A stretch of DNA of 64,000 nucleotides, from contig NC_058369.1 of assembly GCF_018350175.1 (NCBI RefSeq), forward strand, positions 12,958,001 through 13,022,000. Reading direction: 5' to 3'. The position numbers and the translations under genes are program-made. Origin of the DNA: Felis catus. Its lineage: Eukaryota. The notes below the pieces were generated by a model. That model did no database searches and was not told the DNA's origin. It saw only the letters and a list, made by a program, of their open reading frames with translations. Shown here one piece after another: positions 1-64,000 of this stretch. Positions within the stretch are counted from its first letter, which is position 1. Each line of letters starts with the position of its first letter.

Positions 1-1030
1 AACTGTTTGCTTGGAACAGGGTCTTCTCTCCAGCTCTTGCATTCCTCTCCGCAGGCTGCCTGAGGCTAAGGGATCCCTCCCAGGCCGAGAGCCATCTGGA
101 GCAAAGGGACAAGTTCTGTCCCCGTCGGAGGGGGGAGGTAAGAAAAGGCACAGTGGAGATAGAGCTGGATGCGGAGAAGCCCTGGGATTTGACCACAAAC
201 CCGGAAGTCTACTGGTCGCCAAGGCCTGACGCAGGCTTGGGGTCGGTGGGATCTAACTTAGAACCCCCAGGGGTGTCCTGGAGCCCCGGGTCCTAAACTG
301 GGAACGGCAATGCCAGTCGCTGACTCCTTGGTCCGCGATGTGGTCCTGAACGGAAGCCTGGCCACCACCTGGGAGCGACCACAGGATGTTCCTGGGGCCG
401 GGGTCTGAGTCACCTTCCCTGTGATGCGCCGGCTGTGGTCTGGGAGGTGGTGAGGGCGGCACGGGCATCGGGCCCTGACCTGAGCGTGTGCGGGGTATCT
501 TGAAGCGACCCTGCTGCAACCCCCGGCCCCTTGTGTTAGGCACTTGTGGACAGCACTTTACAGGTGGCAGAGAGTCTCCGTGCCCTTGACTTCAGAGACT
601 TCCGTTTTTGCAGAGGTAGAGACAGAGGCTCAGAGAGGTGGGGTGAGAGGCCCAGGGTCTCTCTCCTGACCTCGCTCTCCTCCTTCCTCCCTTCCTCGGC
701 TCCAGCCTCCCTCCCCACCCTAGTCTGGCCTCTGAGCCTTGACCCTGGCTCTTCAAGATGTCACCGGGAGCACTGTGGCTTCTGCCCGTCCCCAAACCAG
801 CTCGCCCCCATCCCCCAGCTCAAAGGCCCTCCCTTGCCTGCCTGGAGTCCAACAGCCTGGGTTCGTGTCCCAGGCCCGCCACTCCCTGGCTGTGTTACCT
901 GGTAGACAGAAGGCGCTCAATTAAGGAAGCAGCAAGCGTGTGTGAGATGAGCCTCCCTCCACCTGTAGTCCTGTTCCCATCCTCCTCTGAAGCCCTGAGA
1001 CTGAACCATCCCAGTCTGCCAGTGCCTCAC

Positions 1031-1109
1031 CTGGATGGGGCTGCAGCCCCTGCGGGAAGCCTCTGGGATTCCAGGATCCTTCTCTTGAATTCCTCGAGGC
1101 CAGCTGGGT
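1031..1109 (-). CDS. PLVAP: PLVAP coding exon 5 (79 nt)
   Basis: cggcag| acceptor; DPAGLEEFKRRILESQRLPAGAAAPS; AG|GTGAGG donor; terminal exon not found in the window. Confidence 0.93.
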
Positions 1110-1246
1110 CTGCCGTGAGAGGAAGGGGTCAGGTCCACCCAACTGGCCCAACCCTGGGCTAAGGATGGGCCGGCAGGGCTGAGATGGGATAAAGAGTGGA
1201 AAGGATCGCCCCCGACCCCTTCCCGGCTCTGCCTTCTGTCACTTAC

Positions 1247-1304
1247 CGATGGGCTGGGGGTTGGGGGCAGGGCCCACAGGTCTTGGTCCAGGTATCGGCT
1301 GCGA
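1247..1304 (-). CDS. PLVAP: PLVAP coding exon 4 (58 nt)
   Basis: ttcccacag| acceptor; SQPIPGPRPVGPAPNPQPI; G|GTAAGT donor; proline-rich PV-1 C-terminal region. Confidence 0.93.
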
Positions 1305-1824
1305 CTGTGGGAAGAGAGACAGAGGGAGGTCGGCAGAAGCCGGGACCCCCTGAACCAGAGGGCCAGGGAGGCTCCTGTTCCTTCATGCCCCATAGTACCT
1401 GGAGCTGAGTTCCTTCCAGAGCAGGGACACCGATACCAGAGAAGGACCCTCACATCAATGGATGTCCGATCACCTGCACCCACCTGCGCTCAAGTGACTG
1501 GGGACTCCAGGGACTGGCTTCCCTCAGAAGCCCCCCAGAGACCCCACTGTGGCCTGCCTCAGTCTCCATTACTGCCTCAGTGCCAACCCAATGGATCCCA
1601 ATCCATGACCCCAACTGAGCCAATCCCCCCGAACCCGAAATCCAAAGCCAGCTCTAAACTCAATCACCTAAAATCCAATCCCAACATGAAAACAGAACCT
1701 TCCTTAGACCCAAAGCCTCATCTAAACCCAATCCGAATGACAAACTTGATCCAACCGGAACTTTACAACCAACCCTGACCCCAACCCATCCCTTAGACCT
1801 GGTTGCTATGAAAAATCTGCCCCC

Positions 1825-2034
1825 GGGGCGCCTGGGTGGCGCAGTCGGTTAAGCGTCCGACTTCAGCCAGGTCGCCATCTCGCTGTCTATGAGTTCGAGC
1901 CCTGCGTCGGGCTCTGGGCTGATGGCTCGGAGCCTGGAGCCTGTTTCCGATTCTGTGTCTCCCTCTCTCTCTGCCCCTCCCCCGTTCATGCTCTGTCTCT
2001 CTCTGTCCCAAAAATAAGTAAAAACATTGAAAAA
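1825..2034 (+). mobile_element. CAN-SINE (young felid subfamily) with 14-bp TSD
   Basis: GGGGCGCCTGGGTGGCGCAGTCGGTT head, (CT)n, A-tail; TSD AAAAATCTGCCCCC. Confidence 0.92.
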
Positions 2035-2768
2035 AAAAATCTGCCCCCTAAGCCATGGCCCCAGCCCAGCCCTGGGCTCCACCATGGCTTCCCAATGCCC
2101 CACGCACCCCAACTCAACTTGAGACCCCAGACTCTCCCTGGAACCCCAAGCAACCCTACCAGCCACCACTGACACCCTGTATTCACCCCTCACCCAATGT
2201 GAGACCCACCGGCCGCCCTGCACGCGACCCCTGACTTAACTTTTAACCTTTCTTCACAATCCGCATCCGGCACGACCCCAATTCTACCAGTTCCAAGACC
2301 AACGAAGGCTTCGATGGAACCCTAACGTTAACCCAAACCGACTCTAAACACAGCGGTCGCTAAGAACTCATCTTGACCCAAACACAAGCTCTGTCTCCAC
2401 AGCAAGCCTTCCCCCAGACCTGCCTTAACCTTCAGTCTAACTCCCAACCTAAGCCATCACCCCCGCAACCTTCACCTCAGACACCTCCCGACCTTGACAC
2501 CGACCCGCCCACCGTGAGTTCCCAGTTCTCCCCCCTGCACCCATTTCGAGGTCCACCCGTCCTCCAAAACTCAACCCCGCTCCTTAGTCCTTTCTCAGGG
2601 TCATTCCAGACTCCAAAGTCCACCCCGGTCTTATGTCATTGAATCTCTCAAGTGAGTCCTAACTAACCGGACCCAGGCTGGGAGGCTCGCCTCGAGCCCG
2701 GGTTCGACATCGCCTCCACCGGGGCCCGCAGGCCTGACCCCCGTACAGCCTGAATCCCTCCAGCCCAC

Positions 2769-3481
2769 CTTGGCCTTGATGCAGGCGTCCAAGGCGGAGC
2801 GGCTGACGGCCAGCTGCATCTTGAGCTGCTCTGCCTCCCGCTTCCTCTCCTCCAGCTCCTTTGCCAGGCTGTCTCGCTCCTTCCGCAGAGCCGCCTTCTC
2901 CTCCAGGGCTAGCTGGGTCTGCCGGACGCATTCGGCCTGGAGCTTGGCCTCTCGGGCCTGGGCCTCCTTCTCCGCCTTCTCCTTGGCCGCCTGAGTGGCC
3001 TGCAGGCTCCGCTCGACCTCCAGCTTCTGGCGCTGGACGTCCGAGCTCTCGCGGGCCACGCGCTCGATGCCGGCCCGCAGGCTCCGGGCCAGCTCGTCCA
3101 CCTTGGTGCTCATGAGGGCGGGCATGTGGTCGCAGGTCCTCCGGATGGAGGTCAGCTCGGAGCCGAGAGGGTGGTACAGGTTGTAGCCCATGGTGTCCAG
3201 GGTGCGCGGGATGATGGAGTCCCGCCAGAGGTTCCGCAGCTCCGTCTCAAACTTGTCCTTGTCCAGCGGGAGGCAGAGGGTCTGCACCTTCTGCAGGCGA
3301 TCCTCGGCCAGCTGTCGCTCCTGCCGCTGCTGCTCCCGGGCCCTGCCACACTCGGCCAGCTGCTCCTCCACCAGCCGCTTGTTCAGCGCCAGGCCCTCCT
3401 TGTCTTTGGCGCACACCTGCTTCTCCTTCGCCAGTTCCACCTCCAGCATCTGGACCTTCTGGTTCAGCGCCAGGAGCGAGG
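2769..3481 (-). CDS. PLVAP: PLVAP coding exon 3 (713 nt, long coiled coil)
   Basis: tgtag| acceptor; SLLALNQKVQMLEVELAKEK...LCLPLDKDKFETELRNLWRDSIIPRTLD...ALDACIKAK; AAG|GTGGGC donor. Confidence 0.97.
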
Positions 3482-3607
3482 CTACAGGTGCAGGAGAAAA
3501 CACCTCGGGAGGGTCGGGGGAGGGGGCGGGGGGGGGGGGCGGGGGGGGGTCCGAGAGGCCGGGCGAGGGGTCTACCACCCTGGCTCCCCGCCGCCCAGAC
3601 GACTCAC

Positions 3608-3704
3608 CATCGGAGCTCTTGTTAGCTTCCTTCAGCTGCTCTTGACATTTCTTCTCACTCAGGATGATGGCTGCCATATATCGCTCGTTGTTCATGGAGA
3701 TCAC
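3608..3704 (-). CDS. PLVAP: PLVAP coding exon 2 (97 nt)
   Basis: cag|GTG acceptor; VISMNNERYMAAIILSEKKCQEQLKEANKSSD; G|GTGAGT donor. Confidence 0.96.
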
Positions 3705-3891
3705 CTGACCAGACGGGACACGGGGCAGAGCTCACGGTCCAGCCCCCGCCGGTCCCCTTGCTCCTGGGTTGCCCAGACCCTCCGGGCTGGGGCCCCAGAT
3801 CCCACACCCCGGGTGGCCCGTGTTGACCCAGTTCGCAAGGGCCTGACTCCTTTATGGGGGATGCTGGTCGCATCTTTCAAAGTCCTTAACT

Positions 3892-4084
3892 GGGGCGCCC
3901 GGGGGGCTCAGTCGGTTGAGTGTCCGACTCTTGGTTTCAGCTCAGGTCATGATCTCGCAGTTCATGAGTCCGAGCCTCGGGTGGGGCTCCAGGCTGACAG
4001 TGTGGAGAGTGGGATTTTCTCTCTCTGCCCCTCCCCTGCTCCTGTTCTTTCTCTCTCTCAAAATTAAATTAAAAAAAAAAAAAA
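3892..4084 (+). mobile_element. CAN-SINE
   Basis: tRNA-derived head, CT-rich region, A-tail. Confidence 0.88.
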
Positions 4085-4099
4085 GTTGTTACAGTTAAT

Positions 4100-5830
4100 A
4101 CTATTGGGCCATAAAAAGGAATGAAGCCCTCACACCTGCTGCGACTTGGATGAACCTTGAAAACATTAATTCACATGTACGGCCAATGAATTACGTTTTA
4201 TCTTTCTATATTTTACTTTATTGAGGGAGAGAGGGCGCAGGTGAGCGAGGGGGAGAGAGAGAGAGAATCCCATGAGGCGCAGAGAGAGAGGGGGAGAGAG
4301 AGGAAGAGAAGCAGGGTTCAACCAAAGTGGAGCTTGAACTCATGAACCGTGAGATCATGACCCGAGCCTGCTTGGGATTCTCTCCCTCTTCCTCTCTCTC
4401 TGCCCGTCCCTCGCTTGCACGCTTTCTTTCTCTTTCTCTTCCTCTCTCTCTCTCAGAATAAATAAATAAACTTTAAAAAATAATAGAAAAAAGAAAACAA
4501 AAAAAGAAAATTAATACAGGTGCCAAAATCATTCATGGGGGAGAAAAGAGTCTTTTCAAAAATGGAGCCGGCACAGCTAGATCTCCCCGTGTTAAGGAAT
4601 GAATTTGGACCCCTACCTCACACCATATACAACAATTAACTCAAAATGGCTCAATGACCCAAACACGAGACCTAAAGCTACAAAACTCTTTAGAAGAAAA
4701 TGTACGTGTTAACTCCGCATGACCTTGGATTTGCCAATGGTTTCTTAGGTGTGACACCCAAAGCGCAAAGAGAAAACAGGTAAAGAGAACTTCATCAAAA
4801 TTAAAAACTTTTGTTTTTAGGAAAAGACCATCACATCGCTAAGTTGTATACCCGAGACTGACGTGACACTGTATGTCAATTATGCTCCAATTTAAAAAAG
4901 AGAAAGGGAAAAAACAACCCTTCGACGGGAGGAAATATTTGCAAAGCGTGTATCTGATGAGAGGACCGGGTATCCAGAATGTATAAAAGTAAACTCTTGT
5001 GGATCAGTAATAAAAAGATCATTGAAAAATGGGCAAAGCAACTGAAACATTTCTCCAAAGAAGATACACACGTGGTCGACAAGCGCATGAAAATATACTC
5101 ACCATTATCACTCCTCAGGGAAAGGCAAATGAAAACCACGATGAGAGACCCCCTTACAGCCATGAGGATGGTTATAAAGGAAACAGAAAACAAGAACGGG
5201 CAGTGATAAGCGTTGGTGAGGGTGTGGAGAAAGGAGAATTCTCAGACGGTACTGGTTGGAATATGTAAAAAATGGGGCAGCGGCCTTGGAAAACAGCCCG
5301 GCAGTTCCTCAAAATGTTAAGCAGGGAATTGTCACGTGACCCAGCAATTCCACTCTTAGGTGTAGATCCGAGAGACCCTGAAGCAAACATCCACACAAAA
5401 ACCTCCACGTGCACGTTCACAGCAGCGCCTATCACAACCACCAAAAGGCAGAAACAACCCAAGTGTCCATCAACAGGTGAATGAACAAAACGTGGTCCAT
5501 CCACAGAATGGAATGTTGCTCAGCCACAAAAAGGAACGAGGCACTGACACGCGCTCGGGTGAACCTTCAAAACATCGTGCCGGATGATAGGAGCCAGACA
5601 CGAAAGGCCACATGTTGTCTGATCCCATTTATACAAAATGTCCAGAACAAGCAAATTCACAGAGACAGAAAGCAGATGAGTGGTTGCAAGGGGCTGGGGG
5701 AGGAGGGGTGGGGGAGTGACTTATGGGGATGGGGTATCTTTTTGGGGTGATGAAAACATTCCAAAATCAGTTGGGATGATCGCCCAGCTCTGTGAAGGTA
5801 CTAAGAATTATTGAACTGTGCGCTTTAAAA
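4100..5830 (+). mobile_element. L1 3' fragment (ORF2 end and 3' UTR) in PLVAP intron 1, with SINE inserts
   Basis: TGGACCCCTACCTCACACCATATAC, CCCAGCAATTCCACTCTTAGGT, AAACAACCCAAGTGTCCATCAACAGGTGAATG: typical L1M motifs. Confidence 0.85.
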
Positions 5831-5834
5831 AGAT

Positions 5835-6042
5835 TTTTTAATGGTTACTTATTTTTGAGAGAGAGAGAAAGAGAGCGAGAGCGGGGGAGGGGCAGAAAGG
5901 GAGGGAGACACAGACTCCGAAGCAAGCTCCAGGCTCCGAGCTGTCAGCGCAGAGCCCGACGCGGGGCTTGAACTCGCAAACCCTGAGATCATGACCTGAG
6001 CTGAAGTCGGGTGCTTAACCGACTGAGCCACCCAGGCGCCCC
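5835..6042 (-). mobile_element. CAN-SINE
   Basis: Reverse-complement SINE head ...GCCACCCAGGCGCCCC. Confidence 0.9.
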
Positions 6043-6792
6043 CGAACTATACATTTTTAATGTGCGACTTGTAGAGCATATGAATTATATCTCGATAAAG
6101 CTGTTTTTAAAGGAGGTTTTTACAACTTAACAAGGTGTGCTTTCCAAACTTTGGACCAGAATCCTCTGCAGAAATATAACAGGTAAAAATATAAAAAATG
6201 CAGGAAGTTTACCTTCCTGCCACCTCTTGTCCTATTCCTTTGGAAGCTGGCCCAATGCTAATGGGGATCAGAGAACAGAAATCTTAGTCACAGAAGAGGA
6301 AGATTTGCACGTTTCAGCAAAGTGAGTTGGATCCAAACACGAAACGAGAAAGAGGTTTTTCTCCAGTTGGAGGAAGTGATAAAAGGGGGTCCCGGGGTGC
6401 TGCTTCCAGACCCCACGTGCCAGGTGAGGGTCCCATTGCCTTGACACGGACAGGACAGAGCGGACCCTAAAAATATCATGGAGTTAGGGGTGCCTGGGTG
6501 GCTCAGTTGGTTTAGCGTCTGACTCTTGATTTCTACAGATCTTCCTCTTTTGCAGTTAAGATTTCTGAAAACAGAAGTCACTGGAGGTCCCAGAGCGATT
6601 TCTGCCTTGACCCCGATCCCATTAGCATAGGGCCAGCCCCCAAAGGAGCAAGGACAAGGAGGGGCGGAAAGCTCAGGCTGTGGGATCGAGCCCTGTGTCG
6701 GCCGAATGTGGGACCTGCTTAAGATTGTCTCTCTCTCTCCCTCTCCCCTCTCCCCCTACTCACATTCTCTCTAGATAAGATAAGATGAGGTG

Positions 6793-7028
6793 NNNNNNNN
6801 NNNNNNNNNNNNNNNNNNNNNNNNNNNNNNNNNNNNNNNNNNNNNNNNNNNNNNNNNNNNNNNNNNNNNNNNNNNNNNNNNNNNNNNNNNNNNNNNNNNN
6901 NNNNNNNNNNNNNNNNNNNNNNNNNNNNNNNNNNNNNNNNNNNNNNNNNNNNNNNNNNNNNNNNNNNNNNNNNNNNNNNNNNNNNNNNNNNNNNNNNNNN
7001 NNNNNNNNNNNNNNNNNNNNNNNNNNNN
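6793..7028. other. Assembly gap (236 N)
   Basis: Run of N. Confidence 1.
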
Positions 7029-7747
7029 AACACGTTTTTAAAAAATATATCAGTGAGTTAAATTCTCTTTTCTCTTCCGGGATCTCAGGGCCAGAAATGC
7101 AGTTGCACTGGAAGAGAATTTAAGAAAAATCCTGTTTCTCAGCACGGCCAGGACCCAGAAACACCAACATCACATACCTGGGGCTGCCACGGTGGGGGTG
7201 GGGGCAGAGATACTCCCCGGCATCAGGGCGCCCCTCCGGGGCGAGGGGCAGGCGACCTGAAACTAGGGAAACCCTAGGGTCCTTGGAGAAAACCCTAAAC
7301 TGTTCCAGTCCAGAGGCATTTGTCAACACGAAGGGGATTAAAGAAAAACAACAACTGTGTTTTTCAAATTTAATCGTTGTAAAGATCCACATTCTTAGGC
7401 TTCTAATTTTCTATGACGGGGGAGTTCAGATTCCGGGATGCGTGTGTCTAAAACCTTACGATCCCGACGGCTCCCAGACCGGATGGCGGTGCGTGTCTTG
7501 GATGAAAGGAGTGGGCCAATTCCCTGACTAGACGCCCACATGTGCCCCCGGGGGGACATTTCCCGGCATAAGGCAGAGCTGTTCGTACTTCTTAGTAGGA
7601 ACCGAATGCTCTGAGTTTTCATCTAACTGGTTCTTATTTGCAGCTGGTGTGTGCTGGAACATTCCGAGCGCTTCGCGCGTATTAAGTCATGGGCCCAGGG
7701 TTGCTGCCGCCAATTCAGTGAGGATGCCCAGTTAAACTTAAATTCCA

Positions 7748-7966
7748 GGGGCCGCCTGGGCGGCTCAGTCGGTTAAGGGTCCGACTTCGGCTCAGGTCAC
7801 GATCTCGCGGTCTGTGAGTCCGAGCCCCGGGTCGGGCTCTGTGCCGACAGCTCGGAGCCCGGAGCCTGCCTCCGATCTGTGTCTCCCTCTCTCTCTCTGC
7901 CTCTCCCCCGCTCATGCTCCGTCTCACTCTGTCTCTCAAAAATAAATAAACCTTTAAAAAAAAAAT
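7748..7966 (+). mobile_element. CAN-SINE
   Basis: Full head to A-tail; TSD-like CTTAAATTCCAG flanks. Confidence 0.9.
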
Positions 7967-8196
7967 TTAACCTTAAATTCCAGAGAGAGAGAACGAGCCC
8001 ACTGTCTTAGTATAAGTGTGTCCCGAACCTCGTGTGGGATATACTCGTACTAACAAGCCCCCCCGGGCTCCTCACGTGCAATACAGCGTCTGTGACGGTC
8101 TCTGGCGCGTGGGTGAGGACCCCGCAGCTCGGATGAGCGGACGGGAACCTGCCCAGGGTCCCCGGGGTGCGTTTCCGGCCCGGCGGGCGGCCTTAC

Positions 8197-8562
8197 CCGG
8201 TCAGCCTGGCACTGGCGGAAGCTGGCGTTGATCCGGTCCAGATCGCGGCGGGCGCTCCCCAGCAGCTGCATGACCGTGTCCTTGGTGCGGGAGGTGAGGT
8301 TGAGCTCCTTGGACAGGTTGGCCTGGGAGGCCGTGAGCCCCACGAGCTGGCTGTACAGGCCCTCGGCCCGGCGCTCGGTGGCCTGCAGGTTGGATTCCGT
8401 GCTCACGTGCACGTTGCCGTAGACCATGAAGAGGACGAGGCCCAGGATGATGAGGAACTGAATGAGCGACACAAAGAGGAAAAAGTAGCGCAGGTAGTAC
8501 CAGCAGCCCCTCGGGCCGCCCCCCTCCCGGGAGTACGCGCCGTGCTCCGCCGCCAGCCCCAT
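8197..8562 (-). CDS. PLVAP: PLVAP coding exon 1 (cytoplasmic tail, TM, start of coiled coil)
   Basis: MGLAAEHGAYSREGGGPRGCWYYLRYFFLFVSLIQFLIILGLVLFMVYGNVH...RQCQADR matches the PLVAP/PV-1 N-terminus; 366 nt, ends at a GTAAGG donor. Confidence 0.97.
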
Positions 8563-8654
8563 CGTGTGCAAGCGCCCGCTGCCCGCCCAGCGTGGCCTGC
8601 TCCCTCCGGGTGGCGGCCGCTGCCCCCTCTGCACCCTGCCACGGGGGGTGGGGG

Positions 8655-8740
8655 GAGTGTTTATATTACTCCTCTTAATACTTCCTCTGCCTGGCTCCTT
8701 CCTGGCCGGGAGGAAGTGGGGGCTGCGGGTTATCACGACA
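8655..8740 (-). promoter_or_regulatory. PLVAP core promoter: TATAAA plus ETS and GATA motifs in a CpG-rich region
   Basis: TATAAA on minus strand at 8660-8665; AGGAAGT at 8711-8717; TTATCA (GATA) at 8730-8735; about 100-170 nt upstream of the ATG. Confidence 0.6.
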
Positions 8741-10730
8741 CTCCCACCCTGGCTGTGAAGGGAGGGGCCGCGCCCCCCCTCCCCCCCGCTGGACTTCTGA
8801 CGCTCCCGCCGGGCGGGGGCGCCAGCCGGGTGACGAGGGGGGGGGGGCTTCCTCGCCGCTCCGAGCCTCGGTCTCTCTCTCTCCACCTTGCCCTTGCTCC
8901 GGGCCCAGCGCCGTTCTCAGCGCTTGCCGCCCAGGATCTCAGGTCGTGGCCCCTGTATCGTGCGGAGGAGGAAACTGAGGCACGGGGAGGTGAAGGGACC
9001 GTCTGGGGGTCTCACGCCGTTGGTGCACAGAGTGGGACTTACCTCCCCCACCCCGTGGGCTGGCTGCAGAGGTGTGTCTAAATCGGGAGCTGAGTCGGCT
9101 GGGGTGCTTGGCCCCCGGGGTACTTGGCACAGTAGGTACTTGGCACAGTAGTGCTTCCCCGGGCCGGGGAGGGGCTGATCCATGGATGGCAGTGGCCCAG
9201 GCTCCCCAAGCTGTCAGCCCCACCCGACGCCCCGGCTCCCATAGGTGCTACATAAGTGCTCTGGGAGCAGCAGAGTAAGCCGCAGTGAACTTGGAGCTGG
9301 GAGAGAAGGCTCACCCAAGCGAGCTCGAGTGAGGGGCTTCTCCTGCCCCTTCTCAGTTTCTGCCTCTGTGAGACGGGGTATGGGTGGCGTCCCCGGTCAC
9401 CGGGCCGGAGGGGGGGGGTGGGCGGCCGTAAGAAAGGGTTTGCCATTGTTATTATTACTATCGTTTCGTGCTGGGAGCGTTATTTCGGGGCTCTGGGAGA
9501 CGGTGAAGGGGCAGTGCCAGATAGGTGGGCATTGAACTTCACTGTGGGTCATCTCCAGGTGGGCGTCAAGGGAATTCGAGGACCAAGGGCAAAGGATTCT
9601 GGGTGCGTCCTCCTGTCCATTCCCTTAGAACCAGGAGCTCCATGCTGGATGAGGCGTTAGCCTCAGGCTTGGCCGTGAGGGACCCTGAGTCTTAGGGAGA
9701 CACCGTGGGACACAGCCCCCTGGCTCCATGGGGTCAAGGCTGGTAGGAGGGAGGGATGGAGGGGGGCGGGCAAGGGGCCGGCAGGTGGCAAGAAGGCTGG
9801 ACCACAACACAATCGCTGTATACTGCCTGTGTGCGTAAGGTTGGGGGTGGGGGGAAGGACCCATCCCCCCCCCCGTCGGCCAGGGCAACGGAGTTGGGGG
9901 TAGTTGACGGCGGGGAGGGGGTCCTCCAGGGTGGTGTTCGTCACAGAGGCAGAAGTTGGATTGGGACAGAGGAAGTTCCCAGGGGGAGGCAGGAAACCCC
10001 TGTCTGACCTTTGGCCTTTGCAGCTACCCGGTGATTCCTGATTCCGGACCCTTCCCAGCTTCCCAGCGGCGAGTGGGGGGGAGGAGGGTTGGGGGCTGCA
10101 AGTGGTGCCCAACCAGCTATTTCTCTGGGTTGGCCAGGCCCACCCGAGTCCCCTGGAACAGGGTGGGAGGCCGCGTAGGCAGAGTGGACCCGCGGCTTCC
10201 ATTTAGGGCTCTGGGGTTCGGGTCTGGCTGTGCCCCCTACTGCTGCGTGACCTCAGACGAGTGACTTTCCTTTCTTCAGCCTCAGTTTCCTCTTGTCTAA
10301 AGCGGAGGCGACGCAGCCAGGGGTGGAAACATTTGTCACGGCGCCTGGCACACGTTCAACCTTAATAAGTGGCGGGACTTTTTTTTTAAGGCCACAGAGG
10401 CTGGGTCTTGTGTCACCTCTGATGCCGGGCGGAGAAACTGATATGCGGGGGAGGGGCGCTGCCTCCAAGTACAGGTGCTCGGGGCCTGTGAGAGCACTGG
10501 GGGACAAAGGGCAGGACAGGGGTCTGGCCCGGGGAACGTGGGTCCGGCGGGAGATGCTCAGACACGGGGGAGGGGGGGGGCAGTGGCGGGGCCAACATCA
10601 GCAGGTGTGACAGTCTCCATAGGTACTTGAGATCCTGGCTGCTCTTCATGATATACTGAGCCTGACATCTATTGTCAAGGAAAAAGAAGGCAAACCATAA
10701 ATTCCCAGAAAATTAAAAAGCCACCGTAGA

Positions 10731-11389
10731 GGGGCGCCTGGGTGGCCCTGTCGGTTAAGCGTCCGACTCTTGATTTCGGCTCAGGTCATGATCTCACGGT
10801 TCATGAGTTCGGACTCCAAATCGGGCTCCACGCTGACAATGAGGAGCCTGCTTGGGATTCTCTGTCTCCCTCTGTGTCTGCCCCTCCCTCCCTCTCTTTC
10901 TCAAAAATAAATACATAAACAAACATTAAAACAATTTTTAAGAAAAAGCCACCCTAGACCCAGTGGTACAGTTTTGAGTAAGTGTCACAGTATAAGAAAC
11001 AGAGTTTTATTTTTATTTTTTTTAATGTTTTATTCATTTATTTTGAGACAGTGAGAGAGACAGAGAGAACAGAGGAGGAGGGGCAGAGAGAGAAGGAGAG
11101 AATGTCAAGAGTGCTGGACGCGGGGCTTGACCTCACAAGCTATGAGATGTCGACCTGGGCCAAAATCAAGAGTTGGACACGACTTTTTTTAATGTTTCAT
11201 TTATATTTGAGAGAGAGACAGAGCACAAGCAGGGGAGGGGCAGAGAGAGAGGGAGGCACAGAATCTGAATCAGGCTCCAGGCTCCGAGCTGTCAGCACAG
11301 AGCCCGACGCGGGGCCCGAACTCACAAACCGCGAGGTCACGACCCGAGCTGAAGTTGGACGCTGAACAGACTGAGCCACCCAGGTGCCC
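10731..11389. mobile_element. Cluster of three CAN-SINEs (10731-10942 +, ~11005-11170 -, ~11180-11389 -)
   Basis: Heads, CT tracts and A-tails; first copy with TSD AAAAAGCCACC.TAGA. Confidence 0.85.
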
Positions 11390-12281
11390 TGACCTGGAAC
11401 AGAGTTTTAAATAGACATACTAATGTCGTTTGCATCAAGTTCAAAAACAGCGTTCTGTTTCTTTTTGGTAATTTGAGCTCACATCTTTGATTTTGCAATA
11501 TTTCTTTTTCAAATAATTTGTTCTATTACCTAGATTTTTTTTTTAATGGAGAAAGTACAGATGAAACTTCCTCTTGTTGCTCAACATAATATCTTCCAGA
11601 TTAGTTGATTCCTTTTGCCTGATGCTTAGGTTTTCACCACATACATTACCACGATAATTATCAATGGGCATTGAGACTGTTTCTAAATTATTTGCTTCTG
11701 TGAACAAAGTAAGATTTAATATCAGATCCCCCCCAAATGAAACTGCTGGGACCCAGAGCAGTCGCATCTTCTATTTTGATAGCTTGTCACCAGTTTGTCC
11801 TCCAAAGGTTGTTTCCATTGACATTTCTGCCAGCAGTGGCTAAAATCTCCAAAAACAGGCTTTCTGGACACATTTTGCACGTGTCCCTGGCCAGAAAATC
11901 CCAGAGGGAGGAAGCGAGTGACGGATCCTTCGATTCACAAGAGGTCAAATGCATCGGTCCTGATGTGAGCGTTCGGTTTTTTCCCGAAAACAATTTGTCA
12001 TGTTCACAGGAAATTTTGCCCATGAACCCTTCTGAATTCCACTGGGAGGGTCATCACGAAATCAGGCTTTGATTTTCAATGTTTTGTTGTTGTTGTTGTT
12101 GTCTAAATTAAAAACAATCCATTTGGTTTTATTTGTGGGTTTGGGCAGAGAAGGGAAGTGTCATGAGTAAGTCAACTTTGTGTCACTACGAGAAACTGAC
12201 ACTGACGTTCTCAAGAAGATGCAACATTTTAAAAAACTCTCACAGAACGTCAGGAAGGTCCTTAAGAAAGTAATATTTCTT

Positions 12282-12780
12282 GGGGTGCCGGGGTGGCTCA
12301 GTCAGTTAAGCGTCCGACTTCGGCTCAGGTCATGATCTTGCGGTCTGTGAGTTTGAGCCCCATGTCGGGCTCTGTGCTGACAGCTCAGAGCCCGGAGCTT
12401 GCTTCAGATTCTGTGTCTCCCTCTCTCTCTCTGCACCCCCCCCCCTCGTGCTCTCTCTCTCTCCCTCTTAAAAATAAATAAACACCTGGGGCACCTGGAT
12501 GGCTCAGTCAGTTAAGCATCTGACTTTAGCTCAGGTCATGATCTCATGGTTCGTGAGTTCAAGTCCCACATCAGGCTGTGTGCTGACAGCTCAGAGCCCG
12601 GAGCCTGCTTCGGATTCTCTGTCTCCCTCTCTGTCTGTTCCTCCTCTGCTCATGCTCTCTTTCTCTCTCTCTCTCTCTCTCAAAAATAAATAAATATTTA
12701 AAAAATAAAATAAAAAATAAAGCCTTAAAACAAAATAGAACAAAAAAACCTTTAAAAAATAAACATTTAAAAAAAAAAAG
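12282..12780 (+). mobile_element. Two tandem CAN-SINEs
   Basis: Two heads (12282, ~12488) with a shared A-rich end. Confidence 0.88.
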
Positions 12781-13062
12781 GAAATAATATTTCTAGTGAA
12801 GAACCATTTCAGTGAAATCCAAAAAACCCTCTACTTTTACTATCGGTGTGTTTGGTTAAATTCAAATGAAAATTAAGTTTTGTGCTTTTGGAGGTGACTG
12901 AGGAGGAGCCCCGTCCCCTCTGGGCCTCCTTGTTACTGGCTGATAAAAGGCACCCCACTTTCTTACCTGGGTCTGGGGGGTTGACCGAGTCAGGCTGCTG
13001 CTGTCCCAGCCTGCTTCTCCTGCAGCCGCTCCAAGGTTTCCCATTTCTGTCCCCTCCTACTG

Positions 13063-13114
13063 TCACCACAGCCACAGGAGGGGGGCTCCAGGGATGGGAA
13101 GCCAGGGCAGGGAC
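13063..13114 (-). CDS. Candidate CCDC194 exon 5 encoding a hydrophobic C-terminal tail (SLPWLPIPGAPLLWLW*)
   Basis: Long pyrimidine tract and cctcctag|G acceptor; phase matches the AGG|GTGAGT donor at 17861; a further CAG|GTAAGA donor at 12967 and an AGTAAA at 12836-12841. Confidence 0.5.
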
Positions 13115-13172
13115 CTAGGAGGGGGCGATGGTGATAGGGGCGGGGACAGATAAAGAGAGACAGAGACTCAGA

Positions 13173-13598
13173 GGGGCGCCTGGGTGGCTCAGTTGGTTAA
13201 ACGTCCTCCGACTCCAGCTCAGGTCAGGATCTCAAGGTTTGTGAGTTCGAGCCCCACGTCGGGCTCTCTGCTGTCAGTGCAGAGCCCATTTTGGATCGTC
13301 TGTCCCCCTCTCTGCCTCTCCCCTGCTGTCTCTCTCCCTCTCTCAAAAATAACATTTAAAAAAGAGAGAGAGGGGCGCCTGGGTGGCGCAGTCGGTTAAG
13401 CGTCTGACTTCAGCCAGGTCACGATCTCGCGGTCCGTGAGTTCGAGCCCTGTGTCGGGCTCTGGGCTGATGGCTCGGAGCCTGGAGCCTGTTTCCGATTC
13501 TGTGTCTCCCTCTCTCTCTGCCCCTCCCCCGTTCATGCTCTGTCTCTCTCTGTCCCCAAAATAAATAAATGTTAAAAAAATAAAATAAATAAATAAAA
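13173..13598 (+). mobile_element. Two tandem CAN-SINEs (13173, 13372)
   Basis: Second, young-subfamily copy inserted at the tail of the first; AAAGAGAGAGAG flanks. Confidence 0.9.
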
Positions 13599-14620
13599 AA
13601 GAGAGAGAAAGAGACAGAGAGAGAGAGACTTGGAGACAGAGAGACAGAGACTTGGAGGGATAATTAGAGAGTGGGAGGCAGAACAGAGCAAAGGCAGGTC
13701 AAAGACTGGCCCTGTGAGGTGGGAACAGATGGGGGTCCAGGAGGCAGGTCCCACCAAGGAGCGCTATTTACTTCCCTGGGCAGCTGAGGGATCCTCAGCG
13801 CAAGGAGGGGTGGGGGGCTGGGCTTGTTCTCCCCAGGTCACCCTCAAACCTCACCTACACCCTGGAGGTTCAAAGCCCTCGCTCAGTCTGTGTCCTCTCT
13901 TTCTTCCCAATTCTTTCTGACACCAGATCTAACTGCCATTCCTGCTCACACACCTGCCTTGGCTCCCTATTTCCCTCCCTCCCCGAAACTGATTTTCAGG
14001 GGTCCGGTGGTAGGGCCAAGATGAAGCCCGCAGAGTAAGTTGGTAATAATGATGTTTTATGCGCCATTTACACCCCTGAGCCCAGCCCTTTTACCCTTGG
14101 ATCCCACAGCGACCCAGTGAAGGGGTCTTAAGTCAGACAAAGCAAGATCAGTCTCCTGGTCTCCAGCTCTGCTTGACTCCAGAAGAAGCCACTTCCTGCA
14201 CACTTCTGGATTGACGCCAGAGTTGGGGGTGGGGTGAGGGCAGCTTTCAGAACCACCCTTAACCTCTCCAGCTGAAGCCTTCAAGGGCAGCAATCGGGTG
14301 AGCAAGTTGGGGCGACCCCTGGTGGCTGTCAGCAGAACTAAGCGATTAGACCTTCCTCCCCTCAGCCGCACTTCCTCCTTGGGAGTTGACCCTCCAATTC
14401 CTCCTCCACGTGGGCCCCTCCCAGGTAAAGCCCCAGATCCGGCACGTCTAAACCCCAGGGTGGTAGTGGGGGTAATGAGCAGGGCTGGATGAGGTGGGGG
14501 AAAGAGTTCCGAGGGCTTCTACTGCCCTCAATTATCAGCCTCTTAGGAATTTTTTAAAACAAATTTTAATCATTTTAAATGTCATACAGGTGCATGGTTT
14601 TCAAAATGCAAACTTTACAG

Positions 14621-14815
14621 GGGGCGCCTGGGTGCCTCAGTCGGTTAGGCGTCCGACTTCGGCTCAGGTCATGATCATCTCACGGTTCGTGGGTTCGAGC
14701 CCCGCATCGGGCTCTGTGCTGAGCCTGGAGCCTGTTTCAGATTCTGTGTCTCCCTCTCTCTCTGCCCCCACCCCTGTCTCCCTCTGTCTCAAAAATAAAC
14801 ATTAAAAAAATTTTA
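14621..14815 (+). mobile_element. CAN-SINE with TSD
   Basis: TSD AAAATGCAAACTTTACA. Confidence 0.9.
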
Positions 14816-15510
14816 AAAATGCAAACTTTACAAAAGGGCATACAGAGAAACAAGAGACTGTCCCCCCCACCCCCCAGCCCTCCACCCCAGCCCAGCCCTC
14901 TAGCCCCCTCGCTCCTAGCTCTCAGCAGGTACTATCTGCCCCGAAGTCGGTGACCAGTGTTTCCTTCAGAGTTATTTGCATTCGTCCCTGCATTTTGAAA
15001 AATGCACACCAATTATCACCCTCCTGCTTTTTACATTAATGTATCTCGGAGGAGATTTGCTTTTTCACCTTAAAGAGTGCATAGTATCCCACTCTATGGA
15101 TGTATGGACACTCATTTATAACAGTCACCAGCCGGAAGACATTGAGGTTGTTTCCAATTTTTAACAATGACCAAGAATGTGATAACAAATGTCCTCGTCC
15201 ACCCCCACCCCCCCCCCCCCCCCCGCTTAGTCTCTTTTTAAAAAGTAAACCTTTTCTTTTGGAATAACTTTAGATTTACAGAACAGTTGCAGAGATAGTA
15301 CAGAGCCCCTGAACAGCCGTCACTGAACTTCTTCCATGGCCAAGTTCTTTGACACCATGGCATCCAAATTTTATTTGTCCAAACTAAGAAATTAACTCTA
15401 GTGCATTAAAATAATTATACTCTAGACTTGATTTGACCTTCTCACTAAGTGTTTTTCTGTGCCAGGATCCAACCCAGGGTTCTGCATTGTATTTTGTCCA
15501 TCAATCTGAT

Positions 15511-15557
<47 letters not shown>

Positions 15558-16010
15558 TAAGTAGGCTCTGCACCCAACCTGGGGCTTGAACTCATAACCT
15601 GTAGATCAAGAGTGTGCTCTACAGACCGAGCCAGCCAGGTGCCCCTGGTCCATAATTTTGTACCCATGTAAATATGGTTGTAGAAAAATTTCTAGAAGGG
15701 GAATTGATGGGTCAAAGGATGTATACTATTTTTACTTTTTTGAGAGGTTCTAGAAAATTGCCCTTCCAAGTGGTTGTACCACTGGGCTCTCTCACTAGCC
15801 CCATGTGGGATTACTTGTTTCTCCACAGCAGTGCCAGCGCATGGTACTTTGCGATTTGCTCGTTTTCATTTTTGCCAGACTAACGGGTAGAAAGTGGTAC
15901 CACTTTGTCATTTCAATTTGCAATTCTTTTCTAGGAAAGAGGTTGGTCGCTTTTTTTTTTTTTTTTGCATATTTCTATGAAATGACTGTCTATATTCTTT
16001 GCCCATTTTT

Positions 16011-16226
16011 CTTTTTTTTTTTTTTTCAACGTTTATTTTATTTTTGGGACAGAGACAGAGCATGAACGGGGGAGGGGCAGACAGAGAGGGAGACACAGAA
16101 TCGGAAACAGGCTCCAGGCTCTGAGCCATCAGCCCAGAGCCCGACGCAGGGCTCAAACCCACGGACCGCGAGATCGTGACCTGGCTGAAGTCGGACGCTT
16201 AACCGACTGCGCCACCCAGGCGCCCC
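16011..16226 (-). mobile_element. CAN-SINE (young subfamily)
   Basis: TSD TTGCCCATTTTT. Confidence 0.9.
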
Positions 16227-17856
16227 ATCTTTGCCCATTTTTCTACTGAGCTGTTTTTTGAAAAATTAATTGATAAGAGCTCTTTACGTAAGAAGGAAAT
16301 TAGTTTATTCCTGGAGATAAGTAACTATATGAAATAGATCTAAGAAAGTTTCAGTTAGTTCTCTTGGGTTTTCTCTATATAAAACCACACTACCAGCAGG
16401 TAAAATTATGTTAAATTGCTTCCAAGGCTCTCCTGCCCAAAATGCCAACCTGAAACTAATCTTACAGAAACATCACAGAAACCCAAATTAGGACACCAGA
16501 AAATGACTGCCTTGGGCCTTTAAAAAACGCCAACGTCATAAAAGGCAAAGACATACTGAGAAATGTTCCAGATTAAAAGAGCTAGAAGACCTGACAAATA
16601 CAATGTGTGAGCCAGGATATTCTTTTGTTATAAAGGACATTATGAGAACAGTTGGCAAAGTCTGATTAAAGTCTGTAGATTAGATAATGGTGTTTTATCA
16701 ATGTCCACTTCCTGATGTTCATCATTGTACTGTGATTATGTGGGAGAATGTCCTTGTTTTTAGGAAATGCATACTCAACTGTTATGGGTAATGAGACATC
16801 GTTTCTGTGTGTTTTTCAGAAGAGGTTCAGAGAGAGGAAGAAGAATAAAGCAAAGGTGGTAACTAATCTTTGTGGAATCTGGATAAAGAATATCCAGGAA
16901 TTCTTTGTACTAATCCTCCAGTTTTTCTGTAAGTCTGAAGGTATGTCGAATATAAGGTAAAAGACGAAATTAATGTGAAATTGAGCCATATGGAATTGTT
17001 GGTATTTCTATTATTTTTGACCTATGTAAACAGGGCTTACCCACGATCCAAACTGTTATTTCCCTACCACTCTCCTACTATCCATACCCCTTCTTTCTTT
17101 TTCTTCTCTAAGTGCGTTGGCTAGTACCTCCAGAACAATATTAAATACTCCACAGTGGTCATCCTCACGTTCGCCCTCATTTTGAGGCCTTTTCAGAACT
17201 TTTCTCGTTTGATCCATCACCATGGTAAATCTTATTAGCAGACTTCTGAATACTGAGCCATCCCTGCATCTCAGGTATAAGGCCCCTTCGTTGTGATGTA
17301 TTTTTAAAATGTGGTGCTTAATGCTCTTTTGCTAAAATTCCATTTGGGACTTCTGTACCCTCCTCATAGCTAGAGGGGTCTGTAGTTTTCCCATTGTGCC
17401 ATCTTGGTCGGTCTGTGTTGTCAAGGATAGGCTGGCTCGCCAAACATGATTCTAATCACTCGATACACAGACAAGGTAAACTGAGGCCCAGAGAGGAGAA
17501 GTGACCCTTCCAGGTCACTCCTGAGCCAGGGCTGGACCCTAACTCTTCATGCCTGTGGGATGAAGCAACACTGTCATCAGAAGGGACTGAAGTCTCAAAT
17601 CAGCACTATCTCATTGGGTCATCGAATGGGCCTTAGTTTCCCCATCTGTAAAAAAAAAGCATTAGTTGGTTGGGGAGAGAGAGTCGAGTCTCCTTTCTGT
17701 AGATTCTGTTCAGAGTGGCTCCTGGGTCCAAAGCTGAGCGTTGATGGCTGTCGACTGGGCATCTCATCCAGCGTGGACACCTCTATATGGGTCCCAGCAG
17801 GGCCGCCACATTGTGTGCCCTCCCGGCCTCGGGCCCTCATCCTGCTAGGGGCCGAC

Positions 17857-18007
17857 TCACCCTCGAGCGCGCCGCGCCGGCCGCCGGCAGCCCCCCGAAG
17901 TTCTTGGGCGAGAACGTGAGCGGGGGCTGGGTCGCGGTCGGGACCCGGAGCGGGATCGGGGGTGCGGCACTCTGCGCTGGGGGCCCATCTCGGCTTCCAG
18001 GGCTTTA
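17857..18007 (-). CDS. CCDC194: CCDC194 exon 4 (Arg/Pro/Ser-rich basic tail; stop if unspliced, 234-aa product)
   Basis: cttcctgtcag| acceptor; KALEAEMGPQRRVPHPRSRSGSRPRPSPRSRSRPRTSGGCRRPARRARG*; the TGA overlaps a GTGAGT donor. Confidence 0.9.
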
Positions 18008-18574
18008 CTGACAGGAAGTGGGGAGGGGTCCATCAGCACCTGGATCCCCGCCCCCGAGACCCTCCCCCCAGTACTCTTCCATCTTTCCTGAGAACCCCAC
18101 TCCCAAGAGATCCCCAGCTCCCCTAACCTTTCTCCACCCCCCAGCCATTCCCGGGACCCCTCCCCAGGGCCTCCCATCCCCTTTTCCTGGAGCTCAGCCT
18201 CCAGAACCCCCGTCCTCTCCCTCGGTACTTCCTTTTACTTGCGTCCTTCTCTTCCGCTCCTCGCCCTTCCTCTATGCGCGCCCGACCCCAGGGACTCATG
18301 CCTCCGGAGTGCCGGCCCCAGCCTGGGGAGTCCAGCCCCCACACAGCCTACATCCTTGACCACCCCTAGGTTCCAACTCCAGGATCCCGTCTTTGACCTT
18401 CTTGTCACGCAACACCCCAAGGCCCCGCCCACACGGCCAGGCTGCTGCTCCATCCCCGGGGACCCTTCCCCTCCTTCCCCACCAGGCGACGCTGGGCGGA
18501 AAGAACGAAGTCTCGCGCAGCCATTGGCCACGCGCCGCGCCCGTCCACCGCCCCCGGCCCCGCCCTTCACTCAC

Positions 18575-18707
18575 GCGCGTTCGCGCAGCGCCGCCTCCCG
18601 GGCCGCGCAAGCTTCGGCCTCGGCCTCGGCCGCGCGTGCGCGCTGCTGTGCCTCGTCCAGCCGCCGCCCAGACTCCGTGGCCGCCGCCTCCCAGCGCGCC
18701 AGCGCTT
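18575..18707 (-). CDS. CCDC194: CCDC194 exon 3 (133 nt)
   Basis: cccgcag| acceptor; ALARWEAAATESGRRLDEAQQRARAAEAEAEACAAREAALRER; GC|GTGAGT donor; frame continuous. Confidence 0.92.
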
Positions 18708-18789
18708 CTGCGGGTCCAGGGAGCCCGGTCAGGTCCGAGACCTCGCTCCCGCCCGCCTAACGCCGGCGTTGGGAGTTTTTTACAGTCTG

Positions 18790-19055
18790 CATACTGTTTG
18801 CAGCCTTGCCTTATTTGAATTAAGTGTGTGCGTTGGTTGCATGACCTTTACGTGTCATTTGCAGAGCTCTTCATAGGCTTGTGTTGCTTTTGGGAGTCGT
18901 GTAAGTGGCGTTTGCGTATTTGGTTGCATTTGCGTTGTGTTTCTGACATTTGCGTGGCCTTTGTGAGTGTGACGTGCATTTCCCTCGTAAGTTTTCGCGT
19001 TTATTTGCATGTCGTTTACATTACGTTTGCACTTGCGCATGTCATTTGCATAACT
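18790..19055. repeat. Degenerate TTTGCR short-period repeat in CCDC194 intron 2
   Basis: Recurrent tttgca/tttgcg units; exact ATTTGCAT at 19003-19010 and 19044-19051. Confidence 0.55.
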
Positions 19056-19114
19056 AGGAACCTTTTAGGCCCCTCCCGCCCTGAGCCCTGGCCACCCCTT
19101 GCGCCCCAACACAC

Positions 19115-19211
19115 CTGTGAGCGCCCCGTTCTCAGCCCCCATCTGGGTCCCCTGTGCCTTCGCCTCCTCGATCTCAGTCTTCAGGGTCATCAGTTGGGTC
19201 TGAAGCCGGCT
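19115..19211 (-). CDS. CCDC194: CCDC194 exon 2 (97 nt)
   Basis: ctccccag| acceptor; SRLQTQLMTLKTEIEEAKAQGTQMGAENGALT; G|GTGTGT donor. Confidence 0.92.
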
Positions 19212-20285
19212 CTGGGGAGTGGAGAGGAAGTAAGGAGGGGCGGGGTGCCAGGAGAGAAGTGAAGTCTCGCCTCTTTCTGGGGAGGACTGAACTGACCCTG
19301 GTGACTCCGTTCCCTGAGCATTACTTGCAATGCCCTTTGGGGCTCCTGTGGTTGTAAAACAGAAGTGGCCTGGGGTTCCGAGTGGTGACCGCTGCTCTGC
19401 CCGGGGCCCACCGCCCCCCCCCCCCCGAAGCCACCGAATGTGGAAACCGTTTAGCTCTGCGGTCCCAGTCCCAGCTGCATCTAGACTCCCTGGGGTTTCA
19501 AACCAACACAAGCCAATCCGGTGGTTGACAATGACTGGGTTTCTGGAGTATGCTTCCTCACCTCTGTGAGACGTTCTTCAAAACAACTGGCCTGGCCTCC
19601 TCAGAACATCTTCCACTGAGGGGCAGAGCCAGAATTTGAACCCAGAGCAGGCTGCGCTTGACCTCGGCGGCTTGGGGCCCTTCCCTCAGGCAGGCAGGTA
19701 AAGGGTGGAGGTCTGTTTTGATTTCTAAAATTCACACCGCCCAGCCCCTGCTGGGCCTGGTACCCAGAGATCCACAGTAGTAAATGAAAGATTGGGACTT
19801 TGAGAACGGTTCTTTTGCAAGGCCCAGGGCTGGGAAGGGTTAAGAGAGAGTTTGTGAAGGGGTAGCTGGGGGAAAAGGGAGGACCTGGCCAGTACCTCCC
19901 CCAAGAGGCCAACTTTAGCCTCCTAATTACAGGTGACGTGAATGTCCCTCTCTGGAAATAGGGCTGCTGGACACTGGCTGGGGGAGGTTGAGTGGGCACC
20001 CAGGGGGAGGGTTAGCACAGGGTCTCCCCAGGTGGACTCAGGGGTCTGGGGCTTCTAGCCACCACCGTCTACTAGGCAAATGGCAGAGAATCATGGGGCC
20101 TCCTTGGTCAGCAGGGAGACTTAAGGGGGAACCAGCAGGATTTGGAAGGGATGACGGTGCCACTCTCGGGTGAAGAATTAGGGAGACGAATGCATGGGGT
20201 GGGGGTGGGGGGCAACCCTGGGGTTGTGTGTGCAGGCCCTCTCCCCCGATTCTGGATTCCCCAGTCTCCCACCCTGCCCGCCTAC

Positions 20286-20609
20286 CTGGCGGCCCTCACA
20301 GGCCCTTAGTGCCTCCTCCAGCTCCCGACGGACACGGTTGGCCTGGTTCAGCTGTCTGGCCAGGGCCTCCTGGCGTTGGGTAGCCTCTGCCAGCTGGCGC
20401 CGCAGCTCCTCGACCTCTGGCGCCAGGTCCCTGGGGGGCGCCGTGGCGTTGGCACCTGCCTCCGGGCAGCGAGGTCCCCGGGAGGCCGAGGAGGCCAGAT
20501 TCCAGGCCAGCAGGGCCCCGCCGGCTGCCGCGGCCGCCAGGAACACCGCAGCCCCGCACAGGGCTAGCACCCGCCAGGCGCGTCCCGGCTCTGGCCCCAG
20601 CTCGGCCAT
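20286..20609 (-). CDS. CCDC194: CCDC194 exon 1 (TM plus start of coiled coil)
   Basis: MAELGPEPGRAWRVLALCGAAVFLAAAAAGGALLAWNLAS...EEALRACEGRQ; 324 nt; CAG|GTAGGC donor. Confidence 0.93.
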
Positions 20610-21405
20610 GCCTCCGTCCACAGCTCTGGCCCCAGACAGCCACGAGCATTTAATTGGCACCTTGGGGCGCCAGGGACACCCACGGCTCCGCCCTGCCCGG
20701 CCGTGGCTTCCCGAGTGCGTTGGGAGGGGCTGGACCCCCGCCAGGGGCCAGCCTAGGCTACCCACGCCCAGGACCGGACTGGGGGTCCTGGGTTCCAGTT
20801 CTGCCTCCGCATCGCATGTGCCCAGCACAGCACGTGCTGTCCTCTCATCCTCAGTCTCCCCCACTGAAGTGGGGGTGCTCTGGCTCCTGCCCCATCGGGC
20901 TTAGTGGGAACCATGCGAGCCCATCCTCACAAAGCGCCCATTTGCATGCGGGGCCCACGGCAAGGGTTTTTTCGTGGAAAAACTGAGGCTGAAAGACGCG
21001 AGGCTACACGACCGACGGAGGTCTGCCTGGCTCAAGCTGCCACACTTTCTGGGACTGGCTGCGAGGGCCAGAGAGGGTGAGAGGCTGGAGGGGATGGGTC
21101 CCAACTCCCAGCCCCTTCTCCACTAGGCCGCCAGGGGGCGATCTGACACTGTAAATCAGCTCCAGCCCCGTTTACCTGGAGCCCAAGAACAAAGGAAAGG
21201 AAAGAGAAAGGAGTGGTTGACTTATAGACATCACAGCCATGCAGGACAGGTGTCTCCTTCAGTTTGTGGGGAACTTAATAAACTGCAAGAAAAAGGCAGT
21301 CTTATCCATAGCCTAATCTCCAGAAGCCTATAGACTCCATTTCCTGGAGCCCTAATATCACCCTCATCGAGACGTAAGGGGGGGTTTAAGTGCTTGCCCC
21401 GGCGA

Positions 21406-21752
21406 TGTGGGAAACTAAGGCAAATGAAAAATTAAATTCCCTTACTGCCTGCGGCCCGTTGGCGAGTCCTTGAAACAGGCAGAGTGACCTTCCTCTAGGA
21501 GCTCAGCTGCCTGGATGATGACACTTTGCTGGGGGCAAAAGAGAATCTTGACTTAACATTATCCCCACCCCCCAGGATCCTGTGAGTGTCCTTAAACACA
21601 TAAAAATTCCTTTGCAAACCTCCTATATCCTTAGCCCCCAAGTCTATGCTGGCAATCATACTCCAAGCATACGGGGCCCCGGATATACATCTGAAGGGTC
21701 TCACGACTGAAGTTTTACTAAACAGTAAATAAACGGCGTTTTCCTAACAACA
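21406..21752 (+). mobile_element. Solo LTR of a different family, between LTR copies A (~21150-21375) and B
   Basis: TG...AACAACA termini; AATAAA at about 21728, near the 3' end; about 350 bp. Confidence 0.55.
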
Positions 21753-21759
21753 CCTAGAA

Positions 21760-22230
21760 TGACTTCCACGTGCTTAAAGGGGGCTCCCAAGATACCACAG
21801 GCCTGGCTATTGTCAAGCCGAGGTTGTTTTTTCCTCTAGTAGGGCATTAACATGAAGACAGTAGGGAGTTCTGTAGAAATGTCTTAACTCTGCCTGCCTC
21901 TACTGTGTCAATGGGCTGCAGGTTATAAGGAAACTGAATTTTATTTACCATTTCCTTCCTGCCTTTGTTCGCCACCTCGCTACGGAGGGGAGGGTGGTGT
22001 TGGGGCTCGAGGAAACGGAGTCTACGGGTTTCTGGAGATTAGGCTGTTGATAAGATTGCCTGTTTCTTGTAATTCACTAAGGCATCTGTAAACCGATGGG
22101 GACTCCCGCCCTGCAGGACTGAGATCTCTAGCAGTTAACCATCAGGCTTTCTCTTTCTCTTCGCTTGAGGGCAGCGAGGAGTACCTGATCCTTCGTCCTC
22201 ATCACTAACTCAGGCCCCTTTCGACTGTCT
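21760..22230 (-). mobile_element. Truncated LTR of the same family (copy B), inverted relative to copy C
   Basis: Reverse complement of 22052-22140 matches 22405-22493 at 84/89 nt; similarity continues to about 21775/23015. Confidence 0.7.
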
Positions 22231-22349
22231 CTGCTCTTCTTGTAATTTTGCATTTGAGGTGTTCGATTCCCAGCCGACGAGGGAGCATAAGGCACGCTGA
22301 CACCCTGCAACCCGCCCCCCCCCCCAACAACCCAGGGTGGGACACGGGT

Positions 22350-23146
22350 GACATTCCTCGGGCACCCCCGGTTGCCCAAGAACAAAGGAATGGGAAAACC
22401 TGCTGGTTAACTGCTAGAGATCACAGTCCTGCGGGACGGGAGTCCCCATCGGTTTACAGATGTCTTAGTGAATTACAAGAAAAAGGCAATCTTGGGGCGC
22501 CTGGGTGGCGCAGTCGGTTAAGCGGCCGACTTCAGCCAGGTCACGATCTCGCGGTCTGTGAGTTCGAGCCCCGCGTCTGGCTCTGGGCTGATGGCTCGGA
22601 GCCTGGAGCCTGTTTCCGATTCTGTGTCTCCCTCTCTCTCTGCCCCTCCCCCGTTCATGCTCTGTCTCTCTCTGTCCCAAAAATAAAATAAATAAACGTT
22701 GAAAAAAAAAATTAAAGAAAAAGGCAATCTTATCAACAGCCTAATCTCCAGAAACCCATAGACTGTAGACTCCGTTTCCTGGAGCCCCAACACCACCCTC
22801 TCCTCCATAGTGAGGCGGAGAACAAAGGCAGGAAGGAAATGGTAAATAAAATTGAGTTTCCTTATAACCTGCAGCCCATTGACAAATACTTGAGGCAAAT
22901 TCAGAGTGAAACATTTCTCCAGGAACTTCCTACTGTCTTAATGTTAACGCCTTACTAGAGGAAACACAACCTCAGCCTGACAGTAGCAAGGCCTCTGGTA
23001 TCTTAAGAGTCCTCTTTGGGGGGCCCTGGGGAGCTCAGTCGGTTGGGCAAGTCACCTCTTGGTTTCAGCTCAGGTCATGATCTCATAGCTCATGAGTTCA
23101 AGCCCCACATGGGGCTCTGCACTGACAGCTCAGAATAACCTGCTTG

Positions 23147-23186
<40 letters not shown>

Positions 23187-23421
23187 AATTAAAAAACAAA
23201 AAAGCCCTCATTAGCCTGTGAAAGTCCTTTTAAAGGACTCTCTTTTGCCTTTACCTACCCCCACTCCATAGTATATAATCAGTCACTCCTCACAACCCCA
23301 GTGCGGCCGCGGGTCCTGTCCCTGTGCTTTAATGAGGTCACCTTTTTGCACCAAAGACGTCTTCAAGAGTTCTTTCTTGGCCGTTCAGCTCCGGACGCTC
23401 ACCACTCCAAAAACCACATCA
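22350..23421 (+). mobile_element. ERV1-type LTR (copy C) with two SINE insertions
   Basis: TATA-like GTATATAA near 23271; ends ...CACATCA; SINE at 22494-22714 with 17-bp TSD; start approximate. Confidence 0.65.
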
Positions 23422-23934
23422 CCTCCGCCACCAGACTGGGTGAGCTCCTAAAAGCAAAGCCCACGCACGTGTCCTTATCACCGTCACTGCGAGGGCCTGG
23501 CACACAGTAGTTACGCAGTAAATGTGAAATGTGAGCTGAGTGGAGACTGTGAACTAGAAGCTCAGTGTCCTCCCTTCCCCGTTGCCCCCATTCCACATGA
23601 AAGAAACCAGAGCCCAGAGAGGCCCGGTCGCAGGGCAGGGTCACACAGCAGCGGCTGACCACTGGGAGATTCCTGCTGGAGCCGGAACCCCACAGACTTG
23701 CAAGACTGACTTCTCAGGGCCCCGCTGAGTCACAGCCAGTGAGGGAAAAAAGGGGGCTATCAGGGAGTAAGAATTTCCTGCCCCCTTCTACATCTTTCTA
23801 GCCAGACTAAGAATCAAACTGACACGAGACAGAGTAACAAGAGAACATAAAGTTTAATTTCATACATATGGGGAATCCACACAGACAGGGAAATTCCAAA
23901 GCCAGGCAAAATCAGGTATCTATGTCATTCTATG

Positions 23935-24404
23935 CCTTTTTTTTTTTTTAAGTTTATTTATTTGAGAGAGAGAGGGAGAGCGGGAAGGTGGAGAGAGAGA
24001 GAGAGAGAGTTTCCAGCCGGCTCCGCGCTGTCAGAATGGAGCCTGACTCTGGGCTCGAACTCGCGAACCCGTGAGATTACAACCTGAGCTGGGTTGGACC
24101 CTTAACTGAGTTAAGACGCAATCAAGAGTTGGACTCTTAACTGACTGAGCCACCCTGGCGTCCCGGGTATAGAAGTCATTCTTTTTTTTTTTTTTTTTTT
24201 TAAACATTTATTTATTTTTGAGACAGAGAGAGACAGAGCATGAACAGAGGAGGGTCAGAGAGAGAGGGAGACACAGAATCTGAAACAGGCTCCAGTCTCT
24301 GAGCGGTCAGCACAGAGCCCGACGCGGGGCTCGAACTCACAGACCGCGAGATCATGACCTGAGCTGAAGTCGGCCGCTTTACCGACTGAGCCACCCAGGT
24401 GCCC
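23935..24404 (-). mobile_element. Two CAN-SINEs
   Basis: Second copy flanked by TSD TAGAAGTCATTCT. Confidence 0.88.
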
Positions 24405-24526
24405 CTAGAAGTCATTCTAAACTGAAGAGAGGAGGAGGGTAGGGGTCTGGGACTTCAAAGGGAAGGAACACAAGTCACAGGAAGATGAAAAAGAGTGAAC
24501 GTTTAGTAAACAAATACGTGCTGGGC

Positions 24527-25614
24527 TGCCGGGGTCCAGCCTCAGCAGGTGCAGGGGTTCCCGAAGGATGAACGGCGGCGTCAGCGAAAATAACAAATGG
24601 ATGCAGACAACAGCAGCGTGTTAGCCTGGCCGCTTTATTGTGGCGAACGTGGCATTACGTTTGTTAGCGATTTCCTTGTAGCGCGCGTTCTCTGTTTCTC
24701 GGCGTGACCTAATTCTAGAAACGTCCCTTTGTGCAATCACCCGTTAAGGAACGTCATGATTATTTTCCTGTAACGTTCCCTCCTGCCCTTTGCTTGTTGG
24801 TTGATTTCTTCATACTGCTTTCATTATGTATCTACGCTTATCTACGGTCTCTAAAGCATTTGCTTTGCCGTTTTCACGAAAGGTCATCTAGCTCTCGACA
24901 CTCAAAGGTCATTTAGCGCCTCAACTGGAACGTTTACAAGGACATGGCTTCTTGATTGTTCCTTTGAACCATTTGCGGTACAAGGAACCGAAGTATTCGC
25001 TTTGGTCTGGGGTGCCGGGAGGGAGCCAAGAGGGCCCCGGGAACCCACGCCTTATGCGCTCCCAGAGAGACAACGGATACCTAGGAACTAATGAACCATT
25101 CTGTACCTCAACCCACCAGGTCCCTCTATCACCTGGAATGCCTCCTGGGGGCCAAGTGGGCCTAGGGGTTGGAGTAACTTGTATCCACGGATACATTCCT
25201 TTGTGCCGGAGTGGGGATTTCCAACCCATTTGTCCCCCTCCTCGGCTGGGAAATGTAGGAGGCTATCCTTCCTTTAGGCAGAGGAGTCTTTATAGGGGGT
25301 GGCAAGGGCTGCATGTGGGGCGGCATAATTTCCCCGCGGAATCTTGTTTCTTTCCCCAATGGTTCTCTTCCCGGGGGGAAGGGGGGGCGTGTCGCGGGCA
25401 ATTCCCCAACCGACAAATCCCCAGGTACTTTCATTGGTGGGGGGGGGGGCTGCCCTGACCAACGCTAAGGCCAAATTACATAAAAAGCGGGAGTACAAGA
25501 AGCTTCACTGTCCGTGGGCCGCCGTGCAGTCCCGATCCGTCCACCGATCCGTCCACCCCCCCCCCCCCCCCGGGGCCCTGCCATCAGGCTGATTGGAGAG
25601 CTTGGCTTCCGGCC
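24527..25614 (-). mobile_element. Young solo LTR, probably class II (betaretrovirus-like), with 6-bp TSD
   Basis: CTGGGC at 24521-24526 and 25615-25620; termini TGCCGG...CCGGCC (inverted); AATAAA on minus strand at 24634-24639; CpG-rich. Confidence 0.75.
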
Positions 25615-26459
25615 CTGGGCCACTCAGAAACAATGGGACACAGAGGATTTCGGGTCAAAGAGGCCTTGCTCAGTTCCTGTCTACCACATCTAGTGAACAT
25701 CACATCTAGTATGATGTTTTCATCTGTGGTGATAGCTCTCTTCCTGGAGCGGGTCCTCTATTTAAATTCTTTTTAGGAGGTTGCGGGGGGGTGGGGGGGT
25801 GGGGGGGGGTGGGGAGGACAGAGCTTTTCCTGAATCTGCTGGGCTTTGATTGTTTTTTATTATTTGCTTATTTTTAAAGTCTCTTTATTTCTTTTGAGAG
25901 CGAGAGCGCAAGTGGGGGGGCAGAGAGAGAGAGAGAGAGAGGGAGAGAGAATCCCAAGCAGGCGCCCGCACTGTCAGCGCAGAGCCCAAGGCGGGGCCCG
26001 GACTCATGAACCGTGAGATCATGGCCCGAGTCGAAGTTGGCCGTTTCACTGACTGAGCCACCCGGGCGCCCCTGATTGCTTTTTATTTTTTATTTTAGTT
26101 TCTTTTTTCAAGTAGGCTCTACGTCTGACGTGGGCCTCGAAATCACGAGCCCGCGGCCAAGAGTCGCGTGCTCTCCTGATGGAGCCAGCCAGGCGCCGCG
26201 TGATTGCTTTTTTATCTCAAAATAGTCTTCCTGCCAAAGTGGCCCATCTTGGCCCCTACAGGGGTGTCTTTAGGAGGGAGAGAAGTTTATACTCAGCCAC
26301 GTATAGGGGCTTGGGAGGAGAAATGTTCTGAACGGGTTGAGTCCATCATGTTGGGCAAGCCTGTCCCCCTTTATCATCGAAACGCAGCTCTGGGGGCGGG
26401 AGTTGAGGACAGAGGTGGGTGGGCCCGCAGGCCACCCTAGTAGTCATTAAATTTTTGCA

Positions 26460-27125
26460 AGAGAATGCTGAGCCCATGTGAATGATTAACTAAGCCTTTC
26501 TTTGTATATTTATAGATCATGCGTTCTTTCCCAGAAAGAACAGAGCGCTTCTGCACCACCCTGGGCACCAAGGACCCAAACCCTCTAGCACCTCCCGGGC
26601 TCCCCCCCCCCACCGGGGCACCAAGGAACCAGGATCCCTTGCACAACCTCTGAGCACCACACTAGCAAGGTCTGTAGCTGACACCATCGAGATGGCACAT
26701 AATTAAGAATTGTCACAGGCCCCTGCACTCCCTTAACTGATTAACTGTGTCCTCAATCCCTTTAAAAATCTCTGGGCCGGGCAGAAACCTCGGAGTTGCC
26801 TTTTGGACAAGAGTCGGCCTTCTCCCCAGGTGGCCGGCCTCCAGAACGAGACGCATATTCCTTTCCAATCAAAACTTGTCTCTTGAATGTGAGCCCCCGT
26901 CAGGCGATGGGCTGCGGTAACAGGTGGGGGGAGGCCCCGGGTCCGGCGAGAAGGGTTTGCTTCTGGGCATCGGGAGTTTCGATTGCTCGAGCAGCTGAGA
27001 AATCCCGAGCAAATCCAGGGACTTCTCATTTCACACGGGTGAAATGACTTGGTCATCATAAAGCAACCTCCTGAGCCCTCCTGCGAGCTGGGGACACAAG
27101 AGAGGAGGAAGACCAGAATCTCCGC
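26460..27125 (+). mobile_element. ERV1-like LTR ending GGTAACA (~26920) followed by leader-like sequence
   Basis: TTTAAAAA TATA-like element and a typical GGTAACA LTR end; family not assignable by eye. Confidence 0.45.
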
Positions 27126-27130
27126 TTCTA

Positions 27131-27320
27131 GAGCAGAGGTTCTCACAGGAAGGGAGTCTGCACCCCCACGGGGAACTTGGTAATGCCCGAAGGCAATCTG
27201 TGTCGTCGCCGCCCGGGGGTAGGGGCACAGGCATCTGGTGGATGGAGGCCAGGGGCGTTGTTCAAGATCCCCCAGCACCACAGAGAACAATTCAGCTCAA
27301 AAGTCAGCAGTGCTGATAGA
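27131..27320 (+). mobile_element. MER20-like hAT DNA transposon remnant (further copies at ~34480-34900 + and ~57880-58090 -)
   Basis: CAGAGGTTCTCA..., GGCATCTGGTGGATGGAGGCCAGGG; the other copies carry CCCCAGGGGACATTTGGC and TTGAGAACCACTG. Confidence 0.6.
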
Positions 27321-28017
27321 CACAAAGGTCCTGGCTCCTGCGCCAAGGGCAGGAAGCTGCCTGGACAATGGTTGGGATTCCAGCAGAACTTGGAGAAAGG
27401 GAGGTAACAGAGGAGGAAGGCTTTGTAGAGCCTGCGAGGATCCCAGAAAGCAGATGAAGAGTCTATCGGGACAACAGCTCTCAATGGTGAAGAAGCAGAG
27501 GGACTCTCTGTAGGAGGGGTTCCCAGAGTGGGGCACTGCAGGATGAATAGGAGTTTGGGGCGGGGGCGAGCCTTGTGACAAAGACCTGGCGTGTGTGTGT
27601 CTGCAGATCCAGGTTTGAGTACCAGCCCCGAATTTTCTGTGGGATGGGATTGGAAAGTACAAAAGGATGTCCCCCCATCACAGCCTTGGTTTCCTTACTG
27701 GGACACGCCTCGGAAGATCCAGTGAGGAAGTGAGAGTAGATAGGAGAGCAAGAATAGATTGCCCCGCGCACAGCTGGTGAGGGTGTACATACAGTCCTTT
27801 AAGACAGTCCCACTGAGGAGGGCCAGGGAGGCGGTGGGATGCTGCCTGCCCAAACCCTAGGGGTTCCTGGGAACATTCTGGAGCAGCATTTGGTGTGGAT
27901 GTCTGTGGGTGTCCACATTTGCCTGCAGGACAGGGCCCAGACGCAGCGGGGTGACACAATGGCACTCCAAGAACTTCAGAGCAATGTCTTTCTCCCCGGA
28001 AGGGGTGTTTACTTTTT

Positions 28018-28249
28018 TTTTTTTTTAATTTTTTTTTCAACGTTTATTTATTTTTGGGACAGAGAGAGAGAGAGAGAGACAGAGCATGAACGGGGGAGGG
28101 GCAGAGAGAGAGGGAGACACAGAATCGGAAACAGGCTCCAGGCTCTGAGCCATCAGCCCAGAGCCCGACGCAGGGCTGGAACTCACGGACGCGAGATCGT
28201 GACCTGGCTGAAGTCGGCCGCTTAACCGACTGCGCCACCCAGGCGCCCC
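28018..28249 (-). mobile_element. Young CAN-SINE inserted at the BST2 poly(A) signal
   Basis: TSD AGGGGTGTTTACTTTTT at 28001-28017 and 28251-28267. Confidence 0.93.
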
Positions 28250-28578
28250 GAGGGGTGTTTACTTTTTAAGGAGGTCAGAGACCTCAGAGGACAGTGAGCT
28301 TCCAGAAACCGTGACAGCAAGAAGCAGGTCTCCCCGTCCCACGCCCTGCCTAGCGCTGCAAGGGGGAGGGGGCGGGGAAGCCCGAGGGGGAGGCAGCCCT
28401 GGGCCAGCTCCCCTGTTTGTCCAACCTCAAGGCTTCTCCGTGTACCTCCAGCTGCTGCCCGGCCCCCCCCCCCCCCTTCCCCTAATTGTGCCACAGCGTG
28501 GCCTCTTCAGAACCGGTCAGGTCAGGTCAAGCCTCCAAGGCGAAAGCAGAGCAGGAACGGACCAGTCCAGACTGTGGC
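28250..28578 (-). other. BST2: BST2 non-coding exon 5 (3' UTR) with AGTAAA poly(A) signal
   Basis: cctcttag| acceptor at 28579-28580; sequence resembles the recalled human BST2 last exon (GGTCCGT.CCTGCTC...; ...AAA.TAAACAC..C); AGTAAA at 28258-28263. Confidence 0.65.
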
Positions 28579-28827
28579 CTAAGAGGCATCATAAGAGGGA
28601 CTCAGGGTGGACTGAAGGGGAACAAAAGACGCCCCGCCCCCTCCCTAAGCCTCGCCTCGCCCCGGGCCCCAGGCCTCCTCCCCACTCAGTGAGCTCTCTC
28701 TCCCTCCCCCAAACCCCTCCCTGTGCAGGCAGGCCGCCTCCCCAAATCCTGGCTCATCCTGGACTCCCTCCTTTCCGTCCCCAGCTTTCTTCTACCCCAG
28801 GCCGCCCCCTTCTTACCCGCAGGGACC

Positions 28828-28948
28828 TCAGGCCAGCAGAGCAACGAAGGCCAGGAGCAGGTGCACAGAGACCACCAAGGGGCTGAGCGCTTTCAAGGAG
28901 CTGGCAGACGCGACTTCCTTTTTCTTGCTCGAGGTCTCAGTCCCTTTT
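28828..28948 (-). CDS. BST2: BST2 exon 4 (GPI-anchor signal and stop)
   Basis: ttcccccag| acceptor; KGTETSSKKKEVASASSLKALSPLVVSVHLLLAFVALLA*; GTAAGA donor 11 nt after the stop. Confidence 0.95.
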
Positions 28949-29187
28949 CTGGGGGAAGATGTGGGCACGACTCAGGCAACCGCCCGGGACTGATTGCCAC
29001 CAGCTCTAGCCTCGTCGCCCCTCAGAATCTCCCCTCTCCCCCCGCACCAAGTCAGTGGGGAGGAGAGTGGGCTTGTAGGACCAGAGGGGCAAGGATGGGA
29101 TTCAAACTTTGCGTGCAAAGGGGGTCCGGGGTCTCGGGGTAGGACGGGCGGGTGGAAGGGGCGTGGTCGGGGGGGCGTGGCGCCAAC

Positions 29188-29248
29188 CTCAGTCTTTCCA
29201 CCTCCACCGAAGCGTTCTGCAGCTTGTGCTTCAACTCCTCAATCTCTC
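29188..29248 (-). CDS. BST2: BST2 exon 3 (61 nt)
   Basis: cccaccttag| acceptor; EIEELKHKLQNASVEVERL (N-A-S sequon); weak AG|GTTGGC donor. Confidence 0.92.
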
Positions 29249-29525
29249 CTAAGGTGGGAGAGAAACGGCAGGGTGGGGGAGGGGGGGAACCCGTCAGCAC
29301 AGTGGCACCGTCCTTCACCGGGCTCCATCCTGGGACCTAAGACCGCCTCCGCCCCGCCCCCACGCCACCCCATCTTGGAAACCTGACGTCCTCCTTTCAC
29401 ACCCTCCACTGGGATTTTCTGGCAGCTCCCTAGCGACCCCAACCCTGGGGCCCTCCCTCTCCCCTCTTCAATACTTGACCCATCCCTCCGAATCCGTCTC
29501 CTTGGAAAGCTTTGTGCTTTCTCAC

Positions 29526-29601
29526 CCCGAAGCTCCTTCCCTTTCGCGAGCCACTCCTGGCTCTGGGCCTTCTCCATCTCCAGGGAAGCCAACAGGGTTA
29601 C
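29526..29601 (-). CDS. BST2: BST2 exon 2 (76 nt)
   Basis: ctgtcccag| acceptor; VTLLASLEMEKAQSQEWLAKGKELR; G|GTGAGA donor. Confidence 0.94.
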
Positions 29602-30372
29602 CTGGGACAGAGGGGAGGGCTAGAGACTGGGGTTCTGGCCTAGAGGGGGGGCTGCAGACCAGGGCCCCAGACTCCCTTCCCAGGCCCTAGGTTCAGAGGG
29701 GTCCAGGTCCAAACCCCTTTCAGATTCACCTCCGATCCTCCCTGCACCCCAGTCTCCCGCCTCCAAGTATGGCCACAACCTCCCATCCTCCCAGGGCCGC
29801 TAAGGATGTGATCCTCGAAATAGGGGGGTTGAGGCCCCCAACGTGGGAATTTGGAGGCTCCCTATGCCCAAAGCCTAGGAGAAACTCCTAGACCTCTTTT
29901 TGCCCAAGATTTAGAGGTCCCCTCTAGCCCAGAACACAGGGGGATTTCTGAGCCCAAGTTAGACGTCAGCGTCCCATATCGGGACCCAAATGAAAGTTTC
30001 AAAGTCTCTCTCTCATTCAGTGGATGTATAAAGAGCCCCTTCCCATCCCAACCCCTAGATGGGATCTCTGCTATACAGGATTGGTGCCAAGAGGAGTTTC
30101 TAGCCCCCCCACAGCAGGCTGGAGGTTTTTGCACATCCTAGCGGGGATACTGACACACCCGATTTGGATGCTCCAAGGAGTTTTAAGGCCCTGCCCCACA
30201 CCAGCACTGCTGAGAGAATTCAGAGGTCCCCAAAGCCTGATGGGGGGTTATTGGGACTCAGGTCCCTATATGAGGGTCCAGGGGCAGTTTCAAGGTCTGT
30301 CTTTATCTCCATCTAGACCGGTGGGGACCACCCAAGCACGGGGGGGCCTCTCCAGGAACTGCAGTAGCTTAC

Positions 30373-30618
30373 CAAAGTCTCGTTGCAGGTGGCAGCCTGG
30401 ACCTCGTTCCTCAGTAAGCCTTCCCAGGCTTGGGTTAGCCGGACCTCCAGGAGGCGGGTGACACCGTGACACTCCTCCTCTGCTAGGAGGCCATCCTTGC
30501 AGGCTTTGCTGTTGGCCTTGACAACAAAGATGACCAGGGCCACGGACAGACCCAGCACCGCCAGGATCAGAAAGCCCCCCAGCCACCTCTGCCACCCAAG
30601 ACTCCGACCTGGCACCAT
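30373..30618 (-). CDS. BST2: BST2/tetherin exon 1 (short cytoplasmic tail, TM, Cys-containing ectodomain)
   Basis: MVPGRSLGWQRWLGGFLILAVLGLSVALVIFVVKANSKACKDGLLAEEECHGVTRLL...AATCNETL; three Cys and an N-E-T sequon; TTG|GTAAGC donor. Confidence 0.95.
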
Positions 30619-30842
30619 TGACTCTGAGTAGTCAGTCCTGGGCACAGGCCAATAGTGGTAAAAAGCAGGTGCCTCTACATCTGCCCCTGAATGAGTGAGT
30701 TTGGGCAGGAGCTAGGGGGGTGCTGGGACGTCCTATTGGCTGAGGCCGCCCCCTTATTAACATAACGGCCGTCCTGGCCAATGACAAAGGCTCGAGAGAA
30801 TCCTTTGACCTGGAGGCTCTGGAATGGGTATTTGCAGGCAGA

Positions 30843-30875
30843 AGTTTCGGCTTTCAGTTTCTATTTCCCAGGAAA
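30843..30875 (-). promoter_or_regulatory. BST2 promoter tandem ISRE/IRF elements with an adjacent GAS-like site
   Basis: Plus strand AGTTTCGGCTTTCAGTTTCTATTTCCCAGGAA: four TTTC repeats including AGTTTCTATTTCC; about 225 nt upstream of the ATG. Confidence 0.8.
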
Positions 30876-32169
30876 GAGGTGGGTTATTTGTGCTGAATTA
30901 AAACCTTGAGCTTTTCTGGCTTGGTGTCCGCAAATGAGTTCCTGTGGGCGGAGAGCTAGGGCTGCCTGGGACACCCCATCTCAAGTTCCTGCACCTCCCC
31001 TGCAGGTAACTGAGGGTGACAGCTGCAGTTACGAGGCGTCTGGTGCATGCCAGCCTGCTGTTCACGTGTACCAGGACCTGAGGAGGCAGAAGCTGCCGTT
31101 GATTCAGCCTCAAGCCGGAGAAACTGAGGCTGAGAGGTGTGTGGAAGACTGGGGGCAGGGCCTGGCTCTGACCCAACAGGCTGGATATTGTGTTTAGGGG
31201 TCTCCGTGATGACCCAGCCGGGGCTCACTTAGCGTCCCTGGGCCCACCGAGGGGACTATAGGAAACCATGCAGGGTATCTGAGGAGGGACTGGAGGCTGG
31301 GAAAATGAAAGCCCAAGCCCAGAGAGGCTCTGGATGCCCCCCACCCTCCGAACCCGCCCTCCACGCAGGCCGCAGTTCTCAACTTGGCCACCAGGGGCCG
31401 CCACAGCCAACAAATAAAGTCGCCCAGGTCCCTGTCCTGGCTCCAGCAGGAAATAGGCTCCGACTTCTAGATTCTGCCTCTCTATCCCAGGGCACCAAGT
31501 AAACCCTCTGAACCTCCATTTTGTCATCTGTAAAGTGGGGCAATAACAGGAGCGGCCTCGTCAGTAGGGGCCAGTGAGGAGTTTCTAGCAAAGTGCTTCG
31601 GTGTCCAGTAGGCACTCAATGGATGCCGGGCAGGAAGAAAGGTGGGTAACACAGAAATACGGCCATTCTGAAGAAAGACAACCTGGACCATTTGGGATAC
31701 GGTGAACCCAAAGTGCCCGGGGAGTGTCGGGGGTCCAGGGAGAGGCCTCAGAAGGGGCCGGACTCTGCAGCCAAATAACAAAGAATGGGGGGGATCTTGC
31801 TGAAGCGCCTTGAGGAGGGGTCTCCCACCCTGGCCAGGCCCCTAAGTGCAAACACGTGACCCTTGGCAAAGCTGACTTTGCCCTGCGCTGGCCTTCAAAC
31901 TTTGGGGTCGGCTCGGGACCACAACTGCAGGTCAGAGGCCGAGGTTGTGGGTGAAGAGCCCTTGGAGGACCTGGGCGAGTGATTTCCTCTCAGCCTCGGT
32001 TTCTGCAGCTGTAAAATGGGTGTGACTGATAATAGAACCTTTTGGTGCGCCCTTAATTTCTGCAGCTGACGCGAGGGCCTTACTTCCCTTCCTCTGGCCC
32101 TGGCCCTGGCAAACAGTAAGTTTTTCCCTCTAAAATTCCAGTGGAAACGGGCTGCCATTTTTCTGATTT

Positions 32170-32860
32170 TAGCCTTGTTACTTTTTTTTTTTTTTAAAGG
32201 ATCATTTTATCTTAGAATAGTTTTGGATTTGCAGAAAAATAGCGAAGACGGTACAAAAATGTTCCATATGCTCCAATTCCAGTTTCTCCTCCTTTTGACA
32301 TCTTCCAGGTCTATGGCACCTCTGTTATAATGACTGAACCAATACTGATAACTAACGTCTTGCATTATTAGTAACTAAAGTCTATACACTATTCAGATTC
32401 CCTCAGTTTTTCTTAATGTCCTCTTTCGGACCCAGGACCCCAGGTTACATTTAGTTGCCACACCTCCTTAGGCTCTTCTGGGCTGAAAAACAGTTTTGGG
32501 CTTTCTTGCTCTTGATGACCTTGACAGTTTTGAAGACTGGTCAGGTGTTTTGTAAGATGCTCCCCAGTTGGGATTTGTCTGGTGTTTTTCCATGGTTGGC
32601 CTGGGGTGACAGTTTGGGGGAGGACCGCAGAGGTGAGGTGTCCTTCTTGGTGCACTGTGTCCAGGGCACATGCCGTCAGCGTGACTTTTCACTACGATGT
32701 TGACCTTGACCACCGGGCTGAGGTGGCCTCCGTCAGGTGTCTCCACTGTGAAGTTACTCTCTGCCCCCTTTCGGTGCGGCGCCCCATGGAAGGAAGTCAG
32801 GGTGTGCAGCCCATGCCTAAGCCCACATCCTGGGCAGGAGGGAGAAGCACAAACAGGACT
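32170..32860 (-). mobile_element. Old L1 3' UTR fragment upstream of BST2
   Basis: TAGAATAGTTTTGGATTTGCAGAAAA, GACCTTGACAGTTTTGAAGACTGGTCAGGTGTTTTGTAAGATGC. Confidence 0.65.
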
Positions 32861-32946
32861 TTTTCTTTTTGTGGTTAATCTTTTCCTTCCTTTCTTCCTT
32901 CCTTCCTTCCTCCCTCCCTCCTCCCCCCCTTCCCTCTTTTTCTTTT

Positions 32947-33503
32947 NNNNNNNNNNNNNNNNNNNNNNNNNNNNNNNNNNNNNNNNNNNNNNNNNNNNNN
33001 NNNNNNNNNNNNNNNNNNNNNNNNNNNNNNNNNNNNNNNNNNNNNNNNNNNNNNNNNNNNNNNNNNNNNNNNNNNNNNNNNNNNNNNNNNNNNNNNNNNN
33101 NNNNNNNNNNNNNNNNNNNNNNNNNNNNNNNNNNNNNNNNNNNNNNNNNNNNNNNNNNNNNNNNNNNNNNNNNNNNNNNNNNNNNNNNNNNNNNNNNNNN
33201 NNNNNNNNNNNNNNNNNNNNNNNNNNNNNNNNNNNNNNNNNNNNNNNNNNNNNNNNNNNNNNNNNNNNNNNNNNNNNNNNNNNNNNNNNNNNNNNNNNNN
33301 NNNNNNNNNNNNNNNNNNNNNNNNNNNNNNNNNNNNNNNNNNNNNNNNNNNNNNNNNNNNNNNNNNNNNNNNNNNNNNNNNNNNNNNNNNNNNNNNNNNN
33401 NNNNNNNNNNNNNNNNNNNNNNNNNNNNNNNNNNNNNNNNNNNNNNNNNNNNNNNNNNNNNNNNNNNNNNNNNNNNNNNNNNNNNNNNNNNNNNNNNNNN
33501 NNN
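32947..33503. other. Assembly gap (557 N)
   Basis: Run of N between a pyrimidine microsatellite and SINE sequence. Confidence 1.
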
Positions 33504-34750
33504 GCCCAACATGGGGCTTAAACTCACGTTCCTGAGATTAAGACCTGAGCTGAGATCACGAGTCAGATGTTCAGGGGCACCTGGGTGGATCAGTCACTTG
33601 AGCATCTGACTCTCAGTGTGGCTCAGGTCATGATCTTGCGCTTCCTGGGATCAAGCCCCGCGTCTGAGCTGATGGCACAGGGCCTGCTTGGGATTCTCTC
33701 TCCTTCTCTCTCTGCCCCCCCCCCAAATAAATAAATAAAAACATTTAATTTAAAAAGAGTTGGATCCTCAACCGACTGAGCCACCCAGGTGCCACTTTTT
33801 GTGCTTAATCTTGACAGGATAATGTAGGGACACTGAAGAAACAAACTTCTTTTTTTTATTAAAATTTTTTTTTAACATTTCTTTATTTTTGAGAGAGACA
33901 CAGAGATTGAGTGGGGAAGGGGCAGAGACAGGGAGACACAGAATCCGAAGCAGGCTCCAGGCTCTGAGCTGTCAGCACAGAGCCTGATGTGGGGCTCGAA
34001 CTCATGAACAGCAAGATCATGACCTGAGCCAGAGTCAGACACTTAACCGATTGAGCCACCCAGATGCCCCGAAAAAAACTTCTTAAGGTCATCCTCAATC
34101 CTGCTCCCTTCACTCAGCTGTTTTTTTTTTTTTTTTTTTTTAATTTTTAAAAAATGTTTATTTATTTTTGAGAGAGAGAGAGAAACAGGGCACAAGCAGG
34201 GGAGGGGCAGAGAGAGATAGGGAGACACAGAATCGGAAGCAGGCTCCAGGCCCCGAGCTGTCAGCATGGAGGCCAATGCAGGGCTCGAACCCACGAACTG
34301 TGAGATCATCACCTGAGCTGAAGTCTGGCACTTAACCAACTGAGCCGCCCAGGGGCCCCTCAGGTGTTTTATTTCTGTTCATTAAACTACACAAGTATTT
34401 CGCTGAGCTGACTAAATGCCTTACTTTTGAGGTGTTTTCAGTTGTGCATAGCCCTGGGTGGGTCCTCTCCAGCCCGGTAGGAAGGCGCTGGCCCAAGGGT
34501 CCTCACTCAGGGGCAGTTCTGCCCCCAGGGGACATTTGGCGTTGTCTGCAGTTTTCTGGTTTTGTTTTTTCTGAAGTTTATTGCTTTATTTTGAAAGAGA
34601 GAGCGAGCCAGCATGAGCAGGGGAGGGACAGAGAGAGAATCCCAAGCAGGCTCCACCTGTCAGTGCAGAGATAGATGCTGGGCTCGAACTCACAAACTGT
34701 GAACCGAAATCCAGTTGGATGCTTAACTGACTGAGCCACCCAGGCATCCC
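33504..34750 (-). mobile_element. Dense cluster of five or more CAN-SINEs, mostly minus strand
   Basis: Repeated reverse-complement heads at about 33793, 34069, 34357 and 34750. Confidence 0.85.
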
Positions 34751-35466
34751 TGGAGACAGTTTTGATTGTCACAAACTTTGTATTAGGGTTGAGTGGAGGG
34801 GCACTACTGGCATCGGGTGGGTGGAGACCAGGGATGCTGGTCAGTGCCCTCCCGCGCCCAGGACGGCCCCGCCGCAGAGAACGACCCCGGAGGAGAAGCC
34901 CTGGCCCTGTCCTGGTACAGGTTTGGAGGCCTCTGGGCTCGGCCCGCTTGGCCCTGGGCCAGCTCCTGCACCCGCCAGGCCTGCCTGCTTGTAGGATGGC
35001 TGTGACGGCGGCTGTCCCCAGCTGCTCTGAGGACAGGGGCAAGGCGCAAGTGAAAAGGCACCGAGCTCAGCGCTCGGCTCCTCCCCACTGCCCTGTCTGT
35101 CTGTCCGTCCGTGTCATCCTTTGATAAGTTGTGGATCCAGTGTGTTCTCTCCTTAGACCGAATTCCCAGGGATGTGGTTAGTGGGTCCCCGGGGATATGT
35201 GTCTCCCTGACTCTCACTTTCCCTAAAGAGGAATCCAGAATTCAGTCTGTTCCTGCCCCTGCAGGGAGCGGATGCTCGTCTCTCCACGTGTCCGACGCGC
35301 TTGTGTCCTTCCAGCCACTTCCCGTCCCTGGCTCTCAGGCCTTCCTCTGCCACAGGGCAGGCCGGCTCCGAGGTGGCCCCCACCCGCTGCGGCCACTGCC
35401 CTGGGTCCACGGTTCAGTCAGCGCCAGCTTCTCAGTCCCGGCCTCTCACTCGGCCCCAGGGCTGAA

Positions 35467-38400
35467 TGTTGGCATTCAAAGCACGTTTCACACTGGGGAA
35501 GGTCACGGAGAAGATGTGCGGGTTGGTTGACCAATGAGCCGGACCCAGGCACTTGGAGGCTTCTCGCCCCCTCCCCTATCCCTGGCATGTACCTTCTGCC
35601 CATTTTTCTCACATTAGGAACCACCTCAAGGACACAACCTTGAGAGAGAGCAAGGTGTCGTTGAGCCCATCCATCTGTATCTGTGTCGAGGTCTCTTGTA
35701 GAAACCCTTAAGATTCTGGTGGGCGGGCGAAGAGAGTTACCCACCCCGCTGCCTCCCCAGACAAGCATCGGGAGGGTTTCCCTCCTTATTTAACCTGCTT
35801 CCTACGGATCTGGAGCTGCCTGCCTCTTTCTTCGGTCCCTCCCTGCCCTCCGGGTCTGGGGCCCGTTTCAGATCTCACCCGGGCAGCTCCCCAGCTCCGG
35901 AGGTGGGGAGACAACAGCTAGAAGGCGGCCAGGAGACCAGAACAATGGGCCTTGAGACAGAGGCACCTGCAGGGACAACCCGGAGTTGGCCATCGACCCG
36001 TTTGGGATTGGGGGGTGGGGGGGTGGGGCATGGCTCGTATGTCAGATGCTTGTGGACTGTCATGTGAGTATGGGGACGCCCCGAAAATGCTGGCCGGTGT
36101 GACCGGCACGCCGCGCGGTGGCGGAGGAAGGAAGCGCGGTGGGCTGGGCTCCACTGCGGCTGCGCGCGCCGGCCCCTGAATCACAAGGTTGGAAGGACAG
36201 CTGAGGTTAAAGAATGCGCAGCGACTGCCGGCTTAGGGGCTGGCAGACGGGGTGGGACGGCAGGTCCTTGAGTTGGAGGCCTTAGCACGCCGTTTTGCGT
36301 CGCTGGGAGGGTGCAGGCAGCGTGTGGGGGACCCTGAACACCAAGGAAAGCAACGACAGCCCCAGCCAGTGGGGCAGCGCCCCAATTCCGGAAATGTACA
36401 TGATAAGCGGATATACTCCGGGGGCGCCTGGGTGGCTCAGTCTGTTAAGTTTCCGACTCGTGGTTTGGGGCCCAGGTCACGGTCTCACGGTTTGAGTTTG
36501 AGGCCCCCCCCCCCCTCCCCGCCGGGCTCTGTGCTGACAGTGCGGAACCTGCTTGGGATTCTCTCTCTCACCCTCTCTCTGCCCCTCCCCTGCTCTCTCA
36601 CTCTCAAAAATAAATAAACATTACAAAAAAAAAAAAAAAAAAAAGGGAGCGAATATACCCCCACTGGGCCTGTGGGCCTGTTTATAGGTATAGCTGCCAA
36701 GTTCCAGCAAAAGGCCAGGGAAAATCTCCAGGCATGGGTGGTGCCCCTATGAGATCCAGGGGGCGATGGCATTTCTCTTACTGGGCAGGACGCAGAGAAA
36801 GCGAGCAGCACCGCCAGCACACTCCCTGCCCTCTGGTAGCACTTGGGTGATGCCCAGGGAATTCAGGTACTCACTCCCTTCTAGATTAGATTATTCTAGC
36901 CTGCAGGGAGGCTCGGCCAAATGAGGGGGACCTCCCTGGGCACCGGGCCCTGGAAATCTGTAGAAGAGGTACAGCAAATGCTTAGGGAGTTGGGAAGGAG
37001 ACAGGACATTTATACCCCTCTCTCTGAAGGCCCTGATCGGGCCCCAGTCAGTCACCGCAGGAATGAAAGCTAAAATTTTCCGGTCCCCTTCCGGAACCTA
37101 CCATGGGACAGTGATACCCGTGCTGAGCCTAGCAGTAGGCCAAGATAAAGTTTTTAAGTTTACTTGCTTATTTTGAGGGAGGGAGAGAGAGGCAGAGAGA
37201 GAGACAGAATCCCAAGCAGGCTCCGAGTTATTAGCACAGGACCTCGATCTCACGAACTGTGAGATCATGACCCGACCTGAGATCAAGAGTTGGATGCTTA
37301 ACCCTCTGAGCCACCCAGGTGCGCTGTGGGACAAGACATGTATGACACTGGGCCAATCCATTGCTGATCTGGGGAAACTGACAAATCCCGAGAATGGGTA
37401 GAGGGTGTGGGAAAGACCCAAGACAGAGAGGGAGACCAAGAAGCCAAAAGACTATTCCAGTTGATAGTAGAGGGTCCAATAAAGGTAACCTGGAAGCAAA
37501 TATGGCTTGACCTCATTGCTGTCAGGACCCCACCTGGAAAGACGGGTCGGCAAAACCGTGCTGTGCTGGCTGGCCTGTGGAAAGCCTTCAACCCCGAACA
37601 ACGGTTCGGATCTGCCCAGCCTGACCCTCCCATCCCTGATGCTCCTCGCTGCTCCAGCAGAGGCCTCGGGGATACAGGCCTAGTCAGGGTGGGTTGCCTC
37701 CCACAGCCTGGCCACAGGATGCAGGCCAAGAGTACCTCTAGGTGAGGGTTGTGGGGGCACTTGGAGGCCCCACAGTGAGCTCATTCTTTACTGGTCGCCC
37801 AGAAACAAACAGAAGTTGACATCTCTGGTGGGCACTGGAGCTGGAGGTGCTCTGACACGTGGCCCTCAGGTGTCTTCCAGCTCCTTCTCTTTGACCCTGC
37901 AGATTGAGAGTTCTCCCCCATGAGAATGTGAGGTTTTTATTTCTCCAGTACCAGAGAACATCCTGGGCACGGACAGCCTACAAGGTCAAAGTCTGCGAAC
38001 CTCTAACAGTGAAGTCTGCCTCTGGGTTAGGGTTACCAAACCAGCGCTGAGGGGGAAATACCAACTGGGAACCAGTAAGCCAGCCACCCCCAGGAAAGAG
38101 TGATGCTGTGAAACGGTCAGTTGCCTGACGGACTGTCCAAGAACTTCACCAAGTTGGTATGGTGCCCCTTGCCCCCAGCGCTTTCTATTTCGATTCCTAC
38201 TGGTCCAGTACGGCTGGTAGAAAAAAACCAGATGCTCATGGCAGACGGTTGAGAATTGAACAAGGCGTTGTCCCCCGACATTGCCACCATGTTAGCTCGG
38301 CCATGGTCCCGGTTGTGTATCATGCCGCTCCAGACTCACCAAATGCCTTTCCCAGTGTACCTCTGGCCACTAGACGTGAAGTCAATTTGCCTTCACGTGG

Positions 38401-41400
38401 GAGGGACAACAGCGGACCTTGCAGCGGCTTCCCAGGGCTGTCTGCCAGCCCCGCCGCCTGTCACGGGATGGCAGCCCAAGACTTGTCCCCGATCTCGCTC
38501 CTCACATCAGAAAACGGGCCCGTTACACTGATGACATGATGTTGACATGTAAAGACCTGCCTCCGCTGCAGAGCCCTCTACAGGCTTTCCTGGAACCATC
38601 CGTGAGTGGGAGGATGGGTGGTGAACCTACAGGAAACTCGAGGCCCAGGCACCGCCACGAAGTTTTTGGGAGTCACTTGGTTGGGTAAGATGCGCATTGT
38701 CCCAGAAGCTGTTATTGACATGTTGCGAGCCGGTCCGGCTCCTAAGGTGAAAGAGGGGCAGGCCTTTGGAGGGGTTAGGAGGACCCTTATTCCCTCTCTG
38801 GCATCGTTTTCCTCCGTCCCTTATACCGCCTGGTAAAGAGAGGGGCCCACGTGGGACTTGGGATCCGGGCAAAAGCGGCCTTGGAGAAGGCAAAGCTACT
38901 CATGAAGCCAACGAAGGCTCTGGGCAGCTCCCGAGCAAGGCTACTGTCTGAGTTAGACGTGCCTGTGACTCCACAGAGTCTGGGTTGGGCCACTGTGCCA
39001 GTGCCAGAGACGACAGAAGGAGAGAATGCCCTAGGACTTTGGTCTCGGCCGTGGAAGGGGCGGAAATCCGATATGCCCCCAAGAGCAACAGCTCCCAGGT
39101 GTATACACTGTGCTCCTTTGCGTTGAGCCTCTCACGAAGGGACAGCGTGTCGTGGGAGGAACTTCCCTGCCTGTCAAGGGGCAGGTTGAGAATAGGGCCC
39201 ACGGACTCACCTCTGTCCTGGCTCAAACTCCCACTTCGACTAAGGCAAGCCGACTGACAGTGCTGGAGCACCCTATCTACCAGCCCACCAGAAAGAGGGT
39301 GCCTCTAGGCCCTGTAGAGGACCTAGATCTTCCAAGTGCCCCCACCCCTGGTCCCGTGGTGGCCCCAAGGCCCGTAAGGAGAGTGGCACATTTCTGCTCA
39401 TGCCTGGTATACAGACGGGTCTAGTCTAGTCGGGGCAACCTACCCACGGGAGCTGCAGCCACTATTCGGCTCAACACTGACACCATCTGGGTGGAAACGG
39501 GAACAAACCACAGCAGCCAGTGGGCTGACCTCGGAGCCGTTTGGCTGGTGATCACACAGGAGCCCAGGCCGTTAACCCTTCTGCGCTGATAGTTGGGCTC
39601 TTTTATTTATTTTTCATTTTTTTAATGTTTATTTCTTTATTTTGAGAGAGAGGGAGAGCACGAGCGAGGGAATCCCAAGCAGGTTCCACGCTGTCAGCAC
39701 AAAGCGCGACGCGGGGCTCGAACTCACAAACCGTGAGATCATGACCGGAGCCAAAATCAAGAGTGGGATCTTAACCGACGGAGCCACCCGGGTGCCCCGA
39801 TAGTTGGGGCTGTTTTAAAAGGATGAACCCTGTGGCTTGGGCAACAGAAAGCTGAGAGGTGGATGATCATGAGTAAGCCTTTGCGGGGCCAGGGTGTGTG
39901 GAAAGACGTTTGGGTTCACCTGCGGGAGGCTGAGGCACCCTCACTGTCTCCCACATCCGGGCTTGTAAGGCGCTGAATCCCCCCTGGCATTCAAGGAAGC
40001 TTATGCCCTAGCCCAGGTATGAGCCCTGGCAACCGACCCTTCGGTAGATAAAGCAGATTGGCTGCAGGGGAAGAATGGCCACGGCAGCACTTGGGTGGGA
40101 TGCTGTATTGCCAAGGATACCAGATTGCTCCTGAGAACCAGTGACTTGGTTAATGCGGGAATATCATAAAATTTTTTAAGTGTTTATTTATTTTTGAGAC
40201 AGAGAGAGACAGAGCATGAGCGGAGGAGGGGTAGAGAGAGAGAGGGAGACACAGAATCCGAGGCAGGCTCCAGGCTCTGAGCTGTCAGCATGGAGCCTGA
40301 TGCGGGGCTCCAACTCACGAGCTGTGAGATCATGACCTGAGCCGAAGTCGGATACCCCACCGAGGCGTTGAGCCACCCGGGCGCCCCTAATGCAGTAATA
40401 TCATGCCCTGTGTGTTCTAAACAATGCCCAAGGCAACTGACAAAAAAGTCTGGGGCCATCCATCAGAGTTCTCAACCGGTAAGGGACAGGCAAGTTGATT
40501 ACATTGGCCCTTTCCCTCTGAGGGAGGGTCCTAACTATGGCTTGGGTTGTGTGGTCATTGTGTCTGCTCTGACCCAAGCTTTCCCTTGTCATCACGCAAA
40601 CCAGGCTGCCACCCTTAGGGGATTAGAGAACACTGAGTACACTGAGTATGATGTGTGGATACCCTCACCAAACAGATAAGTGGCTGGGGTCGCATTTTAA
40701 GAGTCATGATGTGTGAGACTGAGCAAAAGAACATTACAGCGGATGGAGGTTCTGCCTCCTGTGTAACCCACAAGCAGCAGGATTGGTAAAAGGAAGAATG
40801 AAATATTAAAGCAGCAGATGAAATTACCAACAGGTCAAACCACCTTGGCCGGGTGGCCAAAGTACCGTCCCAGGCTTAACGGATTGGGATGAACAACCAA
40901 TTGCCCCATATGCCAGACTGGGGACCCCTGTCAAAGCACCCAATATCGTAAAGGTGTGGGAGTCTCAGGGGAGAGCTATCGCCCTGACTCTCCCTGTACA
41001 TCAACGTGCTGGGCTGAGGAGGACACCGAGTCCCATCACGCCCGGGGAGAGGCATTTATCTATGAGATGTGTGATGGGACATCCAGCCAGGGTTGGAGAG
41101 TTATTTCACACCCTGGGTCGGGGGGAGCTGCCCAGTCCCCACTGGGAAAGGGGAGAAGACGGGGACCCTGGTCTAGCACATCCTGCCCCCCCGTCCATCT
41201 CCCCACGCCTGACAGTGCCGCCTCCCCCGGCCAACCTGCATGGTGCGCACAACCTGATCAAGTTCCTGAAGCCACAGTCACATATTTTTAAAAATGTTTT
41301 GTTTTTTTTTTATTTTGAGAGAGAGGGAGAGAGAGCAAGCTGGGGAGGGGCAGAGAGAGAGAGAGAGAGGAAGAGAGGGAGAATCCCAAGCAGGCTCCGC

Positions 41401-43704
41401 GCTGTCAGCCCGATGCGGGGGCTCGATCCCACAAACCCATGAGATCAGGACCGCAGCCGAAATCAAGAGTTGGGACGCTTAACGGCGCCCAGGCGCCCCC
41501 TAGCTGCAGTCACATTAAGGAGAAGGGTTCCCCATACGAGTTTCTACGAAGTATCTGTCTTCTTGACCTTAGACTTCTACTGCTCCCGTGGTGTCCGCTC
41601 ACGGGATAGGCACCTGATGGAAATGCCTTTCTACAGAGGGCCCACTTGCGTGCCTGGCAAAGGAATACAGTCCAAAGGGTTGGGGATGCAGGCGGCTGCC
41701 CTTTAGCTTGTCAGGATTGTCGTGGTGTACCCAGCCCGTGATGTGCCCCCCCCCCCACTCCAGGGAGGGGATTGGAAGGCATTAGAGCAGTACATTAAGG
41801 GAGCACAAACGAGGACAGGTGCTCATAATTCAGCGGATATTACCAGCACCGATCCAGAAACCCGACCGGTTACCGACACTATCAATAACACCGGGCACGG
41901 GCCTTCTTCTGTCAAGTCAGTCAGACGGGCAGCCCATCCGCCCGCCGACCGGAAGGGTCCCCAAAGCACCACTCTCAGAGCCATTAGGTGGTTGCGCTCA
42001 GATGTGGGATGGCCCCGTGTGGCTTCAATGTGGCTTACCCTGGGTTAGAGACAGTGGAGCACTCGTGCGCTCGGGAACAGAAAAATACCACTCTAAACAG
42101 AATCAAACCAAGTGTAGCAGGGACCTGGGATGGAGTCATTCTGTCACTCTGAAGGATCGCGGCTGGTTTGGCACTGTTATGCCACCCAGGTATCGACCGG
42201 GTAATTCCAGATGGGACCCAGGGGGTGTGCGGCACAGATCTTTGGCTCGGCTTCCTCCTGGGTGGTGGGGCCGCTACCCCCTGGGTTTTCCCCAAACTCT
42301 GACCCACAGTAACCAAAGTTATCAATCTCTCTCTCTCCGTAAGGCCAGAAGGGCACGTTGTTTTCCACTGGTATGACCCCTCGGCCGCCATATTTGTTCC
42401 CTCCACTGGCCTGAAGGAAGTTCTAGCAGGCATAGAAGCCCTTACTAAGTTTACCCGACAAAGCCTGTCCTATTGAACACTGAAATGTCTCTAATGAGAA
42501 AATCTGTCCTCCAGATTAGAATGGCCTTGGGTAGGGGCGCCTGGGTGGCGCAGTCGGTTAAGCGTTCGACGTCAGCCAGGTCACGATCTCGCGGTCCGTG
42601 AGTTCGAGCCCCGCGTCAGGCTCTGGGCTGATGGCTCGGAGCCTGGAGCCTGTTTCGGATTCTGTGTCTCCCTCTCTCTCTGCCCCTCCCCCGTTCATGC
42701 TCTGTCTCTCTCTGTCCCAAAAATAAATAAACGTTGAAAAAAAAAAACAAAACATTTTAGAATGGCCTTGGGTATTATGACTGCCTTGCAAAGAGGCACC
42801 TGTGCCATTATCCGGGCAGAATGTTGTGTGTTCGTACCTGATGAGTCTATCAATGTATCATCTTTGTTAAAGCAGATGAAGACACACAAGTGAATCTCCT
42901 GAATGATCCCACCCCCATCCTAAGGGACTTAATAAATCTGTGGTTTGGGGAAGTATAGGACTGTAAGGGCTGGTCGGGAGGGGTGGAGGGTTAGAGGAGG
43001 TCACCAAGAGGATGTGATTGCCAGTTGACCCTTGAGGTGGAACCAGGCAATCAGAGGCTCCTAACCCCCTCCCCTGTCCTTGGAATGTATGTTCTGCTCA
43101 CCATTCCCACAGTGAGAGCTGTTTTCAAGGATCTGCCTTGAGAGAGTAAGGTGTTGTTGAGCCTTTCCGGACACTGTATGTGACTGAACCCAGTTAAGGC
43201 TTCTATATGAACTTTTAAGATTCTGGGGGTGGGGGGGTGGGGGGGCGGTAAGGAGATCTACTTGTCTTACAGCCGCTGAAGACTAGCCTCCTGTGTAAAC
43301 CCCCTCCTTATTAAGGGACTACCATCTCCCGGGGCGCCTGGGTGGCTCAGTTAGTTGTGGCTGACTTTGTCTTGGGTCATGACCTCACAGCTCATGGGTT
43401 CGAGCCCCGCACCAGGCTCTGTGCTGACAGTGTGGAGCCTGCTTGGGACTCACTCCCTCCCTCCCTCCCTCCCTCCCTCCCTCCCTCCCTCTCTCCCTCT
43501 CTCCCTCTCCTGCATGTTCATGGGCAGGAATTCTCTCTCTCTGCCTCTCAAAAAACAAAAACAACTTAAAACAAAACAAAACAACAACAACAAAAACCCT
43601 GCCCTCCACCAATCTAGAGGAGTTGACTTCTTTCTCCTTGCCCTCTGAGTGTGGGGTCCAGTTTCAAATTTCACCCAGGGAACTCTCCAGGTTTTGAACC
43701 CACA
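35467..43704 (+). mobile_element. Degenerate class III (ERV-L/HERV-S-like) provirus: LTR-gag-pro-pol-env remnant-LTR, interrupted by several SINEs
   Basis: Alignable LTRs at about 35467-35916 and 42962-43704; gag-like PWKSVEEVQQMLRELG (~36950); RT YTDD at 38524-38535 and GPGTATKFLGVTW; RNase H WYTDGS at 39405-39422; integrase QVDYIGPFP (~40490); env CAIIRAECC at 42801-42827; many stops and frameshifts; boundaries approximate. Confidence 0.85.
42534..42756 (+). mobile_element. Young CAN-SINE inserted into the env remnant
   Basis: 18-bp TSD TTAGAATGGCCTTGGGTA at 42516-42533 and 42757-42774. Confidence 0.93.
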
Positions 43705-44139
43705 TTCCTCCTAAGTACTAGGAGACTGGGGTATTTCTAGGGGAGCCCATGGTTAGTTCCCTCCTGTATCTCATTATTGGGTCATCTTTTCCAAGATGTT
43801 TGTTTCTTATGGGCATCGACATTCAAATGTTGTATACTTTTCATACGTCACTAAATACTCCTTTTTTTCCCCCTCCCTTCAATCATTTATGCATACAAAA
43901 ACCAGACAGTGGGCCAACCCGTGATATTGCAGAAAACTGAAAAATATGTTAGAGTAGATAATACCTTGTTCCCTATTTTTTTCGTATTTCCCCCCCAGAG
44001 GGGTGTAAAAGCATGTTACCGTATTAAATACTTTATATCTCATTAAAAAAACCTAATTGTGTCTGGGAATGATGGAATAGGCAGTTAGTTACACCTGAGC
44101 TGGGGGCAAGGGCTGTGAAACACAGGTCACACATTAGAA

Positions 44140-44663
44140 GCCTGGGGGCACAACATTTTGACTTTGTGGCTTTCAACATCTTGGCCTTGTGGCTTCCACC
44201 AAGGTTGGCCAACCAAGAACCACAGGTGCAGAACCTGCGGTCTCCTCTCCAACTTCTACCGCAGGGTGATTGCCTATGTTCACTCTAATATATTTACATT
44301 GCGGTTTCGACCCCCACCCGCTACCCTTCTGGGGGGAAGGTGGCCATGACACTTCCGGCAAGAAACTTGTAGGGCCCCAAACTTCCCCTCCCAATAAATA
44401 GGAGGAGTCCCTTAGATGATTGGAAACCACCCTAGCTAGGACCCACAAACAGAAAACGAAAAGACACCCCTAGCCTCTTGGCAGTTGCCATCTCTGGGCC
44501 TGCCCGCTCTCCTACCTTGAAAGTGTACGGTTCTTAAAAAGCTTCTTTGTGCTTGCTGCCTTCCTTCTTAGCTGTCTTTACTCAAGCGCGGATCCTCAGG
44601 TTATTCTTTCGTGGGGAATCCAAGACCTCCATTCACACAACGCAGAATCTCCCACCGGTAACA
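44140..44663 (+). mobile_element. Old LTR (ERV1/MER-type) just upstream of the MVB12A promoter
   Basis: Ends ...GAATCTCCCACCGGTAACA; U5-like TTATTCTTTCGTGGGGAATCCAAGACC. Confidence 0.5.
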
Positions 44664-44849
44664 TGAACAACTCCTCAAGTTACACACGATTTCATGGTTC
44701 ACGGTGGTCCGTACTTTTTGTTATTTAAACTAATAGCTGCATAACCCATGGACGTTTCCTTTGGGATGACTTCCTAGAACTACAATTACAGTTTTTCAAA
44801 TCTCTTCCCTAAATGTCCAAACGTGTCCCTGGAGAAGCCGATACCGCAA

Positions 44850-45183
44850 GGAATTCTGGGGAACGTAGTTCTGGTTTGGGGCAAGCAAGACCTCGGCGCT
44901 GAGTAGAAACACTTCTGGAGGAAGTGGCTGGGCGTGAGAAGGAGACGAGACGATTTTCCGCAAATGTCGCTCATGTGCGCCTGCGCGGTGCACGGGGGCG
45001 TGACTTCATGTTCCCACGCGATTGGTCAGCCGTCTTCCAGGCACGCGCAGACAGCCCCCTCCCCCGCCCCGCCTTTCGCACGGTCCTCTGGGAGCTGTAG
45101 TTCAGACTCCTGCCCTAACACGGCCGCGGGTCGTCGGCTCGGACATCTGAGGCCGTCCCGGCCTTCGGCTCTGGGCTCGGAGG
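44850..45183 (+). promoter_or_regulatory. MVB12A CpG-island promoter (ZNF143/THAP11-type ACTACA motifs, NRF1-like site, inverted CCAAT)
   Basis: CTGGGAGCTGTAGTT at 45088-45102; CTGGGGAACGTAGTT at 44856-44870; TGCGCCTGCGC at 44976-44986; GATTGG near 45020. Confidence 0.6.
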
Positions 45184-45273
45184 ATGGATCCAGGACCCGG
45201 GACCGACACGGCGCCGCTGGCTGGCCTGGTCTGGTCGTCGGCTTCGGCGCCTCCGCCACGGGGATTCAGTGCG
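45184..45273 (+). CDS. MVB12A: MVB12A exon 1
   Basis: [30 protein letters not shown]; GTGAGC donor; CpG island. Confidence 0.96.
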
Positions 45274-45363
45274 GTGAGCGACGTCGGGGGCCGGGGATCA
45301 AGTGGGGGCACAGGCGGCCGCGTCGGGGTAGGATCCTGGCTCTGACTCCCGTCCACATCGTAG

Positions 45364-45462
45364 ATCTCCTGCACCGTGGAGGGGACGCCCGCCAACTTCG
45401 GCAAGAGCTTCGCGCAGAAGTCTGGCTACTTTCTGTGCTTCAATTCTTTGGGCAGCCTAGAG
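45364..45462 (+). CDS. MVB12A: MVB12A exon 2
   Basis: [33 protein letters not shown]; AG/GT flanks. Confidence 0.96.
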
Positions 45463-45592
45463 GTAAGGGGCGCCCACCTTCGGAATCCCCGGGGTCAGCC
45501 CACTCCCCCGTCCATTTGCGGGGCCCTCCGCCAGGGGCGCTGTTCCTGCTGCAGCATGACTGTCGGTGTGTCCTCCCCTTCCTCCCTCTCAG

Positions 45593-45689
45593 AATCCGCA
45601 GGAGAATGTGGTGACCGATATCCAGGTCCTGGTGGACAAGAGCCCCCTCCCACCGGGCTTTTCCCCGGTCTGCGACCCCCTGGACTCCA
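45593..45689 (+). CDS. MVB12A: MVB12A exon 3
   Basis: [32 protein letters not shown]; AG/GT flanks. Confidence 0.96.
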
Positions 45690-46221
45690 GTGAGGCCCGC
45701 GTCCGAGACTGGGGGCGGGGTGGGGGGCCGCGTTCGGGTCCCTGTGGGCAGGACCAGGGAGGGGCGGAGGGACGACAGGCACTTGTTTTCCGAGCCTCGA
45801 CTGCCCACTCGGTGCACTGGGTAATGACAGAGCCCGCTGAGGCGTCGAGCTCTGCTCCAGGGCGGGGCCACATGCCCCGCCCTGCGTAAAAATGTGCCAT
45901 TGGCACAGCCTTTGTCCCAGAGTAAGAGTCATGACTTGTTTTATTACTGTTCCTGCTATATCTTCTTAACTGGTAGCCAAGTAGAACCCTCGCCATTTCC
46001 ACGCCTTTTCATTCCCAAGCTTTTGCACAGTTTCCTCTGCCTGGAGCACCTGTCTTCGACTCTTGGGGCTAGTTAATGCTTGATTCTCCCTCAGGTCTCT
46101 GTTTAGTCCCCGCCCCTTCTGACTCCTATAGCCCTGGTGCTGCCCTTCCAGCCCCGACCACCCTGCTTTCCAGCCACCTGGCTCTCCCTGCCTCTCACTG
46201 TGTCTTGTCATGTGTATTTGG

Positions 46222-47684
46222 GTTTTTTTATTTTTTATTTTTATCTTTTATTTTTGAGAGAGACAGACAGAAAACTAGCAGGGGAGGGGCAGAGAGAAAG
46301 GAAGACACAGAATCTGAAGCCGGCTCCAAGCTCCAAGCTGTCAGCACAGAGCCCGACGCGGGGCTCGAACTCACAAACCGCGAGATCATGACCTGAGCCG
46401 AAGTCGGACGCTTAACCGACTGAGCCACCCAAGCACCCCTTGTCATGTATATTTGACTCTCAGGGTATATCTATTGATATTAGAGTCGGCAAGCATTTTA
46501 CGTACAGGTCCAGATAGTAAATATTTTAGGCTTTGCAGGCCAGATAGTGTCTGTTGCCTTTTCCCTCCATAATCCTTTAAAAATGTGAAAACCGTTCTTA
46601 GCTGTACAAAAGCAGATCTTGGCGTCTTTTGGCTCACGGGCCAGAGTTTGCTGACCCCTGGATTAGCGGACTAAGGAAAAGTGAGGCTGGCAGGGCCAGG
46701 ATGGGCACTCAGTTCCATCCGATTCCACAGCTACCCACCCTTGCCATAGGTGTGCACGGTCACCCCATGAATGCCTCTCCATGTCACCAAAGATAGGCCT
46801 GCCCCAATGGCCCCGAAAGGCTACATGGAGTCCCCTCCTATGGCTATACCATTCATGACTCAACCACTGACCTAAAGCTATCCAGGTAGCTGCCTTAAAT
46901 AGCACCCTGGCAAGCGTCATCCTGGAGCCATCTTTGGGTCTGTGCTCTGCTTCTTTCCTCTTCTCACTCCCTTGCCCCCCACCCCCACTCCCAGAGGCCT
47001 CTGTGTCCAAGAAGAAACGCATGTGTATGAAGCTGGTGCCCCTGGGGGCTGCAGACACAGCTGTGTTTGATGTCCGGCTGAGTGGGAAGACCAAGACGGT
47101 GCCTGGATACCTGCGAGTAGGGTAGGGCCCCCCCCCTTACCCTCCCCCCACCTCTGGCCTCCTCCCTTGCCCTCCAAGTCCCATATCTGCCCTGCTGACC
47201 CTCAGGGAGTCTCCTGAGGTCTCCTGTGCTGCCTTTTTAAAAAAAAAATTTTTTTAAGTTTGTTGAGAGAGAGAGAGAGAGAGAGAGTGCATGGGGGGGT
47301 GAGGGAGGGGCAGAGAGCGAAGGAGAGAATCCCAAGCAGTCCCCGCAAACCGACCTGGGGCTCCAACCCCACACGAACTGTTGAGATCATGACCTGAGCT
47401 AAAACCAGCAGCTGGATGCTTAACCGACTGAGCCACCCAGGCCTTCTCCTGTGCCTTCGACCGCTTACCTGGGCCTCAGTTTCCACGTGTTAAAGTCTCC
47501 TTACTTGTTTATTTTATCTGGAGAGGGAGGAGGGGCAGAGAGAGGGGAAAAGAGAATCCCAAGCAGGCTCTGCGCTGTCGGCTCAAAGCCCCACGTGGGG
47601 CTCGATCTCACGCACCATGAGATCAGGACCTGAGCTGAACTCAAGAGTCCGATGCTTAACCGGCTGAGCCACCCAGGCACCCCC
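46222..47684 (-). mobile_element. Three CAN-SINEs in MVB12A introns 3-4 (~46222-46438, ~47226-47442, ~47505-47684)
   Basis: Reverse-complement heads and tails; the interval also contains exon 4. Confidence 0.8.
46995..47121 (+). CDS. MVB12A: MVB12A exon 4
   Basis: [41 protein letters not shown]; AG/GT flanks. Confidence 0.96.
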
Positions 47685-47906
47685 TCAATTTCCGCACCGT
47701 AAAACAGGAGTAATTGTATCAATCTTGTAGGGTTCTTGTGAAGAGTGAGTTGATGGGTCTGAAACGCACACTGTGGTGATCTGACCCAGCAATATTAACT
47801 AGGATGTTGCTCAGGGTGCGGGCTGCGATGCTGAAAGGAAAATCCCCCAAAGGGCTGGGGTCACCCCATCAGGCTAGGACCCCTCCCTACTTCTCTCTCC
47901 TTCTAG

Positions 47907-48026
47907 GGACATGGGAGGCTTTGCCATTTGGTGCAAGAAGGCCAAGGCCCCCAGGCCGGTGCCCAAGCCCCGAGCTCTCAGCCGGGACATGCGGGGCCTC
48001 TCCCTGGACCCACCTGCCCAGCCCAG
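47907..48026 (+). CDS. MVB12A: MVB12A exon 5
   Basis: [39 protein letters not shown]; AG/GT flanks. Confidence 0.96.
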
Positions 48027-48101
48027 GTGAGTCCTCAGGCTTGGGAAGGGGGCGGCCATGGGGGGAGTTAGGCCTGACCTGTGCTGTCCTGCCTCCACCA
48101 G

Positions 48102-48208
48102 CAAGGGCGGCTTTCCAGAGCGGACCCTGTCCCGGGTGGGCTCTCGGGCATCTACTCTGCGGAGGAGCGACTCCATCTATGAGGCCTCCAACCTCTACGG
48201 CATCTCAG
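48102..48208 (+). CDS. MVB12A: MVB12A exon 6
   Basis: [35 protein letters not shown]; AG/GT flanks. Confidence 0.96.
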
Positions 48209-48446
48209 GTGAGCGCCGAGCAAAAAACTGAGGCACGGGAGCGGGGGGTGGGGGGGTGAGGGCAAGGCTTACCCAAGGTTGAATAGCCGGGAAGGGGTGG
48301 AACCAGGGTTGGAACCAGGCCTGGGCCTCCCCCATTTTGTAGAGATTGGGGGGTGGGGATGGCGTGAGCCCCTCTGCTTAGGGTGGGCGGCAGGCAGGCC
48401 TCAAGTCTCCTGTGCCTCAGCCTCTGTCCTCACTCGCTCTCCTCAG

Positions 48447-48508
48447 CCATGGATGGTGTTCCTTTCACACTGCACCCGCGATTTGAGGGCAAGAGCTGTG
48501 GCCCCCTG
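48447..48508 (+). CDS. MVB12A: MVB12A exon 7
   Basis: [20 protein letters not shown] (UMA domain start); AG/GT flanks. Confidence 0.96.
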
Positions 48509-48808
48509 GTGAGTCTACGCTGGGCGCTGGGGGCGCCTGGGGCTGCCCCTGTCAGTGGCAGGGAGGGTCATCCGTGCCTCCAGTGCCCCAGCACAGAGGT
48601 CCCTGTTCCTGGGTTGGAGGAAGCTGGAGGGTCTCAGGCTCGGAATGGGGCATCAGGAGGGACAACTGGATACTGGTGGCCCCAGGCAGTGGCAGGAAGG
48701 GTGAGGGGATGTTCAGGCCAATACTGAGGGAGACCCTCCTTGAGGTTCAAGGAATGGGGGTTCCAGGTTGGGGTCCCCGCCCGGGGCTGATCTGCCTCTG
48801 CCCGCCAG

Positions 48809-48865
48809 GCCTTCTCTGCCTTTGCCGATCTGACCATCAAGTCACTGGCGGATATTGAGGAGGAG
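48809..48865 (+). CDS. MVB12A: MVB12A exon 8
   Basis: AFSAFADLTIKSLADIEEE; AG/GT flanks. Confidence 0.96.
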
Positions 48866-49040
48866 GTGGGTGCAGGGCCCCGGGTGGCATGCTGGGGTAG
48901 GGGTGGGGGTTCTCCCCTCCCTTCCCGTCGCCCCAGGCTCCCCCAGCCACACCCCGTCTCCCAAAGGCTGGAGATCGCCGAGTCCCTAGTGGTTTCCACC
49001 CCCTCACTCACTCTGTGCCCTCCTCGCTCCGCCTCCCCAG

Positions 49041-49103
49041 TATAACTACGGCTTTGTGGTGGAGAAGACTGCGGCTGCGCGCCTGCCCCCCAGCGTCTCG
49101 TAG
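49041..49103 (+). CDS. MVB12A: MVB12A exon 9 (stop)
   Basis: [20 protein letters not shown]; exons sum to 822 nt = 273 aa, ESCRT-I subunit. Confidence 0.96.
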
Positions 49104-49393
49104 CCCTTCGTCAGCCCCAGGGAAGAGCCCCCCCTGCCGGACACCCGGGACTGGCAGCCACCCCGCCCCACAGCATCTTGGGAATCTTGGTGGCGCAGGG
49201 CATTTTAGACCCTCCGCCACGCAGTGGAGCGACAGCCCTGGAGAAGGGGGCAGGACCAGTCGGCTCGGTGATGGGGTCTCTCGCCCCCTGGGCCCTGCAG
49301 GGCAGGGGTGGGGGCTGGACGGAAACCAGTGCCTTCAAGTCATTTGTGTCAAAACTCTCCGGTGCCTGGAGGCCACGCGGGCGCCCTCCTGGC

Positions 49394-49399
49394 AATAAA
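49394..49399 (+). terminator. MVB12A poly(A) signal AATAAA
   Basis: First AATAAA about 290 nt after the stop codon. Confidence 0.75.
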
Positions 49400-52300
49400 C
49401 ACCGCCCTGCGCTCGCCGTCTGGAGTCCTGATCCCGGCCGCCGGTCCTCTGTGGTTCAAGGTGTTCACCACGCACGCGCGGCACGAGCCAGGGGGCGGAG
49501 GTGGCCCCAGTGCAGGACATCTAAGGCGGCGCTGCCACCACTCGCCTTCTACAGAGGGGGAATCAGGCTCCGCGAGTGCCTGAGCCGGGAACGTAGGTCA
49601 CAGAGAAGACCTGGTCCGCCCCTCCAGCATTGCGCAAAACGCGAATAATCGTTTCAGTCACATTGATATTGCGGGGACCCCAGCCCCAACACCTGATGCG
49701 CAGCGTCTCTTTCAGTCTTCCCGCACCCCGGTGGGAAGCCCCGGTTTTGTCGCGTTTTACGGAGCGGGAAACTGAGGCAGGGGCCGCTAAGGTCACAGCT
49801 GGGATCTGAACCCAGGGCCTGCTGTCTGAACTTTCGAGCTGTTCTACGTGTCTCTTTTCCTCTGCCGGGTGACGGGTACGTTCCGTCCATTCTCATTATT
49901 GGCGGTAATTAGGTCCCTTAATGTCACAGCGAAAACTGAGTTAGGGAGTACCGGATCCCATGGGGGGTTCCTACCAGCCTTTGGTCACATTTTTGTCAAG
50001 CAATCGGTACCGGGCCTTGTGTGTGTGTTTCAAGACCCCGTGTTTAATACATACTGCTGATTAGTTAATGTTGAACTTCCGGCCGATAGCGCTGTTAACT
50101 TATGCCTGAACAAAGTTCATCGAACCCACACATTTTCTCCAGGAGGCACATCGCTGCCTTCTTGCGTGTGGGGACATTAGGTAGCACGAAGCACTACACG
50201 TGGGGACATTTTTATTTTTATTTTTAAGTTTATTTATTTTGAGGGGGCGGGGAAAGGCAGAGACAGAGGGGGAGAGAGAATCCCAAGCTGCCTGTGCCCT
50301 GACAGCGCACAGCCAAGTGCAGGGCTTTAACCCCCCAACCATGAGGTCGTGACCTGAGCCAAGTCCGAGGCACCGATCAGGCGCCTTGGGGGCTTTCTTA
50401 AACAACAAAGTTGCCGATGAAAAAGCACAACGATGTGAAAAACCTGCCACTAGGTAGACCACAAAAAGGCCACCTGTTTACGGTCTGAGGGGTGAAACAA
50501 GCCGCCAGAGTGTCACCACGTTCCGCCTCAGCTGGGAATGGGTCCCCCAGTGATTCAAATCCCCCCCCCCCCCGCCCCGTGCGTGTCCTTGAATGGCCGC
50601 AAAGTGCGCAAGTATTGGCTAGGGGGTGGGGTACAAGTGAATTTCAGCCAGTAGAACTCACAAATACGGAATCCGTGAAGAATAGGCTGGACCCATTTGT
50701 TAAACGAATAGCCCCAGACTAACACCATTTTTCTCCCATATCCGTGCTCCTTCCTTTAATGCTCTGTCTTCCCTAGGTCCCCACAGCTTCCGGGTGGCCC
50801 AGGTCCTGCTGCGGTCGGGAACATCCCCAGATCTCTGTGGCTTCGAAAGGCTAAGGCTTAGTTTTCATTCATCCCACGGGCCCATGGCAGAGCAGCCCCA
50901 GACTCGGCTGGTCACAGTCCCTGAAATCCGCCTGAAGGGGCTGCCACCATCCCCTGGCGACACTGGGGGGCGGACTCCAAAAGGTCTTGCACCATCAGTT
51001 AAATGCCCGGGCCTGGAAGTGCCTTTGTCAAAGTTCTGCTCACGGGTCATCAGTCAGAACGCGCCCCACTGGGCCCCCAGAAGGGTTGTGCCACCCACTT
51101 TTTTAAAAATAACTTTTTTTTAATGTTTTTTTTTGAGACAGAGAGAGAGAGAGAGACCGAGTGCGAGTCGGGAGGGGCAGAGAGACAGGGAGACACAGAT
51201 TCGGAAGCAGGCTCCGGGCTCTGAGCTGTCAGCACAGAGCCCGACGCGGGGTTTGAACCCACGAACCGCGAGATCATGATCTGAGCTGAAGCCGGAGGCT
51301 TAACCGACCGAGCCACCCAGGCGCCCCTGTACCCCCCACTTGTACCCCCTGTCCTGGGGGTCTGAGGGGAGAGACAGCAAGCTGTCCCGGAGAGGTGGGC
51401 GAGGGGAAACCGTAAAATGTGCCCCTCCCCCATACACTTCGGCTGCCTTGGGAAAACTAGGCCTTTGGTCGAAGACATCTCCCCACCTCTCCCCTCTCTG
51501 GGCACACACAGCACCTGCCAGGTCCCGCCCAGGCTGCTGTGGCGCCGGCCGTGGAATCTGATCTGCCCGGGAAGTAAAGGCTGTTTGTTCTCCCTGGTCG
51601 CCTTCTTGGCCACCCCGAAACCAGCTTCAGATCACTTTCCAGGGCATCCGCGGGTGACCAGGGGCCCCCCAGATGAGCCATCCTGGCCTCGGATCCAACT
51701 GGGCTTGCTGTCATCGCCAGGCCAATGACCCTGCAAAATCCCAACCCTCTGGGCCCCACAGGGCCTCAGGACAGCCTGGGGAAGGTCCGGGAGAATCGCC
51801 ATGGAGCCCACCCACCCACTCCTGACTTGGGCCACATCGATCCTGACTGCTATGGCTGAGCTCACATCTTGGGCTACAGAGAAGGGAGCCAAAGCTTTAT
51901 CCTTCCTGCCCAGGCACTGAGACTGAGGCGTCACAGGGCAAGATGAGGTCCCAGCTGCACTGCTCACTAGCTGGTGACCCTGAGCTGTGGCTTAACCTCT
52001 CTATGCCTCAGTTTCTCCATCTTTCCAATGGCAATCTCAATGGTCCTTACCTCTCAAAGGTCCTTACCTTACCTGACCCAGGGATCGAACCCGTGAACCG
52101 GGAGATCATGACCTGAGCTGAGATTTCATTGCTAGAGTTCATGGTATGGATGTACCAGTCTGGTCACCTGTTGATGAGCACGTGGGTTGTCTCTCATTCG
52201 TGGCCACTGAGCAAAACTACTCCGAGCACTGTTGTACGCGTCTTTTGAGGAACGCACTCATCCCGTTGTGGAGATGCCCTGAGTGGAGATTGTGGGTGGT

Positions 52301-54224
52301 AGGCGAGGCCTGGGTTCATCTTCAGCAGATACAGCCAAGCAGATGTCCGAGGCTCTTTGGACCAACGCACCCCCTCACTCACAAGGAATGAGAGTTCCAG
52401 TGACTCCGTGTCTTCACCAACACTTGGCACTGTCCGACTTCAGCTCAGGTCATGATCTCACAGTGCGTGGGTTCGAGCCCCGCGTCGGGCTCTGTGCTGA
52501 CAGCTCGGAGCCCGGAGCCCCCTTCAGATTCTGTGTCTCCCTCTCTCTCTGCCCCTCCCTCACTTGCACTCACTCTGTCTCAAAAATAAAGAAATAAACA
52601 TTAAAAAATAATATGCTCATAAATTGTTTTTTTGTGTGTGGGGAGGGGGGATACGCCCCTTGTTGTGCTGAGCCACTTCCTTCAAGGTGGCCTCTGGCCT
52701 TCCATTCTAAATGTCACCAGCACAGAGGACGCCAGCTGCATTCTGCCACTTACAGCAGATTGCGTGTGCAGAAGAAGTGAAGGAGGGAGACCGGTTGCTG
52801 CCTCAAGGGGACAACAACAGTGATGCCTGTGTGAGTCAGGCATGGTGTTTGGCACATGGTGGGCATCTAAACATCAATAGTTCTTCTCATCCAGAGATAG
52901 CGTGGTTAAGTGCTTTTGGTATCCCTCCCCCGCCCCACTCATGCCTACTGTTGCAAAAATGCAACACAGCTCAAGCAGATGCTATCTGTGCCCCACCTCC
53001 CATCCATCCCATCCATGTTCCTCTCCACATATTGTCACTCGCAACAATTATCTGCAACCTTGCCTGGGGTTTGTGTGGCCACAGGTGTCCAGCTGGTGCG
53101 TAGGGAAGACCAGAAGTATGAGGGGTTAATCTCTCTCTAAGCAATGCCTGATGGTGGTCAGAGGATAACCACCCCAGCCCTGATCCCTTGTGTTGGGACC
53201 ACTCTGCTGGGTGTGCTCTATGCTGTCTGCCAGAGTTCCCCAGCAGGAGGGAACCCTGGTTGCCACCCCCCCAACCCCGGGCACTGTGTCCTCACTGGTG
53301 CCCCTGAAGGGCTCTGGGACTTCTGGGCGTAACCTCCCACATAAGCAAACCACATCCCCCAAATCATCTCAAGGTGTGATTCTGAGGATCCCAATCCAAG
53401 GCTACGTCTTTGAGAGACGTTGTCCACACGCTAAGTCCCACCGGGATGCCAACCACTGCTTTTGTTTGCGTGGTCTGTGAAATGAATGGAGACATCGATA
53501 CCCTTTCTGATTTGGTCCTCACAGCTGTTTGGTGGAGAAGGTTACCTGATTTTATTAAAAAAAAATTGTGTTAATGCTTATTTGATTTTGAGAGAGAGAG
53601 AGAGAAACAGAGCACGAGCGGGGGAAGGGCAGAGAGAGAGAGGGAGACGCAGAATCCGGAGCAGGCTCCAGGCTCCGAGCTGTCAGCACGGAGCCCGACG
53701 CGGGGCTCGAACCCACGCACTGCGAGATCATGACCCGGGCCGAAGTTGGCTGCTTAATTGACTGAGCCACTCAGGCGCCCCCAAGGTTACCTGATTTTAT
53801 AAAGAAGGAAACTGAGGTTGCAGGCTGCATGACTGTTCGCTGGGCCAGATCTGTCCCAGTTCCTGGAGCACCAAACCCTTATCGGGTACCCAGGACACAG
53901 AGCAACCTGAGCATCTGGTTCCAGCCCCGGGACAACCTGATTCCGGCTGAGATACGAGGACGCTTGGCGCCCCTTCCAGGGCACGGCTGGCAAGGGGGGC
54001 ACGTTTCGGCCGGGCTGTGGGCATTGTTCCCAGCCGGCCTTCTGAGCCGGAACCTTGCATAGCTTCCCAAGAGGATGAGCAGGGGTCAGACTGGGATGAG
54101 GCTCGCGAGCTCGTGGGGTGCAACGTTCAAGGAGCTCGTTTTAGTTCAGAGGCCCATCTGCTCCCGCAGGAGGCCTGAGAGCAAGTGCCTCCTTAATTAT
54201 TATTTTTTTAATTGGGGTGAAATT

Positions 54225-54359
54225 CACATCACACCCAACTCGCCATTTGAAAGCGGACAATTCAGTAGCATTTCGTGCACTGACAAGATTGTGCAGCTGT
54301 CACCACTGTCTAGTTCTAGAACATTTCTTTTTTTTTTCTTTTTTAATGTTTATTTATTT

Positions 54360-54397
<38 letters not shown>

Positions 54398-54935
54398 TGA
54401 GCGGGGGAGGGGCAGAGAGAGCGGGAGGCACAGAATCCAAAGCAGGCTCCAGGCTGCGAGCTGTCAGCACAGAGCCCGAGGCGGGGCTCGAACTCATGAA
54501 CTGAGAGATCATGGCCTGAGCTAAAGTCAGACGCTTAACCGACTGAGCCACCCAGGTGCTCCTAGTTCCAGAACATTTCTATCACCCGGAAAGGAAACCC
54601 TGTCCTCACGAGCAGTTAGCAGCATTCTCTTCCTCCAACCACTCATCTGTCTCTATGGATCTGCCTGCTCTGGATGTTTCCTATGCATGGAATCACACAC
54701 TGCGTGGCCTTTTGTGTCTGACTTCTTTCCCTCAGCGTGATGTTTTCACGGTCATCCACCTTGCAGTGCTGTGTCAATGCTTCGTCCCTTCTTATGGCTG
54801 AGTAAATATTCCATTGTATGTATATTTTTTTACCCACTTACCTGTTGAGGGACACTTGGGTTGTTTCTACCTTTTGTGACTAGTGCTGCCGTGAACATGT
54901 TTGCGAAAGAGTTTGTTGGAATCCCTGTTTTCAAT
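54225..54935 (-). mobile_element. L1 3' fragment with an inserted SINE
   Basis: GTTCCAGAACATTTCTATCACCC, GGACACTTGGGTTGTTTCTACC; SINE at about 54330-54562. Confidence 0.75.
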
Positions 54936-56120
54936 TCTTTTAGGCCTCCAATTTTGCACCCACACCCCGGTCCTTGCCCTGGGGACGAGGCTGAGGGGTC
55001 CGTCCAGCTTCTGGTTCCCCTGCCCGCTGCAGATGAGGCACTCCTCCCTGGCAGGCAGCTGTGGTCCTCCCTCCTCTGCTCCTCTCCCACCCTCTCGGAG
55101 CCCTCGGGGCCTGCCCCATTCCAGGGGATTCTCCGAAACCGCAGTTCCCAGGGTTTCTCGGTCACCTGCTCTGGCCTGGAGCCCACTGTGAGCTTCCAGC
55201 CATCGCCACCACGTGGCCTCACAGCCTGGGCCTCGGTCTTCCCATCTGCAAGTGGGGTTGTCCTGAAGATTCACCGAGGCCAGGAAAGTGCCTGGCATGT
55301 GCCCGCAGAACCAGGCTTGTGAGAAGGATGGGACACTTATTCTTTTGTTTGTTTGTTTTTTAAAGTAAGCTCTATGCCCAACGTGGGGCTTGAACTCACG
55401 ACTCCAAGATCAAGAGTCACATGCTCTACTGACAGCCTGTCAGGGGCCCCAACATTTATTCTGGTTTTATCTTCACTGATATTTATCATGCTCCCCGAGA
55501 ACCTATGTTACTGGCTACCCCACATGTCAGGCACCCTCTGGAATGTTCGTGTGTGTTCTCTCCCCACTCCCCCAGCAAGGAGGTGTTCTGTGCAGCTTCC
55601 TGGTGGCTCTGGGAGGTGGCAGCCAGAGTCAGTGGGCCACCTGGGTCTGGGTATATCTGATCAGCAGGGTCCCTGCCAGGGTCACGCTTGGGGACTAACC
55701 GCCCCCCACCCCCACCCTCCCGCTGCCACCGCTGGGTGCTGTCACCTCTCTGACCTTTGGAAAGTGTCCTAGGGGGGCTTTAAGCCACTATGTGGCTGAG
55801 TCACCGCTACTCCGTGGGCCTTGGAGTACCTCTGTGGTCCAGGAAGGGACATATTGGGAGAATTCTGGGGATATCTGTCCATTTGGGGTCGGGATGAAGG
55901 CCAGGCATCCCTACCCACCCCACCCCCGGTGAAATTTACATACATGAGGATTTGTGGGACCTGGGTCCCTGACTGAGGTCTACAAGGAACATACCCTTGC
56001 TCCCCACTTCTGCCTCCTCACCCCACTCCTGTCACTCCATCCATCACCCCGGGCCTGGGCTTGGCCACACAGCATGTTTGGATGTGGCTCAAGTGACAAA
56101 GGAGATAGTGAGGGTCGGAG

Positions 56121-56126
56121 TTTATT
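56121..56126 (-). terminator. Probable TMEM221 poly(A) signal
   Basis: AATAAA on the minus strand about 950 nt after the stop codon. Confidence 0.5.
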
Positions 56127-56699
56127 TGAGGGTCATGCAGAACGGGAGGGGGGGGCCAGGGCCTCTGGAGACCCTGAGGGCTCTGAGTTATCCACTCCAA
56201 GCCTTGTCAGTTTCGTGAGCCCCAGAAAGTGGTCATCGACCCCGCCTTTTCCTGCCACCACGCACCCCACCCGACTGACAATGGCACAGGTTGACATGCA
56301 TGGAGGACCTACTGTGCACAGGCACCTGGAATGGCTTACACCGAGTCTCCCAGGAGCCCTAGGAGAAGAAGCTGCTTCTGTCCCCATTTTATAGACAAGG
56401 AAAGTGAGACACAGAGGAGCGAAGTCTCTGCCACAGCCAGAAGTCTGGGCCCAGCCCCTCAGGTTTACCCGTGGCCCTGGGTTGCTCTGAGCTCAGCACA
56501 CACAGATTTCAAATGCTCACAGCCCGGAAGACGTTGCAGAGTCTGAGACTTGCACTGTCAGCAGCACGGGGGTTTACAGAACCCAGGTTCAAATCCTGCC
56601 TCTGACGCTCAGTACTGGCCATGGGACTCCTGGTGAGTCACTGCCCCTCTCTGGACCTCGGTTTCCTCATCTGTAAAATGGATGGAGACATTTAGAGAA

Positions 56700-57020
56700 C
56701 CACGGCATAAGCCCAACCCTCCCTCCTGCCTATAACATCTGGATAACTACATTTCCCAGCCTCCCCTGCCGCGAGATGTGGCCATGTGACTGTTCTCGCC
56801 AGTGAGGTATAAACAGGAGGGCCCCCAGGCTTCCTGGGGAGATTTCCAGAAGATATCGAGCCTGCCCTGGCCTCTGCCTTTCCCTCTGAGAGGAGATGAA
56901 GGCTGGAGCCCTGGCAGCCATTTTGTGCCATGAAGCAACCTTCAGGACAAAAACCAGGGATGCTGTGAATGGAGAAATCAAGTCATACTGCTACTATGGC
57001 TGAGCCTAGACTTATCTTTA
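56700..57020 (+). mobile_element. MLT1 (MaLR) LTR remnant within the TMEM221 3' UTR; further MLT fragments at ~58080-58380 and ~59300-59380
   Basis: ACATTTCCCAGCCTCCCCTGC..GATGTGGCCATGTGACT; GGCAGCCATTTTGTGCCATGA; CCTGGATCCAGCTGCACCTGA. Confidence 0.55.
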
Positions 57021-57073
57021 CAGAATCCTCTTCCTGCTGCCTGATCCCAGGTCTCTGTCCCTGGTCCCTGGGT

Positions 57074-57562
<489 letters not shown>

Positions 57563-58424
57563 TCATTCACTTAGTCCACAAACGTTTGCTCCCCAAACCC
57601 TGGGAGAGCTCCCCAAACAGAGGGCAGTCACAGACACCCATACAACATGCTAGGCACACAGCTTCACCCATCTAATCCTCTCACATCGTTGTCACATCCA
57701 TTTCACTATAAAATGGTAAACTTCCGTGCCTTATCATGTGTACTTGACTACAACTGAAACAACCCAGATCTCAGGCTTTCTGAATCCTGGTGATTAACTT
57801 TCAGTGAATCACAGCCCCTCTCTGGCCTCAGGTTGCTGGTCTGAACAAGGCTGTTGCTGACCTGACCTTGAGGACCGACCTGTACTAGTTTTCTGTTGGC
57901 TTGTCCAACGCCCAGTTGGCATCATTCTTTTTGATGAGGACCGTCCTGTGCATGGTAGGACACTGAGCAGCTTTCTACCCACGAGGCACAATAGCGTTCC
58001 CTCCTGCCCTGTCATGACAATCAAAGATGTCTCCAGACATCGCCAAATGTTCGCTGGGTCAGCAGAATCAGTTCCCATTGAGAACCACTGGTCTAGTGCT
58101 TACCCTCACCCTGATTGCTAACGTAGGAGCACTGACCCAACTCTCCGGCATCAGTGTTATGTATGGTACTAGGCTTGGCCAATCAGAGCATTGATTCCTC
58201 CGGTTATAGTGATTGGTGCAGGGCTAGCACATGATCCGAGCTCAGCCAATCAGAGCCTGTCCTGGGACTGCTGACTGGGATACGGGTAGGGAGGAATTTT
58301 CTTACAGCAGCAGCAGGGGACTTGGTGGTGGAGAAGCCCAGAGTGAATGGAAGACTTCTTGACACTTTGTGGGCTGTTTTTATGCTTTCTTCAGCTGTGC
58401 ACTTTTGTTAAAAAAAAAAAATTG

Positions 58425-58830
58425 GGGGTGCCTGGGTGGCGCAGTTGGTTAAGCGTCCGACTTCAGCCAGGTCACGATCTCGCGGTCCGTGAGTTCGAGC
58501 CCCACGTCAGGCTCTGGGCTGATGGCTCGGAGCCTGGAGCCTGTTTCCGATTCTGTGTCTCCCTCTCTCTCTGCCCCTCCCCCGTTCATGCTCTGTCTCT
58601 CTCTGTCCCAAAAATAAATAAACGTTGAAAAAAAAATTAAAAATAAAAAAAAATTGTTTTTATTTCATTTTTCAGGGGGGGGCAGGGGCAGAGAGAGAGG
58701 GAGATCTGAAGCAGGCTCCAGGCTCTGAGCTGTCAGCACAGAGCCCGATGCGGGGCTCGAACTCACGGAGTGTGAGATCGTGACCTGAGCTGAAGTCGGA
58801 CGCTTAACCGACGGAGCCACCCAGGCGCCC
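58425..58830. mobile_element. Tail-to-tail inverted CAN-SINE pair in TMEM221 intron 2
   Basis: Plus copy 58425-58650, minus copy about 58655-58830. Confidence 0.88.
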
Positions 58831-59399
58831 CTACACTTTTGCTTTTAAGATGCCACACTGCATCATGTTTGACATATTAAAATGAGGCCAAGGACCTTTT
58901 TTGCTCTAAACATTTTTTAAAGCGTGTGTGTTTTGCTTTGTTTTTTTAATTATTCTTTTGGCTCTGGTCAGCAACGATGGCTAATTGGATGATTGGCTGG
59001 ACGTGGTCACGAATTCTTGCTGAGTGAGGTCACCTAACCTCAAAAAAGAATCTAAATGGGAGCTGAACAAATTCTTAATTTAACACTTAATGAGGCTGAC
59101 ATGGTTACCTTTTTTTTTTCTCTCTTTGTGAGTTTTCTTGTATATTAGAACGAGCATATCTTATTCTCCAAGTCTCCAACATTTTTTTTTTTTTTGCCAG
59201 CCTGTGAAAAGGCTCAAGGTCGTGGGCATGGTGTCAAAAGCACTTACAGACACAGGCATCTTTCTCAGGGGATAGCAGATTAACAGGTGACGCAAGAGGC
59301 ATTTCTGATTACCGTGTTTGATCACCTGGATCCAGCTGCACCTGAGGCCAACCACCCGTGACCTTCACAGATACACGAGTCACCCCCTCCACTCTCCTT

Positions 59400-59869
59400 T
59401 TTTTTTTTTTTAATTTTTTTTAACGTTTATTTATTTTTGAGACAGAGAGAGACAGAGCATGAACGGGGGAGGGGCAGAGAGAGAGGGAGACACAGAATCG
59501 GAAGCAGGCTCCAAGCCATCAGCCCAGAGCCCCATGCGGGGCTCGAACTCACGGACCGTGAGATCGTGACCTGAGCTGAAGTCAGACGCTCAACCGACTG
59601 AGCCACCCAGGCGCCCCTCCACTCTCCTTTTTTTATTATTTTTTTATTTTTTTAGATTTTTTTTTTCAACATTTATTTATTTTTGGGACAGAGAGAGACA
59701 GAGCATGAACGGGGGATGGGCAGAGAGAGAGGGAGAGACAGAATCGGAAACAGGCTCCAGGCTCTGAGCCATCAGCCCAGAGCCTGACGCGGGGCTCGAA
59801 CTCACGGACCGCAAGATCGTGACCTGGCTGAAGTCGGTCGCTTAACCGACTGCGCCACCCAGGCGCCCC
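59400..59869 (-). mobile_element. Two CAN-SINEs inserted at the same target site
   Basis: CCACTCTCCTTTTTTT occurs three times (~59389, ~59619, ~59869). Confidence 0.88.
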
Positions 59870-60793
59870 CACTCTCCTTTTTTTAAAGAAAACTCACATC
59901 CGGAGCATTTTATTAAGTCAAGCAACAAAAGTTCTGCAGGGTTCCCTGCAGGTGATATACCCGTATGTACACCTGTATTCCCATAATGAACCCTGGGCTC
60001 GCATCTCACAAAGAAATATTTTAAGTATATCTTCTAAACTTCTGTTGCTCTGTCGCAGGAATGAGAGTGAGGCAATCATAGCAAATGCCTTGTTTTTCAT
60101 TCAGCTGGAAATTATTTTCTTCCAGTAAAACAGGTTGCTTAGCGATCTCATGTGTGATTCAGCACCGAACCTGCAGCCCCATCAACACATTTTCCAAGAT
60201 TAGAACAAAACAGAAGATGTCAGGAGTCTCTTTAAAGAGACTTGATGATTTGATTCCTTTACCCGCAAGCGTGGGTGAGAGACTGTTGAGCTAAGAAAAA
60301 TTATTACAAGTCAGGGAAGGAAAGCCAGTGCGGCACATTCTTTCTTTTTGCTCTGCTTCCTGTTTTGGGATTTACAACTGCATTTCTGGTTTATAAAGCA
60401 GTTTGTTTGTTTTTTTTACTTAAGGCATTCTTGAGCTGGAGGTTCTGATATTTATGAGCAAATGGATTTTGCTAAGACCAACCTGTGAAACACTATCTCT
60501 AGAAAACCACCAAGGACATGATACTTTTGTTCAAACCAGACGTCGAAAAGCTGATGAATCCAAAAGGGTTCTGAAGGCAACTACTGCTCGTGGACCACCC
60601 TCCCCCCCACTGGAGTCAGATGCTTTCATGGGCTTTTGCGGGGATTCACCCTGAATGCCCTCAGCGATTCTCTAAGGTGGGGACGGTACACGTCCCCACT
60701 TTACCGGTGAGAAAACCGGGACGCAAGGGAGTCTGCCGAAGGTCCCAGAGCAAGAAAGTGTGTCAGACAAAGCCACCCCAGCCTGGGGCTCTA

Positions 60794-61390
<597 letters not shown>

Positions 61391-62971
61391 ACATCCAGCA
61401 CTCACGGAGCAGCTATTCTGCGGGGACCCTTGTTAGACACCTGCCTTCCGTTGTTTTACAGACCACAAACTTATTTGGGACACGAAGAGACGGAGCTCAA
61501 CTTGCCATCAGAGGGGACAGAAACGGGGATTCCCGAGGGCTGAGGCGGACCGAGGACTTAGTTTTGCGCCTGGCACTGGGCTGAGTGCTTCGCCGTGTGC
61601 GTTCTTCCTTCCCCACTCCTCGAGGCTTAGGAAAGCCTCTGCCATCACTCACCTCCCACCGACACAGTGGAAGTGGCCTCCTCTCTGCTCTCACCTTTTT
61701 TGCACAGTGGCTGGAGGGGGTGATTTCAAACCTAAGTCAGGTCACATGCCCCTCCTTGCTCACAACTCTCTCAGGCAGAGCAAACCCCCAAAGTCTGCAC
61801 CACAGCACAGAAGCCCAGGATGGTCTATTTCCTCTGATTTCCTTACCCTTATCTCCCTCATCTCTCCCTCCAGCCACACCAATCACCTCAAGCTCATTCC
61901 TGCCCCAGGGCCTTTGCACATGCTGCCCCTCCTCCCCCTCATCACAGTCCTCCAGATCCGCTGCCTCTTTTCCTCTTTCAAGTCTCAGCGCAAGCCTCCC
62001 CGGATGGTCCCACACTTACCCTTTCCGCTTCCACCACATCACCCCATTTTCTTCCTTTCCCAGCATTCAGCCTCACTTCACATTTCTGATCTGGCTTGTC
62101 TCTATGGTCTACCCCACCAGGGCCGGTCTGGGTCCACCTGGTTCCTGCTGTGTCCTCTATTTCCAGTGCTGGGTCAGCCCCCTGCAGGTGCCCAATACAT
62201 ATTGGTCCACTGACTCCCTGAGCTATCGAATGAATAGGTCTACTCCAAATGGTGGACGTTCCCATCTGCTCAAATCCATGGAATCCTGGACCAATGATTC
62301 TGGCTCTCCTCCCCGGGGCATCCTGGAGGGAAACACTTGGATGTGGGGCCGCCGAGTCCTTGACTCAAGGAAGGTCCCTCACTCTACATTCACTGCCTGC
62401 CCCCCGCGCCCCCCCCCCTCCCCAGGGTTCATGTTCCGGAGCTCAGATGCCCGAGCCAGGGCACAGGCTCTGTCTCTATCAGAATCAAATTCAAATCCAG
62501 TCCGCCCACTTCCAAATCAGGCAGCCCAGAGAGCTCAGCCGACCCTGTCCCCCCTGTCGGAGCCGCAGTTACAAAGGGAGGCAGTAACGTTCAGCCGCCG
62601 CGGGGCGAAGGGGGTGGGGGGGACTTCACTGAGCTAATCCTTGGAAAGCAAGAAGCACGAAGAGTTTGGGGAGCTAGCTGACCCTGGGCCCTCTATGAGC
62701 CTCAGTTTCCACCTCTGTAAAATTAGCACCTGCGGTAAATTTTCAACTACTATAGGATGGAGGGAGGGAGAGGTGATAGAAGTTGGGGATGGAGACAGAG
62801 GGGAGGAAGGCAGGGAGGGATGGAAGAAAGGAGAAGGGGAGAGGGGATAAGGGAAGATCCACTCCCCCCCCCAATCCCCCCCCCCCGCGCAACCTGAGGC
62901 CCAGAGAGGGGCGGCGGCTCGCGGGCTCGCCCAGCCCCCAGCCGGGCGTCGGGGTGGAGGGGCTTGTCCTA

Positions 62972-63748
<777 letters not shown>

Positions 63749-64000
63749 TTAAATCATTCACTTTTTAAAATTCTTTTCTAACGTTTATTCATTTTTGAGA
63801 GACAGAGGGTGAGTGGAGGAGGGGCAGAGAGAGAGGGAGACATAGGATCCGAAGCAGGCTCCCTGCTCTGAGCTGTCAGCACAGGGCCCGGCGAGGGGGG
63901 GGGGGGCTCAAACCCACCAACCCTGAGATCATGACCTGAGCCACCCAGGCGCCCCTTAAATAATTCACCTTGATATTTGGTCTCTTACCTGCAGTTGGCT

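What the first reader, a model, noticed from the sequence alone, without database searches (positions are those of the whole stretch)
12836..17865. Hidden fifth exon could give CCDC194 a tetherin-like C-terminal GPI signal
Seen: the CCDC194 stop (CGA GGG TGA GTC, 17865-17854) lies inside a near-perfect donor AGG|GTGAGT. 4.7 kb downstream on the same strand, beyond L1/SINE DNA, there is a long pyrimidine tract and a cctcctag|G acceptor (13114). Joining them keeps frame and gives ...RTSGGCRRPARRARG-SLPWLPIPGAPLLWLW* (250 aa), followed by an AGTAAA and a U-rich stretch (12836-12841). Established: GPI signals are small omega residues, a polar spacer and a terminal hydrophobic run; tetherin activity depends on TM + coiled coil + GPI topology; CCDC194 is the TM-coiled-coil neighbour of BST2, and GPI-bearing variants may already be described in other species. 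Inference: felids may make a GPI-anchored CCDC194 isoform (omega near SGG), i.e. a second tetherin-like virion tether, switched by alternative splicing. The tail is short and Pro-rich, so the signal may be marginal.
Basis: partly seen in the sequence, partly recalled or inferred. Interest (0 to 1): 0.82.

Follow-up and report, generated by a model that had tools for sequence, protein, structure and literature searches.

The report
Unsupported GPI-tail exon for cat CCDC194
The splice donor inside the CCDC194 stop codon is real and already annotated, but the distant "fifth exon" proposed to add a tetherin-like GPI signal is most likely a chance acceptor-like site encoding a poor, unconserved hydrophobic tail.

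Summary
CCDC194, also called TMCC(aT), lies on the minus strand as four exons encoding 234 aa, identical to the domestic cat RefSeq protein. Its TGA sits inside AGG|GTGAGT. Joining 17861 to 13114 gives a 250-aa product ending SLPWLPIPGAPLLWLW.

The donor is not hidden. Felid, human and macaque models already splice from it. In cat it joins a MIR-like acceptor 215 nt downstream (17645) and adds only WGN*. About 145 ortholog sequences were inspected, and none uses the 13114 site.

The 13114 block is single-copy. It is less conserved than neighbouring intergenic DNA. Its reading frame is lost in fox, panda and donkey. In the other felids and the hyena the tail ends in R or Q. The few changes seen in Feliformia are mostly amino-acid-changing.

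The tail has 4 prolines in 15 residues. Its mean Kyte-Doolittle (KD) hydropathy is 1.05, against 2.74 for the BST2 GPI tail in the same window. It follows an arginine-rich spacer.

About 0.2 such sites are expected by chance downstream of the donor.

Verdict: known alternative donor, and a proposed GPI exon that is probably not real. Low interest.

The parts
20286..20609 (-). CCDC194/TMCC(aT) exon 1 coding part: short N-terminus, hydrophobic anchor or signal segment, NAT glycosylation site, start of the coiled coil
   Evidence: 100% match to felid CCDC194 proteins
19115..19211 (-). CCDC194 exon 2
18575..18707 (-). CCDC194 exon 3
17857..18007 (-). CCDC194 exon 4 with the canonical stop (TGA 17859-17857); encodes the Arg/Ser/Pro-rich end ...SGGCRRPARRARG*
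   Evidence: this C-terminus recurs in carnivores, primates, cetaceans, horse and other mammals
17855..17863 (-). Alternative 5' splice site AGG|GTGAGT overlapping the stop; identical in all 9 carnivore loci and donkey
   Evidence: used in RefSeq and Gnomon isoforms
17633..17647 (-). Annotated felid fifth-exon acceptor (ttttacAG|A TGG GGA AAC TAA), MIR-like; adds WGN* to give the 237-aa cat isoform
   Evidence: present from felids to panda
12966..13114 (-).
12836..12841 (-). AGTAAA variant poly(A) hexamer with a downstream U-rich run; kept in felids, lost in hyena
13173..13300 (-). Carnivore tRNA-derived SINE (identified from memory of the family, antisense to CCDC194) abutting the pyrimidine tract; panda has no orthologous copy here
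8197..8562 (-). PLVAP exon 1 coding part (ATG 8562-8560); the proposed exon lies about 4.5 kb upstream of it, in the CCDC194-PLVAP intergenic DNA
   Evidence: PF06637 gene called downstream in all related loci
28831..28971 (-). Last coding exon of BST2 with a typical GPI signal (...SASSLKALSP + LVVSVHLLLAFVALLA*), used as the in-window comparison
   Evidence: PF16716 gene called at the matching place in related loci

Best explanation
This is the domestic-cat CCDC194/TMCC(aT) gene, the TM-coiled-coil neighbour of BST2 and PLVAP. Its stop codon overlaps a conserved, strong 5' splice site that is a known alternative donor. If the donor is not used, translation ends at ...RRARG* (234 aa). If it is used, the Gly codon is completed by a downstream exon and a short lineage-specific tail is added. 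In felids the annotated partner is a MIR-like acceptor 215 nt downstream, which adds WGN*. In human the tail is LTENLVD*, and macaque models carry several tails. The acceptor-like site at 13114 is, most likely, an unused or at best rarely used cryptic site in single-copy intergenic DNA. The hydrophobic-looking 16-residue reading is a by-product of a C/T-rich sequence. The annotated use of the donor and the anatomy and conservation of the 13114 block are shown. That the 13114 site is not spliced in vivo is inferred.
For: The gene model and the 250-aa join were reproduced. The protein is identical to cat XP_019674862.2 over 234 aa. Annotated isoforms continue past RRARG: WGN in seven felid species, LTENLVD in human, orangutans and siamang, and several tails in macaques. 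The WGN acceptor maps to 17645. Among the roughly 145 ortholog sequences inspected, and in a second search keyed on exon 4, no protein carries the SLPWLPIPG tail. The distal exons of the macaque and meerkat models map to window 10306-9992 and 9344-9218, not to 13114. The block is 65% identical to donkey, against 76-80% for neighbouring segments. A 10-11 nt indel destroys the frame in fox, panda and donkey. The tail ends R or Q in five other felids, and hyena adds G>R and L>P. The cat tail scores KD 1.05 with 4 Pro, against 2.74 with 0 Pro for the BST2 GPI tail encoded in the same window. The crude acceptor score is 3.6, against 8.5 for the MIR acceptor. Canonical AATAAA signals at 16309, 16042 and 15375, and a run of overlapping AATAAA matches in an (AAAT)n repeat at 15555-15515, lie between donor and acceptor.
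Against: No RNA reads could be laid, so absence of the junction is not shown. The AG at 13115 is invariant in all 11 species compared, and a GT follows the block in 10 of 11 (fox has GC), so the piece has the outline of an exon. It is the only one of the 15 comparably scoring acceptors that yields a hydrophobic end. Stop position and tail length are kept across Feliformia. CCDC194 is poorly expressed and poorly sampled, so gene models could miss a rare isoform.
Confidence: 0.8

Rival explanations
1. One reading: cats make a 250-aa CCDC194 isoform by splicing 17861 to 13114. Its tail acts as a GPI attachment signal (omega near S222-G-G), creating a second tetherin-like tether.
For: Strong donor, in-frame join, small S-G-G triad, 28 residues from omega to the end, and an uncharged C-terminal 15-mer in cat. 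Human and mouse TMCC(aT) restrict HIV-1 release once a GPI signal is added artificially (Blanco-Melo et al., cited in PMC10617486). In birds, splicing at exon 4 toggles a second hydrophobic region.
Against: No model or contig carries the tail. The spacer CRRPARRARGS holds 5 Arg. Other felids end in R or Q, and the frame is lost in Caniformia. By my count of the alignments, 5 of 8 changes in Feliformia alter the amino acid, as expected for neutral DNA. A strong donor-like CAG|GTAAGA follows 98 nt after the stop. If that donor is used, the stop lies far enough upstream of the last junction for the transcript to be degraded by nonsense-mediated decay (inference).
Confidence: 0.04
2. The 13114-12966 block is a real but non-coding exon. 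It could belong to an unannotated intergenic or read-through transcript (CCDC194 to PLVAP-upstream exons) or to a lncRNA. It would have no protein role, and any CCDC194 product it created would be degraded.
For: AG and GT are conserved at both ends in 10 of 11 species. Macaque and meerkat models show that CCDC194 transcripts can run on into exons just upstream of PLVAP; the macaque gene span is 15.3 kb.
Against: Conservation continues past the donor-like site and is no higher than in flanking DNA. No model includes the block.
Confidence: 0.1
3. The block is a cis-regulatory element, for example a PLVAP upstream enhancer. Its nearly invariant core (GGGGACAGAAATGGGAA, then TTTTATCAGCC) would be transcription-factor sites rather than splice signals.
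For: Runs of columns invariant from cat to donkey lie inside and just past the block, 4.5 kb upstream of the PLVAP start.
Against: The motif reading rests on memory only. Overall identity of the block is below that of its neighbours. No chromatin or binding data are available here.
Confidence: 0.06

Closest known systems
CCDC194 / TMCC(aT) annotated C-terminal isoforms (cat XP_019674862.2, 237 aa; human NP_001382150.1, 241 aa, versus NP_001382151.1, 234 aa; macaque X1-X5)
   Same: Same donor inside the stop codon, and the same logic: unspliced gives RRARG*, spliced gives an extra tail from a downstream exon.
   Different: The annotated partners are other acceptors (17645 in cat). Their tails are short or hydrophilic and none resembles a GPI signal. 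The 13114 partner appears in no model.
[quoted passage not shown]
   Same: Alternative splicing at the exon 4 donor decides whether the protein carries a second, C-terminal hydrophobic region and so a tetherin-like topology.
   Different: In birds the unspliced read-through form carries the hydrophobic region and the spliced form is short. The long form stayed intracellular and showed no significant antiviral activity. Here the spliced form would carry the hydrophobic end, and that form is hypothetical.
BST2/tetherin GPI signal (encoded in this window, 28971-28831)
   Same: Type II TM plus coiled coil plus C-terminal hydrophobic end; neighbouring gene, for which a common ancestor has been suggested (PMC10617486).
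   Different: BST2 has small residues (SASS), a mild spacer and a 16-residue Leu/Val/Ala/Phe-rich end without proline (KD 2.74). The proposed tail has an Arg-rich spacer and a Pro/Trp-rich end (KD 1.05).
Exonised interspersed repeats supplying new terminal exons (MIR, Alu)
   Same: The real felid fifth exon starts in a MIR-like core (ACAGATGGGGAAACTAAGG). One macaque tail reads like antisense Alu (both recognised from memory).
   Different: The 13114 block is single-copy in the cat genome and is not repeat-derived, although a SINE abuts its pyrimidine tract.

Membership tests
CCDC194 / TMCC(aT) ortholog | Sequence identity to named CCDC194 proteins, and position between BST2 and PLVAP | tested here: met
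   234/234 identical to cat XP_019674862.2. 116 hits at E<=0.001, most of them named CCDC194 by their source. BST2 lies upstream and PLVAP downstream in the window and in the related loci.
CCDC194 / TMCC(aT) ortholog | N-terminal hydrophobic anchor followed by a coiled coil | tested here: met
   A 23-residue segment with KD 2.11 near the N-terminus. The heptad-like Glu/Leu/Arg/Ala-rich region was read from the sequence; no coiled-coil predictor was run.
Real spliced exon (13114-12966) | AG acceptor with a pyrimidine tract, and a usable donor upstream | tested here: met
   The acceptor scores 3.6 on a crude matrix, lower than exons 2, 4 and the MIR exon but higher than exon 3.
Real spliced exon (13114-12966) | Junction-spanning RNA reads or cDNA | not testable with these tools
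Real spliced exon (13114-12966) | Presence in gene models or protein records of any species | tested here: not met
   None of about 145 ortholog sequences, and no hit of the exon-4 search, carries the tail. Other distal exons map elsewhere.
Real spliced exon (13114-12966) | Reading frame and stop conserved among relatives | tested here: not met
   Kept in Feliformia only. Fox, panda and donkey have a frame-shifting indel and no stop for more than 66 codons.
GPI attachment signal | C-terminus in the ER lumen (signal peptide or type II anchor) | tested here: inconclusive
   An N-terminal hydrophobic segment is present. RefSeq calls the human protein a precursor and the literature describes it as TM-CC. 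Topology was not tested here.
GPI attachment signal | Small omega, omega+1 and omega+2 residues | tested here: met
   S222-G223-G224 is the only acceptable triad at a workable distance from the end (read from the sequence; rule from established knowledge).
GPI attachment signal | Short, mildly polar spacer of about 5-10 residues | tested here: inconclusive
   The spacer CRRPARRARGS has 11 residues, 5 of them Arg. This is atypical but not excluded.
GPI attachment signal | Terminal hydrophobic run of about 12-20 residues | tested here: not met
   The 15-residue run has 4 Pro and 3 Trp and scores KD 1.05, against 2.74 for the BST2 tail in the same window. It ends in R or Q in the other felids and hyena.
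GPI attachment signal | Positive call by NetGPI, PredGPI or big-PI; PI-PLC release | not testable with these tools
   No GPI predictor is installed, and the release assay is an experiment.

The most novel reading that the evidence does not exclude
In the domestic cat lineage, a CpG change (CGG to TGG) removed the last charged residue of a latent 16-codon reading. A minor CCDC194 isoform spliced 17861 to 13114 would then be GPI-anchored, or otherwise doubly membrane-bound, giving cats a second, splicing-controlled tetherin-like tether.
Probability: 0.03. Interest if true: 0.7.

Novelty: not a real feature. Interest (0 to 1): 0.15.

Why it matters
If it were true, a natural GPI-bearing mammalian TMCC(aT) would be a second virion tether beside BST2. 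Published work already shows that adding a GPI signal to the human or mouse protein is enough for it to restrict HIV-1 release. As it stands, the result is useful mainly as a correction. The stop-embedded donor of CCDC194 is a conserved, already annotated alternative splice site. Its downstream partners are lineage-specific and probably inconsequential. The cat tail proposed here lacks support from models, conservation and composition.

Tried and rejected
(1) RNA evidence. The look-up of sequencing runs returned 20 holders, none on record as RNA, plus four raw RNA runs of the same species.

(2) I guessed that the macaque tail SRRRRRWEG... was the ortholog of the 13114 block. A local tblastn placed it at window 10057-9992 instead, so the guess was rejected.

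(3) The macaque locus was withheld, and I did not pursue it.

(4) The cat protein P0122 is not on record for contig look-up, so relatives were used instead.

(5) I first read the invariant columns around the acceptor as a sign of constraint. That reading did not hold, because the whole intergenic region aligns to donkey and this block scores below its neighbours.

I left it unexamined.

(7) MaxEntScan, NetGPI and PredGPI are not available.
Full report
**Observation**

On the minus strand, CCDC194 has four coding exons: 20609-20286, 19211-19115, 18707-18575 and 18007-17861. The stop follows at 17859-17857, giving 234 aa.

The exon 4 end reads CGA GG|GTGAGT, so the TGA lies inside AGG|GTGAGT. 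At 13116-13114 there is cctcctAG|G after a pyrimidine-rich tract. Joining 17861 to 13114 keeps the frame and yields 250 aa ending SLPWLPIPGAPLLWLW*. AGTAAA is at 12841-12836, followed by a U-rich run.

One point is loose. The 1.6 kb after the stop is single-copy DNA that aligns with donkey at 76.5%, not L1/SINE.

**Identity and setting**

The 234 aa are identical to domestic cat XP_019674862.2, and an exon-1 search gave 116 significant hits, most of them named CCDC194 by their source.

- PLVAP starts at 8562 on the same strand.
- BST2 lies upstream, with its last exon at 28971-28831.
- The proposed exon therefore sits in the CCDC194-PLVAP intergenic DNA, 4.5 kb upstream of the PLVAP start.

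CCDC194 is the TMCC(aT) of the tetherin literature. Human and mouse TMCC(aT) restrict HIV-1 release only after a GPI signal is added artificially. Bird TMCC(aT) has a spliced short form and a read-through long form with a second hydrophobic region (PMC10617486). The biological premise is therefore sound and already published.

**The donor is real and known**

The end ...SGGCRRPARRARG* recurs in carnivores, primates, cetaceans, horse and other mammals. The DNA CGAGG|GTGAGTC is identical in nine carnivore loci and donkey. Annotated isoforms continue past the final Gly:

- WGN* in cat, cheetah, Leopardus, jaguarundi, leopard, jaguar and clouded leopard.
- LTENLVD* in the curated human isoform 1, in orangutans and in a siamang.
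- Several tails in macaque isoforms X1-X5.

The felid WGN* exon begins at 17645 (ttttacAG|A TGG GGA AAC TAA), only 215 nt downstream, in a MIR-like core. That acceptor is present from felids to panda. A fifth exon exists, but it is a different one and adds three residues.

**Does anything use 13114?**

About 145 ortholog sequences were inspected, and none carries the tail. A second search keyed on exon 4 found only canonical RRARG-type ends in assembled contigs, and none of those came from cat.

Other distal exons in models map elsewhere:

- Macaque: window 10306-10247 and 10057-9992.
- Meerkat: window 9344-9218.

**Conservation**

I fetched the orthologous loci of lion, tiger, jaguarundi, Leopardus, bobcat, hyena, meerkat, arctic fox, panda and donkey.

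The AG is invariant in all of them, and a GT follows the block in all but fox, which has GC. However, almost the whole intergenic region aligns to donkey. This block scores 65%, below its neighbours at 76-80%, so the invariance is weak evidence of constraint.

In the proposed frame:

- Lion, jaguarundi, Leopardus and bobcat end ...LLWLR*, and tiger ends ...LLWLQ*. Bobcat also has A to V.
- Hyena reads ...IPRAPLPWLR*.
- Meerkat reads ...PLPWLLR*.
- Fox, panda and donkey carry a 10-11 nt indel, lose the frame, and have no stop for more than 66 codons.

By my count of the alignments, about 5 of 8 changes in Feliformia alter the amino acid, as expected for neutral DNA. The cat W arises from a CpG transition. 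AGTAAA is kept in felids but lost in hyena. The block is single-copy in the genome.

**GPI plausibility**

The only workable omega triad is S222-G-G. It leaves an 11-residue spacer with 5 Arg, then a 15-residue end with 4 Pro and 3 Trp. The table compares this end with the BST2 signal in the same window.

| Tail | Mean KD | Hessa-scale sum | Pro |
|---|---|---|---|
| Proposed cat CCDC194 end (15 aa) | 1.05 | +7.3 | 4 |
| Cat BST2 end LVVSVHLLLAFVALLA (16 aa) | 2.74 | -1.6 | 0 |

No GPI predictor was available.

**Chance and context**

- 15 of 694 AG sites downstream of the donor score at least as well on a crude matrix. This site scores 3.6, against 8.5 for the MIR acceptor.
- 9 of 670 AG sites give an equally hydrophobic uncharged end.
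- About 0.2 sites with both properties are expected by chance.
- Canonical AATAAA signals at 16309, 16042 and 15375, plus overlapping matches in an (AAAT)n repeat at 15555-15515, lie before 13114.
- A strong donor-like CAG|GTAAGA follows the block 98 nt after the tail stop. If the block were recognised as an internal exon, the product would be a candidate for nonsense-mediated decay (inference).

**Limit of this work**

RNA reads are the decisive test, and I could not run it. No holder run is on record as RNA. I worked beside those places afterwards and masked them in my scripts.

**Verdict**

The donor inside the stop is a conserved alternative splice site that is already annotated. The GPI-signal exon at 13114 is most likely not real (confidence about 0.8). 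A cat-specific anchored isoform remains possible at a few percent.

Noticed in passing
window 17633-17660 (-): The annotated felid fifth exon of CCDC194 (adds WGN*) starts in a MIR-like core, TTTTACAG|ATGGGGAAACTAAGG. A second MIR-like copy at 10306-10247 matches the first distal exon of the macaque isoforms. The MIR identification is from memory of the consensus.
   Followed up: partly
window 17860-17889 (-): The CCDC194 end CRRPARRARG recurs widely in mammals and contains RRAR followed by G, which resembles a minimal proprotein-convertase (furin-type) site. Any tail added after the Gly might be clipped off. This is a speculation from the motif only.
   Followed up: no
window 16228-17860 (-): The 1.6 kb after the stop is the best conserved part of the intergenic region (76.5% with donkey, 87% with hyena). 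It ends near an AATAAA at 16309, so it is probably the CCDC194 3' UTR.
   Followed up: partly
L007:13997-14441: In the meerkat assembly the exon 4 region of CCDC194 lies inverted relative to the rest of the gene. The meerkat gene model skips it and runs on to exons just upstream of PLVAP. This may be an assembly error or a real inversion.
   Followed up: no
window 9218-10306 (-): Exons used by macaque and meerkat CCDC194 read-through models map here, 0.7-1.7 kb upstream of the PLVAP start. This suggests recurrent transcription from CCDC194 into the PLVAP promoter region.
   Followed up: partly
window 12925-13060 (-): Short runs that are invariant or nearly so from cat to donkey (GGGGACAGAAATGGGAA; TTTTATCAGCC just past the donor-like site) could be transcription-factor sites of a PLVAP upstream element.
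   Followed up: no
The terminal exon of the Iriomote-cat CCDC194 model (P0004) maps to the matching place in lion (L001:15353-15409).
   Followed up: no
window 28831-30711 (-): BST2/tetherin lies in the window. Its first coding exon holds the TM segment, and its last exon ends in a typical GPI signal.
   Followed up: partly
window 6793-7028 and 32947-33503: Two runs of N, left as they are.
   Followed up: no
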